DNA from: a virus
Taxonomy: Duplodnaviria; Caudoviricetes
Virus record (IMG/VR): IMGVR_UViG_3300028048_003227
Span: 32,001 to 96,000 of that record
Direction: 5' to 3' (one strand)
Length of the DNA stretch: 64,000 bases
This document shows, one piece after another, positions 1-64,000 of this stretch (positions are counted from its first letter, which is position 1; every line of letters starts with the position of its first letter). Under the pieces are notes generated by a model. It saw only the letters and a list, made by a program, of their open reading frames with translations. It ran no database searches and had not been told where the DNA came from. The position numbers and the translations under genes are program-made.

Positions 1-2
1 GT

Positions 3-785
3 GATGGTTCTCATGCCGAAGGTGGTAAAACAGTATCTGAAGGTAATTTCTCTCATGCAGAAGGCTATTCAACTATTGCTAATGAAAGCAATTCTCATGC
101 TGAGGGCCAAAATAGCAGAACTGGTGGTGAAACAAGACCATCACTTGGCGGTACAAATGGCGCACAAAATTCACATGCTGAAGGTAGCGGGACTTGGGCT
201 AATGGTCTAGGTGCTCACAGCGAGGGAGGTCATACTGTTGCGTCTGGCAACTACTCTCATGCAGAAGGTTATGAAACACAAGCAGGTGGTCTGACAAAAC
301 TTGGTCCGAATTCACATACTGAAGGATTTAAGACTGCTACTGGCGATACAACATTATTTGATACGACATCAGCAAACACTAATGCAACTCCGGGGGCACA
401 TGCTCATGCTGAAGGAAATGTAACGGTGGCTATAGGTCGAGGTAGCCATGCTGAAGGCGAAAAAACCAAAGCGGAAGGCATAGCATCTCATGCAGAAGGT
501 TTAGACACAAGGGCTTTTAATGAGGCTGAACACGCTGAAGGTGCCTACAATAGGTCCAATACAGGAAACTCGACCGCACAAAAAACAAGACATTCTGTTG
601 GTATAGGAACGTCCACTACTAGGAAGAATGCATTTGAAATAATGCAGAATGGAGAAATATATATTTGTGGTGTTGGTGGATATAATGGCACAAATCCGAC
701 AACTAAAGTTAATTCCCTTCAGAAGGTTCTTGAATCCATTGGTGTCACAATTGATTGGACTGTGTTGGGTTATCCAAATAATTAA
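3..785 (+). CDS. HAEG-repeat (YadA-head-like) tail fibre/adhesin, C-terminal part; 5' end lies outside the window
   Basis: Frame 3 is open from base 3 and is in frame with ORF 426..785; many ~14-aa SHAEG repeats and a C-terminal 'RKNAFEIMQNG' segment. Confidence 0.7.
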   Translation, partial: DGSHAEGGKTVSEGNFSHAEGYSTIANESNSHAEGQNSRTGGETRPSLGGTNGAQNSHAEGSGTWANGLGAHSEGGHTVASGNYSHAEGYETQAGGLTKLGPNSHTEGFKTATGDTTLFDTTSANTNATPGAHAHAEGNVTVAIGRGSHAEGEKTKAEGIASHAEGLDTRAFNEAEHAEGAYNRSNTGNSTAQKTRHSVGIGTSTTRKNAFEIMQNGEIYICGVGGYNGTNPTTKVNSLQKVLESIGVTIDWTVLGYPNN

Positions 786-890
786 TATCTAACATATTAT
801 AACTTATTGATAATCAAGGTGTTAACATTGTGAAATGTTAACACCTATTATTTTGTCAAATAATTACCTTAAATAAATTAAATTAAAACT

Positions 891-2618
891 ATGTTATTAA
901 ACGAAAATTCACAGAAATGGTCTCAGATCATCACTGAAGAGCTCGGTGTAAAGAATACCGAAAAGCTCAACTGGATGGCTCAGTACGCTCAGAATCACGA
1001 GATCTTCGAAGGCCTGCAGGCTGGTGATCCTTCCGCTAACATCTATAGCACTCCGCTGAATACTCTCGGCATGGGTAACCCTCAGTTCCCTCAGGGTGTT
1101 GGTTATGCAAAGGGTTCCGGTATTGGTAACACTGGCTCAGACTTCCATGATCCTAACTACAAGGTTGGTAGTGGTGACATTCCTATGTCAACTCTGACTA
1201 TCGCTCTTGAAATTGCTGCTCAGACAATCGGTCTTGAGCTCGTTCCCGTTATCCCTGCAAACGGTCCTTGGGCTATGCTCTCATATCTCGACTTCCCTTA
1301 TGCTGGTGGTAAGCTCGGCAAGCTCAACGAAACTGCTCTTGATGGCAAGGGTGAAGGTGATGCTAACAAGCCTATCTATATTAAGGTTCGTTACTCTGTT
1401 GTTTATGCAGAAGGTAAGTCCAAGAAAGACTTCAAGGTTGGTGACGACTTAGTCTTCACTTCAAGCGCCGGTGTATTCACAGGTTCCTTCCTTGGTTTCT
1501 CTCGTATTGACAATGGTATCATCGTAAAGGTGGTTTCCGCAGTTAGTGGTTCAGATCCTGTTTCCATCGCAGACGTGTTCAGTGCTGATGTAACTCTTTC
1601 TTCTACCGCTGCTGCTGCAGTTCTTGGTACTCAGACCGCACAGGCTGTAACTCCTGACCTCGTAAGTGGTGCAGCTGATCATATCCAGGGCTTTGGTAAC
1701 TTCGCTACCGGTTCTGACGATCCTATGACCCGTGCAGAAAACGAAACTGGTGTTGGTAACACTATCGGTGCTCGCCTCTTCACCAAGCTCGTTCAGATGG
1801 GTGCATACGAAGTTACTGGTTCTGTAACTCGTCAGCAACTCCAGGATATGCCTCTCTATGGTATTGATGTTATTGGTAAGGTTCTCCAGGCTATGCAGAA
1901 CGAAATCAGCCAGGATATCAACAACCGTATTCTTGACCGTGTCTTCAAGCTTGGTGTAACTAATGCTAAGATCCAGAAAGAATATCAGGGTGCTGATCTT
2001 AACCTTTACTTTGGTGCTTCTCTGAATGCTACTAAGGCTCTCTCCGCATTCGCAGCTGCAAGCAAGTTCGTCGGTATTGATGGTCAGAATGCTGCTACTG
2101 GTTGGGGTGATGTTAAGAACGCTACTCAGAACACTTCCGCAGAAAACACTTACACACATCAGCGTCGTATTGCTAGCCGCGTTCTTGCTGCTGCTAACCT
2201 GATCGCTAATGTAAGCCGTTTCGGTCGCGCTAACTGGGTTGTTACTAACACTCAGATTGTGTCCGCTCTCCAGGATTGCGCTGGTTTCGTAGTTGCTCCT
2301 GCAGCTAACGACCTCGTCCAGGATGGTTCTCGTTCACTGTACTTCGCAGGTACCCTCATGGGTCTCTCCGTGTACGTTGATCCATTCATGACTTGGGATG
2401 ACTGCCGCGTCTGCGTAGGTCGCAAATCAGACGGGAATACACCGGGTGTGGTATTTATGCCTTACATCCTTGCTGATACCGTTCAGACAATTGTTGAAGG
2501 TACAATGGCTCCTAAGCTCTTAGTGAACAGCCGTTACGCTCTCGTTGACGCTGGTTTCCACCCTGAGCAGAACTACCTCACCTTCATGATTGATGCAGAT
2601 GGTGCATACCTTCTCTAA
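891..2618 (+). CDS. gp23: Major capsid protein, T4 gp23-like
   Basis: 575 aa; 'NEISQDINNRIL', 'GRANWVVT', 'VYVDP', 'GVVFMPY', 'MAPKLLVNSRYAL' match gp23 motifs; strongly biased codon usage; terminator follows. Confidence 0.93.
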   Translation: MLLNENSQKWSQIITEELGVKNTEKLNWMAQYAQNHEIFEGLQAGDPSANIYSTPLNTLGMGNPQFPQGVGYAKGSGIGNTGSDFHDPNYKVGSGDIPMSTLTIALEIAAQTIGLELVPVIPANGPWAMLSYLDFPYAGGKLGKLNETALDGKGEGDANKPIYIKVRYSVVYAEGKSKKDFKVGDDLVFTSSAGVFTGSFLGFSRIDNGIIVKVVSAVSGSDPVSIADVFSADVTLSSTAAAAVLGTQTAQAVTPDLVSGAADHIQGFGNFATGSDDPMTRAENETGVGNTIGARLFTKLVQMGAYEVTGSVTRQQLQDMPLYGIDVIGKVLQAMQNEISQDINNRILDRVFKLGVTNAKIQKEYQGADLNLYFGASLNATKALSAFAAASKFVGIDGQNAATGWGDVKNATQNTSAENTYTHQRRIASRVLAAANLIANVSRFGRANWVVTNTQIVSALQDCAGFVVAPAANDLVQDGSRSLYFAGTLMGLSVYVDPFMTWDDCRVCVGRKSDGNTPGVVFMPYILADTVQTIVEGTMAPKLLVNSRYALVDAGFHPEQNYLTFMIDADGAYLL

Positions 2619-2645
2619 TCGATCATAATTGATTAAAAACTAATG

Positions 2646-2675
2646 AATTCCTCGGTTTCGGCCGAGGAATTTTTT
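2646..2675 (+). terminator. Rho-independent terminator after capsid gene
   Basis: AATTCCTCGG-TTTCGG-CCGAGGAATT followed by a T-run. Confidence 0.85.
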
Positions 2676-2765
2676 GTCATTAATAATGATGCTGTTTAAA
2701 AAATTGTATAAAAGATTTAACAGAAATAGTTTAAATAATCGTATATTCTTAAATATTATTTATAT

Positions 2766-4085
2766 ATGAATATACCAGATATAACAACCTTAAAAGGAAT
2801 TCAATTTACAGAGAAACATTTTAAGTTTCATTATCCCGAATTTCTTGAATTTCTTAACGATAAATATAAAGACACACAATTAACATTTCAAGAAAAACTT
2901 TATTGGTATTTTAATAACATCACTGAAAAACCAAAATGTAAATATTGCGGTGATGAAACTAGATTTGAAAATGCTCTTAAGGGATATAGAGAATATTGTT
3001 CTTATAAATGTCTTAATTCCGACCCTGATAAGAAAAAGAAAGTTGAGAAAACTTGTTTAGAAAAATTCGGAACAAAAGCTCCCGCTCAAAATAGGTCGGT
3101 TGTTTATAAAATGGAACAAACTAATTTGAAGAGGTATGGTGTCAAAAACGCTATGCAAAATAAAAACATAGCGAAAAAATCTCATGAAATGTATATTGAT
3201 AAATATGGTGGGTTAGGTAATTCTAGTGAGGTTATAAGGGAAAAATATAAAGAAACTACACAAAAACGATATGGTGTTGACAATTATGCATCGACTTCAG
3301 AATGTCGTGAAAAAATAAAAGAAACATGTCTTGATAAGTACGGTGTTGATAGTTATAGTAAAACTGATAACTTCAAAAAAAGGATTGTTAATTATAACTT
3401 AAAAAAGTACGGTACAAATAGTTATACTCAAACAGACGAATATAAAGAAAAAACATTAAATACAAATAAGGAAAAGTTTGGAGTTGATCATTATTCAAAA
3501 ACAGATGAATATAAAGAAAGAGTAAAGCAAACTTGCATGAAAAGGTATGGTGTTGAAAATATTATGGGGGTTGATGGAATTAAAGAAAAAATAAAACAAG
3601 GTTATTTTGATCATTATGGGGTAGAACATTATGCCAAATCAAAAGAATTTTATGAAAATCTCCCAAGTATATTACAAAAAATTCACGACACCAAAAAACT
3701 CAATCACACATTCAATAGTTCAGCGATAGAAGAAGCGCTCGCTGCGTGGTTAACAGAGAATAACATCGACTTTGAAAGACAGTATCGCTGCTCTGAGTAT
3801 CCTTTTAATTGTGATTTCTACTTTCCTTCAACTCATCTCTTTCTTGAGATACAAGGTAGTTGGACTCATGGTGGACATCCATTTGACTCAACCAATCCAG
3901 ATGATCAAGCAGAACTTCAAAAGATGATTGACAAAAACTCCGATTTTTACAACACTGCTATAGAAACCTGGACCGTTCGTGATCCACTTAAAAGAAAAAT
4001 AGCACACGAAAACGGACTTAATTGGATTGAAGTATTTACGAATGATATAAATGTATTGATAGAAAATGTTAAAAGTAAAATTTGA
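2766..4085 (+). CDS. Putative free-standing homing endonuclease (KYG repeats plus C-terminal PD-(D/E)xK/Vsr-like domain)
   Basis: CxxC...YCS zinc ribbon, repeated 'T.L.KYGV' units, C-terminal 'CDFY...LEIQGSWTH'. Confidence 0.7.
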   Translation: MNIPDITTLKGIQFTEKHFKFHYPEFLEFLNDKYKDTQLTFQEKLYWYFNNITEKPKCKYCGDETRFENALKGYREYCSYKCLNSDPDKKKKVEKTCLEKFGTKAPAQNRSVVYKMEQTNLKRYGVKNAMQNKNIAKKSHEMYIDKYGGLGNSSEVIREKYKETTQKRYGVDNYASTSECREKIKETCLDKYGVDSYSKTDNFKKRIVNYNLKKYGTNSYTQTDEYKEKTLNTNKEKFGVDHYSKTDEYKERVKQTCMKRYGVENIMGVDGIKEKIKQGYFDHYGVEHYAKSKEFYENLPSILQKIHDTKKLNHTFNSSAIEEALAAWLTENNIDFERQYRCSEYPFNCDFYFPSTHLFLEIQGSWTHGGHPFDSTNPDDQAELQKMIDKNSDFYNTAIETWTVRDPLKRKIAHENGLNWIEVFTNDINVLIENVKSKI

Positions 4086-4941
4086 ATTCCCTGGGATTGA
4101 CCCTGATCTCAACTGGACCCTCACTAATGAGGAAGTATATAATGAATTTTTCTGGTATCTCGACCACCCTGAAGGTGAGTTGACTTTGAGGTGTAATAGA
4201 AATAAAATTGTCAAATTATTTCAACAGGATACATTTTATAAGAAAGAAAAGGAGCTTTGGAAGGATGATAAAATAAAAAGAAAACTCATTCTCAACAGAA
4301 TGAAGTATCTCGATAAAAAACCTGAGGAACTCACTACATATGATATTCTCAGTGGATTTAAGAAAAGCGCTATGTGGTATGGATATAGCGGATTTAATCC
4401 TCAACTTTGTAAATGGTTTTATCAGTGGGTTGAAGATAATGTAGGAATATCCATGAAGGATCAGGTATGTTATGATCCTTGTGGAGGATGGGGAAATAGG
4501 ATGTTGGGTTCCACAGAGATAAAGAAATATATTTATAATGACTTATCTGCAGGAACTTATGATGGAGTAAAGAGAATGAAAGATATATTCGAATTCTTTA
4601 ACGCAGAACTCCATAATAAAGACGCCCGAACGTTCGTCCCAGACGATAATTATAACGTTATGTTCACTTGCCCCCCATACTATAATCTTGAAGAGTATGA
4701 ATGTGGTGGGTTTAAGGATATGGATGATTTTCGAGGATTTATGAATAGTCTTTATGATAAGTATCTGAGTAAAGATAGTTGTAAAGTATTTGGAATGGTT
4801 ATGAGAGAAGATCTTATGACGTTACCTGATCCAAATTATAAATTTGAATTATCAAATAACCGTGCGGTTCATCTTAACGGAGAGACTGAACACCAAAATA
4901 AAGAATATTTATATATTTGGACTAAAAAAGGAGATCAATAA
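4066..4941 (+). CDS. DNA amino-methyltransferase (N4-C/N6-A type)
   Basis: SAM-binding motif 'YDPCGGWG' and catalytic 'FTCPPY'. Confidence 0.8.
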   Translation: MLKVKFEFPGIDPDLNWTLTNEEVYNEFFWYLDHPEGELTLRCNRNKIVKLFQQDTFYKKEKELWKDDKIKRKLILNRMKYLDKKPEELTTYDILSGFKKSAMWYGYSGFNPQLCKWFYQWVEDNVGISMKDQVCYDPCGGWGNRMLGSTEIKKYIYNDLSAGTYDGVKRMKDIFEFFNAELHNKDARTFVPDDNYNVMFTCPPYYNLEEYECGGFKDMDDFRGFMNSLYDKYLSKDSCKVFGMVMREDLMTLPDPNYKFELSNNRAVHLNGETEHQNKEYLYIWTKKGDQ

Positions 4942-5347
4942 GATCTCCTTTTTCTATTTTCTTCCTATAATAATGAAATTGACTAGTCGAATTATTTATT
5001 TTACCTATAATTCGTTCCTTTACAATTAGGGAATCCTTACTCATAGGAACATAATCTATATCTTCTTTCGAATTCCATTCATTCCATCTTTCACTTTTAT
5101 CTTTTATACCAGTGAATCCTCTTTTGATACACTCTTGATGAAGTTCCTGATACCTCTTCAAGGTCCAGGTCTTTTTATTCATAAAAAACGAAATATGACC
5201 TTTATTAAGAGTGAACTGTGAGGGAATAACTGATTTACCTTTCCATACTTTATTATAAAATCCCGGACACATGGCGATCTCCGCTTCTTCGGCTCTCAAA
5301 TGTTCATCGCTTAGGTTCTTTACTGGTATTCCTACGTTAATCCTCAT
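4922..5347 (-). CDS. denV: Pyrimidine-dimer DNA glycosylase / endonuclease V
   Basis: From the internal ATG: 'MRINV...LSDEHLRAE...IPSQFTLNKGHISFF...RYQELHQECIKRGF', closely resembling T4 DenV. Confidence 0.88.
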   Translation of the reverse strand: MRINVGIPVKNLSDEHLRAEEAEIAMCPGFYNKVWKGKSVIPSQFTLNKGHISFFMNKKTWTLKRYQELHQECIKRGFTGIKDKSERWNEWNSKEDIDYVPMSKDSLIVKERIIGKINNSTSQFHYYRKKIEKGDLIDLLF

Positions 5348-5372
5348 CTTATGTTTATGATTATGTTTATAT

Positions 5373-7169
5373 TTAACAAATATTAAGAGTATATTTAGTA
5401 GTACCACAATCATATATTTTACAATATCCTTTATTCAACATTATGATTTCTTCCGTTAGATTCGGATCTTCCCCACTCCTTACAAGATCTCTTTTATTAA
5501 ACGAATATCTATGATACCTCTGATATGTATGTGGATTAATATACCAATATGAATCGTTATGAGACCCTTCTTCAAATCCAAGATTTTTGTACAGTGTCCC
5601 ATTACTAATATCATTCGATGCAAACGAGTTAATGGATTCAGGAGAATAATGATTTATAAAATATTTTAACAACCTCATCGCTCCTCCAATAACCTGTGTG
5701 TGTAATGATGAACAAAATCGAGATAAAGTCCATTGTTCTTTACTACCCATAAACCCGCTGTTGTTTTTAGTAAAAGTCATAACAGCAACTAATTCATTTT
5801 TATAATATAGTCCTATTCTCACATTAGATTTGACCCTTCCTTGGATGTGATTTTTATTAAGAAATTCGCTGCATACACCAGGATCTATTTCTTTTATTTT
5901 ACAACTCCTCGCTCCTATTCTTTTACTGTATATTCCGAGTTTAGATAATATAATAGAATCTACTATATCTCTTTTATTTACATCCCAATCCTGCCATATA
6001 GTTAATAATTGTATTCCTTTTTCCCTACACATCAACATTTTATTATAGTGATAATCTTTAATTTTATGTCGTGTTGAATGCCAATACACACCATTACATT
6101 CAATGGCAATGCGATGAGACGGAATATATACATCTAATTCTAATCCATTTAAAATTGATTTTGTATTTACCACATATTCAATATTATATCTATTCAGCAA
6201 TTCGCGTACGTGGATTTCTTGAGAAGTTCCCGAATTATGTCCGGATTTAATTGGCATTTTGATAGAACACATTTCTGTATAATCGCGCGTTCGATCATAA
6301 TACACAGTTGATGGTAATTCAAAATATTTATTTTTACACAACTGACAATTTTCATCATTACATTTGATTTTGAACCAAGTAACCAGCTTATTATTGTATT
6401 CTTTTTCAAACACATCCAAAACAGATAAATTATTGTTCAAAATACGATATTTATAATTTAATTGTTTTGTTTTATTAGCTTTTGTTTTAATGCCATCCAC
6501 TTGCATCGCATACACACTCCCATACTTCTCAAGACAAGTTTGTTTAGATTTTTCTTTTACTGATTCAGATTGACAAAAAAGTCCACCATTGTTTTTGATG
6601 TATGTATTTTTTATTTTTTCTTTTATTTCAGGACATTTTGATGGATGATTCACACCATACTTTTTTAACCACCCCTCTTTTATATCATCTCGTTTACCAT
6701 CAATATTAAATCCAACAATTACCCCATATTTATTCAGCATGGTTTGATTTTGTTTCTCCTTCACTGATTCTGATGCATTACCCATTCCACCATTGTTTTT
6801 GATATAAGTTGATATAACTTTATCTTTTATGATTTTCGATTCTGCTGGTGTTTTTGTTCCCCAATTTTTAAGATTTGTTTCTTCCTTTTTTTGTTTCACT
6901 CGGGGATCAGAATTAGAACATTTTAATGAACAATATTTCTGAAACCCTCGTTTATAATCAAGAAATACTGTTTCTTTTCCACACACCGGACATACATGCG
7001 GTGAATCCATATTGTTGAAATACATATAAAGATATGCCGGAAATTTAGATTGAAGGTAATTTTTATATTTACTTAATATCCATTCATAAAATTCCGGATA
7101 ATGTTTTTTAATATATAATTTGCCAAATTGATTTGGATTTTTTAAATCATCTATTTGAGGTATATTCAT
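5373..7169 (-). CDS. Hef-like homing endonuclease with KYG repeats
   Basis: 'ELDVYIP...IAIECNGVYWHS' and 'IGARSCKIKEI...FLNKNHIQG...IYDCG'. Confidence 0.78.
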   Translation of the reverse strand: MNIPQIDDLKNPNQFGKLYIKKHYPEFYEWILSKYKNYLQSKFPAYLYMYFNNMDSPHVCPVCGKETVFLDYKRGFQKYCSLKCSNSDPRVKQKKEETNLKNWGTKTPAESKIIKDKVISTYIKNNGGMGNASESVKEKQNQTMLNKYGVIVGFNIDGKRDDIKEGWLKKYGVNHPSKCPEIKEKIKNTYIKNNGGLFCQSESVKEKSKQTCLEKYGSVYAMQVDGIKTKANKTKQLNYKYRILNNNLSVLDVFEKEYNNKLVTWFKIKCNDENCQLCKNKYFELPSTVYYDRTRDYTEMCSIKMPIKSGHNSGTSQEIHVRELLNRYNIEYVVNTKSILNGLELDVYIPSHRIAIECNGVYWHSTRHKIKDYHYNKMLMCREKGIQLLTIWQDWDVNKRDIVDSIILSKLGIYSKRIGARSCKIKEIDPGVCSEFLNKNHIQGRVKSNVRIGLYYKNELVAVMTFTKNNSGFMGSKEQWTLSRFCSSLHTQVIGGAMRLLKYFINHYSPESINSFASNDISNGTLYKNLGFEEGSHNDSYWYINPHTYQRYHRYSFNKRDLVRSGEDPNLTEEIIMLNKGYCKIYDCGTTKYTLNIC

Positions 7170-7269
7170 AACTACAAATTGTTTATATAAATAATATATA
7201 TAGCAAACAATTTAATTAAACATTATTATGGTTATTATTATTAAATTAAATAAATAAATTTATAAGAAT

Positions 7270-7842
7270 ATGGCATTACCTCATATAACTAATTCACAAG
7301 CGGGTGTTAACCGCTGGGATCCGGTACATAGTTCGCTTTTTGAAGTATATTTCACTATTCCCGAAGCACTCCGTGAAGAGTTCGGTCAGGATGAAGCAGT
7401 CATCACCGAACATGTCCTTAGCATATCTGGGCTTGAAGCAATTCACCGTACTGCTGATACCGGTACACAAAAATTCATGGGTACAACCCGTTCGTATATT
7501 AATCCTAAACTTGACAATACCTCTGCAGAACTGGAAGTGAAGTTCTCTCTTAACCTCCGTAACGGAACCGATAACTTCATTTATAAACTCTTTAAGGCTT
7601 GGTCAAAACTAGGTTATGATATTGCTACTGGTTCTACTGTGCTGAAGAAATATTACGTAGCCGACACAATGGTCGTGGTTATTGGTAATCGCGCCGGTGA
7701 CATCTACGAAAAGATCACATTCAAAGATGTTATGCTTAACGGTTCTATTGATAGCTTAAACGAACTCAACTATGAATCAAATGATGCTATGGAACTGACA
7801 GCTAAGTTCAAGAGTGATTGGTGGACTGATCAAGATCTTTAA
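7270..7842 (+). CDS. Tail tube protein, T4 gp19-like
   Basis: 190 aa; 'LFEVYF...FKAW...ELNYESNDAMELTAKFKSDWW' tube-type C-terminus; close to capsid gene. Confidence 0.72.
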   Translation: MALPHITNSQAGVNRWDPVHSSLFEVYFTIPEALREEFGQDEAVITEHVLSISGLEAIHRTADTGTQKFMGTTRSYINPKLDNTSAELEVKFSLNLRNGTDNFIYKLFKAWSKLGYDIATGSTVLKKYYVADTMVVVIGNRAGDIYEKITFKDVMLNGSIDSLNELNYESNDAMELTAKFKSDWWTDQDL

Positions 7843-7976
7843 TATTTGCTATCAAAACTCGCGTATTTTAAACTTTATCGAGAGAGGTGATATAATTTAT
7901 CATCTCTCTTTTTTAACTCTCTTAAATCGCATAAAAATCAATTTAAATTAAAAACTATCATTTTATATATTTTATC

Positions 7977-8933
7977 ATGATGAATAAAGATGTAAAAGTA
8001 ATTGACCTTAAGAGGTCTTATGATAAGGACTTTGTCCCCTCACAGGAGTATCTGGATTCGATGCCGGATCTCCAGAATGGTGAGTTTACAGGATTAGCTA
8101 TCCCATTTGTTGGTATTCAAAATTTCAAAGTACCAGTAACTGTTCGTCAAAAGGATGGTGGTACACAACAGGTGCTTGCAACTATCTATGCAGAAAACGA
8201 TCTGGATAGTGAACATTTTGGTATCAATATGAGTAGACTTATTCGAGAATGGATACCAACAAGAGATGTTATATTTGATATAAACAGACTTGAAGGTATT
8301 CTCCGAGATTATCAAAAGAAAATGAATTCTTTTGATGCACATGTATTAATGAATTTTCCTTATTATCTTTGGTTACCTTCGTTAAGAAGTCGCGACGAAA
8401 ATGGAAATCTTAATGGTGGTTATCAGGTGTATAATGTTACATTTGATTGTAATATTGATAAGAATGGAGAATTTAAGAAAGTTGTGATTGTAGACTACAT
8501 ATACCAATCAGTTTGCACATGTAGCACTGCACTTGCACAGCATGCTGCTATTACTCGTGGTGTTTACGCAGCACCTCACAACCAGAGAAGCGTGTGTCGA
8601 GTATCTGTGGAATCTGAGGAAATTATTTGGATCGAAGATATTATTGAACATTGTAGGAAAGCTCTTCCCAATGAAACAATGGTATTTTGCAAACGCGAGG
8701 ATGAACAAGCTCATGGTGAGATGGGTGCTCAACCAATGTTTGTTGAAGAGGCTGTTAGAAGAATGGCGGAAGAATTGAATACCGATGAGAGGATTAGAGA
8801 TTGGAGAGTAGTATGTGTCCACCGAGAATCAATCCATAATTTTGATTGTCACTCGATTATAACAAAGGGTATTCCTGGCTCAATATTTAATCACCATATT
8901 AATATTGGAGAATATAAGGATTTGATGGTATAA
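7977..8933 (+). CDS. folE2: GTP cyclohydrolase IB (FolE2/MptA)
   Basis: 'PDLQ', 'VGI', 'GINMSRL', 'SVCTCS', 'PHNQRS', 'KREDE', 'FVEEAVR', 'ESIH'. Confidence 0.88.
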   Translation: MMNKDVKVIDLKRSYDKDFVPSQEYLDSMPDLQNGEFTGLAIPFVGIQNFKVPVTVRQKDGGTQQVLATIYAENDLDSEHFGINMSRLIREWIPTRDVIFDINRLEGILRDYQKKMNSFDAHVLMNFPYYLWLPSLRSRDENGNLNGGYQVYNVTFDCNIDKNGEFKKVVIVDYIYQSVCTCSTALAQHAAITRGVYAAPHNQRSVCRVSVESEEIIWIEDIIEHCRKALPNETMVFCKREDEQAHGEMGAQPMFVEEAVRRMAEELNTDERIRDWRVVCVHRESIHNFDCHSIITKGIPGSIFNHHINIGEYKDLMV

Positions 8934-8995
8934 ATCATTAAAAATATTTAATATTCAATGCAGAGATTTTATTATTTACATAAAGAATCTTTGCA

Positions 8996-10150
8996 TTGAA
9001 TATGTATACTCATAAGAAAATTCAAGAAGATATTAATTCGATTAATAGATTAAAATATCATTATTTATATAAAATAACAAATATAATAACCGGCGAATAT
9101 TACATTGGGATTCATTCCACAGACGATCTTGATGATGGATATTTTGGTTCCGGTAGATTATTAAAAAATTTAATTAGAGAATTTGGAAAAGATCAATTCA
9201 AAAAAGAAATTTTAAAATTTTGTAAAGATCGATTGGAATTACTTGATTGCGAAGAACAATACGTAAACGAAAACACATTAAATGATAAAAAATGTTTAAA
9301 TTTAATTTGCGGTGGGTTAGGGGCAAGTTATTATTCTACTAAAGGTACTACTACTGTCAGAAATCCAAAAACAGGAAAATGTTTCAATGTTAAAATTGAC
9401 GATCCACGACTAAAAACAGGAGAATTAATACACTCAACCAAAGGAAAAGTTACAGTATTTGATTCAAAATCTAATAAATTTATATCAATATCGACTGATG
9501 ATCCTCGATATATATCAGGGGAATTAAAAATGAAACTTTCTAAAAAATTTTCAGGGAAGGGTAGGACAATGATATATAATCGAACAACTAATGAATATAA
9601 ATGTATATATGCAAAGGAATTAAATGAATATTTAAAAAAAGGTTGGATCAAACAAAGTAAATGTAAAGGCCGTGTAAGTCCAACAAAAGGGATGGTTTGG
9701 GTGAGCAAAGGAGATGAAATGAAAATTATAAAAAAAGAGGAGTTACAATCATATTTGAATGATGGGTGGATAAATAAGAGAAATGTATCTCCATGCAAAG
9801 ACAAAATTGGTATTATAAAAAATGGTGTTAATAAATATGTCAATGTTGATAAATTACAATCTTATTTGGATGATGGTTGGGTTGAAGGTATGTCAACTCG
9901 AAATAAAGGAATGGTAACAGTATATGATCCTTTAAAACCTAATGAAAAATGTTTTTCAGTCACGAAGGATGATCCGAGATTTATATCAGGAGAATTAAAA
10001 TTAGCAGTATTTAAAAAATATAATATGGGGTTAGGAGGATCTTGTAAAGGATTAAAATATATCAATAAAGATGAAGTTATCAAAAGAGTAAAACCTGAAG
10101 AATTACAATCATATTTAAATGATGGATGGAGTTTAGGAATGAAAAAATAA
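8996..10150 (+). CDS. GIY-YIG (Seg-like) homing endonuclease
   Basis: 'YLYKITN...YYIGIHST...DGYFGSG' with repeated C-terminal modules. Confidence 0.85.
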   Translation: MNMYTHKKIQEDINSINRLKYHYLYKITNIITGEYYIGIHSTDDLDDGYFGSGRLLKNLIREFGKDQFKKEILKFCKDRLELLDCEEQYVNENTLNDKKCLNLICGGLGASYYSTKGTTTVRNPKTGKCFNVKIDDPRLKTGELIHSTKGKVTVFDSKSNKFISISTDDPRYISGELKMKLSKKFSGKGRTMIYNRTTNEYKCIYAKELNEYLKKGWIKQSKCKGRVSPTKGMVWVSKGDEMKIIKKEELQSYLNDGWINKRNVSPCKDKIGIIKNGVNKYVNVDKLQSYLDDGWVEGMSTRNKGMVTVYDPLKPNEKCFSVTKDDPRFISGELKLAVFKKYNMGLGGSCKGLKYINKDEVIKRVKPEELQSYLNDGWSLGMKK

Positions 10151-10181
10151 AATTTTTACTTACTTTTTGTTATATAAAATT

Positions 10182-10568
10182 ATGAAAACATTTAAAACTA
10201 TAGATGAAATCAAAACAGAACGACTTGCATATCGTTCAAATAAAACTATCTATAATCTTCTCAGTACATTGCTGGGTGAGTTAGATAGGCGTCCAAATCA
10301 AAATATCCCTGTAACTCCTGATGATATTTATAAAAATATCAAAAAACTCTATGAAGCATCTATTGAATGTGGTAATAGTGATGAAGAGACATACCTTGGA
10401 GAGTTTATTAAAAAACAACTCTCTGAAGACGAGATTAGGAGTATTATTAAAGATGTACAGTTAACAGATATTGGGAGTATAATGAAATATCTTAATATTA
10501 ATTATGCAGGACAATTTGACGGGCGTGTTGCAAGTACGGTAGCACGTGAGTATATAGCAAATAGATAG
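10182..10568 (+). CDS. GatB/YqeY domain protein
   Basis: 'KQLSEDEI...IGSIMKYL...YAGQFDGR'. Confidence 0.75.
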   Translation: MKTFKTIDEIKTERLAYRSNKTIYNLLSTLLGELDRRPNQNIPVTPDDIYKNIKKLYEASIECGNSDEETYLGEFIKKQLSEDEIRSIIKDVQLTDIGSIMKYLNINYAGQFDGRVASTVAREYIANR

Positions 10569-10576
10569 ATAAAATC

Positions 10577-11092
10577 ATGGATGTAGAGAAAGTAGTCGGT
10601 GCTTTTTCTTTTAAGAAATTTACCGGGGAACGGTTGGATAATATTGAGGAGTATGTGAAAGAATACTGCTCTACCCATTCTAATATAGATATACTCGTTG
10701 GGACTGACTCACAGAACCGAGGTCCCAAAACACTTTTTTCCACCATCATAGCCATGTATGACCGGGGTGACGGAGATGGACACGGGCATGGTGCACATTG
10801 TGTGTTTAGTCGTTGGAGTACTCCACGTTATCGTCGTACACAGAGTAATGAAAGACTTCTTAAGGAAGTTGAAGAGAGCATTGCCACTGCAGATCGACTT
10901 CGAGAAGCTGGAGTGAGAGTGAAATACATAGACTTAGACATCAACCCTGAACCAGGGACAAACCATAGGAATCTCTCTAATGATGTATATACAGCGGCTA
11001 AGGGTTGGGTTGAAGGTAGTGGTTATGAGTGCCGATGGAAAACACTTGGTCCACTCGTTACAACCATGGCTGATTGGGTGGTAAAGAAATAA
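10577..11092 (+). CDS. RNase H-like YkuK family protein
   Basis: 'LVGTDSQ', 'ERLLKEV..SI..A', 'DLDINP', 'ADW'. Confidence 0.75.
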   Translation: MDVEKVVGAFSFKKFTGERLDNIEEYVKEYCSTHSNIDILVGTDSQNRGPKTLFSTIIAMYDRGDGDGHGHGAHCVFSRWSTPRYRRTQSNERLLKEVEESIATADRLREAGVRVKYIDLDINPEPGTNHRNLSNDVYTAAKGWVEGSGYECRWKTLGPLVTTMADWVVKK

Positions 11093-11095
11093 AAC

Positions 11096-11169
11096 GGCCT
11101 GGTAGACCAACCGGAAGAGTCAATAGATTCAAAACCTATTCAGTGTGAGTTCGAATCCCACCCAGGCTA
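11096..11169 (+). tRNA. tRNA-Leu(CAA), short variable arm
   Basis: Acceptor GGCCTGG/CCAGGCT, anticodon loop TT-CAA-AA, GTTCGAATC T-loop; one mismatch each in the anticodon and T stems. Confidence 0.75.
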
Positions 11170-11171
11170 CG

Positions 11172-11201
11172 AAAGGATCTCTTTAATAGAGGTCCTTTTT
11201 T
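11172..11201 (+). terminator. Rho-independent terminator
   Basis: AAAGGATCTCT-ttaat-AGAGGTCCTTT plus T-run. Confidence 0.75.
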
Positions 11202-11217
11202 AATGATTATTGATAAT

Positions 11218-12903
11218 ATGAAACATTTAGCTCAATACTTCATAGAAAAACTTAATATACAAGCACCGGTTCTTGAAGGTGGTGCTAGCGGACATATGCT
11301 CCATCCATTTGATGTGGATGACTTTACAGGTTACGATATAGAAGAACTTATTAAAACTATGTTTGGTGGAAAGATGGAGGGAATGACCGAGAAGATGGAT
11401 GGTTTTGGTATGCAAGCCAGTATGAATGGGAATGGAGAAGTAGTGTTCATTCGTAATAAAACCAATCTTAATAGTGAGAAGGGTGGGATGACACTGGGAG
11501 ACTTCGCTACCCAGTGGGCAGAGAATCCTACAGCTCTTGATAATTATACTCGTGGTGGAAAGATTATAGAGGCTGTGTTTAAGAAAGTAGGTAAGGATTG
11601 GTTTAACCCGGATTCCACCACTCGTCGTGTAGTGAACTGCGAATGTATCCTTGCCGGAACCACAAACACTATTCCATACGCATCCGACCAAGTAGATTTT
11701 CATAATATATGGATATATAAAAAACAAGAAAGTGATAGTGAATGGAAAAACACCGAGGTTACAAAACGCGGACTTGACGTGATCGAGAAAGCCTGTGAAG
11801 GTATTGATAATGCAAAAATCACACCTCAAGTAATTATTAAATATTCTGAGGAAACTGCAAGACTTGAAAAGAAATGGTTAGATGCTTGGAGTAAGTTTAT
11901 AAAAGAATATGATTGTTCTCCGGAAGCGACCATCGAGGGAATTAAGTATAGTCTTTTCTATAAATGGGTAGAAAAGAATATTCCTTGGTTGATGGATGAT
12001 CATAAAGCCAGTATGGATGTGTGTAGGAGATGGTTATTTGGAGATAAGAAAGGATCTGATTGGAAGGATATTAAAGATGTATATAAAGACCATGTTGATG
12101 AACTAGTGAAATTAGACAAAGGAGTGAGTAAAGTCGTTGGTGATGTTCTCCTCCCTCTGCAGAAGTTTTTCTATGGGATGGGTGCAGATGTCATTAAAGT
12201 AACAAGTGGATTCATTAATGATGGACAAGATGGAACCATCAAGTCACTTCTTAAAGACCTTCAAGCAGCAACTGATAAGATTAAGAAAGAAGGATCTCTT
12301 GAAGATAACGAATTCTTACAGAAATGGTTAGATGTATTGAAAGAGATTGGTGAAGAAAACCTTGCGAGTGCTGAAGGTATTGTCTTCTCTTATAAAGGTA
12401 AGATGATGAAATGGACGGGTGGTTTTGTTCCACTTAACCGTATCATTGGTTATAGCAAGTATACTATGAAACCAAAGAGTCTTGTGGAGAGTTTGTTTGA
12501 TAAGGATTTAGTAACAAGTAAAACAGTGCCTGAAAAACTCGCATATGTACTTAAAAAGTTTTTTGGAAATGATGTAGCACTATGTGAGGATCACCAAGGA
12601 TCTACTAAATGGTATGAAGTTAATCCATCTACAATGAATGTTACACCAAACACATCTCTCAATACACGAATTATAAACTATTGTGAGAAGGTAGATGGGT
12701 TAGAGGTGAAGAGAGATAATTTACCAGGATTTTCAATCGCCAAAGGATATAAGATTGGGGATGATGATTATTGGATAAATATAACCTTAATAAAACACAT
12801 GGAGAAAAGTATTAAAGTAAGTAAAGAATTTTATGACTCCATGGTTCTTCCTCATGATCAGAAAGGTGTAGTAGAAAGAGGGTGGGGAGAATGGCAAAGA
12901 TAG
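11218..12903 (+). CDS. Large phage protein (DUF6267-like), putative internal head protein
   Basis: 'EGGASGHMLHPFD', 'TEKMDG', 'EGIVF...KWTG' nucleotidyltransferase-like motifs; MKHL..Y..E leader and an internal 'KSLVESLFD'. Confidence 0.55.
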   Translation: MKHLAQYFIEKLNIQAPVLEGGASGHMLHPFDVDDFTGYDIEELIKTMFGGKMEGMTEKMDGFGMQASMNGNGEVVFIRNKTNLNSEKGGMTLGDFATQWAENPTALDNYTRGGKIIEAVFKKVGKDWFNPDSTTRRVVNCECILAGTTNTIPYASDQVDFHNIWIYKKQESDSEWKNTEVTKRGLDVIEKACEGIDNAKITPQVIIKYSEETARLEKKWLDAWSKFIKEYDCSPEATIEGIKYSLFYKWVEKNIPWLMDDHKASMDVCRRWLFGDKKGSDWKDIKDVYKDHVDELVKLDKGVSKVVGDVLLPLQKFFYGMGADVIKVTSGFINDGQDGTIKSLLKDLQAATDKIKKEGSLEDNEFLQKWLDVLKEIGEENLASAEGIVFSYKGKMMKWTGGFVPLNRIIGYSKYTMKPKSLVESLFDKDLVTSKTVPEKLAYVLKKFFGNDVALCEDHQGSTKWYEVNPSTMNVTPNTSLNTRIINYCEKVDGLEVKRDNLPGFSIAKGYKIGDDDYWINITLIKHMEKSIKVSKEFYDSMVLPHDQKGVVERGWGEWQR

Positions 12904-12907
12904 TGAT

Positions 12908-13447
12908 ATGAAACATTTAAAAGAATATATAAACGAAGGGATATTTGATGACAATATTAAATCATCAGTCTCAATCAATGGGATAACCATTGATGAAGCT
13001 AAATGGGAGCTTTGTAAGAAATATTATCAAAAGAGAAGACAGAAGTATTTTAGTAATATGAAAACTGCATTTCTCGGAGATTTGATGTATAAGTATACTG
13101 TAGCATACAACGAAGATGACTGTGTGGTTGCTGTGGGAACTGATCCTGATGATTTTGATGTGTATGTGCTTTGCCCCGAGACTATATATATGTGTCATGA
13201 GGCATCTGAACTGCATGGTCACCCATACTCTTTCTCATTAACAAATATCGATGAAGCAAATGACTTTGATATATCATTTAACTGGTATCAAGACGCGAGA
13301 CGCGGATGGATGTGGATTGGAGGAACATACAGTGGGAGATGGGTGGAGAAAATGAAGGAAGCTGGGTTCGAGAGTCTGGTTGGATACATCCCAGGAACTA
13401 TCTCAAAGAAAGCCCAAGAAGTTATAAAAAAATATACTAAAAAATGA
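12908..13447 (+). CDS. Putative internal head protein (CTS-like leader MKHLKEYINE)
   Basis: ORF and leader motif. Confidence 0.55.
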   Translation: MKHLKEYINEGIFDDNIKSSVSINGITIDEAKWELCKKYYQKRRQKYFSNMKTAFLGDLMYKYTVAYNEDDCVVAVGTDPDDFDVYVLCPETIYMCHEASELHGHPYSFSLTNIDEANDFDISFNWYQDARRGWMWIGGTYSGRWVEKMKEAGFESLVGYIPGTISKKAQEVIKKYTKK

Positions 13448-14052
13448 AAAGTTTACAAGAAAGTTTGTTTGATTCGAAGACTCAAACGATGGAATCATTG
13501 TTTGATAAAGATCTCATAACTAAAGACCCTCTTGATGATCCCGCATTTAAGAAATGGATTAATCAACCAAATACCCTTTGGTATATATTTTATTACTGGG
13601 AGAGTGCAGAAGAAGATTGGTTGGATGATTTTGTAAAAGGGGAGTGGAAAGTGTATAAACCATATGTTGATATAGTGTTGAGAACAATAACTAAATCTAT
13701 GGGTAATGTGTATACCTGGTATATGATTAACTTTGACCAATTTGATTATTCCGATGAAGTAAAAGATAAGTTTGCTGATGAGGCTGAGTTTTATGATATA
13801 ATGAATGATGCTATTTATGAGATAGTACGCAAAAATTCCGAGGAGAAAGATGGTATATCTAAATCATGGTTCCGCGGTCCTTTCCCAAAAAACAGTAATG
13901 TAACATCTCTCCTTAATCAACTTGAATTACCTATGATGAAACCTGGAAAAGTAGATAGTGGTATTTTCCTTACAAACGAAGACACTATTATGATTCTCGC
14001 GTTCCCTAAAGGAACACCAAAAAATATACTTAAATTATTTAATCTAGCATAA
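13444..14052 (+). CDS. Putative internal head protein (ESLFD leader, duplicated)
   Basis: MKSLQESLFD...MESLFDKDL. Confidence 0.55.
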   Translation: MKSLQESLFDSKTQTMESLFDKDLITKDPLDDPAFKKWINQPNTLWYIFYYWESAEEDWLDDFVKGEWKVYKPYVDIVLRTITKSMGNVYTWYMINFDQFDYSDEVKDKFADEAEFYDIMNDAIYEIVRKNSEEKDGISKSWFRGPFPKNSNVTSLLNQLELPMMKPGKVDSGIFLTNEDTIMILAFPKGTPKNILKLFNLA

Positions 14053-14261
14053 TGTCCCCTATCAAAACATATCTCGCAGAAAGTCTTGTTGGTAAACGAT
14101 ATCACTTTAAATGTGATTGTTTACTAAATATAGATGTAGTTGGTGTTGTAAAGGGATGGAGTATGCATCAGGGAGAGATTATATGGGACGTACATACAGA
14201 TAGTGGGAAAGTGGTAAGAATAGGAGAAAATCATCCTAATATGAATATTGAGAAAATATAG
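14052..14261 (+). CDS. Small protein with YLAES leader
   Basis: Coupled TAATG junction; leader motif. Confidence 0.5.
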   Translation: MSPIKTYLAESLVGKRYHFKCDCLLNIDVVGVVKGWSMHQGEIIWDVHTDSGKVVRIGENHPNMNIEKI

Positions 14262-14277
14262 TATTATTATTTGATAC

Positions 14278-15111
14278 ATGAAACCCATTACAGATTATAT
14301 AACAGAATCAAAAAAAGCGGTTTATGAGCTTTCAAAAGATTTCGAAGAGAAATCCATAAAAATATTAGACGAGATTCAATCATTGCTACCAAAATCATAT
14401 CCTGGATATAAAACCACCCGGGACGAAGGTTATTTTGTATATAATAAATATGATCTTTTAAGAGCGCCTATTGAAAATACACTATATAAAGGAAACGTAG
14501 ATAGTTTAAATTTTAGAATTTTACGTGATAGTAGTAATATGGATACATCACTAGTGAAGAGTGCAATAGAATCCATATTTAAAGTTAAAATAAACGAAAG
14601 CATATTTGATAATAATGTAGAAAAAGATATTCCCGAATATGAATGGATAAATGATGTATATAACGGACTTTGTAAATTTTTTAAAACAAAAGATTTTTCT
14701 AATATCTCTGTTGGACAGTGTTCTCAATATAGTTTCAGTGGAAAGGATTTTTCAAAATTCAGCAATTATCCAACTGTAGAAAAAGAAGGGTATCGTGTAA
14801 CTCTTTGTGGAATTGATACCAGTAGATTAGATGGATATTATAGAAACCTTTATATTATAATTTGTATATATGAAAAGAAAGATCCGGAAAAAGTAGCAAG
14901 CATCAAAGCTCAAAATGATGCTATGAAACCATTAGATTGTGACGGTAGAGAGTTGATGATTGATGATAAAGTAGCATACATATTTAGTGGGAGTTTAAAA
15001 GTTGGTAAAGTAGGAAAAATTTCAAAACAACAAATTATAGTAGATAATAATCGTGTATACGGAGATCGTTGTTGTTTAATATCGAGAAAAAATGGAAAAA
15101 GAGTAGAATGA
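14278..15111 (+). CDS. Putative internal head protein (MKPITDYITES; internal INESIFD)
   Basis: ORF and leader motif. Confidence 0.55.
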   Translation: MKPITDYITESKKAVYELSKDFEEKSIKILDEIQSLLPKSYPGYKTTRDEGYFVYNKYDLLRAPIENTLYKGNVDSLNFRILRDSSNMDTSLVKSAIESIFKVKINESIFDNNVEKDIPEYEWINDVYNGLCKFFKTKDFSNISVGQCSQYSFSGKDFSKFSNYPTVEKEGYRVTLCGIDTSRLDGYYRNLYIIICIYEKKDPEKVASIKAQNDAMKPLDCDGRELMIDDKVAYIFSGSLKVGKVGKISKQQIIVDNNRVYGDRCCLISRKNGKRVE

Positions 15112-15578
15112 AAACATTAAAAGAATCGTTATTCGATAGTGATATTATCGAAAAAGACATGACTCTTTCGGACTATTATCATATAAAAAATGTATTTACT
15201 CGTCATCCTGGTGATATATTAGACCCATTCGATAATGATAAATTAAAAAAATTAAAACCCCTTGTAAAACCACTACCTGATACACCTAATGATAAAGACG
15301 ACGAAAAATATCTCAATAAAATTTCCCCGATAATTCAACATATACTGGATATTCCAGCTTATGTTTTTTTGCGTAAAAATTCATCAGCCGAATCAATTAG
15401 GGAGCTTCCAATACAGACAGATCTGAGAGTGTTTTGCGATAAATTATTGTCTTCTAAATTTAAAAGAAATGGTGGAAAATTAGACATATACTGCGATCAG
15501 TATAACAAAGGAGAGATTGAGATTAATATAGATAATCAATATCAGGGTGTGTTAGTTATTGATTTAGAGATAAATTAA
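15108..15578 (+). CDS. Putative internal head protein (MKTLKESLFD)
   Basis: ATGA overlap with upstream gene; leader motif. Confidence 0.55.
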   Translation: MKTLKESLFDSDIIEKDMTLSDYYHIKNVFTRHPGDILDPFDNDKLKKLKPLVKPLPDTPNDKDDEKYLNKISPIIQHILDIPAYVFLRKNSSAESIRELPIQTDLRVFCDKLLSSKFKRNGGKLDIYCDQYNKGEIEINIDNQYQGVLVIDLEIN

Positions 15579-15592
15579 ATTATTATTTATAC

Positions 15593-16141
15593 ATGAAACA
15601 TTTGATTGATATAATTAATGAAAGCAATATAGACAGAGCAGAACGCAAATACCGGGAGTTTTGTGGTATGTGTAAAGCATATGATCCTGATATAGATATA
15701 AAAGATATTTGTGTACATAAGACCAGCAAGAACAACTGGGCTGTATATGCAAAGGGAACTGATGGTAAATGCAAGAAACTTTTCCTTGCTTCTTATTTTG
15801 TACTTGATGATGATGTGATTAAAGATAAAGGTATTGAAGTTTGTACTGAGTCTCTAAATGAAGCAAAAGAAAGTTATGAAGTGATGTTCCTCCAATATGA
15901 TCCAGATGTTCAGGAAGAATACGAGAATGGTGATGCCACAGATGACGAGCTTCATGATAGTGCTTATGAGAGTGATAAAGTAAAAAGAGAACAAATTGAT
16001 GCGGTAAATGATAAAGACGCTGTTCGTAAAGCAACAAAGGAACTCGCAAAAGTAGTTAATAAACATCCTGAAATCTGTATGGCTAGTATTTACCGAGGTT
16101 CAGCAGATGATGGAGAAATAGTAGAAACAATATTTGTTTAA
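15593..16141 (+). CDS. Putative internal head protein (MKHLIDIINES)
   Basis: ORF and leader motif. Confidence 0.55.
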   Translation: MKHLIDIINESNIDRAERKYREFCGMCKAYDPDIDIKDICVHKTSKNNWAVYAKGTDGKCKKLFLASYFVLDDDVIKDKGIEVCTESLNEAKESYEVMFLQYDPDVQEEYENGDATDDELHDSAYESDKVKREQIDAVNDKDAVRKATKELAKVVNKHPEICMASIYRGSADDGEIVETIFV

Positions 16142-16146
16142 GAGAT

Positions 16147-16290
16147 ATGGCGAAACTTATAAAAACAAATTCTTCTTCATATAAAGAGAAACCCTCTGTA
16201 AAGAGACCTGGTGTTCACGCAAAGACAAAGACATCAGCTAGCAAGAATAGTAAAAATTATGTAAAACCTTATAGAGGACAAGGAAGATAA
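16147..16290 (+). CDS. Small basic protein ending YRGQGR (absent from ORF track)
   Basis: 47 aa, MAKLIKT...KPYRGQGR; this C-terminal motif occurs in small basic proteins of T4-like phages. Confidence 0.6.
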   Translation: MAKLIKTNSSSYKEKPSVKRPGVHAKTKTSASKNSKNYVKPYRGQGR

Positions 16291-16300
16291 ATAGATAAAT

Positions 16301-16741
16301 ATGAGAACAATAATAGAATTTATAAATGAAGCATTGACTGGTAAAGCTAAAGGCTGTCTTTGGACATATGCTGATTGGAGAGATTATCTCAATGATGAAT
16401 TATCTTGGGAAGATTTTGCAGAGGACACTCTTGAGGATCTTAGACCAGCCGATCAAAAGAAAGTAAAGGATATTCTTGATGATGTTAAAAAGAATATGAT
16501 TAAATGTGGTAGAGTATTCTTAGGTAACTGGGGTGAAGGTTATTATGATGATATGGATGAAGCTTGGGATTATTTCTATGCGGAATCAGGATGTAAGAAG
16601 AGAAATTTCTGCATCAATATGTTTCAGGACGGAGACGATGGGGATTACTATTATGTAGAATTCAAAAAGAATGTCGATCCGAAACTGGTAGAGGATTTTA
16701 AAGCATTGTTTAGTGATGATGTTTGGTTTAACGAAAGATAA
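16301..16741 (+). CDS. Putative internal head protein (MRTIIEFINEA)
   Basis: ORF and leader motif. Confidence 0.55.
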   Translation: MRTIIEFINEALTGKAKGCLWTYADWRDYLNDELSWEDFAEDTLEDLRPADQKKVKDILDDVKKNMIKCGRVFLGNWGEGYYDDMDEAWDYFYAESGCKKRNFCINMFQDGDDGDYYYVEFKKNVDPKLVEDFKALFSDDVWFNER

Positions 16742-16770
16742 TATTATCAAATATTAAATTAATAAAAATC

Positions 16771-16798
16771 AAAGGAGATCCCCACAAGGATCTCCTTT
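16771..16798 (+). terminator. Rho-independent terminator
   Basis: AAAGGAGATCC-cacaa-GGATCTCCTTT. Confidence 0.7.
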
Positions 16799-16844
16799 AT
16801 TATTTAAATGATACTTTGTATCATGGAAATCAAACTATTTATAC

Positions 16845-18509
16845 ATGACTGGATGTCCTATAAAACGTATAATAACTTTTAAAAACGCCGTTGCGTTTGC
16901 TCCCATAAAACTTACAGATGAACTAGGGAACGATATAACTAACGTAAGTATGTATTCCTGGAGTAGTGACGGTGCCTGTTGGACCGGTTGGGTTAGTTAT
17001 GAGCAGTATCTGGGACTCGCAAAAAATATAGAGAGTGATTACTTTTTAAGGATAATGATAACCGGGGGTCTGGGAAAGATATATTATAATGATCTCCTAA
17101 CTGACTGTTATAGTATTTGTCTTGATAACACCAACGCGTTCCTTAAAGAGTTCTGCGACTCATCCACACTTTTCCAACCATACACAGGGCTTGATTGCGC
17201 CCTTCTCCTCCAACAGCAGATGGCAGATAGCGTGGTGTGTATGTTTGGGATACCTGTTTATTACCTCCGTGTAACTCCCAATCAAGAGTCTGTGGATTAT
17301 ACATTTAAAGAATGGACACTCCATAACATCATTGACATTAAACAACTCAAGCTTATGATACCAGATGGTACCATGCCTTCATCCAACCCAAAACTCACGG
17401 ATTTTGATTTTGATTGGGAAGTGGATTGGGAAACGGAACTGAGTAAGAATCAATTTGCAAAGGCATTCGGAGACACTGCATTTCCAAAACAACGTGATCT
17501 TGTTTATATCCCTCTTATGAAACGACTCTGGGAGGTAAACAGCGCTTATGATGAAAAGAACGAGGGACTCCTATGGAGACCGACCACATGGAAACTTGCT
17601 CTTATCAAGTACAACGAAAAGACAAATGTTGATAAAGGAGACTTTGAAGGGTTAATTGATGGATGGTTGGTTAATAAGTATGATGAGACTTTTGGCGAAG
17701 CAGAGAGAGAAGAACAAGAGAGAGAAAGTGGAACAACACAACTATCCGCTCCAAAGTTCTCTGCTACAAACTTATATAATATATTTATGGAAGACGGAGT
17801 AAGAAAGCAGTTTACCAAAGAAGATATAACAATACAAGATAAAATATATTGTAATCGTAATAATATAGTTGCGAGAAATATATATAGATTTAAAAATGAG
17901 AATGGATGTGTGACCTATCAAAAACCTCTTTGCGGTGGTGACGGATGGATTTCATTTATAATAGAAACCCCTGGATCAATGGAGGTAATGGAAAGAAAAG
18001 AGATTTTAAAGTTTAGCGAGATTAGTGTTGATGTTGCTTTCGATGGAGAACACTTTATTTTATCATGGAATAATATGTCAGCATCCCTTGACCCATTCTC
18101 TTGCTATATGGTGGTGATTAGATGGAATAGCCATAATAGATCGGTAGATTTTAACGTTTATCCTTATACACATGAGGATCGTCCTATATATCTTCTTAAA
18201 CCCGAGATGTATTGGTGGGATTTTGAACATCCTATAACAACATCTGTAGATAATTTTAATAATTATTTTAGTGAGAGCTATCAGGTAGGTGGAACGAAAA
18301 ATGTATATAATGATGATTGGTCTATAGAAGGAGAGTGTGTTATACACCCCTGGCCTATTGCTATGACAAATATTAAATATTACCGAGGTGTAATGAATAT
18401 TGAAGATATATTAAAAGAAAGTATTAAATACACCACTAATCACGAACAATGTGTTATTAACGACCTTGCCCGTCCTATACTTGATGGACATGGATATGCT
18501 GTGAGATAA
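16845..18509 (+). CDS. Neck / head-closure protein containing a T4 gp14-like domain
   Basis: 'MFGIPVYYL', 'FPKQRDLVYIPLMKRLWEV' resemble the gp14 core. Confidence 0.65.
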   Translation: MTGCPIKRIITFKNAVAFAPIKLTDELGNDITNVSMYSWSSDGACWTGWVSYEQYLGLAKNIESDYFLRIMITGGLGKIYYNDLLTDCYSICLDNTNAFLKEFCDSSTLFQPYTGLDCALLLQQQMADSVVCMFGIPVYYLRVTPNQESVDYTFKEWTLHNIIDIKQLKLMIPDGTMPSSNPKLTDFDFDWEVDWETELSKNQFAKAFGDTAFPKQRDLVYIPLMKRLWEVNSAYDEKNEGLLWRPTTWKLALIKYNEKTNVDKGDFEGLIDGWLVNKYDETFGEAEREEQERESGTTQLSAPKFSATNLYNIFMEDGVRKQFTKEDITIQDKIYCNRNNIVARNIYRFKNENGCVTYQKPLCGGDGWISFIIETPGSMEVMERKEILKFSEISVDVAFDGEHFILSWNNMSASLDPFSCYMVVIRWNSHNRSVDFNVYPYTHEDRPIYLLKPEMYWWDFEHPITTSVDNFNNYFSESYQVGGTKNVYNDDWSIEGECVIHPWPIAMTNIKYYRGVMNIEDILKESIKYTTNHEQCVINDLARPILDGHGYAVR

Positions 18510-18526
18510 AATTATTGATGATTATT

Positions 18527-19051
18527 ATGAAGAGTTTAATGGAATCATTGTTTGATAATGATTTAGTTGAAAGAAATATTGGGTTCTTTAATTACTATAA
18601 ATGGAGATTTGGGCGGATATCGTTAATAAATCGAGAGGGTTCTTCAGTTACTAATGATTTAAGTCAAAATCTCGATGACGATTCATTCAAAAAGGTTTTT
18701 AAAACAACCGAACTTAATCAACTTCCAAAATATAAAAAACTATCATTAAATAATTTTGATAAATATGAGCAACCATTATTGAGTCAAATTTATCATACTC
18801 TTGAGATGACACCATTTAATAAAGTTGATGATAGATGGAAATTGGGAAGAGTTGTTCATGATTCAATAAAAGATATCATTAAAGTACCTGTCTCTGGTGG
18901 CATGACAACAGTTCATATGTATCCGAATACAAAATCAACATCTATTGATAGGGATAATGTTAAAAACATCACTGTTTATGTCGAATATGTATTAAATATT
19001 AATAAAAAACTATATGATTTGATAGTTGATTTAAGTTTTGAAAAGAATTAA
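18527..19051 (+). CDS. Putative internal head protein (MKSLMESLFD)
   Basis: Leader motif. Confidence 0.55.
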   Translation: MKSLMESLFDNDLVERNIGFFNYYKWRFGRISLINREGSSVTNDLSQNLDDDSFKKVFKTTELNQLPKYKKLSLNNFDKYEQPLLSQIYHTLEMTPFNKVDDRWKLGRVVHDSIKDIIKVPVSGGMTTVHMYPNTKSTSIDRDNVKNITVYVEYVLNINKKLYDLIVDLSFEKN

Positions 19052-19052
19052 T

Positions 19053-19541
19053 ATGAAGAGTTTAGTAGAAAGTTTATTTGATAAGGATTTAATTTCTAAA
19101 GATATCTTTAATACTCACCCAAAATCTTGGGAGGAGTTACATCAGACTGTATACGAATACTTGAAAGCAGTTAAACCAAAAGAAGGAGAAATTGTTGATC
19201 TCAATTGGATAAATACCAAAGACGTTGACGATATGGGACATATATTTTATGAACCCGAAAGCGATGTACAGTATGATTTATACAATTATGATGTTTCAAA
19301 ATGGAATGTCAAGAAAGTGACATGCATGTATGAAATGTTCTGTGGTTGCAAGTATTTTAATTGTGACATATCTGGATGGGATGTTAGCAATCTTGAGGAC
19401 GCGGAAACAATGTTTTATGGATGTACGAAGTTCAATCAAAATTTAGAGAAATGGAACCCTCGTAAGTTAAAATATATGCATGGTATGTTTGATGATTGTG
19501 ATTCCCTTAAAAAATTACCGAGTTGGTATAAAGTAAAATGA
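19053..19541 (+). CDS. BspA/DUF285-like repeat protein with ESLFD leader
   Basis: 'DVSKWNVKKVTCMYEMF', 'FNCDISGWDVSN', 'FNQNLEKWN' repeats. Confidence 0.75.
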   Translation: MKSLVESLFDKDLISKDIFNTHPKSWEELHQTVYEYLKAVKPKEGEIVDLNWINTKDVDDMGHIFYEPESDVQYDLYNYDVSKWNVKKVTCMYEMFCGCKYFNCDISGWDVSNLEDAETMFYGCTKFNQNLEKWNPRKLKYMHGMFDDCDSLKKLPSWYKVK

Positions 19542-20032
19542 TGAAGAGTTTAGTAGAAAGTTTGTTTGATAATAATCTTGCTAAAAAAGATTTATGTATA
19601 GGTGATGTGTATAAGTTATCAAGCACACCACATGATAATTATTTCTCTAATGATCCTTTCTTATTTGTAGATCTATTCAAAGGAAAAGAATTGAAGAAAA
19701 TAAAAGGAAATTATACATATGTTGACCCAAATAACGGATTTGTGGAATATTGGAATAGGATGAAAGATAATTTGAAGGGATTTGGTATAGCCCCTGTTAT
19801 CGATATAATTCTTAAAGCCCCAATAAGCATCATTACTGACCGTTATCCCACTAATTGTGAATCGGAGTTTAAGAAATACCTTGAACCTTATATTCATTCC
19901 TTGGATTATAAAGATTTTAGAGTTTTTATAGACTTTTATAATAAAAAAAGAGATATAATAAAATTATCGTTTTATGATAATATACTAGACTCAAAACCTA
20001 GTTCTATGACAATACATTTAGAGAAGATATGA
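19538..20032 (+). CDS. Putative internal head protein (MKSLVESLFD)
   Basis: Leader motif. Confidence 0.55.
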   Translation: MMKSLVESLFDNNLAKKDLCIGDVYKLSSTPHDNYFSNDPFLFVDLFKGKELKKIKGNYTYVDPNNGFVEYWNRMKDNLKGFGIAPVIDIILKAPISIITDRYPTNCESEFKKYLEPYIHSLDYKDFRVFIDFYNKKRDIIKLSFYDNILDSKPSSMTIHLEKI

Positions 20033-20481
20033 AAAGTTTAAAAGAGAGCCTATTTGACAGTGATCTTGCCACCAAGGATTTAACTTTTGGTGATTTGTTT
20101 GAGTTGGATGAAAAATACAGTTCCAATTGGAAGTATTGTCCATTGGATAAACAGTTTAGTGCTCAGAAAATAAAATCCAAGACTAAAGTGACTGGATCAG
20201 ACAAGTGTGAAATTATCTTCAACGGATTGGTTAAACTGATAGAAAATATCAAGCTTAAAGGATTCCCAGAGGATATGAATAAAGGATGGCTCTCCCATGA
20301 AGTAGAGAGTGCGGTATGGGATTTCTTCCGGCATGGTGAGGTGAAGAAGAGAGTGTATGTTATGTTTTTGAATAATGGACATCTCATTTTAGATAGAGAT
20401 AGAAGTTTGTTTGGCGATAGTTTTGATACCATACAAATTATTGTGGGACCGGAGCTTAATTTAGTGTTTAGACGTAAATAA
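20029..20481 (+). CDS. Putative internal head protein (MKSLKESLFD)
   Basis: Leader motif. Confidence 0.55.
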   Translation: MKSLKESLFDSDLATKDLTFGDLFELDEKYSSNWKYCPLDKQFSAQKIKSKTKVTGSDKCEIIFNGLVKLIENIKLKGFPEDMNKGWLSHEVESAVWDFFRHGEVKKRVYVMFLNNGHLILDRDRSLFGDSFDTIQIIVGPELNLVFRRK

Positions 20482-20562
20482 TTAATAATGACATATTTAA
20501 CGAGGCAGTTGTTTTTGCAGTTGCCTCTTATTTTTCTCGAAAGTTTTAAATATATTATACAT

Positions 20563-22707
20563 ATGATGAATGTTAGAAAGAGTGATGGTTCGTATGAACC
20601 TTATGATCCTAGTAAAGTAAAAAGTGGAATATTTGCAGCATATAAACATGCAAAACAAAAATTTGACGATAATGTTGCAAATGAAATAGTTGAACATTTA
20701 GATATTTTTGATGGTATGTCAACAACGGATATTAGAGATGTTGTTGAAGATCAATTAATGTCTATTAATAAAAAAGTGGCGAAGGCTTATATAAAACACG
20801 GAGAAGATTTATCTTTTATTAAAAACAGAATTAAATATATGGATGAATATATGAATTCTGACGATAATGCAGCATCCTCTTCGGAGACCGACCCCAACGC
20901 AAATATTACAAATAAAAATGTTTCTAATCTCGATGGTGAGGTATATAAAATAACGAATCGTAAAAGTCATCGATATAGAATGCATCGTGAATTAAAAAAG
21001 ACCTTTCCTGAAGTAGCTGATCAATATGAAAAAGATATAGATAATCATATTATATATATTCACGATGAGGCCTCATCTCCATCCGTAAAAAATTATTGCG
21101 AAGCAGTGTCTCTTTATCCATTATTAATTGACGGGACAAAGAATATGGATGGACTTAACATAACAGCTCCGAAAAATCTTAATTCTTTTTGTGGTCAACT
21201 TGTTAATTTAACGTTTTTACTTGCAAGTCAATGTAAAGGTGCTGTGGCTTTTGGGGAATTTTTTAATTTTCTTGATTATTTTTGCGCGAAAGAATTTGGT
21301 GACGATTATATAAATCATCTTGATGATTGGGCAGACACGGAACTTATAAAAAATAGAAAAACAGTACACGAGAAAATTCACCAAGCGTTTCAACAAATTA
21401 TATATTGCATAAATCAACCGAGTGGAAACAGATCCGCGCAATCCCCATTTACAAATATTTCTTATTATGATTCCGGATATTGGCATTCTCTTTTTGATAA
21501 TTTTTATTTTCCTGACGGATCTAAACCTTCTTGGGAAAGGGTGAGCTGGTTGCAAAAAGATTTTATGAAATGGTTTAATGCCGAAAGGAGCAAAACACTT
21601 TTAACATTCCCGGTGGAAACAATGGCGCTTCTTACAGATGGTTATGATGTGATAGATAAAGAATATAAAGATTTTACTGCGGAGATGTGGGCAGAGGGTC
21701 ATTCGTTCTTCCTTTATCTCTCTGATAGCCCGGATAGTTTAGCATCATGTTGTCGTCTACGCAATTCTTTAGCACCTGATGCAAAAGAATTTAGTTTTAC
21801 TAATGGATTATCTGGAGTTATGACGGGGTCATGTAATGTAATTACCTTAAATCTTAATAGAATAATTCAAAATTATTTTAGATCCATCGGAGATAAAGAT
21901 CCCGTTACAAAGAAGCGCGAATATAAAACACAAGAGTTTGAAAAATATTTTTGCAATATAGTTAATAGGGTTATTAAATATCATATCGCATACAAAAACC
22001 TTTTATATGATGTAGAAAAGAAAGGTATGTTATCTGCATCCACTGCGGGATATATAACTATGAACAAACTATTCTCTACAATTGGAGTTAATGGATTTAA
22101 TGAGGCTGCTGAATATGTAGGGTTAAAATGTAGTTATAATGATGATTATAAAGAATTTTGCCAATATTTAACTGGGCTGATTTCCAGAGAAGAAGATAAA
22201 ATAACTGATAAACGGTATAAAATGAATCTTGAATTTGTACCCGCAGAAAGTCTTGGTGGAAAGAATTATAATTGGGATAAAGAAGATGGTTATTGGGTAC
22301 CAAATAATAGAGTTCTTTATAATTCATATTTTTATCTCGCGGATGATCCAAAAACATCAGTTCTTGATAAACTTAGAATGCATGGACGAGACTTTGTAAA
22401 GAATCTTTCCGGTGGTGTTGGATGTCATATCAATCTTGATTCTCATCTATCTAAAGAACAATATTTAAAATTAATGGATTTCGCCATTGCTAACGGTACA
22501 AATTATTATACGTTTAATATTAAACAATGTTCATGTGATAAATGCAATCATATTGAAAAAACCCATTTTAGTGTTTGTCCTAAATGTGGTTCAACAGAAA
22601 CAACAGACTGGACAAGAATTATTGGTTATCTCCGACCGGTTAAAAATTTTGAGAATGCTCGAAAGATAGAAGAATCAAAAAGGGTTTACAGTAAAGAGAT
22701 TGAGTGA
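20563..22707 (+). CDS. nrdD: Anaerobic ribonucleoside-triphosphate reductase (class III) with ATP cone
   Basis: ATP cone 'VRKSDG', 'IYIHD', 'SCCRL', 'PAES', CxxC...CPKCG, glycyl-radical loop 'RIIGYL'. Confidence 0.95.
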   Translation: MMNVRKSDGSYEPYDPSKVKSGIFAAYKHAKQKFDDNVANEIVEHLDIFDGMSTTDIRDVVEDQLMSINKKVAKAYIKHGEDLSFIKNRIKYMDEYMNSDDNAASSSETDPNANITNKNVSNLDGEVYKITNRKSHRYRMHRELKKTFPEVADQYEKDIDNHIIYIHDEASSPSVKNYCEAVSLYPLLIDGTKNMDGLNITAPKNLNSFCGQLVNLTFLLASQCKGAVAFGEFFNFLDYFCAKEFGDDYINHLDDWADTELIKNRKTVHEKIHQAFQQIIYCINQPSGNRSAQSPFTNISYYDSGYWHSLFDNFYFPDGSKPSWERVSWLQKDFMKWFNAERSKTLLTFPVETMALLTDGYDVIDKEYKDFTAEMWAEGHSFFLYLSDSPDSLASCCRLRNSLAPDAKEFSFTNGLSGVMTGSCNVITLNLNRIIQNYFRSIGDKDPVTKKREYKTQEFEKYFCNIVNRVIKYHIAYKNLLYDVEKKGMLSASTAGYITMNKLFSTIGVNGFNEAAEYVGLKCSYNDDYKEFCQYLTGLISREEDKITDKRYKMNLEFVPAESLGGKNYNWDKEDGYWVPNNRVLYNSYFYLADDPKTSVLDKLRMHGRDFVKNLSGGVGCHINLDSHLSKEQYLKLMDFAIANGTNYYTFNIKQCSCDKCNHIEKTHFSVCPKCGSTETTDWTRIIGYLRPVKNFENARKIEESKRVYSKEIE

Positions 22708-22790
22708 TCAATCTCTTTTTTAATGGATTGAAATGCGCGGGTTGAAGCGAGTTGATTTAATTTTTAAGCACAATTTGTTATTATTTATAT

Positions 22791-23867
22791 ATGAAAGAAA
22801 ACATTGGAAAATTTCCTATTTCAAAAGAAGAATTGTTTGATTTATATATCAATAAACAGATGACGTGTAAAGAGATAGGAGAACTTATAAATGTCAGTAA
22901 AGAAAAGGTGTTGTGGTGGATTAAAAAATTTAAAATTCCCGTTAGATCAACTGGTAATATAAAAGGAAAAGAATATCACTTTAAAGCTCATAATAAAATT
23001 AATTTTGATAATGATCACTTAGCGGAAGTATATTTATCAGGATATACAATGAAAGAAATGGAAAAAATTTTTCATTGTAGCAGAGATGCTATACGAAATC
23101 AAGTAAAACACCTAGGATTAAAAAGATCTCCAGAAATATGCAAGCAATTGTTGTCGACAGCCAGAGCAGATACTTCAAAAGATGATTTGATAATATCATT
23201 ATATGAACAAGGATTATCAAGCACGGAAATATCTAATATATTAAATTGGACTTCCGTTACAATTTTAAATCACTTACGCAAAGCAAATAAAACATCTAGA
23301 TCTTTATCAGAATCACAATTCGCTCATAATAAAAAAGAATATCCCGAAGATTTAGATAATTTTGAAAAATTATATGATATGTATATTTCAAATCGTATGT
23401 CGAAAAAAGATATAGGATTTCAATATAATGTAGCTCCAGCTGTTGTTGATAGTAGATTAAAAAAATTTGGTATTAAAATAAGAGGAGTATCCGAAACGAT
23501 GAAGGGACGGTTTATAGGGGAAAATCATCCAAATTGGAAAGGCGGAAGATCTGGATTATATATAAGATTAAGAGAATATTTTGCGGTTAATCAAATAAAA
23601 GACATATTAAAGAGGGATCAATATAAATGTCAATTATGTGGTAGTAAGAAAAAATTACAAGTTCATCATATAGTACCTTTTAAAAACATATTTGACGATA
23701 TACTTAATGAGCATCCTGAATTAGATATTATTAAAAATGAACATGAATTATATGATATAATGAGAAATGATCCCAGATTAAATAATATGGATAATTTGAT
23801 CACATATTGTAAAGAATGTCATTTATTTAAAGTTCATGGCTATAAAAAATCTATAAGAAATGATTAA
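22791..23867 (+). CDS. HNH homing endonuclease with HTH repeats
   Basis: 'GENHPNWKGG', 'RDQYKCQLCG...LQVHHI...NLITYCKECH'; sits between nrdD and nrdG. Confidence 0.85.
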   Translation: MKENIGKFPISKEELFDLYINKQMTCKEIGELINVSKEKVLWWIKKFKIPVRSTGNIKGKEYHFKAHNKINFDNDHLAEVYLSGYTMKEMEKIFHCSRDAIRNQVKHLGLKRSPEICKQLLSTARADTSKDDLIISLYEQGLSSTEISNILNWTSVTILNHLRKANKTSRSLSESQFAHNKKEYPEDLDNFEKLYDMYISNRMSKKDIGFQYNVAPAVVDSRLKKFGIKIRGVSETMKGRFIGENHPNWKGGRSGLYIRLREYFAVNQIKDILKRDQYKCQLCGSKKKLQVHHIVPFKNIFDDILNEHPELDIIKNEHELYDIMRNDPRLNNMDNLITYCKECHLFKVHGYKKSIRND

Positions 23868-24339
23868 ATACGTACCAGAAGATACACAAGTAACATTTGC
23901 AGAGATCCCAGATGAGATCACACTCTGCATTAATCTAAGTGGTTGTCCTCATAGTTGTTATGGTTGTCACAGCAAGTACCTAAGAGGAGATATTGGTGAA
24001 GAGTTAACAAATGAAGCCCTGCATGATCTTATTAAAAAGAACCCTGGAGTGACCTGTGTTTGTTTCATGGGTGGAGACGGGGATAAAGATAGACTTATTG
24101 AGTTGGCGAAGGATGTGGCGGATGTAGGGCTTAAAGTGGGTTGGTATAGTGGGGAAGAAGAAGTGAGTATGTATAAATACGGATGGTACTTCGACTATAT
24201 CAAAGTTGGTCCGTACAACGAAAGCCTAGGTCCCCTCAACTCCCCTACTACCAACCAAAGATTATATAAGATTGGAAGATTATATAATCAAGGACAAATT
24301 ATAAGCGAAGATATAACAAATAAATTTTGGAATAAATGA
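23860..24339 (+). CDS. nrdG: Anaerobic RNR activating enzyme (radical SAM)
   Basis: 'EIPDEITL', CxxxCxxC 'GCPHSCYGCHS', 'TTNQRLY'. Confidence 0.92.
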   Translation: MIKYVPEDTQVTFAEIPDEITLCINLSGCPHSCYGCHSKYLRGDIGEELTNEALHDLIKKNPGVTCVCFMGGDGDKDRLIELAKDVADVGLKVGWYSGEEEVSMYKYGWYFDYIKVGPYNESLGPLNSPTTNQRLYKIGRLYNQGQIISEDITNKFWNK

Positions 24340-24635
24340 TTACAATTGATGATTATGGTGAGTTCATCACTGCTATAAACGATCATGATGTTTGCCTAGT
24401 GAAGATAGGAGCTGAGTGGTGTGGTCAATGTAAAGTGGTTCAAAAAACTATAGAAGATATTGAAAAATCACACAGTGATGTATATTTTATTAATGTAGAT
24501 GCAGATGAGGCTGAAGATATAATTGAAAAATTTAATATTAGAAATATCCCTGTAACTATTGTTATTAAAAAGGGTCAAGTTGATTCAAGGGTAGTTGGGA
24601 TACAGTCTCAAGCAGAATTAGAGAGTAGACTTTAA
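24336..24635 (+). CDS. Thioredoxin
   Basis: 'AEWCGQCK' and cis-Pro 'NIP'. Confidence 0.85.
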   Translation: MITIDDYGEFITAINDHDVCLVKIGAEWCGQCKVVQKTIEDIEKSHSDVYFINVDADEAEDIIEKFNIRNIPVTIVIKKGQVDSRVVGIQSQAELESRL

Positions 24636-24650
24636 ATAAATTTATATATA

Positions 24651-25250
24651 ATGAAAAAAGTTGTTTTTAAAGGTATTGTTAATGACAAAGAGTTTGACAA
24701 TGTAAATGATTATAATGAAGAAATGAGTAAACTTATAAGAGAAGGCGTTTCTATAAGTGCATCATCTTCAACACAGTTGGTTGACGAACCAGAGAAAACT
24801 AAGGAAGAACCTGCAGAGAAAACCGTAGAGGAAGATAAACCCACAGTAGAAAGATATATTGACATTCTTGATTCAATACTTTCTCCTTATTTTGGGGAGG
24901 GTCCTTATTATCTTGATGTTGTCTCTGGGGACGAAGAGCTTGATAAAAGGGCGTTAGAAAAAGTCAAAAATGATCTTACTGATGCTAAGACGAGACTCGA
25001 AAAAGTACTTGATATGGAACACTTTAGTCTTGATGAAGCACTTGAAGCCATGTCTAGGTATAAGTCCATTCGTGATAATATTGTTGAAGACTCTTACCAG
25101 AATGAAACAGTTATCAGAGATCTTGAACAGGAGATTGAAAAGGATAAAACTAAACTTAATACCCTTCGGAGTTCCAAACCATTTATTAAGGAGTTTCTCG
25201 AGGGATACACAGATCTGTTTAATAGTATTCGCCAATATTTGTTGAGTTAA
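24651..25250 (+). CDS. Hypothetical protein
   Basis: 199-aa ORF in operon context. Confidence 0.6.
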   Translation: MKKVVFKGIVNDKEFDNVNDYNEEMSKLIREGVSISASSSTQLVDEPEKTKEEPAEKTVEEDKPTVERYIDILDSILSPYFGEGPYYLDVVSGDEELDKRALEKVKNDLTDAKTRLEKVLDMEHFSLDEALEAMSRYKSIRDNIVEDSYQNETVIRDLEQEIEKDKTKLNTLRSSKPFIKEFLEGYTDLFNSIRQYLLS

Positions 25251-25314
25251 CTATTGTTTTTATTGGATAAGGGGGATTTCAGAAAGAATCCCCTTTATTT
25301 TTATATATTCTATC

Positions 25315-25731
25315 ATGAGTGTTTATTCTGATAATTATAACAAAGCCCTAGCCGGTTATAATAAGATTAAGTCGTGCATCGAATCCTGTACCTCTCTCGA
25401 ACATCTCGAAGGGGTACAAAGAATAATCAATGGGTGGTTGGAAATAGTTGGTAATTATGCCGAAGAGATATTCTGTGATAAATCTATTGGTGGTCGTAGG
25501 AAGAGGAAGAAAGCAGCCGAAGACTATTCACAGGTCATAACAACTATGTTTAGTGATATTAAATCTAACTTTGAAAATAAAAACATGGAACTGATCCCGG
25601 AGGATTATGAAAGTGTATATAAACCCGTCAGGATTCGTTCAATTCAAGAATACAATGAACCGATTAGAGAAAATTTTAGCTACGATAACGGGAGTGTTAT
25701 TGCTCTTTGTGACACTCCTGATAGCGAGTGA
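25315..25731 (+). CDS. Hypothetical protein
   Basis: 138-aa ORF. Confidence 0.55.
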   Translation: MSVYSDNYNKALAGYNKIKSCIESCTSLEHLEGVQRIINGWLEIVGNYAEEIFCDKSIGGRRKRKKAAEDYSQVITTMFSDIKSNFENKNMELIPEDYESVYKPVRIRSIQEYNEPIRENFSYDNGSVIALCDTPDSE

Positions 25732-26353
25732 GTGTAGTACTTATCGTAAAAGTAAAACATGGGAACATAACTACAGGGTCATGCGGGACTCTATGACTAT
25801 TGTACAAACAAAGCTGGGTGAGACACTTGCCGAGCGCGGATCTCTCATTTTAGATAAACGTGAACTTGAGGACGCTCTTGGTATATCACATGATCAAATT
25901 AAATCTTATGAAAAGACCCTTGGGAGTAAACTTGCTTATATAAGTAAACTTGAAAGCCAACTACAGGTGAAGGACACAGTCACATTGACAAAAGTCGTTC
26001 ATGATACGTTAAGTAATTCATATACAGGTAGTTACAACGATGAGTGGATGTCTTTTAATCAAAAATTTATCCTAGATAAGAATCCCAGATTTGAAGTATA
26101 TGACATCAGCATGAATGTACCTCTTAAGGTCGGACTAACTAATGACTATACTATCTTCGTCACATCTCCCAATCCATACTTTCATCCAACGGATATAGAG
26201 GGGGCTGTGATAGATGGAAGTAGATTCACTAAAAAACAAAGGCGATTGAATATAGGATTGTATGGTGGTGTTGGTATAGGATATGGGATGATTGGAAAAC
26301 AGCTTGATATTGGACCTCAGGTAGGAGTAGGGATAGGATACAGGATATTATAA
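25655..26353 (+). CDS. Membrane-anchored protein (possible spanin-like envelope protein)
   Basis: N-terminal TM helix, coiled coil, Gly-rich C-terminal beta strands 'GVGIGYG...GVGIGYRIL'. Confidence 0.5.
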   Translation: MNRLEKILATITGVLLLFVTLLIASECSTYRKSKTWEHNYRVMRDSMTIVQTKLGETLAERGSLILDKRELEDALGISHDQIKSYEKTLGSKLAYISKLESQLQVKDTVTLTKVVHDTLSNSYTGSYNDEWMSFNQKFILDKNPRFEVYDISMNVPLKVGLTNDYTIFVTSPNPYFHPTDIEGAVIDGSRFTKKQRRLNIGLYGGVGIGYGMIGKQLDIGPQVGVGIGYRIL

Positions 26354-26658
26354 AAATTAAACACATCCGGATGGATGTGTTTTTTAGTATTAGTAGTAAA
26401 TTTTTAAAAGGGATTTGATAAATATATTCATAAAATGATTTGGTATGAATGTTTTTAGTGATATTATTGGTGTTGAAGATGGATACAATGAGAACGGCAA
26501 ACAGCTGTACTCATTCGATTTCACCGAAAAACAAATAAATGTTCTCAAGGCGGCATTATACTTCGCTGAGTTACTGAAAACCAAAAGTGGTATGCGGTTG
26601 TATAAAACCTTTTGTGAAGCGGTGAATGATGATATGGACAAAGTAATACTTTCAAAAT

Positions 26659-27279
26659 ATGAGTAAAAAGGTTAGCTCAAAGGTTTGGACGCTTGTTAAT
26701 AACATCGAACCTGGTGTTAGTAAAAATATTGATTGGGAAACTGCCTGGAACAAGTTAGCGACCTGGGGAGGATTTGAAGGAGGACTTGAGACTAAAGCTG
26801 ATGGCACCACGTTGTTTGATATTTGGATTGAAGGACAGAAGATCAAAGTCCTTAATATCAAGGATGGATGGAATACAAAAGAAGCTGATTGGAACTGGGA
26901 TCAGGTCTTTGGACAGGCATTGGATTATATATTTTCCGAAGGCCTTATCAAGAAGCCTCGGGCTCGGAGGAAAGATGCGAAGGTAAAGAAGGTTGCAAAA
27001 GCCGTCATAAATCGCACAAAAACCGCGCAAATTTCGATGCAAACAGAAAAGATGAGTAATTCTATTGCCGAGCACGAGAAAGCGCTTAAAAACAAAGAAT
27101 TTGAGAAGGAGTGGTATAGCGAGAAGAATTTGCAGGAGATGAAGAAACGCCTGGGTAATCTTTCTGTCAAAAAGAGTGGTTGGAAAAAGAAAGGTAAGGA
27201 CCTGAGCGGGTTAGAGGAAGAGATTGAGGAAGTGAGGAAAAATATCAAAGACATTAAAGATAGGTTGAAAGTTTTGTAA
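26659..27279 (+). CDS. Hypothetical basic protein
   Basis: 206-aa ORF. Confidence 0.55.
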   Translation: MSKKVSSKVWTLVNNIEPGVSKNIDWETAWNKLATWGGFEGGLETKADGTTLFDIWIEGQKIKVLNIKDGWNTKEADWNWDQVFGQALDYIFSEGLIKKPRARRKDAKVKKVAKAVINRTKTAQISMQTEKMSNSIAEHEKALKNKEFEKEWYSEKNLQEMKKRLGNLSVKKSGWKKKGKDLSGLEEEIEEVRKNIKDIKDRLKVL

Positions 27280-27452
27280 TTATAATCATGAAGGTATTTA
27301 AAGTCATATATGAAAGTTTGAATGGTGCTACGAAAGTAGTACAGGTGTCTGCCCCATCAGAGAAGGATGTGGTGGAGTATGTGTTTAATCGTTATCCGGA
27401 TTGTTTTCAAGTTATCTCTCCAGATCCTCGCTACCTGTAAATAAAAACAAAA

Positions 27453-28043
27453 GTGGTCATGAAAAATTTTCCGTTTGAACATAATGGCGCGACTTACTGG
27501 TATAGTCGTTCAGTTGCTTGTTCGATGTACGTGTTCGTGTATGATAAATCGAGTAAAAAATGGTATGTATTGGCATCCAAACGAGGAACGGGTTGTCCTT
27601 CTAATGTAGGCAAGTGGAATGTCCCTGGTGGATATCTCGATTTTGATGAATCTCTTGAAGAAGCCGCTGTGCGAGAATGTTTTGAGGAGACTGGGGTGCA
27701 AGTAGACGTATCTAATGTTAAGCTTGCATCAATTTCTACTAATTTATTTTCAAACACACAGAACGTAGTTTGCTCGTTTTATAAAGTTATCCATGTTCCC
27801 AATAGATCTGCTGTAACAAACATGTTTTCGAGGGATCATTGTGAGAAAGATGAAGTAGAAGATATTAAACTATTCAGAGTATCTGAGTTTTATGATAATT
27901 GTATGCAAATGAAAAGCATATTTGCTTTTGGGCATGATAAAATGATTCGCGAAATATTTGAAAAGAGGATTGATATTCCATTTTGGAAGAGATGGATCAT
28001 TAATCTTTCAAACAAATTGACGAAAATAAACATCGATATTTAG
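27453..28043 (+). CDS. Nudix hydrolase
   Basis: Nudix box 'PGGYLDFDESLEEAAVRECFEETG'. Confidence 0.92.
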   Translation: MVMKNFPFEHNGATYWYSRSVACSMYVFVYDKSSKKWYVLASKRGTGCPSNVGKWNVPGGYLDFDESLEEAAVRECFEETGVQVDVSNVKLASISTNLFSNTQNVVCSFYKVIHVPNRSAVTNMFSRDHCEKDEVEDIKLFRVSEFYDNCMQMKSIFAFGHDKMIREIFEKRIDIPFWKRWIINLSNKLTKINIDI

Positions 28044-28487
28044 TAATATGCTTTTAGGTCATTTAGATTATCAGATAACAAATTTAAAACACCCCCATCT
28101 TGGAGAAGACGGAGGGTGTGTATACGATGATCTCGGATGGTATGTTTGGATAAGAGAAAATGAGTTATGTGACGAGGTGAAAGACGCATTCGGCTTAAAT
28201 ATCAGCCCAACTGAAAATCACGAGATCTGTAAAGATTTGGCTTACAAATTATGGTATTTTTTTCAAAATAAACGTAGTTTAATGGGGACTTTTGGCACCG
28301 ATTACGATAGAGATATAAGAGAAATTTATAAAGATGAAAAATGAACATAGGAATAGGAGAAAAATTTAAAATGAATGGAAAGACCTGGCGGATTGTCGAT
28401 ATTCGAGAAGGTAAATATATCTGTCAGAATAAGGGTGATGGAAAGATCGAATTAACCAAAGAACAAATCAAAATATACTTTAATTAA

Positions 28488-29105
28488 ATGGATCGGATAC
28501 ATATACATCTTGATACTGGAGATAAGTGTTGGTTTACTAGCGATCAACATTTTTGTCACATCAATATAATGATATTTTGTCATCGACCGTGGGATGATAT
28601 TAATGAAATGAATCGAGGGATTACTGACAATTGGAATGAGGTTGTTGGGAATAACGATGTTGTTTTTATATTAGGCGATTTTCATTGGTTGAAGGACCCT
28701 GTTGCTATTACTAAAAAGATAAAAGAGTTGAAAGGTGGAGTTATTTATATTCTCCCAGGAAATCATGATTCGGTTGATGTGCTCAATAAGATTAAAGATA
28801 AAAGAGTGAAGGTGATCTCTGATACTGCGGTGGTTTTTCTTAGTGGGCTGGATTATGATAAACCATTCAAAGAATACGAATTTATGATTTCTCATTTCCC
28901 TCTAGCCACTTGGCCTCACTTTAGAAACGGGGTGATTAATCTCCATGGACATATCCATAGTGGACCGAGAGTAAAAAATGAGGTGGATGTCCCTGGTGTA
29001 GACTTGTTCCTTAAACCAAATCTTACATATGATGTGGGAGTAGATAACAACGAATATTATCCAGTTGAGATAAGAGATATATTAAATAAATTAGGAAAGA
29101 TATGA
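28488..29105 (+). CDS. Calcineurin-like metallophosphoesterase
   Basis: 'SDQHF', 'LGDF', 'GNHD', 'HGHIH', 'DVGVD'. Confidence 0.9.
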   Translation: MDRIHIHLDTGDKCWFTSDQHFCHINIMIFCHRPWDDINEMNRGITDNWNEVVGNNDVVFILGDFHWLKDPVAITKKIKELKGGVIYILPGNHDSVDVLNKIKDKRVKVISDTAVVFLSGLDYDKPFKEYEFMISHFPLATWPHFRNGVINLHGHIHSGPRVKNEVDVPGVDLFLKPNLTYDVGVDNNEYYPVEIRDILNKLGKI

Positions 29106-29908
29106 AAATTACAAGAGCAGGATTAGCTGTTATTAAAGAGATTTGCAAAAATTGTAAAGACTATTACGATATAGATCTGCACAATTATTCAGTGGATGAT
29201 CTCGTTGATATTATTAAGGACAACTTTGACAATTACTGGAAGAGTATTAAGGAGCATTCATTTTTTGAAGACGCCGTGTTTAATGATTTGAATGAACTAT
29301 GGGAGTACAGTTCTACACTACTTATATATTTCACTAAAGAATTTCTTGATGATTGTATAAGCAATCGGAGCATCTCTATCTCATGGGAGACAGCGGGGGA
29401 AGATCTTATTGAAGTAAATCCGAAAACACTTGAACATATTAGTATTGAAGAAGATAAAGAGAATAAAAAACAATTAGTAAAAGAAGTTATGGAAGGTATC
29501 GAGAAGAAAAAGAGTCTAAAGGATTTCCTGGATGATTCTAGGTCTTATAAACAGTTTAGAGACAATATAGAAAATATCCTTATGTGGATCGATTGGGAAA
29601 AAATTCATAAGATAATGAAGGTCCTACGGTGGACCTGGGCAGGATGGACGGATTTTGAAGGAAACGAGCACTATAATTCCATCCCGGACAAGTATGGACT
29701 TAAAAAAGAGGTTCTTCATAGAATCCACGAGATGGAGGAGTGGATTGGTGAACACCCGGACGCTACCGAATATCATTCGGGAACTGCTGGATTCGAGTAT
29801 GAGATGACTGTGTGTGATCCTGAGAACGAGAACGACCCTGATGATTATGACAACCGTGTAAGATTTATTGTAAGATTTGTGGTTGAAGAATTTGATAATG
29901 GGATGTAA
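29102..29908 (+). CDS. Hypothetical protein
   Basis: 268-aa ORF. Confidence 0.55.
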   Translation: MKITRAGLAVIKEICKNCKDYYDIDLHNYSVDDLVDIIKDNFDNYWKSIKEHSFFEDAVFNDLNELWEYSSTLLIYFTKEFLDDCISNRSISISWETAGEDLIEVNPKTLEHISIEEDKENKKQLVKEVMEGIEKKKSLKDFLDDSRSYKQFRDNIENILMWIDWEKIHKIMKVLRWTWAGWTDFEGNEHYNSIPDKYGLKKEVLHRIHEMEEWIGEHPDATEYHSGTAGFEYEMTVCDPENENDPDDYDNRVRFIVRFVVEEFDNGM

Positions 29909-30223
29909 ATTTTTTAAGTAGGTTTTGTAATTATAATCATGAAAGATAAAAAATTATATCCTGTATTTCGCGTTGATGTTTGTTTTACATCATACGCCAT
30001 GGAATATAAACTCATAGGCGCAAAAAATGTTAAAGATTTGCGACAGCACATTAAAGCCATAGTGTCCGATTACGGACTTGGCGAGGAAGAACTGTCTGAC
30101 CTTGAAACCGGAAAGCGAGATGCAGATAGAATCGTTAAGATGAAACATGTATATACAGATAAACCATACGAAATACTTGATTCATTCTCATATTATGAGT
30201 AAATTCAAACGAATTAAAGAAGC

Positions 30224-30589
30224 ATGGCACAGGAAGAAAAACAACTACTCATTAAAAACCTTCATGCAAGACTGCCTTATGGAGTAATATGTGAACTATC
30301 TAATAATATAGTCAATATAATAGAAAGACTTGAATTTGGTGGGCTTGAACAATTTATCACCGGAAATATAAACGTCCGACCTTATCTCCGTCCTATATCA
30401 AGTATGACTGAAGAAGAAGAGGAATGGCGATTTTATAAGGGTAGGGTTGCTGAAAGTTGTGATGAGATGCTTGAGGAGAGAATCGCAGAATTGCATGATT
30501 GGTTTAATGCACATCACTTTGATTATCATGGTCTCATTAAAAAGGGTTTGGCTCTTGAAGCGCCCGAAGGAATGTATAAAACTGAATAA
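30224..30589 (+). CDS. Paralogue family B (ARLPY / PYLRP / GLALEAP), copy 1
   Basis: Shares three conserved blocks with 45445, 49973 and 51125. Confidence 0.7.
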   Translation: MAQEEKQLLIKNLHARLPYGVICELSNNIVNIIERLEFGGLEQFITGNINVRPYLRPISSMTEEEEEWRFYKGRVAESCDEMLEERIAELHDWFNAHHFDYHGLIKKGLALEAPEGMYKTE

Positions 30590-30592
30590 ATT

Positions 30593-31114
30593 ATGGTAAG
30601 AGAAGATAATATCATTGTTCCTCACTGGTTTCTCGAAGTAGTAGAAAATGCGCTTCGGATTCAGAACGATATCAATCTTGATAAAAAGACTGGAGAAACC
30701 TGCCAAGACCGAAACATTAGACAATCACTTAATGGAATAAGAAAACTCTTAAACGGAGAAGAATTGACAGGTATGGAGCGGCTTGAAAAGTTGCGACCTT
30801 CCCTGCCTTTCAACCCCGACGAGGCAGCATTAAAGGCATATCCAAAGATGCCGCGATTATCAGAACCTCACGGTGTGATTCCAGCCGACAATGAAACACA
30901 CTATTTAGGTGATGCAAATGAAGAAAATAGAAATGCTTTCAAAGCCGGAGCAGAATGGATGGCAGAGCAGGGATATAGTCAAGAAGAAACCGTAGAAGAT
31001 AAGTGTCTTGAAGTCGGATATGGCACACTTCCTGGAATATCTCCAATTATCAATTTACCGGATTCATTCAAACCAGGCGAAAAGGTAATTGTTCAAATTC
31101 GAAAGAAACAGTAA
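30593..31114 (+). CDS. Mosaic family C protein (FKAGAEWM module)
   Basis: C-terminal module shared with 44437 and 42834. Confidence 0.65.
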   Translation: MVREDNIIVPHWFLEVVENALRIQNDINLDKKTGETCQDRNIRQSLNGIRKLLNGEELTGMERLEKLRPSLPFNPDEAALKAYPKMPRLSEPHGVIPADNETHYLGDANEENRNAFKAGAEWMAEQGYSQEETVEDKCLEVGYGTLPGISPIINLPDSFKPGEKVIVQIRKKQ

Positions 31115-31219
31115 TCATGACTACATTCAATTTAATAATGGCACTTCTATATACTGCTATCTTGTTCTTTTTTATTGGTATGGTGGTAGCAGATAGAACT
31201 CGAAAGAAATAGTAACTAC

Positions 31220-31430
31220 AGGGTGCGATATTGAAAAATGGGTTATAGTAATGCCCTTGCGTGAACCCATGAGTCTAAATTGAAATTGTATAATGGATAT
31301 TCCGGAGTAGTTCGTCGGTATCATTTGGGTTTAGAACGTGATTGTTCCCATTATGCTTACTTGCAAGATTTCAACCAGCGACAGACCACGGAGTAATTTC
31401 CAAGGAATACACTAACAAGGGACGCACCCT
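31220..31430 (+). ncRNA. Unassigned structured RNA with predicted pseudoknot
   Basis: Terminal stem AGGGTGCG/CGCACCCT; ATGGGTT/AACCCAT hairpin whose loop CCCTTG can pair with CAAGGG near the 3' end; no ORF in the track. Confidence 0.55.
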
Positions 31431-32613
31431 TTTAATAACTAAATAATTTCATTATATTTCGTATATATAAATGAAAAATAAATAATATAATATGTACATT
31501 CCAGATTTTATTCGTAATGCAAAATCAGGAGATATCCTTGCAACAAAATATGGCAATCTTCTTATGGTCGCCAGAGTAGAAATAGAAGGTAAAGATGTTT
31601 GTATTTATCATTATTTTGATTGGTGCGAGAAAATTGGCCTTCAAATGAACGAATGGCTCTATGGATTCTATGGCCCAAGATATGATGAGAATGAGAACTT
31701 CTATCGTCCTGCTACTGATGAAGAAAAGGTTTTCTTCCTCGACAAAATGAAGGAGTTTGGATATGAGCTCCGTGAAATGTATGGGGATATGGTGCCCCAA
31801 CTCACGGCTGATGGATACAAAAAGTTTTACCCAGCGAAAGCATAAAAGATAAATACTATGTGGGAAATAATTAAAAATATCCTCTTATATCTCTACCTCT
31901 CTGCATCAGGACTGTCGTTCATCTGTGTTATAGCAGCGTTGATCTATGTAAGACTGGGTGGAGAATTAGAGATAAAGTACACAAATGAAGAAGAATAAGT
32001 ATGGATGCTAAAGAATTATTTACATATTGCTGTCAGTATGCGTGTGGTATTCTATCCTATGAAGAATACCATTCTATGGGATTAGATGGTTTTCGTAGTT
32101 GGGTGAAGGAACACATCATCCCTATTCCTAAATCAGAACTAGAAGTGGGAAAAGAGTACTCAGGTATTTGTAGAAATTCAAGTAGAGCAATCTGGAACGG
32201 AAAAATATTTCAGTATATGAGAAGGAAATTTGGTAGTGAATTTCTTGAAGAAATCAATCATTATGAAGATGATAATGATGATAGCTATGATGTGTTTGTT
32301 CCAGTAAAAGAAATATTTCGTGAATAAAGCTATTACATCACATAAGAGAAAAAATAATGTGAGGGTCTTGCTCTTGAAGCAAAAGAAGAAATGTATAAAA
32401 CTAAATAGATATGACTTTTATTTGTAAAGAAGATTTAGTAGAAATGCTTACTAAAGAAATGAATATTGCTCACTCGCTTTCTTATAATAGTGAGGGAATT
32501 ATAGATAATCAGGGCAACTATTTACCAGGTTGTGACTTTCATAGGAGCCTTGCACAAATGGAATACAATACCTTAAAAATTGTTTATGACTTTGTTCAAA
32601 ATATGAAAACAAT

Positions 32614-33048
32614 ATGATTACTGAAGATTACGTCAGTTTTGAAACCGCCAAACTCTTGAAAGAAAAAGGGTTTGATTGGCCGGAATCTCCATTTTATTCA
32701 GAGCAAGATAGAGATGAGTGGCGGCAGAACAATAGTTACACCGTTCCTAATGAAGAATATAATCCCGAACTTCCTTTTGATTCAGAAACATTGACACTGG
32801 TGGCTCCACACGTTTCACTTCAAATGGCAATGAAATGGCTGAGAGAAAAACATCATTACAATATTGAGATTGACACCATTGGTCTAAAATACCTCAATAC
32901 TTTGTCGTGGAGAAGTGTGATTTATAATCCGGAATATGATATGGAATGCTATTATGAAGACGGTTTTAAGACTTACGAAGAAGCCTGTGAAGCAGCCATT
33001 AAGTATTGTTTAGAGAATTTGGTTTGTGAAAAAGAGATAGAACTATGA
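32614..33048 (+). CDS. Paralogue family A (MITEDYVSFETAKLL / LQMAMKWL / ACEAAIKYCLENL), copy 1
   Basis: Three conserved blocks shared by five copies. Confidence 0.7.
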   Translation: MITEDYVSFETAKLLKEKGFDWPESPFYSEQDRDEWRQNNSYTVPNEEYNPELPFDSETLTLVAPHVSLQMAMKWLREKHHYNIEIDTIGLKYLNTLSWRSVIYNPEYDMECYYEDGFKTYEEACEAAIKYCLENLVCEKEIEL

Positions 33049-33437
33049 GCGGAGGTTCGCTTTGTGATTACCAGCAATACCACATTAGGGATATGTGGGA
33101 ACGGATACAAGAAGAAATTGACAATAACAATAAACCATACTATGAGAATCCAGAGGATGATTGGGAAGAACTGGCTAACAAGGATTTCTTTAAAGAAGGT
33201 GGTAAGCGTTATTCCGATGAAACAATAGCGGAGTTCAAGAATGGAGTTGAAATACTAAAGAAAGCATATATCTATGCACAAAGAATAGATCGGTTATTAT
33301 CTGGAGATGATGGAGAAGAGTCATTCCATAAGAGACTTAAAGAAGAATTGCAACAAGTGAACTACCAGGGCAATTCACTATCGGATAAATATATGGAAAA
33401 ATTAAAGAATTTAAGAGAATCGGTTATTTTTAAATAA
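33045..33437 (+). CDS. Hypothetical phage protein
   Basis: 'MSGGS...RIDRLLSGDDGEESF' is a recurrent phage motif. Confidence 0.6.
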   Translation: MSGGSLCDYQQYHIRDMWERIQEEIDNNNKPYYENPEDDWEELANKDFFKEGGKRYSDETIAEFKNGVEILKKAYIYAQRIDRLLSGDDGEESFHKRLKEELQQVNYQGNSLSDKYMEKLKNLRESVIFK

Positions 33438-33612
33438 ATGAGAAAGATATACGCATACAACAACCTCCCCCTCGAAGCCCAATTAAAAGACTTTGAGTAA
33501 ATTTGTTGTGTGCACCTTTCAAAGATTTGGTATAACATATGTAACTACGATCTCGGGTGCAAAAGCATTCGAGATTTTTTTATTTTTCACTAAATTTTAA
33601 AATTTTTTTGAC

Positions 33613-33640
33613 ATATATAATTTGTAAGAGTTATTTGAAA
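33613..33640 (+). promoter_or_regulatory. Putative promoter plus boxA-like element of the tRNA island (18-mer repeated at 34102-34119)
   Basis: ATATATAATTTGTAAGAG occurs twice, each just upstream of a tRNA subcluster; here followed by GTTATTTGAAA. Confidence 0.5.
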
Positions 33641-33643
33641 TAT

Positions 33644-33771
33644 GAATATGTGAAGCAGATGGGATGTGCTACTAGAGAAAATCAAAACGCTAGGCACCTA
33701 CTTGAAAAAGTTTGATAGGGAGTTAAGAGAATGTTATTTAGGCTATGTTGGTTCGAATCCAACCATATTCA
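33644..33771 (+). ncRNA. Atypical tRNA-like element with enlarged central region
   Basis: Acceptor GAATATG/CATATTC and perfect T-arm GTTGG-TTCGAAT-CCAAC; no canonical anticodon arm. Confidence 0.55.
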
Positions 33772-33778
33772 CAAGGAA

Positions 33779-33853
33779 GGTCTCGTGGCGCAACTGGATG
33801 AGCGCACCAGTCTTTTAAACTGGGGGTTATGGGTTCGAGTCCCATCGGGATCA
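33779..33853 (+). tRNA. tRNA-Lys(TTT)
   Basis: Canonical cloverleaf; CCAGT-CTTTTAA-ACTGG. Confidence 0.92.
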
Positions 33854-33972
33854 CAAAATAAGTTCGTTGAAATAAAATCAATCCGCCCAGTCGGAAAAGT
33901 AAGGTAAAGTAAAAGATACTTTGTAAAACGTCGATTCGTACGCCTGAAATAAAAAAGTGGTACTTGATTTAT

Positions 33973-34055
33973 GGGGATATGCTGAAACTGGTAGACAGGC
34001 ATGCTTGAGGTGCATGTGGGTTAATCCCGTGAGAGTTCGAGTCTCTCTATCCCCA
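33973..34055 (+). tRNA. tRNA-Leu(GAG)
   Basis: Type II cloverleaf; CATGC-TTGAGGT-GCATG. Confidence 0.92.
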
Positions 34056-34142
34056 CAAAAAAAACAACAAATTTTTACTAAATCTTTACAACATGTTTAG
34101 TATATATAATTTGTAAGAGAGATCATTAAAATAACGAATTTT

Positions 34143-34216
34143 CCTCTGGTGGCGCAGTTGGTTAGCGCAGGAAGCTTATACCTTCAAGGTCGGTGGTTCA
34201 AGTCCATCCTAGAGGA
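34143..34216 (+). tRNA. tRNA-Ile(TAT)
   Basis: Cloverleaf; GAAG-CTTATAC-CTTC. Confidence 0.82.
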
Positions 34217-34365
34217 CCGGGATAATGATATCTCGAAGTTCTTTGACAAGTTTGGAAAGATATATAATATGAGTTATGATGAACAAATCCTCGGAGGACA
34301 TGAGTTCCTCTGTGGTGTACCACAATCGGGTGGTACTTCGCCAGGGCAGTAATGTCTTGGCTTTA

Positions 34366-34519
34366 CGGGATGTAGTTCAGTTGGTAGAATGCCTGGTTTG
34401 GTTACAGTTAACCAATAGCTGAGAAATTGGTGTTCGGATATAATAAAGGAAGATTCATGAGTTCGAATCTCATATATCCGACGACCAGGTGGTCCTCCGT
34501 TCGAGTCGGAGTATCCCGA
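34366..34519 (+). tRNA. tRNA-Pro(TGG) interrupted by an 81-nt insertion (34402-34482)
   Basis: Joining 34366-34401 and 34483-34519 gives a complete cloverleaf with CCTGG-TTTGGGA-CCAGG. Confidence 0.85.
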
Positions 34520-34557
34520 CTTAATAAATGTCATTTAATATTTTATTATATTTATAT

Positions 34558-35418
34558 ATGATAAATATTTGTAAATATTGTGGCAAAAAATTTGAAACTT
34601 CTAACTCAAAACAAGTTTTCTGCAGTAAAGAGTGTAGTGCAAAATATCAACAACAAAATGCAATAGATAGTGTTAAAAAATATAAAGAGATTCGAATTCA
34701 AAAGTATTACGAATCTCCAAAGAAATGCAAATATTGCGATTCTATTTTACCGTATGAAGAGAGATCTAAAACATTTTGTAATTCTTCTTGCGCCGCCGCA
34801 TATAATAATTCAAAAAGAATTAGACATTCTTGGAGTGATGAACAGAAAAAGAATTTATCTGAAATAATGATTAATAAACACAAAGATAATTATAATGATA
34901 ATTCTTCAAACACCACAACCACACCCAGAAAGAAAATATGTAAGTATTGTGGAAAAGAATTTGTTTCTCATCAATTATCAAGTGGTAAATATTCAAGTTC
35001 TAAATTTTGTTCACATGAATGTAAAAGGTTAAACAATATAGAAGTTGGTAAAAAAGCTATAATCATAAACAAAGAAAAAGGAACGTGGAAGCCTTGGCAA
35101 AGTAGAAATATTAGTTCTTATCCCGAAAAATTTTTCGAAAAGGTTTTAGATAATAACTTTATATCATATATAAGAGAAAAATACATTGATGGTTATTTTT
35201 TAGATTTTTATATAGAGAAAAACAATAGAGTTATCGATTTGGAAATAGATGGGGATCAACACGAAGAAACACAGGAAAAAGATCGAATAAGAGATGAATA
35301 TTTAAAAGATCAAAATATTGAGGTGTATAGAATTAAATGGAATTCTATTAATTCAAATAAGGGAAAAGAATCTATGAAAAACAAAATAGATGATTTTTTA
35401 AGTTTCTATAATAAATAA
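34558..35418 (+). CDS. Free-standing endonuclease (zinc-ribbon repeats plus DUF559/Vsr-like domain)
   Basis: Three 'CKYC...FCS..C' units; 'YFLDF...LEIDGDQH...DRIRD...VYRIKW'. Confidence 0.78.
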   Translation: MINICKYCGKKFETSNSKQVFCSKECSAKYQQQNAIDSVKKYKEIRIQKYYESPKKCKYCDSILPYEERSKTFCNSSCAAAYNNSKRIRHSWSDEQKKNLSEIMINKHKDNYNDNSSNTTTTPRKKICKYCGKEFVSHQLSSGKYSSSKFCSHECKRLNNIEVGKKAIIINKEKGTWKPWQSRNISSYPEKFFEKVLDNNFISYIREKYIDGYFLDFYIEKNNRVIDLEIDGDQHEETQEKDRIRDEYLKDQNIEVYRIKWNSINSNKGKESMKNKIDDFLSFYNK

Positions 35419-35428
35419 ACTCATATTT

Positions 35429-36120
35429 GGCCTCGTGGTGGAATAGGTAGACACAAGGGACTCGTAAAGCATTGATTTATAATCATTATAATCAATTATG
35501 GGTTGCACCCTCCGAAAGGAGAGATGTAGAACCTCCCTAATTCGGTGAAAGCTAAGTTTGGATGTACAGGAATGTATCGGATAATCGTCTAAATTAGTTG
35601 GTGAATTATCAACAGTAGTACATAGTTAACTGATTTTCAGTAATGATAGCAGTCGTTTAGAATCTATGTGTAAGAAGACAGTCCAGATATGCTAATACCG
35701 AGCCAATGTTAAAATTACGAAATAGGTGATGCCGTAGGTGAATAGCTTCAGCCGAAAGTACAACACGCCGACCAACCCCAGCGGGAGTATGTTCGTAACC
35801 AATAGACAGTGTGTAGAGACTATACAGGAGGGACCTAAGTTGAAAGTATAATAATGGCGCGAAATTTAGTTAGTTTGTTAACTGCTAATACCGATTATAG
35901 AGATGTATACTCTTCATATCGGTGCTAAAATAAGGTTATTATCTTGCAAGATTTCAATATGGTTAAGAGAGAGTCCAGACCACGAACAATGTTCTCAATA
36001 GATTAAAGAGTTTATTCGCCTACATGGTTCTATTGAATGAAGTTGGTAGCAAAAGCTATAGTGGTACGTAAAATCCCTCGGACAGCAATGTCCGTGCCGG
36101 TTCGACTCCGGCCGGGGCTA
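35429..36120 (+). tRNA. tRNA-Leu(TAA) interrupted by a group I intron
   Basis: Exons 35429-35462 and 36069-36120 give AGGGA-CTTAAAA-TCCCT and a long variable arm. Confidence 0.88.
35463..36068 (+). mobile_element. Group I intron (606 nt, no ORF)
   Basis: 5' exon ends in U and intron ends in G; core elements AATTCGGTGAA (P), AATACCGAGC (Q), GTAGAGACTA (R), AAGAGAGAGTCC (S). Confidence 0.88.
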
Positions 36121-36125
36121 CAAAT

Positions 36126-36212
36126 GGGAGTCTTGGTAGCTGGAAAAATCAGCAGACTGTAAATCTGTCGCATACAAATAAGCCTATGGGGGTTCGAGTC
36201 CCTCGGCTCCCA
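36126..36212 (+). tRNA. tRNA-Tyr(GTA)
   Basis: GCAGA-CTGTAAA-TCTGT, long variable arm, weak D-arm. Confidence 0.8.
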
Positions 36213-36221
36213 CACTCATAT

Positions 36222-36338
36222 ATCACTTTAGCTCAAGAGTTCGTTATCAAAGACACGTTGGTCTTCGAGACTGACGTTATAAAAGAGCCCCGGATTTTAC
36301 TGGGAGATGTGCCGTGCAACGAGTAGGTACAGGTGATG
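36222..36338 (+). ncRNA. Degenerate or expanded tRNA-like element
   Basis: ATCACTT/AGGTGAT acceptor, GCTC/GAGC D-stem with a very large loop, CCCGG/CTGGG arm, enlarged T-loop. Confidence 0.45.
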
Positions 36339-36344
36339 ATTTAT

Positions 36345-36437
36345 TACGGATTAGCTCAGAGGTTAGAGCTTAATTGGATGAACCCGAGTTCTTACATAAG
36401 GCATCAGTGGTCGTAGGTTCGAATCCTGCATCCGTAG
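36345..36437 (+). ncRNA. tRNA-like element with expanded anticodon arm
   Basis: Intact acceptor TACGGAT/ATCCGTA, D-arm and T-arm; anticodon region about 20 nt too long. Confidence 0.6.
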
Positions 36438-36527
36438 CAAGAACCAACTGGTAGGAGGTAGTATACACAATTGGGTGAGTTGCGAGCTATATTCGCGCTG
36501 TGGGGTGTATAATTTGGTTCTTTTTGT

Positions 36528-36602
36528 GGTCCTGTAGCCCAACTGGAAGATGGCAATAGACTTAGGATCTATTCAGTGAGAGTTCGAATCTCTCCAGGAC
36601 TA
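36528..36602 (+). tRNA. tRNA-Leu(TAG), short variable arm
   Basis: ATAGA-CTTAGGA-TCTAT; 5-nt variable loop. Confidence 0.85.
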
Positions 36603-36604
36603 CT

Positions 36605-36787
36605 AAATATCAAGTGAGGGTAGAAGGAATGCCTTGAGATTTTGAAGAGTAGGTTGCAGTGAAATTCAAAATTGAGATAGGAGACGGTGGTACAGGGTTC
36701 TGTGAGAAATTCGATATGTGCATGGAACCCCGAGGCCGATGGAGTTCTCGACTGACTGCAAGGTTGGAGAACAGTAACTTGATATTT
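36605..36787 (+). ncRNA. Unassigned multibranch structured RNA with predicted kissing loops
   Basis: 11-bp terminal stem AAATATCAAGT/ACTTGATATTT; loops TTGCAGT and ACTGCAA are complementary. Confidence 0.6.
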
Positions 36788-36791
36788 TTAT

Positions 36792-36865
36792 TGAAGTGTA
36801 GCGCAATTGGTCAGAGCATCAGATTTTGGTTCTGAGGGTTGTGAGTTCGAGTCTCACCACTTCAA
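36792..36865 (+). tRNA. tRNA-Gln(TTG)
   Basis: TCAGA-TTTTGGT-TCTGA. Confidence 0.9.
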
Positions 36866-36885
36866 CAAAATAACTCATATGGAAA

Positions 36886-36960
36886 GACCTCGTAGCTCAG
36901 TTGGTTTAGAGCACCTCCCTTTTAAGGAGGGGGTCACGAGTTCGAGCCTCGTCGGGGTCA
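36886..36960 (+). tRNA. tRNA-Lys(TTT), second distinct gene
   Basis: CCTCC-CTTTTAA-GGAGG. Confidence 0.9.
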
Positions 36961-37045
36961 CAAATAGTATGGGTCAAAAGACATAATCTTGCAAGGATTA
37001 TAATACAGTAACTAATCCCATACTTTTAAATCCACAATGGCAGAT

Positions 37046-37093
37046 GCGCACAGTCCCGGAGTGGTTGAGGGAGGAGGGCTTGCAATAACCTCC
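37046..37093 (+). pseudogene. Possible 5' half of tRNA-Cys(GCA)
   Basis: D-arm-like CCC..TGG..GGG and GGAGG/CCTCC arm around TTGCAA; no T-arm follows. Confidence 0.35.
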
Positions 37094-37104
37094 AAACAAT
37101 AGGA

Positions 37105-37179
37105 AGCCTTGTAAGCTTAATTGGTAGAGTCCTGATCAGAAGGTCGGGGGGGTTAAGAGTTCGAATCTCTTCAAGGCAA
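37105..37179 (+). ncRNA. tRNA-like element with non-canonical anticodon loop
   Basis: GCCTTG/CAAGGC acceptor, perfect T-arm, arm CCTGATC-AGAA-GGTCGGG. Confidence 0.55.
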
Positions 37180-37237
37180 CTAATTCTAAATGTTTTTCAT
37201 TTCTTATATATTTTTAATAAATTAAACACAGATTTAC

Positions 37238-37675
37238 ATGAAGAAACTTTTTCTTGCTATCGCAATGATGTTTGGAGCACTCGCTGCTACATCTTGCAAG
37301 GATACTGTTGCAGTTGTGTACAGTATCAATGTTGAGGGAAGCGCTAACGGTGACGTGGTTGTGACTTTCCCTAACGGTAATCTTGAACTTAATGGACAGA
37401 CCGGTCTTCTTTTCGCTTATTCAAATGATACCGCTCCTCTCACTAAGGCTGCTGTAAAGGGTGTTGCTGTTGAGGAAGCTGCAGAGAGTGATCAGAAGGA
37501 GGTTCGTTCCCTCGCAGAGACCATCGAGAGTGGGTTTACTGTTGTCTTTAAGGATGCCACCGCTGGTGGTGAGTATCACGTAAAGATTCACGGATATGCT
37601 AAGGAGCCTACCACAGGTATTACTATCCTGATTGATAAGTCCTTTGATTATCCCGCTCCTGTTGATCAGAAGTAA
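37238..37675 (+). CDS. Lipoprotein
   Basis: Signal peptide MKKLFLAIAMMFGALAATS-C with lipobox; codon bias similar to the capsid gene. Confidence 0.8.
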   Translation: MKKLFLAIAMMFGALAATSCKDTVAVVYSINVEGSANGDVVVTFPNGNLELNGQTGLLFAYSNDTAPLTKAAVKGVAVEEAAESDQKEVRSLAETIESGFTVVFKDATAGGEYHVKIHGYAKEPTTGITILIDKSFDYPAPVDQK

Positions 37676-37705
37676 TTATGATTTGCCACTGTGTGGCAAA
37701 TTTAT

Positions 37706-37778
37706 GCTCGGTTAGTGAAGTGGTAATCACGCTACCCTTTCAAGGTAGAGTCGCGCTGTTCAATTCAGGCACCGAGTA
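37706..37778 (+). tRNA. tRNA-Glu(TTC)
   Basis: CTACC-CTTTCAA-GGTAG; bulged T-stem. Confidence 0.8.
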
Positions 37779-37805
37779 CAAATTATTATTTATAGTAAAT
37801 TAAAC

Positions 37806-37878
37806 GGCTTGGTGGCGCAATGGTCAGCGCAATTGACTGTTAATCAATGGGTTATAGGTTCGAGTCCTGTCCAAGCCG
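37806..37878 (+). tRNA. tRNA-Asn(GTT)
   Basis: ATTGA-CTGTTAA-TCAAT. Confidence 0.92.
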
Positions 37879-37887
37879 CAAAAATAT

Positions 37888-37961
37888 GGTGCATTGGTGA
37901 AGCTGGTTATCATGCTACCCTGTCACGGTAGAGTTCGTCGGTTCGAACCCGTCATGCACCG
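37888..37961 (+). tRNA. tRNA-Asp(GTC)
   Basis: CTACC-CTGTCAC-GGTAG. Confidence 0.9.
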
Positions 37962-38067
37962 CGTGAGCCCGAAGTACAAGGGATCGAAGATAGGAAATCT
38001 TTGTCATTTCCTCCGAATCGTAGGTCGGCACAGTTACATCTCTGGGGATAGTATAAAAGATGTTTAT

Positions 38068-38142
38068 GGGGCCGTAGCAAAATTGGTAACCGCGCAGCAT
38101 TTGCACTGCTGAGATTTGAGGGTTCGAGTCCCTTCGGCTCCA
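38068..38142 (+). tRNA. tRNA-Ala(TGC)
   Basis: CAGCA-TTTGCAC-TGCTG; G3:U70 present. Confidence 0.9.
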
Positions 38143-38440
38143 CGACTTGTACAACTAACGCTTCACGGAATAAACTCGATGGATTGGAGAAACATCGGGG
38201 TGTGAACCGCAAAAGGTGATATAAGCAGGTGTAGGATGATGTCATTAACTCCAAATATAGGACATGTAAAGTAACACTGAAGGGTATCACTGGAAGAGTA
38301 CTAAGAGAAATCCTTTTTAGAGACTGTGTCAACATGTGTTAGTTTAGGTATTGCCCATCAACCAAGCAGTTGAATGGGGTAACGGGATCGCTCGAAGAAC
38401 GATTCTTGGGTTGGCCGCATTACCGTAAATGCGGCATTTT

Positions 38441-38600
38441 GGGAGCATAGCTCAGTTGGTTTAGAGCACCTGCCTTAATACAGGGTAATCCACTGTGACG
38501 GATTAGCAAGATGTTAAAAGTGGTGAAGTGCATAATAAGAGTTCGATTCTCTTCATCTTGCCCAAGCAGGGGGTCATTAGTTCGAATCTAATTGTTCCCA
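38441..38600 (+). tRNA. tRNA-Val(TAC) interrupted by an 85-nt insertion (38478-38562)
   Basis: Joining 38441-38477 and 38563-38600 gives CCTGC-CTTACAA-GCAGG in a typical Val body. Confidence 0.85.
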
Positions 38601-38796
38601 CACATAGACATACATGGAGGTTTGTGTGCAGACCTTTGCAAGTCCGTTAATGATCAGACGGATACTACATAGATCCATAGAAATACAGCTGGTACCTGAT
38701 CACAATATAGTTAACCTCCACCCATATCATATTTATATCTTTCCAAACTTGCATAGGATTCTGTAAAGAATCCTTTTTATTTATTTATTTTTTATT

Positions 38797-39176
38797 AGTT
38801 CTTTGAAGGTATAAGATAAATGCAGACAGACCTACTCCCACTATTGTAGGAGACTACCATGACAATAAATGGTTTAAACAGCACCCGGATCGTAAGTCGG
38901 GACCATGAGGAATGAGAGTTATATGAAAGTATAACCTATCTACAAACCAGTGAAACCTGAACGGAATCACTGAAGATATTGTAGTTTGTAATAATGGAAG
39001 TCTGATGAGAAAACAAGCTTATACTGATGTAGAGGCTTGCAAAGAGCAAAATCGGCAAATCGCGTAATGCCTTCGGTATAAACCCGACGTTGGTTGGTGT
39101 GTTGCAACGATAGTCAGAACACAATCGCTTATGTGGTTCCTGGAGTGGCTTATTGAGCGTAATCAATTAAAGAACT
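38797..39176 (+). ncRNA. Large unassigned structured RNA (~380 nt)
   Basis: Terminal pairing AGTTCTTTGA/TTAAAGAACT and at least eight internal hairpins including a GAAA tetraloop; no credible ORF. Confidence 0.6.
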
Positions 39177-39185
39177 CCATACAAT

Positions 39186-39258
39186 GCCGGTGTAGCTCAA
39201 TTGACAGAGCGGCTGATTTGTAATCAGCAGGTTATTGGTTTGATTCCGATCATCGGCT
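39186..39258 (+). tRNA. tRNA-Thr(TGT)
   Basis: GCTGA-TTTGTAA-TCAGC. Confidence 0.88.
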
Positions 39259-39263
39259 CATTC

Positions 39264-39293
39264 AAAGACCACCTCGCAAGAGATGGTCTTTTT
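39264..39293 (+). terminator. Terminator closing the tRNA island
   Basis: AAAGACCACCTC-GCAA-GAGATGGTCTTT plus T-run. Confidence 0.8.
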
Positions 39294-39326
39294 GTTTATT
39301 ATTTGATTAAATAAAAACAAATAACA

Positions 39327-40130
39327 ATGGCAAAAGGTGATATATTAAACAAACTAAAAATATCTGGTTACGTCACATCAACAGATCCTTCCGATTGGAT
39401 AGAAGATGAGCTTGACATCCAAGAAGGTAGTGGATCATCAGAGTTCCCTGTATTGAATTATGATATTAAAATGGTTATGAATGCTGACAGAGTCCCTATT
39501 CTTTCGGAATCACATCTCACTGGATCCGCGACAGTTAATCATGAAGGAACTCCTGTTACAGTTAGTTTTGAAGACTTAGTAGATGAATTACAAAGAGTTA
39601 AAGCCGACTGGGATGCAAACGGTTGGCCTGAACCTATAGGTGACACATTAGTGCATAATGAACACGAAATCAGTTATGATGTAGTTGTTTATGACATACC
39701 TGAAGGTTCCACTCTTTTAAATCAATTATCAAGTTTATACAATGTGACAGTTAGTGATTCAGACACTAATAGAGAAATCCATGTTACTCAACCTCTGGTT
39801 CGTTTTAATTTTGAGGGGGATCGCCATCATGGAGTCAATGAGAAAGATAGTGCATACTTCACATTTAACGAATGTACGATTGACAAGAAAGGAAATACCC
39901 CGGATGGATACGCATCAGGTCGAGTTCCTTTATTCCCATATTGTCAGAACCCCGGAGACACTGAGTTAGAGTATGGGTATATAATAATTGATAAAATTTC
40001 GGATCTTATTGATCAACATCTCGACGAAAATGATGATTTATATTTATTGGTATACAATAATGAGCATGGTGAGAATATAACCCATCCAAGGTCTATAAAG
40101 ATAGCGCATCCAACTCAACCACTTGGTTAA
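39327..40130 (+). CDS. Hypothetical acidic protein
   Basis: 267-aa ORF preceded by TTATTATTT. Confidence 0.6.
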   Translation: MAKGDILNKLKISGYVTSTDPSDWIEDELDIQEGSGSSEFPVLNYDIKMVMNADRVPILSESHLTGSATVNHEGTPVTVSFEDLVDELQRVKADWDANGWPEPIGDTLVHNEHEISYDVVVYDIPEGSTLLNQLSSLYNVTVSDSDTNREIHVTQPLVRFNFEGDRHHGVNEKDSAYFTFNECTIDKKGNTPDGYASGRVPLFPYCQNPGDTELEYGYIIIDKISDLIDQHLDENDDLYLLVYNNEHGENITHPRSIKIAHPTQPLG

Positions 40131-40183
40131 AAATCAAGACCCTCTAAAGTAAATAAGAGGGTCTTTTTTTGTATATATAACAT

Positions 40184-40915
40184 ATGAAAGCACTTAAATT
40201 ATCAGCGATAAGCGACCTACACGGAAACCTACCGTCTCCCGATGTTTTTGCCGAAGGAGATGTTCTTTGTATCTGTGGGGACATTGTGCCTCTCGATCTC
40301 CAACAAGATTTTGTAAAATCCATCGCGTGGTTCTGTATGAAGTTTATTCCCTGGACTGACAAACTACCATTCAAGAAGGTCATTCTTGTTTTTGGTAATC
40401 ATGATTTCTTCTCTGAAGAGCTCGGTCCCCGACATTTTAATTCAGCTGACACAGTAACCAGGATGCTCATGCCCGGTAGTATTAGAGGTGAACATAAGAT
40501 AGTTATTCTTATGGATAATTCTTACAAGTACGAGCATTTCACCTTCTATGGAACATCCTGGTGTCCCGATCTCTCCAATTGGGCTTGGTATGGCGATCAT
40601 GATAAACTCGTAAGTGAATACGGGAAGATTCCTACTGGAGTCGATGTCCTTCTCACTCACTGTCCACCGAGATTTGGTTATGCAGGCACTGTCATGCAAC
40701 AAGGGTGGAACTGGATGAATAATTACGGATGTCAGGAACTTGCAGAAGAGATAGATGTCAAAAGACCAAAATGGGTATTTTGTGGTCACGTTCATAGTGG
40801 GGACCATAAGGTGACAACTATTGATGACAGTATCAATATAGTCAATGTGAGTATGTTGGATGAGAATTATAAAATGAATTATCCTCCGTTTTCAGTGAAA
40901 ATTGAAAAACAATAA
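40184..40915 (+). CDS. Metallophosphoesterase
   Basis: 'ISDLHG', 'CGD', 'GNHD', 'LTHCPP', 'CGHVH'. Confidence 0.9.
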   Translation: MKALKLSAISDLHGNLPSPDVFAEGDVLCICGDIVPLDLQQDFVKSIAWFCMKFIPWTDKLPFKKVILVFGNHDFFSEELGPRHFNSADTVTRMLMPGSIRGEHKIVILMDNSYKYEHFTFYGTSWCPDLSNWAWYGDHDKLVSEYGKIPTGVDVLLTHCPPRFGYAGTVMQQGWNWMNNYGCQELAEEIDVKRPKWVFCGHVHSGDHKVTTIDDSINIVNVSMLDENYKMNYPPFSVKIEKQ

Positions 40916-41299
40916 AAACAGAAAAAACTAATTTAGTCATGAAAATAGCAACATTAATATTAGTAATTATCTCGCTTATTGCATTGGTTATAGTGGCTAT
41001 CAAACCTTTATATTGTTTTGTCTTTGAACATAAAGATTGGAAGAAGTGGAAAGAAATACTTAAATTGTTACCATCTTCCTCCCTTGTAAATCATGATATG
41101 TTTGAAGTCGAACACTCTTATCTTAATTGTTATGTTTTTCATATACCTATTGTTGATTCATTTGGGTGTCCAGTGAATGTATATTATTGGGAAAATCTAA
41201 ATGCAGTATCAGTTCATTTAGAAGATGGAGAATGCTACCTGTCAATATTTGATACATATCATGGAAAGAAGGCATTGAAAATAATAAAACATAAATTGA

Positions 41300-41680
41300 A
41301 TGAGTATGAAGACAAAATACATTGATGCAGAAAAACTTTACAAAAAAGTAGAAGAACTAATGGTAAAGTTCGCTGAATTGGAAACGGAGGTCGAAACTGA
41401 TGATATGTCCCTAACCTTACCCACTTATTATCAAGGCAAAAGAAAGATGTGTTCAGAAATCCTTACTCTTATCGACTCTCTCCAGCAGGAGCAGCCAATT
41501 CAATTAAACACTCTTACTTGGAAAGATATAAATGACATTGAAAGAATCATTAACAATGTTCATTATGAATTTCGAAATGGTATAGGAGAAAAATCTTTTG
41601 GAGAGGAAGTTCTTGAAAGATTTAGAGAAGAAAGAGATGAGCAGGAACAGCCAGAGGTGGATTTGGATAAAGAAGAATAA
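41300..41680 (+). CDS. Mosaic family C protein (YIDAEKL / IDSLQQEQP / EVDL)
   Basis: Modules shared with 42834 and 43891. Confidence 0.65.
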   Translation: MSMKTKYIDAEKLYKKVEELMVKFAELETEVETDDMSLTLPTYYQGKRKMCSEILTLIDSLQQEQPIQLNTLTWKDINDIERIINNVHYEFRNGIGEKSFGEEVLERFREERDEQEQPEVDLDKEE

Positions 41681-41767
41681 TATGAAAGCACCCAAAGAAA
41701 TGCATCCGAATTGTTAAATTCGTTAAATATATGGTTCATATTTGTTAATTAATATCATATAAGAAAT

Positions 41768-42151
41768 ATGAATATGATGACAGAAGATTACGTTAGTTTT
41801 GAGACTGCTAAACTCCTTAAAGAAAAGGGGTTTGATGAAAATTGTTCTCGTTCCTATGTCAAAGATAAGTTGACACATAGTCAAGGACGTAACAATTCAT
41901 ACTATACGATAATGTATGAAACATATAGACCAATATCAGCACCAACTCTTCAAATGGCAATGAAATGGCTACGGGAAGTACATAATATGCACATTGAAGT
42001 TAAATACTTTTTTGAGCCACACATCTATAAGTACACTATTACTTATACCCCAGTTGCACTTGATAATATTAGTTCACATCCGCAATGTTTCAATACCTAT
42101 GAAGAAGCCTGTGATGCAGCCATTAAATATTGTTTAGAAAATTTGATTTAG
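41768..42151 (+). CDS. Paralogue family A, copy 2
   Basis: Three conserved blocks. Confidence 0.7.
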   Translation: MNMMTEDYVSFETAKLLKEKGFDENCSRSYVKDKLTHSQGRNNSYYTIMYETYRPISAPTLQMAMKWLREVHNMHIEVKYFFEPHIYKYTITYTPVALDNISSHPQCFNTYEEACDAAIKYCLENLI

Positions 42152-42372
42152 AATATGGTTAATAAGTTATCTCAAAGACACTCTTATGAGAATATTGAGG
42201 ATTATTACAAGTATGTAATAAAATGTATTACTTGCGGAACAATTCTTAATTTCGGGAAAGATGATGTTCATAAAGATGAGGACAGCTGCTGTATTCATTA
42301 TGAATATATTGTTTGTCCTGAATGTAATGAACATCTTAGGTTGAACGATGATGATTATTTTGGATATTAGAT

Positions 42373-42762
42373 ATGATTACTGAGGATTTTGTTTCATTTG
42401 AGACCGCTAAACTCCTGAAAGAAAAGGGATTTGATGTTTGGGGTGATGGTTCATTTGGTGTTGCCACAAAAATTTGGAAAGAGTATAGTCCAAGTGGCAT
42501 ACTTAATGATTGTTCAATGTGCTCACCAAGTAGAAAAGCATTTCCTGCTCCAACACTCCAAATGACAATGAAGTGGCTACGGGAAGTACATAATCTTGAA
42601 ATATATCCCTATCATAACTACGATAATTCAAAATGGTGGGTTGAAATAATTAAATATCCTAATTCAGTATCAGAATATGAATCCGGAAAGGATGAGGAAT
42701 TTGATACCTACGAAGAAGCTTGTGAAGCGGCTATTAAATACTGTCTTGAAAATTTGATTTAG
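42373..42762 (+). CDS. Paralogue family A, copy 3
   Basis: Three conserved blocks. Confidence 0.7.
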   Translation: MITEDFVSFETAKLLKEKGFDVWGDGSFGVATKIWKEYSPSGILNDCSMCSPSRKAFPAPTLQMTMKWLREVHNLEIYPYHNYDNSKWWVEIIKYPNSVSEYESGKDEEFDTYEEACEAAIKYCLENLI

Positions 42763-42833
42763 GTGGCGACTATAAATACTAAATAATTTGAATCATTTTA
42801 GTATTTAAAATCAATCCCAAATAGTTTAATAAT

Positions 42834-43118
42834 ATGAAAAATATTGACGCAGATAAACTGAAAGCCGAGATAAAGCGATTAGAAGAAATGGACTATCCTT
42901 GCGATACATTAGAACAAAGCACAGGATTTTACGATGCTTTAGACCGTATCAAATCTTTCATCGACTCTCTCCAGCAGGAGCAGCCTTCCCTTAATGATGC
43001 GGCATTTGACTATGCGGAATTATGCAAATATGAGGGAGCAGATAAGTTACTATGCGCAGAACATTTCAAGGCCGGTGCCGAGTGGATGGCGGGGCAGGGA
43101 ACACGAAAAGAGGAATAG
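42834..43118 (+). CDS. Mosaic family C protein (IDADKL / IDSLQQEQP / FKAGAEWM)
   Basis: Shared modules. Confidence 0.65.
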   Translation: MKNIDADKLKAEIKRLEEMDYPCDTLEQSTGFYDALDRIKSFIDSLQQEQPSLNDAAFDYAELCKYEGADKLLCAEHFKAGAEWMAGQGTRKEE

Positions 43119-43501
43119 AAACGGCCTTATTAGTGCTTGGAGATAAAAGTATACTTAATGAATAATAAAAATAATAAAAATAATAAAAATGAAAAATTTG
43201 TATAAAGCAGGAGATTTTCTTTATAAACTTGGTGATAAAGGTATTAAGAAAGAATCACAAAGAGTTTTTATTTACACTGGACAGTTGAATGCAGATGGAT
43301 ATGGTGTCCTCCTCGGTTTTGATTCTGATGGTAAACTCAGGAAATCGACAGGCTACGGGAACTACCAATATGGAAATGATGTTAGGCTTGCAACAGAAGA
43401 AGAAATCAAGTCGTTCATGAATGAGGTATTCAATTACCCCGATGTCATTAGGGAATATGGGTGTTAGTGGAATTACAAAAAATCATTAAAAATGTACAGT
43501 T

Positions 43502-43756
43502 ATGGCAAATTCAGATATGTGCTTGAAAGTAGCACGAAAGGTTTACCCAAACAATGAAAATTTGCGAGTAGCATATATGCTCGGATTTAATGATGGCTTC
43601 GACAAAGCCAAGGAGCAGCAGGAAGCGGATTTGGAGAAGGAGATTTTAGATTGGATTGGTGACGAAGGTTCTTGTAAAAATGGCAAATGGACTTGGTACG
43701 AGTGCAATAAAATGATTCGTCACTTCTACAAACTTGGACTTAACGCAAGAAAGTAA
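43502..43756 (+). CDS. Mosaic family C protein (DLEKE / HFYKLGLNARK)
   Basis: Shared modules. Confidence 0.6.
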   Translation: MANSDMCLKVARKVYPNNENLRVAYMLGFNDGFDKAKEQQEADLEKEILDWIGDEGSCKNGKWTWYECNKMIRHFYKLGLNARK

Positions 43757-43890
43757 TGAGTTTCGCCGAACTGATTTTAGCCTTAATAGCAATAGTGATA
43801 CTTCTTGAAATTTCATATAACATTAAGGCACTAAACAATAATCTAATAGAACTTATAAAATGGCTTAACGCAAGAAAGGAGGAATAAATT

Positions 43891-44193
43891 ATGAGCAACT
43901 ACATTGACGCAGAGAAATTGAAAGACGAGATAACGAAACGTATAGGAAAATACGATAGTATGCTTCATGAATGCAGTATTCCAGTAGTGCAAGGTAAACG
44001 AGAGGAGGCATTCGCACTTCTCGCATTCATTGATTCTCTCCAACAGGAGCGGTCCTCCGAGGTGGATTTGAACGAAGAAGTAGAAAGATTTGCAAAAGAG
44101 TGCGGTTATAAGTCGGCTGCAACCATAGATTTTCAATTTGCTCACCACTTCTACGAACTTGGACTAAAAGCAAGAAAGGAGGAATCAAAATGA
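43891..44193 (+). CDS. Mosaic family C protein (YIDAEKL / IDSLQQE / EVDL / HFYELGL)
   Basis: Shared modules. Confidence 0.65.
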   Translation: MSNYIDAEKLKDEITKRIGKYDSMLHECSIPVVQGKREEAFALLAFIDSLQQERSSEVDLNEEVERFAKECGYKSAATIDFQFAHHFYELGLKARKEESK

Positions 44194-44436
44194 AAGTACC
44201 AGATAAGATTTACCTACGAGAGTTCAAAGGAGCAGGATTAAGTCAAGTATGGAGTGGTATAAAGCCAACGGAAGAGACTATCATTGCTTCACACGAATAT
44301 ATCCATAAGGACACTCTAATGGAAAAACTTGAAAAAGTAGCCGCATTATACAAGAAACGCAGTGATGAAGGAGAACTTGTATGGCAGAATATGTGCGGCA
44401 TCAAGGAAGCTATTGACCTACTAAACTCAATGTAAT

Positions 44437-44829
44437 ATGACAAGAGAAGAAGCAAGACTGACACTACAGGAGAATTTTGGCTATTTGTCAGAAGAACATC
44501 CGCGTATTATCGAAGCAATGAAAGTTGCTATGAACATCCTTTCCCAACCTTCCCTCCCCCCTAATATGGACGAAGCTGCGAAGGAATACTTGAAACAATA
44601 TAATGAAAGTGAGTTTGGAAATGGTGGTGATGATTGGGACGATGATATTCTTATCACTTTCAAAGCCGGTGCAGAATGGATGGCAGAGCAGGGAGAAACA
44701 CAAGAGCATTTTGTTATTGGACATACAGAGGCAAGTCATGGGATTCCAGTAATAGTGACATTTCCTGACCCTAAAACTTTTGAGATTGGTGATAATGTAA
44801 TTGTTCAAATCAGAAAAAAGGAGAAATAA
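44437..44829 (+). CDS. Mosaic family C protein (PSLP..DEAA / FKAGAEWM / VIVQIRKK)
   Basis: C-terminal module shared with 30593. Confidence 0.65.
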   Translation: MTREEARLTLQENFGYLSEEHPRIIEAMKVAMNILSQPSLPPNMDEAAKEYLKQYNESEFGNGGDDWDDDILITFKAGAEWMAEQGETQEHFVIGHTEASHGIPVIVTFPDPKTFEIGDNVIVQIRKKEK

Positions 44830-44831
44830 AT

Positions 44832-45302
44832 ATGAGACCTGAAGAACTAATGATTGGGGACTATGTGCGAGTCAATCGCGACGGGCTCTGCATAAAGAAA
44901 GACACCACCGTAGAGATTAGAGAGATAGATGCCAACAATAGGTTTGCGAACCATATAGGATGTGCTTCTTGCCGACCATTAGATGATATGCAGTATGAGA
45001 ACGGTATCTGGTGTGACTATCTTAGTCCTATTCTGCTTATAACTAAAATCTTGGAGAAGAACGGTTTTGTTTATACAGATCCGGAAACAACTACTATGTC
45101 AGAAGATAAGGTATGGCAGTTAAAAGACGATTACAATCAAGTTCTTATAGAAATAGAAGAACAGACGGACGAAAACTTGCTTGATTATTACATAGGATAT
45201 TTCTCCTGTGGAGCAAATTCTTCTGAAATATATTTTAGGTATGTCCACCAACTCCAACATGCTCTAAAGTTATGTGGAATTGCACACGAAATAACACTTT
45301 GA
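44832..45302 (+). CDS. Hypothetical phage protein
   Basis: 'ELMIGD...ILEKNGF...YVHQLQHAL' motifs. Confidence 0.6.
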   Translation: MRPEELMIGDYVRVNRDGLCIKKDTTVEIREIDANNRFANHIGCASCRPLDDMQYENGIWCDYLSPILLITKILEKNGFVYTDPETTTMSEDKVWQLKDDYNQVLIEIEEQTDENLLDYYIGYFSCGANSSEIYFRYVHQLQHALKLCGIAHEITL

Positions 45303-45444
45303 GATATGACGCAAGAATATAAACCACTCTTACTTAAAGGATGTAAAGATTGCTGGCATAACTATCATTGTCCAATGCCACAAGAAGGATACAATTATAA
45401 TCCCGATACTTGTCCTTATAATCCTGACAATAAAAGAGAAAATT

Positions 45445-45834
45445 ATGGTACAAGAAGATAAACAACTGCTGCTCATAGATCTTTGCGCAAGGTTGCCTTA
45501 TAATGTTGTTATTCGTTGTACGGATAATGATACGAACTATAAGTGCTTTTTAACGACAGACATTCTCCACGAGATTCAAAACGGCTATGAGTATTATGAC
45601 TACAAACCTTATCTCCGTCCAATGTCAAGTATGACTGAAAAGGAATGCATTATTCTATCGCAATTAAAAATTTGTTATACAGATGCATGGAAGCACATTA
45701 AAACTCCCGTTCCACTATATATAGCGGATATTAAGCAGTTTGATTTTTTCCTTCGTCATCATTTAGATTGGAGAGGTCTTATTCCTATGGGACTTGCTCT
45801 TGAAGCACCAAAGAATATGTATAAAACTAAATAA
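45445..45834 (+). CDS. Paralogue family B, copy 2
   Basis: Three conserved blocks. Confidence 0.7.
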   Translation: MVQEDKQLLLIDLCARLPYNVVIRCTDNDTNYKCFLTTDILHEIQNGYEYYDYKPYLRPMSSMTEKECIILSQLKICYTDAWKHIKTPVPLYIADIKQFDFFLRHHLDWRGLIPMGLALEAPKNMYKTK

Positions 45835-45836
45835 AT

Positions 45837-46532
45837 GTGGAACTAAAGATACAATCTCTTAACGTCCGTCTTTGGATAAAAGAGAATAACCCATTCAAAC
45901 CACATTTCTGGTTATGGAGGACCTTCAAGCAAGCAATAATGTTTTTAGTAGAGAGTCCCGACGTGATTTGTCTACAGGAAGTGCAAAGGCCCGTGGGTGG
46001 ATTTCTTCTTGGGTTATGGAGATATAAAGGGTTCGGTACGGATACAAGAATACCCATATTTATTAAGAAGAAAACGCTGCGTAAAAAATTTGTTGTTTTT
46101 GACACAGATATCCAGGGTGGAACGAATAAGACCAATGGGCACGGTTCAAACATCTTACATTGTAGGGCAATATCTCCTCAATCGTATATATTTAATATTC
46201 AAAATTGTCATCTCTCCTGGGCAACTGAAAAGATAAAAAAAGAAATGAGATGTGGGTTTGTGTATAATACCATATTCTGTGGTGATATGAATGTGAGAAA
46301 AGATGGTTTTATAAACAACCTAAAGAAATACTCACACCTGGAAGATGGGGAGTTTACTGTCTATCCCAAAACACCAACTGGCCCTACATATATTAATTAT
46401 GATAATCCAGATAATAAAGAAGACATAGATCAATTTGGATTTGTAGGAAAGACCGCTCCGGAGGCAGTAGTTACAGTTCTCCCTAATAAGTTAAGTGATC
46501 ATTTTCCAGTGATCGCAAAATTTGAAATCTAA
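45837..46532 (+). CDS. Endonuclease/exonuclease/phosphatase (EEP) family protein
   Basis: 'SLNV', 'PDVICLQEV', 'CGDMN', 'SDHFPV'. Confidence 0.88.
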   Translation: MELKIQSLNVRLWIKENNPFKPHFWLWRTFKQAIMFLVESPDVICLQEVQRPVGGFLLGLWRYKGFGTDTRIPIFIKKKTLRKKFVVFDTDIQGGTNKTNGHGSNILHCRAISPQSYIFNIQNCHLSWATEKIKKEMRCGFVYNTIFCGDMNVRKDGFINNLKKYSHLEDGEFTVYPKTPTGPTYINYDNPDNKEDIDQFGFVGKTAPEAVVTVLPNKLSDHFPVIAKFEI

Positions 46533-46549
46533 TTTTTATATATTAATTT

Positions 46550-47623
46550 ATGAGTGCTATAAAAAATATCCAGGAACCTCTGCTCGAGTTGAGTGAGGTG
46601 GCTATTATCCCTTCAAAAACGACTAAGATTCATTCTCGCACACGTGAGTGTAACGCTAGGATGGATAATGGTAAACTCCCTATTTTTGTTTCTCCTATGG
46701 ATTCAATCATCAATGAGGAGAACTTTGATTTGTTTAATAAGGATGTAACCGCTATCTACCCCAGGACAATAAAGTTTCAACACCGCATCAACCTTATGCA
46801 GAAGTATGATGATAAGTGGGTTGCTTTTGGGTTGAATGAGGTCTGCATCCTATGCGATATGATTGACTCTGGACTTTTGAATATAACCGGTCGCGTCCAT
46901 ATCTGTATTGATCAGGCCAACGGACATATGAGTGATCTTCTTGAATGGGGTCCGAAGTTACGTGAGAGGCTTGCCACGGAGGACTCAGAGATTATGGTGG
47001 GAAACATCGCTAACCCACGTACATATAATACTATCGCATATAACAACTTTGCTGACTGGGTACGGATTGGTATTGGTGGAGGTAGCCCTTGTACGACTTC
47101 TGTACAGACAGGAGTACATTATCCTATGGCGTCTCTCATCAGTGAATGCCATTATTATAAGTCGGCATTTGAGTTCGGCGGGAAGAGGGTATTGAAGATT
47201 ATTGCTGACGGAGGAATTGGTGATAGTGGAGATATCTGTAAGGCACTGGCACTTGGTGCAGACGCTGTTATGTGTGGAAAGTTGTTTGTTGCAGTAGAGG
47301 AAAGTGCAAGTCCTTATCTGTGGATAATGAATCAGAATGGGGAATCTGTTCAAACCCGTGAAAAGGAATATTGGGGTATGTCTACGAAGAAAGCACAGAT
47401 AAACATGGGTGAGGATGGCGTTAAGAATAGCGAAGGTATACTTTTCACTGTTCCTGTTGAGTGTACTCTTGATGAGAGGATTCGACAGTTTGAAGCAAGC
47501 ATCAAAAGTAGTATGTCTTATTGTAATGCTTACAATCTGAATGAGTTTAGGATTAATGCTATACTATCTCGTATCACACCGGCGGCTTTTGCGGCATATC
47601 AGAAATCAATTCAGAATGTGTAA
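46550..47623 (+). CDS. IMP dehydrogenase / GMP reductase family protein
   Basis: 'SPMD', 'RIGIGGGSPCTT', 'IIADGGI', 'KALALGADAVMCG', 'YWGMST'. Confidence 0.9.
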   Translation: MSAIKNIQEPLLELSEVAIIPSKTTKIHSRTRECNARMDNGKLPIFVSPMDSIINEENFDLFNKDVTAIYPRTIKFQHRINLMQKYDDKWVAFGLNEVCILCDMIDSGLLNITGRVHICIDQANGHMSDLLEWGPKLRERLATEDSEIMVGNIANPRTYNTIAYNNFADWVRIGIGGGSPCTTSVQTGVHYPMASLISECHYYKSAFEFGGKRVLKIIADGGIGDSGDICKALALGADAVMCGKLFVAVEESASPYLWIMNQNGESVQTREKEYWGMSTKKAQINMGEDGVKNSEGILFTVPVECTLDERIRQFEASIKSSMSYCNAYNLNEFRINAILSRITPAAFAAYQKSIQNV

Positions 47624-47867
47624 TTATGAAGGTAATTGAAGAACATAGAAAGGACTTGGAACCCAAGAAATCTAAAAAATATATCTACAAGTGTTACCAC
47701 TGTGGTAGTGTGCTGGAGGTAGATAGTGAAGATATACATTATAAGGAAGAGTGGGGTGATATAGAAGAATATTTCACTTGTCCTGTGTGTGGTCGTCGCC
47801 GTTTGGTGTTTACAATTAAGCTACATCATTTAAAATCATTAAGAAAGTTATTTAACAAGAAATATAG

Positions 47868-48377
47868 GTGAAATACTTATTTCTCGACATAGACGGGGTC
47901 CTCAATCACGAAGAGTGGTATGAGAAGAGGATAAAGGATTATAAAGACACTTTTACTTGTTGGGAGCAGGAGTGTTTTGATCCTGATTGTGTAGAGAGGG
48001 TAAATAGGATTCTTAAAGAGACTGGTGCAAGACTTGTTGTGAGTAGTAGCTGGAGGTTAGATTTAAAATTAGCAAGAATATTCTCTCTTGTCGGTCTCCC
48101 GACCGATTTTGATGTTACTCCCACGGGAAACATCTACACAGGCGATTGTTATGATACCAGGGGAGAAGAAATAGAAGCTTTTCTCGAAGATAATCCTTGT
48201 GATCAGTATGTTATCCTTGATGATGATAGAGATTTCAGTGAAGAACAATTAAATGAGCATTTTGTTCACTGCTGTACGGATTACCTACAGGCTCTTCAAG
48301 AAGGAAATGAAGGACAAACAGGATTAACTGAATTAAAGATGAGGAAAGCAATCAATATATTAAATAAAATACAATAA
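47868..48377 (+). CDS. HAD phosphatase (HAD_SAK, RNA-repair-associated type)
   Basis: 'FLDIDGVLN', 'VVSSSWR', 'RGEEI', 'YVILDD'. Confidence 0.85.
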   Translation: MKYLFLDIDGVLNHEEWYEKRIKDYKDTFTCWEQECFDPDCVERVNRILKETGARLVVSSSWRLDLKLARIFSLVGLPTDFDVTPTGNIYTGDCYDTRGEEIEAFLEDNPCDQYVILDDDRDFSEEQLNEHFVHCCTDYLQALQEGNEGQTGLTELKMRKAINILNKIQ

Positions 48378-48715
48378 GAGGTATGTGCTTTATTGAAATT
48401 AATGTTCTTAAAAGTAGATACGGTGGTCCAATAAACGATAACGATGATTTGGAATGGGCGTTATCTAATAATTGCACAGAACAGGTTATCATCAATACAA
48501 ATTATATTGCGTTTATCACCCATCCAGAAATGTGTTCAGATTTTTATCATCCAGAGAAAAAATATGGTAAATATTTTTATGTATATATGAATGACGGACG
48601 TGAGAGTAGGTTCACATGTAAAGAGAGTGAGTACAAAGATCTTTATAATTATTTATCTTTATATGCGTAAAGTTAGAGGGATTAATCAATATTTTTTATA
48701 AAACAATATAATATT

Positions 48716-49135
48716 ATGACAGAAGAAAAAGATAAGATAGCAAAGCTCGAAGAGCGCCTTGAGAAGGCGGCAGCAACCTTTAAGGAGATGAAAGCCAAGC
48801 TTGAATCAACCGAAAAGGTAAATGAAGGACTCGCTAACCGAGTGGCTGAACTCGAAGACGAACTCACACTTAATGGTGGAGCAGTTCAGGAAGTTGAAGG
48901 ACTTAAGGGGAGACTTGAGAAGGCAAAGGAAATCTTTACTACCCAGAAAGCAAAGATTGCCGAACTGACGGAAGCAATAAATGAAAAGGACAAGACTATT
49001 GAAGAGGTACGGTCGGATCTCGATGCAGCTGCAAAGACATGTTCCGAATTATCCGAACAAATAAATGTTCTTAATGCAGAAAACGCAACCCTTAAATCCA
49101 CTCTTGATAGAATTAGGGAGATTGTGGGTGAATAA
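48716..49135 (+). CDS. Coiled-coil protein with internal repeat (RLEKA...F..K)
   Basis: Heptad pattern. Confidence 0.6.
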   Translation: MTEEKDKIAKLEERLEKAAATFKEMKAKLESTEKVNEGLANRVAELEDELTLNGGAVQEVEGLKGRLEKAKEIFTTQKAKIAELTEAINEKDKTIEEVRSDLDAAAKTCSELSEQINVLNAENATLKSTLDRIREIVGE

Positions 49136-49298
49136 TCAAGTCACACACCGAACATCAAAGACTTCACTAAATATAGTGGGGTCTTTTGTTATTTATATGT
49201 GAGTGTAAAACTCGCGTATTTTGCGCTTGAAACAGGTGAGATAATAAAATGGTTATCTTTTTTGTATAACTTTGTTAAAACGAGATTTAGATAGCAAA

Positions 49299-49928
49299 AT
49301 GAAAGGATTAGTAGATAACTTTGAACTCTTGGGTAGATACCTATTCGAAAAACGCACTCCCCTTACTGAAGATCAGTTCTATTTTCTTCAGATTCTTGTG
49401 AGAGGAAAAGATGGAAATCATGTGTGTGGCAATAATAAAAATAGACTTGTTAAATACTATGTGATTCGATCCAAGGAACAGTTACTCGGGTTGAAAGATG
49501 AGATAGTTGGTATATGTGGAGTTGTGAACGGTCGTGCATATATTCATCCAACTCGTAGGTCCTTAAAGGAGGTTGCTAATCGAGCTCTTGAAGATACTGC
49601 ACACACCTTTGTGTCACAGAACTGGATTGGATTGCGAGGTGTTTATTCTACTGCAGCGGGCCAGTCTTTTGTGAGTAGCGATAAACAGTTTATAGTAGAT
49701 CTGGATGACTTCACTTATGATCAAGCAAAGGAAGTGTTTGATTTTGTAAATACACTTCGTGGTAGGAAAGACGACATGGGCAACATCTCACAAATAATCC
49801 TTCCAACAGTACATGGTTATCATTTGATTACCAATGCGTTTGATGTTGGTGAGTTTACGAAGAAATACCCGGGGATTGATATTCATAAAAACAATCCAAC
49901 TCTACTGTATTATAAAGCAAGTAAGTAA
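49299..49928 (+). CDS. Phage protein with AEP/primase-like motifs
   Basis: 'FIVDLDD' (DxD) and 'PTVHGYHLI' (GxH). Confidence 0.45.
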   Translation: MKGLVDNFELLGRYLFEKRTPLTEDQFYFLQILVRGKDGNHVCGNNKNRLVKYYVIRSKEQLLGLKDEIVGICGVVNGRAYIHPTRRSLKEVANRALEDTAHTFVSQNWIGLRGVYSTAAGQSFVSSDKQFIVDLDDFTYDQAKEVFDFVNTLRGRKDDMGNISQIILPTVHGYHLITNAFDVGEFTKKYPGIDIHKNNPTLLYYKASK

Positions 49929-49972
49929 ATATTTGGAGTGTATTTGGTAAATAATATCAAATAAGATAAGTT

Positions 49973-50407
49973 ATGTCTCAAGAAGAAAAGCAAATATTAC
50001 TTAAAGACCTTAGTGCAAGATTGCTTTATGGAGTGCAAGCAAAAGTTGATGGACATAACAATCCTTTGCGGATTTTAGGCATAGAGAGATTGAACAAAAG
50101 CACATGGGCGTGGAAGAAAGGGACTTATGTGGTATCATTTTGGAATGATACAAAATGTATAGACCAAGTTAAACCATATCTCCGCCCAATGTCAAGCATG
50201 ACTGAGGAAGAGAAGAAAGAGTTTGATGACTTTTGCGTCATAGATGAAGCAGCCTGGAAAGGAAATACTGAGGTTGGTTATAAAAATCAGGCAGTTATAA
50301 TGTCGGATGGTATTGATTGGCTTAATGCTCATCACTTCGACTATCACAATCTTATAGGAAAAGGATTGGCTATAGAAGTGCCTGAAGGAATGTATTCAAT
50401 CAAGTAA
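49973..50407 (+). CDS. Paralogue family B, copy 3
   Basis: Three conserved blocks. Confidence 0.7.
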   Translation: MSQEEKQILLKDLSARLLYGVQAKVDGHNNPLRILGIERLNKSTWAWKKGTYVVSFWNDTKCIDQVKPYLRPMSSMTEEEKKEFDDFCVIDEAAWKGNTEVGYKNQAVIMSDGIDWLNAHHFDYHNLIGKGLAIEVPEGMYSIK

Positions 50408-51124
50408 ATATACAGTTCATATTTGTTAATTAATATCATAAAATAATAGAGTATGGCGTTTATATCATGTTCCAGACCTAAAATTGGTGATTGGGTTATC
50501 ACAAATAAGAGACACGAATCAATGACAGGCATTTTCACAGAGGGGTCAAAAGTTAAAATAATTGACATTGATTCCATACGTGGATATTCGATAGAAGATG
50601 AATACGGTAATATAATGTATGAAATTGGTTGGAAAATATAAAACTGAATAGAAATGGAAACAATTAAACATTGGAGTGAAGCCATTAACAAATGGGAAGA
50701 ATACAAGAACACCCATACTAAAGAGGAAATAATAGCCGACATGGAAGAGTTTTTCTCTCTTGACAGAGATGGTGAAATATCTAAGATGATGGCCTATGTT
50801 TATTATGATATACATTCTTTTTGATTATGAGAACAATTAAAGAAAGGGGCTTTGCTTTTGAAGCTCCCAATGATATGTATAAAAATGAATAGACTATGCT
50901 AAAAAGATTTCTCATAAAGCATAATATTATAAAAGATTCTTTCTACATAGAGGCGTTTGTTTATGTAGACAAAAAGACTGGACTGACTTGTGATGCATCA
51001 GATACTATTAAGTGGTTACAGCCGTTCTGTATTCATTGTTTCTATAAAGACAAAGATGACTTTGCCTTTAAGATGTTACATTACAAGTATCCCGAATACA
51101 TTGGATATTTAAATCTATACTAAA

Positions 51125-51502
51125 ATGACTAAAGAAGAAAAACAACTGTTACTCATAGACCTTTGCGCGAGACTGCCTTATGGGATTATTGTGCATATTC
51201 ATGATATTGATGTGGATGATTATGATAGGCAGTTAATTGGAGAAGATTTAGACTTTATTGAACTTGATAGAAGGAACTGTAAACCTTATCTCCGTCCTAT
51301 GTCAAGTATGACTCCTCAAGAATGGTGTGACTTGTGTGACTGTAGGATTGAAGATGATAAAGCGGCCACCATTATAAATGGACATAGATTTGTCTCTCAT
51401 GTAAATGAAGAGGGTTTTCTAAACTCACACCACTTTGACCATCATAATCTCATTGAAAAAGGTTTGGCATTAGAATCACCTGAAGGAATGTATAAGGCAT
51501 AA
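51125..51502 (+). CDS. Paralogue family B, copy 4
   Basis: Three conserved blocks. Confidence 0.7.
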   Translation: MTKEEKQLLLIDLCARLPYGIIVHIHDIDVDDYDRQLIGEDLDFIELDRRNCKPYLRPMSSMTPQEWCDLCDCRIEDDKAATIINGHRFVSHVNEEGFLNSHHFDHHNLIEKGLALESPEGMYKA

Positions 51503-52083
51503 AGTTATACAAATATGATAGATAAATTTGAAACACTACGCCCAGAATCTTTAACTGCGACAAACTTATATTGCTATGACGAACCTTATGCTTATTGGTT
51601 GTCTGCTCCTGAGTATAATGTATATGAATGGGTATTATATAAAGAATACAACGATTACGAGTCAGTTGTTGGAAACGGCGGATTAAAAGGTGTGTCTTAT
51701 GAAGAATTAATGAATAGTTTTAGAACTTATAGCTTTTACGATAACATAGACAGAGAAATGCTATGCAGAACATTTAGGCAACGTTCTTTGTATGATGATT
51801 CTTGTGATTTTGAAGATTTTATAGACGAATAAGATTATAAAACCGAATAGAATATGACAGCATTAGAAAAATTTCAAGAATTGCCACATATAACTTATTT
51901 ATATGAAATATTATCCGACTGGGGATATGCACCCACCCTATATCATTTTGACGGAATGTGGCATGTATCGTGGATTCACTGTGAAGAAGGCGATAGCTTG
52001 GATGACTTTAGTGGTTCTACACCAGAAGAAGCGATTGACAAGGCATATAAATGGTTTCACAGTAAATTTAGTAATGATTAACT

Positions 52084-52560
52084 ATGATTACAGAAGATTA
52101 CGTCAGTTTTGAAACCGCAAAACTCTTGAAGGAAAAAGGATTCAAGGAATGGTGTCTTAAGTGCTACGGTATTGCGGTGCTTCACAATGGGCAGGATATC
52201 AGTTTTGATGAAGAGCTCGATTTGAAAGATGATGGCAGGGAGAACGAAATTGAGTATATAGAAGGCGGCAGGCTCTATGATTTTGGATGCAATAACCGAG
52301 ACAAAGATGCGAATGTGTGGGCAGCTCCGACATTGTGGGTTGCAATGAAGTGGCTGATGAAGAATTATGATATCTATATTACAGCTGTCCCCAACGGCAT
52401 TGGAGAAAATGTGTTCTATATGGGCATTTACAAAAAATATGATTATGGATGGACTTACATAAGTGATTGCCTTGATGAAAAATATAAAGAAGCAGAATTT
52501 TATACACCAGAGGAAGCCTGTGAATCAGCCATTAAGTATTGCCTTGAAAATTTGATTTAA
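52084..52560 (+). CDS. Paralogue family A, copy 4
   Basis: Three conserved blocks. Confidence 0.7.
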   Translation: MITEDYVSFETAKLLKEKGFKEWCLKCYGIAVLHNGQDISFDEELDLKDDGRENEIEYIEGGRLYDFGCNNRDKDANVWAAPTLWVAMKWLMKNYDIYITAVPNGIGENVFYMGIYKKYDYGWTYISDCLDEKYKEAEFYTPEEACESAIKYCLENLI

Positions 52561-53003
52561 TGACGGCTATGCGCAAGACAAAGAATAAAAACCAAAAGAA
52601 ACGTCGCAGAAGTGGCAAAAATATTTTTTGGCTCGTTAAAAGTAGGAGAACCAACGAGTTAATACTATTTTCAAGGAAGCCATACCTTATGCAAATGCCA
52701 AACGGAGACGTTCAGTGGTTTAGCGTCTATTCCGAATGCTATCCAAATGTTAAGGTGGCAAAAAGAATGGAAATTGACGACAAATCTCCTATTATGGTGA
52801 AATTGGTGGTGTGTAACAATGAGCCGGATATGTACATTCAGCGATACAAAGATTGTCTGTTCATCCATAGCTGTATTCACACATACTATATTGGCGGCAA
52901 AGTAAAAGCGACAGAAGTCCCGCATAGTTTCAGAATTTCTAACAAACTTTTTCCCGATGTCACAGAAGAAAGCGGAATTGTCGGAATTAAAATAGTGTCT
53001 TGA
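52560..53003 (+). CDS. Hypothetical protein flanked by 19-bp direct repeats
   Basis: CTTGAAAATTTGATTTAAT at 52543-52561 and 52999-53017. Confidence 0.6.
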   Translation: MTAMRKTKNKNQKKRRRSGKNIFWLVKSRRTNELILFSRKPYLMQMPNGDVQWFSVYSECYPNVKVAKRMEIDDKSPIMVKLVVCNNEPDMYIQRYKDCLFIHSCIHTYYIGGKVKATEVPHSFRISNKLFPDVTEESGIVGIKIVS

Positions 53004-53018
53004 AAATTTGATTTAATT

Positions 53019-53507
53019 ATGATAGCTGAAGATTACGTGAGTTTCGATACTGCTAAACTATTGAAAGAGAAAGGGTTTAAGAATTGGTGTGATAAGTGTT
53101 ATGGCACTGCTTTATATCATAAAGGTGTACCAATCAGTTTTGATGACGAATGTGAACTGAAAGACGAAGGATTTGAAGATGAAATTGAATATGTTGAAGG
53201 TGGGTATCTTTATGATTTTGGGTGTGACAACAGAAAGGAATATGCAAAAGTATATGCAGCTCCAACTCTTCAAATGGCAATGAAATGGCTGAGGGAAGTG
53301 CATAATATAGACATCTCGGTAGTTCCACATTCTCATAAAGAAGGCAAAACATTTGGATACGAGTTTGTATATTGGAATGGTGCCGAATACCATATGCCGT
53401 ACAGCGAACAATATCCAACATATCATGAATTGTTTGGAAAAACTTGGGAAAAATATGAAGAAGCTTGTGAAGCGGCTATTAAATACTGTCTTGAAAAATT
53501 GATTTAG
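53019..53507 (+). CDS. Paralogue family A, copy 5
   Basis: Three conserved blocks. Confidence 0.7.
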   Translation: MIAEDYVSFDTAKLLKEKGFKNWCDKCYGTALYHKGVPISFDDECELKDEGFEDEIEYVEGGYLYDFGCDNRKEYAKVYAAPTLQMAMKWLREVHNIDISVVPHSHKEGKTFGYEFVYWNGAEYHMPYSEQYPTYHELFGKTWEKYEEACEAAIKYCLEKLI

Positions 53508-53509
53508 TT

Positions 53510-54307
53510 ATGAATAAAGAAATAGAAATCCCAGAGGGTTACGAAGCCCGAATTGAGGACAACAAGGTTGTTCTTATACCGAAAGAGAGTGAGGATGATA
53601 GGATAAGGAAAGCGATTTTGGGGCTAACTTATCTTGATGGAATTGAACCAGTCCTTACAAAGTGCTCCATAACGGCAAGGGACATTCGTACCTACCTCGA
53701 AAAGCAGAAAGATATTCTGCGAGAAAGAGCACAAAATATCACAACCAATATGCTTGAAGATAGAATCGAAGGCATTCAGCGCGAATTGATTGAGTTCTTA
53801 TCCAACACTATAAATGCTTCTTGGGTTGATATTATTAAGTCTGTCGATTCTTATGCGGAAAGGATTAAAAATATCATCGAAAAGCAGAAAGAGCAGAAGC
53901 CAGACAATCCATGTGATGGATGCAACAATTACAAGGGTTGTATCACTTGTGTGAAGGGAGACCAGTGGGCACATATAGAAGAGTGTAAAAACGGAGCAAT
54001 TGTTCTTGAGGACTTTAATGGAGGTAATGGTTTTTATAAACTCAATCTCGATTATTTAAGTAAAGAACAAGTTGAAGAGATTGAAAAACTTGTTGCTTTG
54101 TGGAATAGTAAAGAGCAGAAGCCCGTAGAGTGGAGCGAGGAGGATGAAGACACATATGAAAGAGTGTATTGTTTGTTTAGAGATGCTCTCGATAAGTGGT
54201 ATGAGTGTGTTTTTGCGGGATGTTATCCAAAGATAACGAAAAAGAAGGTTCTTGCTATGCTCAAATCTCTTTATCTTCAACCTCATTGGAAGTCGAGCGA
54301 TGAGTAG
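53510..54307 (+). CDS. Modular phage protein (ESEDxRIR / EKQK / WSEEDE); may extend to 54400 through two TAG codons
   Basis: Repeated EKQK/EQKP modules. Confidence 0.65.
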   Translation: MNKEIEIPEGYEARIEDNKVVLIPKESEDDRIRKAILGLTYLDGIEPVLTKCSITARDIRTYLEKQKDILRERAQNITTNMLEDRIEGIQRELIEFLSNTINASWVDIIKSVDSYAERIKNIIEKQKEQKPDNPCDGCNNYKGCITCVKGDQWAHIEECKNGAIVLEDFNGGNGFYKLNLDYLSKEQVEEIEKLVALWNSKEQKPVEWSEEDEDTYERVYCLFRDALDKWYECVFAGCYPKITKKKVLAMLKSLYLQPHWKSSDE

Positions 54308-54637
54308 ATGAGGTAGTTGTATTATGCACTAACTCCAGGCTATGTATTTGATCGCTATATATTAAATGAACTATACGAACAACTTGAGAAATTGATATAA
54401 AAAACAGGAATAAATATGGATAATTATAATAGAAAACTTTATCTCATAAAATGTGAGGATTATGACGATAAGATGGTGGTCGCTGAAAATATGGAGGAGG
54501 CGTTGAATAAATATAGGGAGTATATTCGTAAGAATCTTCCTTTTAATTGCTCGGTAACTTATATTTTCAAAAAAATTACTTCTTGTGAATATATAAGGGA
54601 TTACGAAGAAACTGATATTATCATCTAAAAAAACGAA

Positions 54638-55183
54638 CTAGTCATCTTCTAGTTCGTTTTGCATTGATTTAATAAAGTCTTTCGTTCCTCTGAATGTTGA
54701 TTTGCTTGGTTGACCTTGTTGTTCACCATCACCTTCACCCTTACTAGGTTGTTCTGAGGAAGTATCGAGGGGGAGTTCAAGTTGGATATTTTTAAGCATA
54801 GAGTTAATATCCTTTATCTTATCACTCAAGTCAGCTGTAGTGGAAAGGATAGTTTTTTGAATATCCGATAGTGATCGATATAGAGATGCGTTACTACTAT
54901 TCTTACTAATAGCACCCAGGAGAATGTCATGAGCTACCTCGTCGCTTTTTCTCATCTTTAATAATATCCTCAAACTCTCAACTTCGGTTTTAAGACGAGT
55001 AGCGAATTTCGGGTTGTTTTTCATAAACTCAGGATCAGTATAGATGTCTTTCAGGTTCTCCACAAGATCTATTGCTTCTTGTAGAGAATCTGAATCAATT
55101 CGGTCGGTGTCAATAGTAACGATATCTTCTTCGTTATCTATTAAATCCGAAGGATCGAAATCTGGGTCACCTGGTCTACTCAT
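54638..55183 (-). CDS. Hypothetical protein (possibly virion or packaging related)
   Basis: 181-aa ORF in a minus-strand operon. Confidence 0.55.
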   Translation of the reverse strand: MSRPGDPDFDPSDLIDNEEDIVTIDTDRIDSDSLQEAIDLVENLKDIYTDPEFMKNNPKFATRLKTEVESLRILLKMRKSDEVAHDILLGAISKNSSNASLYRSLSDIQKTILSTTADLSDKIKDINSMLKNIQLELPLDTSSEQPSKGEGDGEQQGQPSKSTFRGTKDFIKSMQNELEDD

Positions 55184-55855
55184 TTACTTCTTGCTTGTAG
55201 TTGTTTTCTTTTTCTCATCTGCTCCTTCACCACTACTTAGTTTATCGGAGATATACTTTTTAATAGTTTCTCTTACAGCAGATTCAATATCCTTAATAGA
55301 TATCTTATCAATATAATATTCTATAATATCAGATTTTTTTACTCCCATCATATCTATAAGCATCTTAATCTCGGATTCTGGAAATGATCTCCAGGCAACC
55401 TCACCTTTGATACTAGGTTGACTCTTCGATCCGAGCGCCCTGTTGATGATGTCAAAATCGCCTATAGAAGGTTTACCCGGGGCAGCAGATATTGTCATAG
55501 ACGTTGCGTTATTGTGTCTTATCGGAGTACCAAAGATATTATCATCGGGAATCAAAAGACTATTCTCTTCTTCCCCTTCTGGCCCTTCCAGTTCAGAAAG
55601 TATATTAGCCGGGAGGTTATTTAATTCATTTTTAGGAGTTGGATTTTCAACAGGAACGTCATTGGGTTTATCCGTATGAACGTAGTTCTGTAATACATTA
55701 TAATTGAGTATACGGCCGTCCGCGGCCTTCACAAGTAAATTATTATCTTCAAAGAAAGTGTCAATCGCGTTGAACTTATCTCCGGTCTTAGGATTAACCC
55801 ACCATCCAGTAATCTGTGGACCATCCATTCCAAACGTCATTCCATTATGTATCAT
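55184..55855 (-). CDS. Hypothetical protein
   Basis: 223-aa ORF. Confidence 0.55.
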   Translation of the reverse strand: MIHNGMTFGMDGPQITGWWVNPKTGDKFNAIDTFFEDNNLLVKAADGRILNYNVLQNYVHTDKPNDVPVENPTPKNELNNLPANILSELEGPEGEEENSLLIPDDNIFGTPIRHNNATSMTISAAPGKPSIGDFDIINRALGSKSQPSIKGEVAWRSFPESEIKMLIDMMGVKKSDIIEYYIDKISIKDIESAVRETIKKYISDKLSSGEGADEKKKTTTSKK

Positions 55856-55858
55856 ATG

Positions 55859-56461
55859 TTAATCAAAATATTTTTCGTATAAAGGTAAGTATTCAGGGTG
55901 TTCAATGAGAGTTAATACAATACAAGCAACACGACCTGGTTCTTCATTAGAGAAATAAATGACCCTGGAGTTGGGTACTGAATAGACGGACTTACCAAAC
56001 ACAGCTATGTCCCTCATCTCTATTTCCTCTCTCTCAGCAAATCCGTAGGATCGTCTTTCGAGAAGGTATCTCTCATGGCGATTATGTTTATCACAATCAA
56101 CCCAAAAGATAACTATCTCTTCATCACGAAATGCTTTTTGTGGAATAGCTATGAACTGATCAGCGGACAATGCAAATACCTGGTTATTGTCATAAGTCCA
56201 TAAGGATAATCCCTCATAGTATTTATATGATTTTGATGTTGCCGACGACTCTAACTCTTGTAAGAAGAGATATGCTTTATTCTCAAACATCTCATTGATG
56301 TCTTTAGTGGACATTAATTCGTAATTATATGAGTTATATATCTGGGGTGATGCTGACTCAATATTTGAAAATAACCTACCTACACTCACCCCTTGTTTTT
56401 CAAGGATATCTAAAATCTCCTGTTTACCACTACAATGTAGCCCTACTATAAAAAACTTCAT
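55859..56461 (-). CDS. P-loop nucleotide-kinase-like protein
   Basis: N-terminal 'FIVGLHCSGK' Walker A; 'R.ER' lid-like segment. Confidence 0.55.
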   Translation of the reverse strand: MKFFIVGLHCSGKQEILDILEKQGVSVGRLFSNIESASPQIYNSYNYELMSTKDINEMFENKAYLFLQELESSATSKSYKYYEGLSLWTYDNNQVFALSADQFIAIPQKAFRDEEIVIFWVDCDKHNRHERYLLERRSYGFAEREEIEMRDIAVFGKSVYSVPNSRVIYFSNEEPGRVACIVLTLIEHPEYLPLYEKYFD

Positions 56462-56536
56462 CTATTCTAAAACTATTGTTGTATAAAGAATAGATGAAGT
56501 TTTTCCAATCATTAAGGAATTTATAAATTATTTTGA

Positions 56537-59500
56537 TTAACTTGTTGGTTTGTTAATTGTTTTTACTGCTTGATCTAATCCATCAGTAATAATAGTTCTA
56601 TCAAACTTCGAAATTGTCTTTCTAATTTCACTAATCGAAACCCCTATTTCACTAATGGCATTAACAAGTCCCTTGGAATCAACAGTAGTAACTGTCTTAC
56701 CATCCTCACCCTTGGATGTCTTAACCATTGCATCAGCACCAGTGACAGCAGATATACCGGATACCTTATCACCAGTATCTTGGAGTGTTTTATTAGTATC
56801 TGCGAGAGATGACTCGGTGTTTTTAAGTGTGGAGTCAATCTTCTCGAGAAGTGGAGTAATCTTATCATTAAGAGTATCTGCAAGACCTTCGAAGTTGCCG
56901 TGGATGCTCTTTGAGAACTCAGCCATCTTCTCAAACATCTTTGCTGTCTTTTCAATATTCTCTACCTTAACAGTATTTACCTTATCTACAAACCTAACAT
57001 AGGAATCGATCGCTCTATCGAACTGTCCCTGATTATTCATTTCACCAATCTTCGACATATATTCCACTGTCTTTTTGATTTGCTTCATGAACTTCTTGGT
57101 GAGTTCGGCTTTTTTAATGTCGCTCTTTTCTACATTAGAACCTTTGATGTGATTAATAAGAGAATTAGCAGTTCCAATAACAGCATCGACTTTTTTCTCA
57201 ACAGTATCTCTGTTAATTTTGATTTTTTCAAGATACTGTAAATTTTTTGCAATCAATGTTATCATCCCTATGGTTAGGAATGTCATTGCGACAAATCCAA
57301 ATGTGAGAATACCATCAACGATATTTCTAATACCTCTAAACACATCCCCTAATCCTTTAAAGATCGTTCCGAATAATCCTTTCTTTTCATCATCAACACC
57401 ATTAATCTTAGGATTTTCTCGACCACACACAGCCTCTATAATTTTTAACGCAGTACCTATAACAGTATCAACAGTATCTTCAATATTAGTAGGATTAAGT
57501 TTTATATCTTCAAGTAAAGATAATTCTACAGCAGTAAGAATTAATAATGTAACTGTTACAAAAGTGAGTGCAATGAACGCAAACGCAAGAATAGCTTCAA
57601 CTATTATTCCAGCAGATCCAAATAATCCCGTTATTATTCTTCCAGTCCACGTTTCTGGTTTCTTACCACCCTTTACATCAGCAGCGGCAGCATCCATGAA
57701 TGATCTTAATATAGATATACTTGTCTCTATAACAAGAGTTGCATTTATTTTTGCATTAGTAAGATCTCCCGGGTCGATACTCGCGAGAATCATAAGTGGA
57801 ACTATTAAAATAAGTAATGAAAATCCTATTAATGTCATAGCAGCAGCACCAACCACTGCAAGAACTAATAATGGAGTAACAAGCCCTATTGCAGTGAAAG
57901 CAATCGCAACCACTAATATCATACCAATAAATGAACCGATTGCTGACATTTTTATTTTTTGTGTGGTGTCTGATATATTTACAAACACTTTGGCCATTAT
58001 AAATAATGTTAATGCAATAGCTATAAGCATTAATGTTGATATAGATATTTTATTTAATGGAAGTAATGATATTGCAAGAATAGCGAGAATAGCTAATGTC
58101 ATACCACCAATAATAGCAAGCATACTAACAGTGGCCGTTGCAATTGCAGCAAATGTTAATGAAGCTGCTATAAATAACAAGAATATCTTTGCCATTCTAA
58201 ACAACAGTCTTCCAACTGCACCAAATATTACCGTCGATTTAGCGATTTTTTCACCTTTGTTAGATAAATAATTAGCCAACCACACAACTAATATGAGAGC
58301 GACACGCATTAATAACAACGCCGGTATGGCGAGTGTAATACCGAGCAAGTTCATCCCAATTAATGTCATAGCGAATGATATAACCACAAGAAAACCAGAT
58401 ATTAACATTATTATTTTGGCGACATTCCAAATCTTTTTTGTTGTGATACCTCTTTTTTCTATAGTAGTATTTATATCATCGATGATTTCTAGTAACCTAT
58501 TCAACCATTTTATTGCCTGAACACCCCTTTTAATATAACGTTTTCTTCTACCGATAATAGCGAGATTAAGTGTGATTATATTAAGTAATACACTTATTAC
58601 GGTTAACATTAAGATGGGTTTAATTGATTTTATTATATTTGCTGTATCCTCAGGTGTTATAGATGATATTATTTGAATAAGGCTCTTTTTCTTACCTATT
58701 CCTAAAAATCCATTAGAACCCAATAATATTAATGATGTAGCTTTTAAACCTCTTTTTATATTTTTATAATTTTTACCTGCATAACTAAGAGACGTATAAA
58801 CAACAAACATCATAGTTGTAAGTAAAGTTATACTTGCAACAATTTTTATAGAATTTATAATTTTATTTGTTTTTACTTCTCCTAATTTAGTAAATACATA
58901 TGTTAAAGATTTTATTCGAGAATCTTCACCATTTAATAACATCATCTCCATTAAAATTAAACCACCGATGATTTTAATTTTATTAGATCCGATTGTTATA
59001 AGAGTACTAATAATAGGTCTTAAAAGTAATGAATATGCTAAGAATGAGGTTAATAAAATACCAGTAATCGCTAATTTTTTCACACGAGACATCGTCAAAG
59101 ACCTCGATCTAGTCATTATGTCAAGCAATCCAGGAATATCTCGTGTAAACAACCCCCCACCATATTTTCCATCATTTCCGTAGAGCATCACCCACAAAGT
59201 GGTTAATCCTCTTTCAATATACTTACTATTTTCCCCTATGAAATTTAATTGTTCTGATATAGGAGCCATTAATTTAAAAACTATGTTAAAATACCCGGTC
59301 ATTGCAATCAATGAAACCAGTGCTTTTAAAATAGGCCCGACACCATATGTTTTTGATCTAAATTTTTTAGGTATTAAATATGATTTTGTTAAAGTACCGG
59401 TGAATAACAACTCTCCTAACTGAATAGCTCCAACAACAGTATCTATATATATTCCAAATATAGTTTTTATTGCTCGTCTGGTTTGTCTCCTAGCTTTCTT

Positions 59501-60115
59501 ACCGCCTATACTTTCGAAAGTTTGTATAAGATTACCCAATACAGTAAGTGTTTCTGTTACTTTATTAATAACATTATTTGTTGCTTCAAAAAACGTATCT
59601 ATTGCAGCGGGTACTCCCAATTTAAGAAGTATTTTAGATTTTCTCGAAATTCTTCTTTGAGTTCTATATAGATAATCAAATACAAGTGAGGTGGCTTTCG
59701 ATGCTTTTTTTATTGCTTTTGTATTAATGTTTTGAGAATATTCACTTAATTCAGATATTAACTTAATCAATTTAGCATATGAAGCAATTATTAATGCGGG
59801 TCCTTTAAATTGATCTCCTTTATTTATATTCATGGCCATTTTTATTGATGATATCATAAATATTGATCCTGCATCAATCACCGCGTTGAAGTTTTTTACT
59901 TCAAGTTCTGCAAGAGCCATGACGACACTTGATAATGAATCGGAAATAACATTGATTGTCTTTTTAATATTCTTTGCACCATCAGCAACAGCGTCAACCG
60001 TTTCTTTTTTGGATGATGCTGAATTTATAATAAACAACGCCATAGAATCAATCGATTGAATCGATGATTGTATTACTTCAAAAACATTATTTGATATTTT
60101 TAAAGGATTATCCAT
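56537..60115 (-). CDS. Large helical, hydrophobic protein; tape-measure-like
   Basis: 1192 aa, many TM-like segments, internal repeat 'FxAxTF.T...L..L..IK.N...E..VD.VIGTA'. Confidence 0.55.
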   Translation of the reverse strand: MDNPLKISNNVFEVIQSSIQSIDSMALFIINSASSKKETVDAVADGAKNIKKTINVISDSLSSVVMALAELEVKNFNAVIDAGSIFMISSIKMAMNINKGDQFKGPALIIASYAKLIKLISELSEYSQNINTKAIKKASKATSLVFDYLYRTQRRISRKSKILLKLGVPAAIDTFFEATNNVINKVTETLTVLGNLIQTFESIGGKKARRQTRRAIKTIFGIYIDTVVGAIQLGELLFTGTLTKSYLIPKKFRSKTYGVGPILKALVSLIAMTGYFNIVFKLMAPISEQLNFIGENSKYIERGLTTLWVMLYGNDGKYGGGLFTRDIPGLLDIMTRSRSLTMSRVKKLAITGILLTSFLAYSLLLRPIISTLITIGSNKIKIIGGLILMEMMLLNGEDSRIKSLTYVFTKLGEVKTNKIINSIKIVASITLLTTMMFVVYTSLSYAGKNYKNIKRGLKATSLILLGSNGFLGIGKKKSLIQIISSITPEDTANIIKSIKPILMLTVISVLLNIITLNLAIIGRRKRYIKRGVQAIKWLNRLLEIIDDINTTIEKRGITTKKIWNVAKIIMLISGFLVVISFAMTLIGMNLLGITLAIPALLLMRVALILVVWLANYLSNKGEKIAKSTVIFGAVGRLLFRMAKIFLLFIAASLTFAAIATATVSMLAIIGGMTLAILAILAISLLPLNKISISTLMLIAIALTLFIMAKVFVNISDTTQKIKMSAIGSFIGMILVVAIAFTAIGLVTPLLVLAVVGAAAMTLIGFSLLILIVPLMILASIDPGDLTNAKINATLVIETSISILRSFMDAAAADVKGGKKPETWTGRIITGLFGSAGIIVEAILAFAFIALTFVTVTLLILTAVELSLLEDIKLNPTNIEDTVDTVIGTALKIIEAVCGRENPKINGVDDEKKGLFGTIFKGLGDVFRGIRNIVDGILTFGFVAMTFLTIGMITLIAKNLQYLEKIKINRDTVEKKVDAVIGTANSLINHIKGSNVEKSDIKKAELTKKFMKQIKKTVEYMSKIGEMNNQGQFDRAIDSYVRFVDKVNTVKVENIEKTAKMFEKMAEFSKSIHGNFEGLADTLNDKITPLLEKIDSTLKNTESSLADTNKTLQDTGDKVSGISAVTGADAMVKTSKGEDGKTVTTVDSKGLVNAISEIGVSISEIRKTISKFDRTIITDGLDQAVKTINKPTS

Positions 60116-60158
60116 GCTTAAATAATAATTTTATAAACCAAATGATTATTATTTTAAC

Positions 60159-60833
60159 ATGAAAGATTTATATACATATATAATAGAAAGTGAACAGATT
60201 GATGAAGGGTTATTTAAAGCATCAATTGGTTTAATTTATATTAAGAAAATGGACCCCAAATATCTATTGGAGGGATTACTTAATATGTATAATTACATAG
60301 TAGATAAAAGTAATATTAAATTATTTTATCAAGATTTCCCTATTAAAGAAAGACCATTTTGGGAGTTCATATATAAATTATATGAAAAGAAAATATGGAG
60401 TATTTTTGATGCTCCCAGGGAAGATAAATCTTTTGAATATGAATTACAGGATTTGAGAGATGAATTAAAAGATTATGAAGAAGAAGACGATCCTCGATAT
60501 AAAGCAAAAATTAACCAACTTAAAAGACAAATTGCTCAAAAAGAAAGGAGTCAAAATTCAGACGACATTACATCTTGCTTCACAGAAGAAAATTCTCTTA
60601 TCGATGTAACTCCAGAATTCCGCAGAAAATTACATGAAATCATTAAAGGATCATCGAATCAGGAAGAAATTAACTCAGCAAATGTAAAAAAGATAATGCT
60701 TGTAAATGATCCTCAATTTGATAGAAGATATATTTTCACAATTAATAAAGTCCAAGGCATATTTAGAAATATGTTTAGAGCAGTAGATATTAAAATGCTC
60801 GAAAAGTTATTTGAAAAAATAAGCGAGATTTAA
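60159..60833 (+). CDS. Putative internal head protein (MKDLYTYIIES)
   Basis: Leader motif; TTATTATTT upstream. Confidence 0.5.
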   Translation: MKDLYTYIIESEQIDEGLFKASIGLIYIKKMDPKYLLEGLLNMYNYIVDKSNIKLFYQDFPIKERPFWEFIYKLYEKKIWSIFDAPREDKSFEYELQDLRDELKDYEEEDDPRYKAKINQLKRQIAQKERSQNSDDITSCFTEENSLIDVTPEFRRKLHEIIKGSSNQEEINSANVKKIMLVNDPQFDRRYIFTINKVQGIFRNMFRAVDIKMLEKLFEKISEI

Positions 60834-60834
60834 A

Positions 60835-62271
60835 ATGAAACATTTATCTATATATATAAATGAAAATATGTACCTTTTAACATCAGCCTTTAAAAAACTT
60901 GGTATTATTCTTTTATCCACAGTTATTCCATTAGTTATTCCATTCTTTATTTCACTAGGGATAAAGATAGCATCTCTTAAATTGGATGATTGGATTAATA
61001 AACTTATAAATAAATATCCACAACACAAAGAGGCAATTCTTATACTCGCTGGTCTCATTAAAGATCATTTAAAAGATATGAATAAATGTAATGATTTCGT
61101 ATCTAATACAGAGCGTCAAAAATCTAGTAAGGTATTAACAATAGATGATATTAAGAAAGAAATACTTCCTCTTATATCAAATGAAGATGATAAAAAGAAA
61201 GTTGAGGACTTTTTAGATTTGATAGAAAGCAAAGACTTTAAAGAAGAAATTGATGAATGTATGAAATTAAATAATATAGAAAATATAATCACTGAGAGTT
61301 TAAATATCAATATTAATGATATCGAAGATGATGATCTTCGTAAGGAAGTTATAAAGTACTTCAAGACATTTAAGAAGGGTAAACTCGAAGATGAAGATCT
61401 TGATGAATTGGATGATGAAGAGAAGAAAGATGATGAAGAGAAGAAAGATGATGAAGAGAAGAAAGATGATGAAAAGATCGAAGATAATGAAGAACTTGAT
61501 GTAGATGACGTTGACATCGACGATGACGATCTTTTAGATTATCTTAATAATAATCTGAAAGATAAAGAAAAAATGATTAAAGCAATAAAAAATAGCGATT
61601 TGGATGATGATGACAAAGACAAAGCACTAAAAATGCTCGAAGAATCTGAAATCAGCGAATCACTATTATTCGAAGGAAAAGGTTATGGAAGAGCTTTTTT
61701 AGTAGGAGCCTTTCTTACTCCAGTTGGAGGTTTAGCAGGTATGGGTGGATTAGCGATTATAAGGTCAAGTATAAAAACATCCGTTAAAAAAACAGAAAAA
61801 CGGATGAAGGAAAATATAGAAAAAGAGACCGATCCAGAAAAAAAGAAAAAACTCGAACAGGATTTAAAAAATTATCAGTTGGCAAATAGAAATTCGGATG
61901 GGGAAATATTGTGTTCAAAATCAGCAAAAGAAAAAAATATTCAAAAATTAAGATATTCTGGTAAACTCCCCAAAGATTTTTCAGTTGAAGATCTTTCCTT
62001 TATGAAAAAAGACGCAAAAAAATACGGTAAGGAAGACAAAAAAGAAGATGTTGAAAAAGATGAAGATGGTAATATATTAAAGAAAGAAGAGATAACCGAT
62101 AAAGATGGTAAGAAAAAGAAAGTAACAACTCATACAGGTCCTCGGGGCGGTAAGTTCTACTGGCCCGATGGTGTTCCAAAAGATGCAGAACATAAAGTCT
62201 ATATTAGTAAAGACGGGAAAGTCAAAGAATGTGTGGATTTAAAAGATTATCTTTATGAATCATTTAAATAA
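60835..62271 (+). CDS. Putative internal head protein with acidic tract, TM segments and TGPRGG motif
   Basis: MKHLSIYINE leader; internal ITES/ISES/LFEG sites. Confidence 0.5.
   Translation: MKHLSIYINENMYLLTSAFKKLGIILLSTVIPLVIPFFISLGIKIASLKLDDWINKLINKYPQHKEAILILAGLIKDHLKDMNKCNDFVSNTERQKSSKVLTIDDIKKEILPLISNEDDKKKVEDFLDLIESKDFKEEIDECMKLNNIENIITESLNININDIEDDDLRKEVIKYFKTFKKGKLEDEDLDELDDEEKKDDEEKKDDEEKKDDEKIEDNEELDVDDVDIDDDDLLDYLNNNLKDKEKMIKAIKNSDLDDDDKDKALKMLEESEISESLLFEGKGYGRAFLVGAFLTPVGGLAGMGGLAIIRSSIKTSVKKTEKRMKENIEKETDPEKKKKLEQDLKNYQLANRNSDGEILCSKSAKEKNIQKLRYSGKLPKDFSVEDLSFMKKDAKKYGKEDKKEDVEKDEDGNILKKEEITDKDGKKKKVTTHTGPRGGKFYWPDGVPKDAEHKVYISKDGKVKECVDLKDYLYESFK
61411..61473 (+). repeat. 18-bp tandem repeat x3.5 encoding DDEEKK
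   Basis: GATGATGAAGAGAAGAAA x3 plus GATGATGAA. Confidence 0.9.
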
Positions 62272-62274
62272 ATT

Positions 62275-63027
62275 ATGAAAACTCTGCTATCATATATAAA
62301 AGAAAGTCGATCACGAATTGGTCGACCTCCTTTTTCTTTTGATGATTTTAAAGAATTTATCACTAAATGTATTCTTGATAATGAGTTTGATGATGCCCCC
62401 ATATGGAATAAGATAAAAGATTCTATAATCCAATCATATAATGAAATGACTTGGGATATGTTTAAAGGATGGTGTGAGAGCGTATATGAATTTCATGGAG
62501 GGAGAAATTCAAAAATATCGTTAAAACAATTTTATGATGAATTATCTCAGATTCCTTTAGATAGAGTAACAAGAGGAATGGGTGCAGGAAGTAATGGTGT
62601 CGTGTGGGAGATCGATAAAGATAAAGTCATTAAATTATTTTATGGAGATCACATTAAACAACAAGATAAAATCTTTATAGATTATTGTTATAAACACCCA
62701 TCAAAAGTATTTCCTAAAATATATAAAATAGGAGATAATTGGGTGGTGATGGAAAAGTTAAAGACATTCACACCAAAGCTTAAAAAATGGTTTGAATATA
62801 TAGATGATAAAAAATTTGACGGTAAAACTATATTCCACTGGGTGGATGAAAAAAATGTTGATGTAAATATATTCGATGATTTTGGGAGGGATGTTTATAG
62901 TTGGTGTATTGAATGTAAAAATGAAATAAAAAATATTAAATCACCATATGTTGCGTGGCCTGGGGATTTATTTATAAAGAACTGTGGGGAACGAGATAAT
63001 GGCGAGATAGTGTTTTTTGACGTATAA
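62275..63027 (+). CDS. Protein-kinase-like protein with CTS-like leader
   Basis: Gly loop 'GAGSNGVVW', 'VIK', 'VVMEKL', catalytic 'GDLFIKN', 'FFD'. Confidence 0.75.
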   Translation: MKTLLSYIKESRSRIGRPPFSFDDFKEFITKCILDNEFDDAPIWNKIKDSIIQSYNEMTWDMFKGWCESVYEFHGGRNSKISLKQFYDELSQIPLDRVTRGMGAGSNGVVWEIDKDKVIKLFYGDHIKQQDKIFIDYCYKHPSKVFPKIYKIGDNWVVMEKLKTFTPKLKKWFEYIDDKKFDGKTIFHWVDEKNVDVNIFDDFGRDVYSWCIECKNEIKNIKSPYVAWPGDLFIKNCGERDNGEIVFFDV

Positions 63028-63056
63028 AAAAGACCTCTTACGAGGTCTTTTTTTTT
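63026..63056. terminator. Bidirectional terminator between convergent genes
   Basis: AAAAAAGACCTC-TTAC-GAGGTCTTTTTT. Confidence 0.85.
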
Positions 63057-63630
63057 ATTCTTCACTATTCTCATCAATCCACTGCTGGAACTCCTCTGTG
63101 GTAAATACCATAGATCCAACGGGACCTAAAATAGAATCTTTCTTCTTGGTGTCAAACACTATTCTCTGAGAATTGGAATCCCCATCTACATATGAATTAT
63201 TGTAAAGATCACAAACCCAATTGTAGAACTGTTCTGGTTTGGTTTCAGTCATAAGACCTTCACCCATCTCTTCAAATTCATTTCCGATAGAGAGTGGATC
63301 AAACTCTACATAAACGTAATCAGGCTCTGCTTTTTTGAGGTACTTTTTTATAGTAGCCATTACCTTAGCTTTGAGTTGACTCTCACTGGTGCATTTTAGA
63401 TCTGCAACTGTAAGTGTTTCATCATCATTAACAATTTCATAAAGATTGCCTTCCTTGTAAGAAACGGTCTCATAGATCCAACCTAGATCAGCAACATAAT
63501 CTACTTGTTCTTTTGTCGCACCGCATACTATATATAGATCCTGGGGTTCTTCATGTTGATACACTACTAAGAATTCGCCTGCAGCTTCTACAAGAAGGCT
63601 TTCATTAATATATTCAGATAATCTTTTCAT
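63055..63630 (-). CDS. Putative internal head protein (MKRLSEYINES)
   Basis: Leader motif. Confidence 0.55.
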   Translation of the reverse strand: MKRLSEYINESLLVEAAGEFLVVYQHEEPQDLYIVCGATKEQVDYVADLGWIYETVSYKEGNLYEIVNDDETLTVADLKCTSESQLKAKVMATIKKYLKKAEPDYVYVEFDPLSIGNEFEEMGEGLMTETKPEQFYNWVCDLYNNSYVDGDSNSQRIVFDTKKKDSILGPVGSMVFTTEEFQQWIDENSEE

Positions 63631-63648
63631 AATTTAATATATATATTA

Positions 63649-63999
63649 TTAGTATTCCACCCAACATTTATCTTCATTATCCCACGAATAAGAAGAACTC
63701 CTACCGATCTTTAAAATAATAAGTTTTTTATCTATTAAAGACTCTGGGCATTCTCTCTGACAACGCAGTTGTCCGTCGCGTTGAATCCAATCGGTTCTAA
63801 ATGCTTCTGGAGTTAAAGCATTTTCCAATTCATATTTATCAAATACTTCCGCGGCGGAGCCGTTTATAAATTCTACCCATTTTGAAACAGCAGTATCAAC
63901 ATCCTTAATATTTTTTGGCGTCGATTTAATATAAAATGCTTCCATAAGAGATTTTTTAAAATCTTTTAATGGATCTTTCTTTACTAAATTATTATCAAA
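63649..63999 (-). CDS. ESLFD-leader family protein; 5' end lies outside the window
   Basis: Frame stays open upstream of 63945 and reads FDNNLVKKD, as in the ESLFD leaders. Confidence 0.5.
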   Translation of the reverse strand, partial: FDNNLVKKDPLKDFKKSLMEAFYIKSTPKNIKDVDTAVSKWVEFINGSAAEVFDKYELENALTPEAFRTDWIQRDGQLRCQRECPESLIDKKLIILKIGRSSSYSWDNEDKCWVEY

Positions 64000-64000
64000 T

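Follow-up and report, generated by a model that had tools for sequence, protein, structure and literature searches.

The tRNA introns known so far leave the RNA by one of two means, a large ribozyme or a splicing endonuclease that is absent from bacteria. The tRNA genes of Lak megaphages contain inserts that were reported as "enigmatic" introns, with the remark that the one in Thr might encode a tRNA (Devoto et al. 2019; PMC6784885, Fig. 4 and Table S6), and a 2026 survey of jumbo phages restates this remark (PMC13037316). The Lak paper defines neither a consensus structure nor a boundary rule and offers no mechanism (PMC6784885), and the boundaries it predicts miss the true ones by 1-2 nt; we found no structure or mechanism paper following it in the literature outside subscription journals. 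The insert in a phage tRNA-Pro gene described here is a pseudoknot-leader variant of the family that was seen earlier in Lak and never defined. All four types of Lak intron (Tyr, Phe, Thr and Gly in the original naming) have the leader helix, 7-8-bp stem, T-arm and terminal C found here, and the Lak "Tyr" intron is identical to one of our inserts (L061). The proposal in an earlier note on this DNA that the insert is a candidate new class of tRNA intron is therefore too broad, as the class is not wholly new (PMC6784885). The Lak leaders consist of a hairpin and an A-rich tail, whereas the leader of the Pro insert is a full pseudoknot. New here are the consensus structure, the boundary rule, the range of the family and the stand-alone leader.

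The window, by which we mean the whole stretch of 64,000 nt that was analysed, comes from a 112-kb virus record and contains a T4-like Gp23 capsid gene. The record shares protein sequence with a 221-kb contig, which indicates that it is a fragment of a large phage. The RNA runs containing the window stretch are bovine gut metatranscriptomes. Judging from relatives, the host is probably a member of Bacteroidales: one relative was binned with a Bacteroidales genome, and the hosts of Lak phages are Prevotella. A tRNA array lies at about 33.6-39.3 kb of the window and includes the two interrupted genes (coordinates are those of the window unless stated otherwise):

34366-34401, + strand: exon 1 of tRNA-Pro(UGG), positions 1-36, with the anticodon at its end
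34402-34482, + strand: 81-nt insert at 36/37 of tRNA-Pro, a putative intron (boundary rule of about 60 homologues and insert-less Lak alleles)
34402-34433, + strand: leader of the Pro insert, an H-type pseudoknot that begins 3 nt past the 5' splice site (covariation; the leader family also occurs outside introns)
34405-34410 with 34416-34421: leader helix 1
34411-34415 with 34427-34431: leader helix 2
34434-34481, + strand: tRNA-like domain of the Pro insert (stem, linker and T-arm), with a 15-nt linker carrying a D-loop-like GG
34434-34441 with 34474-34481: 8-bp acceptor-like stem of the Pro insert
34457-34473: T-arm of the Pro insert
34482, + strand: terminal unpaired C at the 3' splice site (C in 46 of 47 candidates, G never opposite)
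34483-34519, + strand: exon 2 of tRNA-Pro, positions 37-73
34528-35418, + strand: free-standing zinc-finger/DUF559 endonuclease gene directly 3' of tRNA-Pro, a possible mobility helper
35463-36068: group I intron in tRNA-Leu(UAA)
38441-38477, + strand: exon 1 of tRNA-Val(UAC)
38478-38562, + strand: 85-nt insert at 35/36 of tRNA-Val, a second member of the family that has the same plan and a different sequence
38563-38600, + strand: exon 2 of tRNA-Val (the joined tRNA has 85% identity to uninterrupted tRNA-Val genes in related phages)
96454-97932 of the genome: ATP-dependent OB-fold RNA ligase of the window phage

The insertion between positions 36 and 37 of tRNA-Pro is seen in the sequence as the earlier note described it (34402-34482), and so are the pseudoknot helices and the T-arm. 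That note had also read a 7-bp acceptor followed by a discriminator base. The acceptor-like stem stands, but the supposed discriminator A pairs, so that the stem has 8 bp and C34482 is the first unpaired base. Removal of 34402-34482 leaves a 74-nt tRNA-Pro(UGG) with C1:G72 and A73, and removal of 38478-38562 leaves tRNA-Val(UAC). ARAGORN misnames the insert-bearing tRNA-Pro gene as Ser or Val and the insert-bearing tRNA-Val gene as Gly. An Rfam search of the two genes with their inserts returned only tRNA matches.

The array holds further unusual sequences. Four tRNA look-alikes (33644-33771, 36217-36340, 36345-36437 and 37105-37179) have abnormal anticodon or D regions and lie outside the insert family; the first of them has a homologue in G005. 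A conserved RNA of about 200 nt at 38150-38350 has no Rfam match, occurs in about nine other phage arrays, and RNAs like it often stand immediately 5' of an insert-bearing tRNA (L108, L058 and L464). We considered it as a trans-acting partner of the inserts. Searches of three complete genomes with inserts (G001, G002 and G021) did not find it, so within their reach it is not required. At 38805-39165 there is a structured non-coding stretch (z = -2.3) with a depth of 37-60, the highest of any non-intron phage RNA in the RNA contigs; it has no Rfam match and no homologue among the compared loci. Outside the array, a structured non-coding RNA at 31220-31430 likewise had no homologue among the compared loci.

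Patterns in which a T-loop is nested 28-31 nt ahead of a second T-loop picked up homologues in IMG/VR, in JGI metagenomes and in a single genome bin. Filtering left 40 distinct inserts (36 non-redundant), a set that contains one poor fit (L121), and whole-record, motif-free and model searches added about 20 more. Homologous inserts with covarying stem and pseudoknot, for which the earlier note had said to look, thus exist elsewhere: about 60 distinct ones, in large gut and rumen phages and in tRNA genes of 14 isotypes (Pro, Val, Phe, Arg, Thr, Lys, Asn, Gly, Ala, Tyr, Glu, Met, Leu and Gln). They lie in the anticodon loop at 34/35, 35/36 or 36/37, and once at 33/34. Among 50,697 records of cultured phages, no insert was found except in the Lak metagenome genomes. 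A GTDB scan of cellular genomes gave one true match (L248; RUG12352 contig 1, 287 kb), which holds at least two inserts; this contig carries a T4-like Gp23 capsid gene and is therefore phage DNA inside a Bacteroidales genome bin. The leader pattern alone had five matches in 401 genomes of the order, against two for the control, none of them close to a tRNA. A weak leader-like match (E 0.63) on the minus strand at L014:5086-5122 is not part of a tRNA and lies 5' of a structured stretch.

All members share one plan, consisting of a leader of 24-34 nt, a stem of 7-8 bp around a variable domain, and a single terminal C, with total lengths of 70-124 nt (70-85 nt in the short members). About two thirds of the leaders are H-type pseudoknots and the remainder are a hairpin with an A-rich tail. 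The variable domain is a full cloverleaf in L415, L364, L379, L101 and L421 and an acceptor plus T-arm in the window Pro insert, and in L459 and L467 there is no canonical T-arm. This series from cloverleaf to reduced forms suggests that the inserts descend from real tRNA genes. The linker GG is present in 34 of 34 linkers, and the count for the terminal C comes from a search with no constraint on that base. As the first search patterns demanded TAC(AG), the conservation of this motif is partly circular. The leader has no strictly invariant base, and its first pair is C-G, G-C or A.G depending on the member.

The helices are supported by covariation and lie well outside chance expectation. Of the 36 non-redundant inserts, 31 have a perfect 8-bp stem (0.7 in shuffles), and 20 of 34 have a second pseudoknot helix of at least 5 bp (2.1 in shuffles). 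In seven Pro genes 98.1% of cells are paired, with two-sided changes in 26 of 45 pairs, a score that was reached in 0 of 500 shuffles, and the slid controls are near 38%. The relatedness of the members inflates the shuffle figures, but slid controls, which retain the relatedness, score far lower. Most positions of the 8-bp stem show all four Watson-Crick pair types. Across 18 leaders 95.8% of cells are paired, with two-sided changes in four of the five pairs of the second helix, and here too the slid controls score far lower.

The boundaries of the inserts are fixed by insert-less Lak alleles, because these are equal to Lak-A1 genes minus the unit: subtracting the exact unit from the Lak-A1 Asn and Phe genes yields sequences of 70-71 nt that are letter-identical in an insert-less Lak genome. 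With these boundaries, the Lak intron gene listed as tRNA-Tyr(GTA) (MK250015.1, our L438; Devoto Table S6) proves to be a tRNA-Asn(GTT), and the one-base correction that Devoto et al. made to the boundary of the Thr intron agrees with our rule (PMC6784885). The rejoined anticodons also match the identity bases of the tRNA bodies (C1:G72 and A73 in 8/8 Pro, G73 in 6/6 Asn, U73 in 3/3 Thr and U73 in 3/3 Gly), and in the Ala member the body identity pair G3.U70 agrees with the rejoined anticodon. Boundaries moved by one base were rejected, since the resulting anticodons clash with the tRNA body. About 60 inserts obey one boundary rule at four loop positions and in 14 isotypes, which points to the insert rather than the tRNA body as what determines where the cuts would fall. 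We looked for a close insert-less allele of the window tRNA-Pro gene and did not find one.

Like the inserts described here, group I and BHB (bulge-helix-bulge) tRNA introns lie in the anticodon loop and leave exons that rejoin to a normal tRNA. Tests of ends, length, Rfam matches and helices bear out the earlier view that the Pro insert is none of group I, group II or BHB. The inserts have no P3-P7 core and no Rfam match to group I, are only 70-124 nt long and end in C rather than G, and the last base of exon 1 is T in 14, G in 12, C in 7 and A in 7, where group I expects U. The ends (GUGYG...AY), the length and domains V/VI of group II introns are not matched, again with no Rfam match. A full 4-bp central helix of the BHB type occurs in only 1 of 40 inserts, and the insert position is not fixed by the tRNA body. 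The inserts thus fit neither known type of tRNA-intron removal, yet they sit in phage genes that are often the only ones for common codons.

The sequences make it likely that inserts of the Pro and Val type are removed by splicing. Removal is favoured by the fit between rejoined anticodons and body identity bases, by the compensated stem changes that insert-bearing exons retain, and by the finding that for most interrupted genes the phage has no other gene with that anticodon. The array is transcribed, as rumen RNA runs contain contigs identical to it (depth 2-10) and a circle of the group I intron of tRNA-Leu(UAA). This circle, of the form that self-splicing would give, is a 330-nt contig in run X2 that reads 35816-36068 and then 35478-35554 with no mismatch, and the group I intron RNA has a depth of 45-146 against 2-6 for its flanks. 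Among the joints listed from four rumen metatranscriptome runs, which were surveyed as contigs with a flank depth of 2-6, none spans either the Pro or the Val insert. The loose end seen at 38477 was rejected as spliced phage RNA, as it corresponds to an intact tRNA-Val of another organism.

The absence of a spliced joint from those listed would also be expected if the insert stays in place, so that the gene yields a tRNA-shaped decoy, or if the gene serves to make the inner tRNA-like piece, with the outer tRNA as a disabled scaffold. Several members do contain a full inner cloverleaf, and the array has further tRNA look-alikes with no usable anticodon loop. We nevertheless consider retention of the insert unlikely. 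All members keep a split 7-nt loop, U33, a purine at 37 and an anticodon that fits the body, features that would be purposeless unless the halves are rejoined, and decay is seen in the inner anticodon arms and D-stems while the outer exons are intact. The interrupted gene is usually the phage's only one for that anticodon, which also argues for removal, although insertion into a single-copy gene would look alike.

The leader is also found outside introns. A leader-only pattern identified 19 IMG/VR loci. Apart from introns, there are five loci (L431, L439, L441, L443 and L444) in which the leader stands between a conserved structured RNA of about 110 nt and an intact tRNA; in L446 it is 5' of a tRNA carrying a different, ORF-bearing insert; in L451 no tRNA follows; and in L450 and L452 it is 3' of two unrelated RNAs. 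In these stand-alone leaders, the conserved region begins at the base equivalent to the 5' splice site of the introns. This identity of the leader's 5' edge with the splice site, together with its occurrence outside introns, suggests that the leader is an autonomous module. The 8-bp stem and the C are likewise present in the tRNA or tRNA-like gene downstream of the leader in L431, L441, L446 and L452, so that the whole element occurs as an ordinary part of a transcription unit. It may be that a leader and its tRNA landed in an anticodon loop, where their own processing excises them. A stand-alone leader could also merely shield the 3' end of the RNA upstream.

Several of these loci have features of their own. 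The RNA of about 110 nt found in gut phage tRNA arrays (L446:623-733, L441:1134-1243, L451:6128-6235 and L431:4355-4539) always has the leader 3' of it, contains a covarying stem and has no Rfam match. In L446, from about position 763, the tRNA-Asn after the leader is interrupted by some 450 nt of inserted sequence that includes an endonuclease-like reading frame. At L452:5330-5510 (L455), an amber-suppressor tRNA is followed by a 55-nt pseudoknotted RNA, which may be theta-like and has no Rfam match, then by the leader and a tRNA-like gene.

The route that we favour, with about an even chance, combines a leader-directed 5' cut, an RNase Z-type 3' cut and sealing by an ATP-dependent RNA ligase of the phage. 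The 3' cut would fall after the first unpaired base past the 8-bp acceptor-like stem, following the rule of host RNase Z, and would leave a 5'-phosphate on exon 2. The 5' cut would be placed by the leader pseudoknot where the leader begins, 3 nt ahead of helix 1, whatever the loop position. The leader would do this by cleaving itself or by attracting a nuclease, and it might in addition hide the inner stem from RNase P. The two halves, held together as a tRNA, would be joined by the ligase, after end-healing if the 5' cut gives a cyclic phosphate. The position of the 5' site supports a role for the leader, since this site travels with the insert over four loop positions. RNase Z cleaves after the first unpaired base behind an acceptor stem (PMC3161902), and the geometry of the 3' boundary fits, the first unpaired base being the invariant C. 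The main antideterminant of RNase Z is C74 (PMC3161902), and reading the stem as 7 bp with an added -1:73 pair would make the terminal C a C74, which counts against an RNase Z cut. Recognition of the T-arm (elbow) cannot be obligatory, given the two members that have no canonical T-arm (L459 and L467).

An ATP-dependent RNA ligase is encoded in 4/4 complete insert-bearing records, and RtcB in 0/4. RNA ligases of the phage ATP-dependent type join a 3'-OH to a 5'-phosphate, so their end chemistry fits the product of RNase Z. The window phage also encodes phosphoesterases, and two complete relatives have kinase candidates. RNA ligases and tRNA repair kits are common in jumbo phages (PMC7824862), so the co-occurrence of ligase and insert indicates compatibility and is weak support. 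A search with T4 Rnl1 gave no match anywhere, its own control included. With regard to the route in the earlier note, a 3' nuclease of the RNase Z type and a ligase remain plausible, and its RNase P step fails. Anticodon shielding and conditional tRNA production, which the earlier note puts forward as possible effects, are hypothetical roles.

Two means of making the 5' cut have to be considered. It is possible, if doubtful, that the leader is a new self-cleaving RNA of very small size, with its cut where the leader begins, or that the whole insert of 70-85 nt self-splices. As a ribozyme, the leader would normally separate RNAs in phage tRNA transcripts and, with a tRNA attached to it, would turn that tRNA into an intron excised by ribozyme and RNase Z and sealed by the phage tRNA-repair ligase. 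Self-cleavage, an option raised in the earlier note, gains some support from the stand-alone leaders. The leader's lack of any invariant base makes it weak as a ribozyme; a nuclease for the leader was also not found.

A protein-free variant of removal would make the insert a miniature self-splicing RNA, in which a single active site, made up of leader, closing stem and terminal C, both cuts and joins; alternatively, the freed terminal C could attack the 5' site, with circularisation of the insert. The minimal core of leader, stem and C, with a dispensable middle, is in keeping with this, as are the invariant and unpaired terminal C, the movement of the element among unrelated phages in which we found no common dedicated enzyme, and a leader helix that starts at the cut site like P1 of the hatchet ribozyme (PMC6561176). 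Yet the short members have only 70-85 nt and a leader with no invariant bases, the hatchet core is missing with no match to RF02678, and guide pairing with the variable exons is not evident. The T-loop and GG kept in nearly all members are what recognition by tRNA-processing factors would predict. We regard self-splicing as quite improbable.

Nor does a dedicated phage endonuclease that recognises leader and stem and cuts both ends, with sealing by host RtcB or a phage ligase, seem probable. Loose sequence constraint combined with fixed geometry would suit recognition by a protein, the phage proteins are mostly of no assigned function in records that are mostly fragments, and RtcB is present in the host-side bin. 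Against this, searches of two complete insert-bearing genomes found no archaeal-type splicing endonuclease (EndA), protein-only RNase P (HARP), RNase Z fold or RNase P RNA (type A), and the splicing endonuclease family PF01974 was not found in five records, two of them complete. The only unnamed protein common to three insert-bearing lineages looks primase-like and was not found in the rest. This is a 209-aa protein (phrog_14949) encoded at 49272-49928 of the window and present also in Lak and in a 361-kb phage; a language model gave a lead to a cluster of AEP-like primases with PF24387 on 51% of it. As it is patchily distributed, we rejected it as a shared dedicated enzyme.

Finally, excision of the mini-tRNA by RNase P and RNase Z with religation of the exons, the route of the earlier note, accords with the conserved acceptor, T-arm and GG and with the geometry of the leaderless, CCA-ended inserts L012 and L191, but it is very improbable here, because the RNase P site (the 5' end of the inner acceptor stem) lies 24-34 nt within the insert and the leader would remain on exon 1, because RNase P works more slowly on a paired leader and an extended acceptor stem (PMC10731613), and because trimming could not halt at four separate loop positions.

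The insert is best explained as a mobile tRNA intron derived from a tRNA gene and the processing leader upstream of it. Near-identical Asn exons carry two different inserts at one site (L422 and L423). There is no target-site duplication, and junction redundancy is 0-1 nt in 33 of 40 inserts. Of 33 interrupted tRNA genes, 6 have a CxxC endonuclease-like gene immediately 3' of them, against 11 of 256 intact ones (p = 0.007, a statistic that ignores kinship), and the window tRNA-Pro likewise precedes such a gene, at 34528-35418. The inserts may spread by homing, with each insert shielding its own site. With a consensus, exact boundaries, about 60 variants and a stand-alone leader, the puzzle that the Lak introns have posed since 2019 becomes testable on a transcript of 150 nt. 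If splicing is borne out, the family would add a splicing route not known before and might also yield a new minimal ribozyme; should the leader prove to be a ribozyme, this would be a fourth route of tRNA splicing. The corrected annotations (the ARAGORN calls, and Lak "Tyr" as Asn) also bear on inventories of phage tRNAs and codon usage.

Three described systems resemble parts of the insert. Theta ribozymes, minimal HDV-like ribozymes that cut at their own 5' end, are, like the leader, small pseudoknotted RNAs in phage tRNA arrays. Those of gut phages (PMC10879173) are not introns and, as HDV-like RNAs, have a nested double pseudoknot, P3/L3 and a catalytic C in J4/2, whereas the leader is a single H-type knot with 0-1 nt between its helices and no space for P3/L3. 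The hatchet ribozyme (RF02678; PMC4604424, PMC6561176) has its cut site right at the 5' end, where a first helix of 3 or 6 bp begins, a geometry similar to that proposed for the leader. The hatchet register U1-A19, A3-U17 and G6-C14 resembles leader positions 1, 3 and 6, with an A opposite position 1 in 29 of 34 leaders and G6-C in 30 of 34, but the conserved hatchet core (the P2-P4 junction, U28-G31, G63-G66 and A73-A75) is missing from the leader. The leaderless inserts L012 and L191 belong to a sister type, tRNA-shaped and placed in an anticodon loop of a large phage with a ligase nearby, as here. They are tRNA-like from their first base, so that RNase P could cut their 5' end, unlike that of the leader-bearing inserts described here.

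Follow-up and report, generated by a model that had tools for sequence, protein, structure and literature searches.

A Lak megaphage-type intron with a pseudoknot and a miniature tRNA splits the anticodon of a phage tRNA-Val gene

The tRNA-Val(UAC) gene at 38441-38600 of a 64,000-nucleotide stretch of viral DNA (the window; positions 32,001 to 96,000 of IMG/VR record IMGVR_UViG_3300028048_003227) is split within its anticodon, TA|C, by 85 nt at 38478-38562. This raises two questions: whether the insert is a genuine intron and, if so, how a bacterial virus would have it removed. The Rfam tRNA model aligns over all of 38441-38600 (53.7 bits), interrupted by one large insertion, and the joined exons, which give the anticodon loop CTTACAA, are called by ARAGORN as tRNA-Val(tac); both results confirm the location and length of the insert in the original prediction. 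ARAGORN in bacterial mode without its intron mode misses the gene. An uninterrupted phage tRNA-Val, that of cr131_1, reads ...GCCTTACAAG... over the same junction; the match to it breaks off exactly at 38477, and in rumen DNA contigs 38477 runs directly into CAAGCAGGGGGTC. The segment 38478-38562 is a true intervening sequence of the Lak megaphage type. It is a non-group-I insert in the anticodon loop of a phage tRNA gene that is complete in all other respects, and it contains a tRNA-like fold (an acceptor-like helix and a T arm) for which the Rfam tRNA family is the top match. The gene and its insert are laid out as follows.

38441-38477, + strand: exon 1 of tRNA-Val(UAC), comprising the acceptor 5′ strand, D arm, anticodon stem 5′ strand and loop nucleotides 32-35 (CTTA)
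38478-38480, + strand: unpaired A-U-A at the intron 5′ end (family consensus N-U-A, with U2 and A3 invariant)
38481-38505, + strand: H-type pseudoknot, read from the sequence, with covariation in relatives
38481-38483 with 38493-38495, + strand: pseudoknot stem S1, CAG/CTG, extendable to TACAG/CTGTG (38479-38483 / 38493-38497)
38486-38491 with 38500-38505, + strand: pseudoknot stem S2, TAATCC/GGATTA
Loops of this pseudoknot: L1, GG; L2, A; L3, TGAC
38506-38513, + strand: 5′ strand of the closing (acceptor-like) helix, GCAAGATG, pairing 8/8 with 38554-38561
38514-38536 (23 nt), + strand: linker in place of the D and anticodon arms, with GG at 38522-38523 in the D-loop-like GTGGTGAAG
38537-38553, + strand: T arm, AAGAG / TTCGATT / CTCTT, directly abutting the closing helix to give a 13-bp stack
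38554-38561, + strand: 3′ strand of the closing helix, CATCTTGC, its final base equivalent to tRNA position 73
38562, + strand: the final intron nucleotide, an unpaired C that corresponds to C74 of the mini-tRNA, with the 3′ splice site directly after it
38563-38600, + strand: exon 2, comprising C36, A37 and A38, the anticodon stem 3′ strand, variable loop, T arm, acceptor 3′ strand and the discriminator A38600

Two modules make up the intron, an unpaired A-U-A with a compact H-type pseudoknot at the 5′ end and a miniature tRNA (mini-tRNA) at the 3′ end, so that 28 nt (N-U-A plus pseudoknot) precede the closing helix. Each helix named in the original prediction, from the pseudoknot to the closing helix and T arm, was found in the sequence, as was the terminal C. 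The GG linker could form the tRNA elbow.

Protein comparisons make the phage a relative of the Prevotella Lak megaphages. The best hits of its capsid protein are a 462-kb uncultured phage, Tenacibaculum phage pT24 and the Prevotella Lak megaphages (36-38% identity; the major capsid protein is 37.5% identical to that of Lak), and its portal protein is T4-like. A crAss-like phage, first suggested by a 40-nt tRNA-Val hit, was ruled out by the capsid and portal proteins. The IMG/VR record comprises 112 kb, an estimated 69% of the genome, and DNA of the phage is present in bovine rumen runs. Besides HNH and LAGLIDADG genes, the genome holds at least 7 DUF7487 endonucleases and, at 35429-36121 in the same tRNA array, what appears to be a group I-like intron of about 650 nt.

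A second interrupted gene, in which the original prediction had recognized the same order of elements at a different insertion position, was confirmed in the window.

34366-34519, + strand: tRNA-Pro(UGG) gene with an 81-nt intron (34402-34482) after nucleotide 36, of the same architecture as the Val intron

The tRNA-Val(UAC) and tRNA-Pro(UGG) genes are each the sole gene for their anticodon in the phage record, where GTA and CCA account for ∼30% of Val and Pro codons. A minihelix descriptor applied to both strands of the 112-kb genome finds exactly two sites, the Val and Pro inserts, both with the pseudoknot, as against 0.075 minihelix hits, and no pseudoknot among them, for 40 composition-preserving shuffles. 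Chance as the source of the two structures is ruled out by these counts. Thermodynamics by itself is weak (MFE z-scores of -1.28 for the Val insert and -1.35 for the whole Val gene), and significance comes from comparison with relatives. A stem of exon 1 that pairs with the intron ACAGG in the MFE fold of the Val gene is not conserved among relatives and was dropped. An alanine identity element in the mini-tRNA, G3:U70, occurs in one relative only and was likewise set aside.

Relatives were collected by pattern scans of viral, metagenome and genome collections, by ARAGORN in intron mode and with a covariance model. The matches listed for the 14-mer TACAGTTAACCAAT and for a first loose pattern were mostly chance or ordinary tRNA, the linker pattern returned true relatives in L010, L254 and L261 only, and a covariance model built from four Val-type introns (R1) matched the other subtypes only at E values of 0.007-0.3. 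Synteny searches with the neighboring 267-aa protein as query found no relatives. The final set holds 18 introns from 9 contigs or genomes, namely, 15 introns in 8 of them, including the two in the window, and 3 from Lak-A1. Because alignment of Val-type with Pro-type inserts by MAFFT was structurally wrong, the structures were parsed by script.

The architecture is the same throughout. All 18 introns start N-T-A-(A)-C and continue with the S1 hairpin, whose core is C-R-G/C-Y-G. Stem S2, and with it the pseudoknot, is found in 15 of the 18 in ten different sequences, and in the pseudoknot introns loop 3 is A-rich and 4 nt long; in the three from Lak-A1 the hairpin stands alone, followed by an A/U-rich spacer. 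The closing helix, present in every intron, occupies eight positions directly on a 5-bp T stem and is fully paired save for two U-U pairs in one subtype. Every intron also has the GG-containing linker motif W-GG-(N)-R-A-R and the T loop, and finishes with the helix and one unpaired C. Three nucleotides (four in a single Lak intron) separate the 5′ cut from the first S1 pair downstream of it, and 13 bp plus 1 nt invariably separate the T loop from the 3′ cut. Excision at N-UAC...helix-C restores a canonical 7-nt anticodon loop in 18/18 genes, and the products, all called by ARAGORN except Phe, which was assigned by eye only, are Val, Arg(UCU) (five), Pro (five), Asn (three), Glu, Gly, Thr and Phe. 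The insertion point is 34/35 once, 35/36 nine times and 36/37 eight times. As it varies while the ends of the intron stay constant, the intron, and not the tRNA, fixes the cut sites.

The structure is under selection. In the outer 6 bp of the closing helix, 108/108 cells are paired across the 18 introns, with 16 different sequences and 4-5 pair types per position; with shuffled partners the paired fraction averages 0.43 and does not exceed 0.66. Across the Val intron's four closest relatives, pairing holds in 97.5% of cells, as against 36-51% in slid controls, and seven pairs change on both sides, a number reached by 0/500 shuffles. One of these two-sided changes falls in S1, three in S2 and three in the acceptor helix; the middle S1 pair, for example, switches from A-U to G-C. 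The original prediction had placed compensatory changes in all four helices, and every helix does covary. Its broader claim, of a selected RNA element rather than decay, is upheld by the 18 introns, which keep their architecture as their helix sequences change. The exons tell the same story: those of the interrupted genes are canonical, the acceptor and anticodon stems of tRNA-Pro differ between phages by compensatory changes, and the cloverleaf exons are intact in 18/18 interrupted genes.

That the element might be mobile had also been anticipated, and three sets of observations agree with this. A Val-type intron whose linker and T arm are those of the Val copy occurs in the tRNA-Arg(UCU) genes of L010, L254 and L261, at 35/36 or 34/35. 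Introns homologous to the Pro copy are found in L010, L269, L273 and L217, with different minihelix stems, and comparison of the interrupted tRNA-Pro of L217 with the intron-less tRNA-Pro of L272, a complete 393-kb phage, shows that 1 of 76 exon bases differs and that the gap is exactly the 81-nt intron. Between Lak-A1 and Lak-C1 there is a clean 114-nt indel with 100% identical flanks, which confirms the TTAC...GAGC boundaries and, with them, the published remark that the intron had been predicted one base out of place. Uninterrupted alleles in related phages, the check proposed at the outset, are available in L272 (Pro) and Lak-C1 and bear out the junctions, and the tRNA-Val of cr131_1 is also intron-less. 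Alleles with and without the intron that have near-identical exons, together with the covariation, establish the element as selected and mobile. The Val intron itself contains no ORF and shows no target-site duplication. Around the insertion point the Val and Arg genes have similar anticodon arms, which makes transfer by recombination plausible.

The 3′ end of the intron offers a clue to its removal. The best hit of the Rfam tRNA model on the Val insert, a sub-threshold one, aligns positions 1-73 end to end with 38507-38561 (21.4 bits, E = 0.012), and that on the Pro insert, likewise sub-threshold, aligns them end to end with 34435-34481. From this end-to-end alignment it follows that the closing helix consists of a 7-bp acceptor extended by one more pair, between position 73 and the base that precedes the stem; position 73 is then the last helix base, and the last intron base is C74. 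Ordinary tRNA genes of these phages encode C74 in 84/84 cases and a full CCA in 11/84, and tRNA genes on the nonphage contigs of a Bacteroidales MAG do so in 25/25 and 3/25 cases, respectively. Because C74 is universally encoded and CCA is rare, the 3′ splice site matches the position of tRNA 3′ processing; it falls exactly where the conservation of ordinary tRNA genes stops in this lineage. The mini-tRNA had been predicted to end in CCA when read across the junction. It does so here (GCC|CAA), but relatives read GCC|TAA, GCC|CTA, GAC|GA and CTC|GA; the CCA reading is a coincidence of the Val copy alone, since its exon 2 happens to start with CA. Canonical RNase Z cuts after N73 and is not known to cut after C74; the conservation of the tRNA genes suggests that in Bacteroidales the cut may fall after C74.

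A candidate for the joining step lies just beyond the window and was reached through a homologue search. The 492-aa ORF at 96454-97932 of the genome matches Pfam RNA_ligase (32.3 bits; cutoff 27), the PHA02142 OB fold and PHROG 968 "RNA ligase" (7e-36), and it has motifs I (KVHG), IV (EGLV) and V (KLK), which are conserved in the homologue. It is predicted to be an Rnl2-like ATP-dependent RNA ligase. Rnl2-like ligases join a 3′-OH to a 5′-phosphate, and RNase Z-type cuts would leave such ends. Homologues of the ligase are encoded in G001 and in G004, a complete record, both from phages that also bear introns; G004 has, in addition, a gene for a CCA-adding enzyme 7 kb away. The co-occurrence of intron and ligase is anecdotal because the records, except G004, are incomplete. 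The gene cluster consists of the ligase, an ORF, a Metallophos gene, (a homing endonuclease), an AAA_28 P-loop protein and QueC. A second phosphoesterase gene lies near the tRNA genes.

40184-40915, + strand: calcineurin-like metallophosphoesterase gene (Pfam Metallophos, 44.9 bits; PHROG metallo-phosphoesterase), just downstream of the tRNA array

The product of this gene is a possible RNA end-healing enzyme. Among about 50 ORFs scanned in the phage record, none was an RNA endonuclease candidate for the 5′ cut. Six-frame family searches of the incomplete phage records did not find RtcB, Rnl1 or a splicing endonuclease, and PF01974 (tRNA_int_endo) was not found in the 69%-complete record of this phage; the six-frame negatives (RtcB, Rnl1, Sen endonuclease and CCA-adding enzyme) are weak because the records are incomplete and the phage's own ligase was first missed. 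No 38477/38563 joint appears among the joints listed for assembled contigs from two rumen metatranscriptomes and two DNA runs, a comparison that cannot show absence; the metatranscriptome contigs cover only parts of the tRNA array, and mature tRNAs are rarely captured.

The conservation of the exons suggests that the Val intron is spliced, and we assign a probability of roughly one-half to a working model in which removal is protein-dependent, with a 3′ cut by a tRNA 3′-end nuclease and sealing by a ligase. In this model, the interrupted pre-tRNA would be transcribed and its mature domain would fold normally. The mini-tRNA would recruit the host tRNA 3′-end endonuclease (RNase Z-like), which would cut after the C, and a second, putative endonuclease would cut three nucleotides upstream of the pseudoknot. 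The tRNA body would hold the two halves together while the phage Rnl2-like RNA ligase seals the anticodon loop. We infer the cutting enzymes, and the phage ligase as the sealing enzyme; the C74 coincidence and the invariant distance from the T loop are the main grounds for proposing a tRNA 3′-end nuclease for the 3′ cut. RNase P was rejected as the 5′ splice-site enzyme on geometry, since its expected cut, between the pseudoknot and the base of the mini-tRNA, lies 28 nt downstream of the 5′ splice site. Further points count against the working model: no spliced joint among those listed, no endonuclease candidate among the roughly 50 ORFs scanned, the canonical RNase Z cut after N73 instead of C74, the possibility that the ligase serves to repair anticodon-nuclease damage, as in T4, instead of splicing, and the location of the ligase gene beside those for a metallophosphoesterase and a P-loop protein, which would fit a different end chemistry.

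This last point leads to an alternative that we consider unlikely, in which a metal-independent endonuclease (phage or host, anticodon-nuclease-like) would cut both sites to leave 2′,3′-cyclic phosphate and 5′-OH ends, which a phosphoesterase and a kinase would heal before the phage ligase sealed them, or which the host RtcB would join. The clustering of the ligase gene with Metallophos and the AAA_28 P-loop protein fits such a route, or simple repair of anticodon-nuclease damage, equally well; also consistent with it are the second Metallophos gene adjoining the tRNA array and the presence of RtcB in Bacteroides thetaiotaomicron (the control row of the six-frame search); moreover, no RNase Z cut after C74 need be assumed. 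On the other hand, the phage records, which are incomplete, yielded neither RtcB nor a recognizable nuclease in the searches, and AAA_28, a family other than the polynucleotide kinases, might just as well have a role in NAD metabolism. Healing and sealing would also leave the placement of the 3′ cut at position 74 and the conserved full tRNA elbow mimic unaccounted for.

Cut positions that are set by the intron alone would also be expected if the intron were a new small ribozyme that self-cleaves at one or both ends, with an active site formed by the pseudoknot and the invariant U-A, and with the ligase joining the exons. The invariant unpaired U2-A3 and the A-rich loop 3 do adjoin the compact pseudoknot at the 5′ cut, and no protein nuclease candidate was seen among the ORFs scanned. 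We nevertheless regard self-cleavage as improbable: there are very few invariant nucleotides, the three Lak-A1 introns are entirely without S2, and neither insert matches an Rfam ribozyme (HDV-like/theta, hammerhead, twister, pistol or hatchet) at E = 10 with lax filters. The 3′ half is, in addition, an ordinary tRNA mimic whose end coincides with a protein processing site. Least probable of all is that the insert is never removed, being selfish DNA or a nested mini-tRNA-like RNA gene that uses a nonfunctional tRNA gene as a scaffold for transcription and processing, for although the joints listed (from assembled contigs only) include no spliced one, the genome is crowded with selfish elements, free-standing mini-tRNAs occur in other phages and the host provides its own tRNAs, the 18 interrupted genes all have intact cloverleaf exons that differ between phages by compensatory changes, the boundaries always restore the canonical 7-nt loop, and the Val and Pro genes are each the sole one for their anticodon in this phage.

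We return to the working model of a 3′ cut by a tRNA 3′-end nuclease and ligation of the exons. As a more tentative extension of it, the megaphages of Bacteroidota may have a third, hitherto undescribed route of tRNA splicing, in which a tRNA-shaped intron hijacks an end-processing nuclease for its 3′ cut, the pseudoknot marks a 5′ cut made by a second nuclease or by self-cleavage, and a phage ligase reseals the tRNA, the whole traveling as an ORF-less mobile unit. The Val intron and its 17 relatives provide a testable consensus (an N-U-A 5′ end, a hairpin or pseudoknot, a 13-bp mini-tRNA with an elbow and a terminal C74) and a biochemical prediction, namely, that a tRNA 3′-end nuclease makes the 3′ cut and an Rnl2-like ligase seals. 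If true, this would also mean a possible layer of control over phage tRNA supply.

The intron is real, selected and mobile, and its kind has already been published yet left unexplained. The tRNA introns of Lak megaphages were reported as "enigmatic", without an Rfam hit, with the remark that one "may encode a tRNA" (Devoto et al. 2019, Nat Microbiol, PMC6784885, Fig. 4, Table S6). Like the Val intron, they lie in the anticodon loop of phage tRNAs, have no Rfam hit of their own, run from N-U-A-(A)-C through a hairpin and an A-rich spacer to a tRNA-like 3′ module and terminal C, and are present or absent between strains with identical flanks. Unlike it, three Lak-A1 introns have the S1 hairpin only, and one bears a complete cloverleaf. 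The Lak paper gives neither consensus nor mechanism and places the boundaries one base off, an offset of a predicted intron that it remarks on itself (PMC6784885). Under the boundary rule found here, the Lak "Tyr(GTA)" gene reads Asn(GTT); intron-aware boundaries thus alter tRNA identities in published megaphage annotations. According to a survey of jumbo phages, those with alternative codes commonly carry tRNA introns that "could encode another tRNA" (Anim Microbiome 2026, PMC13037316), but it makes the statement only, with no structure, boundaries or mechanism, and the present phage reads well under the standard code. Our literature searches found no paper on the structure or mechanism of Lak-type introns. 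What is new here is the consensus architecture, the tie of the pseudoknot form to Lak, the C74 coincidence and the association with a ligase.

Other phage tRNA introns, of 44-50 nt (L111, L054 and L026), likewise place an acceptor/T-arm mini-tRNA in the anticodon loop. They lack the N-U-A/pseudoknot module, their mini-tRNA starts at the 5′ splice site, and its 7-bp stem sits on a 5-bp T stem and leads to N-CCA or N-CAA at the 3′ end; the Val intron, with its 5′ module, eight-position helix and N-C end, falls outside this class. Group I introns (in cyanobacterial and plastid tRNA-Leu(UAA) and in phages) are also mobile and also sit in the anticodon loop of bacterial-type tRNAs. They have a P3-P8 core, a final U of the 5′ exon paired with G and a terminal G, and they usually exceed 200 nt. 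The Val intron, in contrast, is 85 nt long, has no P1-P9 core, follows a 5′ exon that ends in A, not U, and ends in C, not G; it gave no match to the Rfam family Intron_gpI at E values up to 10.

With the archaeal and eukaryal bulge-helix-bulge (BHB) introns (EndA/Sen endonuclease; RtcB or Trl1 ligase), the Val intron most likely shares protein-dependent removal with the halves held by the tRNA body. It differs in that no BHB can be drawn, since CTTA cannot pair with the intron 3′ end CTTG and no 4-bp helix forms between the junctions; recognition here would go through the tRNA mimic inside the intron. Viral tRNA-like structures of the TYMV type and the tRNA-like domain of tmRNA likewise combine a pseudoknot with an acceptor/T-arm mimic in which the D loop is substituted without a D stem, and both RNase P and the CCA-adding enzyme act on mimics of this sort. 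Those mimics stand at RNA 3′ ends and finish in CCA, whereas the Val mimic is internal and ends at C74 with the exon next to it; ARAGORN found no tmRNA. For the last step, the Pnk/Rnl1 pair of phage T4, whose ligase seals a break in an anticodon loop, serves as a model, although the ligase here is of the Rnl2/PHA02142 type rather than Rnl1 and the T4 break is damage inflicted by the host, not intron removal. To our knowledge, bacteria and their viruses have been thought limited to self-splicing (group I) tRNA introns, with protein-dependent tRNA splicing deemed archaeal and eukaryal; the removal proposed for the Val intron would, if true, be a new pathway of splicing, and the intron itself a mobile element of a new, ORF-less kind.

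Position 74 of the tRNA, immediately after the discriminator, is C in every ordinary tRNA gene counted. In the phage set, which covers all tRNA genes of G000, Lak-A1 (L277), the complete 393-kb megaphage L272 and the contigs L010, L261, L269 and L217 with Lak-type introns, C74 is present in 84/84 genes and a full CCA in 11/84. For the non-phage contigs of the Bacteroidales MAG G005 (loci L283-L312), the counts are 25/25 and 3/25. Because C is invariably found at this position although full CCA is rare, the gene sequences suggest that C74 is kept or used by tRNA 3' processing in this lineage.

A second kind of interruption is found in the window:

35429-36121: interrupted tRNA-Leu(UAA)-like gene, intron of ~650 nt

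The 5' exon ends in T and the intron in G, and on these terminal bases the intron is best read as group I-like; it was not flagged by Rfam. Metatranscriptome contig depth over the locus is very high, up to ~1,700, and joints are numerous. Some are of the "goes back" type, which could represent circles or variants.

Free-standing homing-endonuclease genes are numerous in the phage genome, where at least seven DUF7487/Vsr-like genes and several of HNH or LAGLIDADG type are scattered; a DUF559/HNH-like gene (window 34528-35418) begins 9 nt past the interrupted tRNA-Pro. A DUF7487 endonuclease gene lies, on the opposite strand, within a cluster past the window end (loci L271 and L278):

Genome 96454-102827: Rnl2-like RNA ligase, 297-aa ORF, metallophosphoesterase, DUF7487 endonuclease, AAA_28 P-loop protein and QueC
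Window 7977-8933: FolE2

The cluster is possibly an RNA repair module adjoining 7-deazaguanine genes.

Other tRNA-like RNAs and hairpins were also observed. Two oversize tRNA-framed RNAs occur in the window (33644-33772 and 36345-36438), one with an 8-bp acceptor and T arm around ~90 nt and the other with an anticodon region longer by ~21 nt; contig L010 carries resembling counterparts at 958-1066, 1258-1415 and 4620-4781. Window 38414-38440 forms a GC-rich hairpin (GCCGCAT...ATGCGGC) with ATTTT after it, ending 1 base upstream of the tRNA-Val 5' end; it can be read as terminator-like or as a hairpin for processing. Mini-tRNAs outside any tRNA gene, with a 7-bp stem, GG linker and T arm, are present in other phage contigs:

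L048: 6246-6286, 6892-6935, 7615-7656
L034: 2613-2654
L118: 3590-3631

Lak-type introns recur in other megaphages:

L272: 2776-2854, 6031-6116, 10132-10233 and 10417-10520, complement, four introns
L277: 11984-12148, complement, interrupted tRNA gene

The four L272 introns are in Gly(UCC), Glu(UUC), Asn(GUU) and Arg(UCU), and its tRNA-Pro and tRNA-Val genes have no interruption. L273, the 287-kb contig C1 in "Bacteroidales MAG RUG12352", shares its Pro intron with L269; its tRNA array is phage-style, and it is probably a megaphage contig that was binned with a bacterial MAG. The Lak-A1 gene, which appears in the literature as "tRNA-Tyr(GTA) with intron", belongs to the class I tRNAs and has G as its discriminator, and Lak-A1 separately encodes a class II tRNA-Tyr (L277 9791-9874). 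With N-UAC...C boundaries, the predicted spliced product of the interrupted Lak-A1 gene is Asn(GUU).
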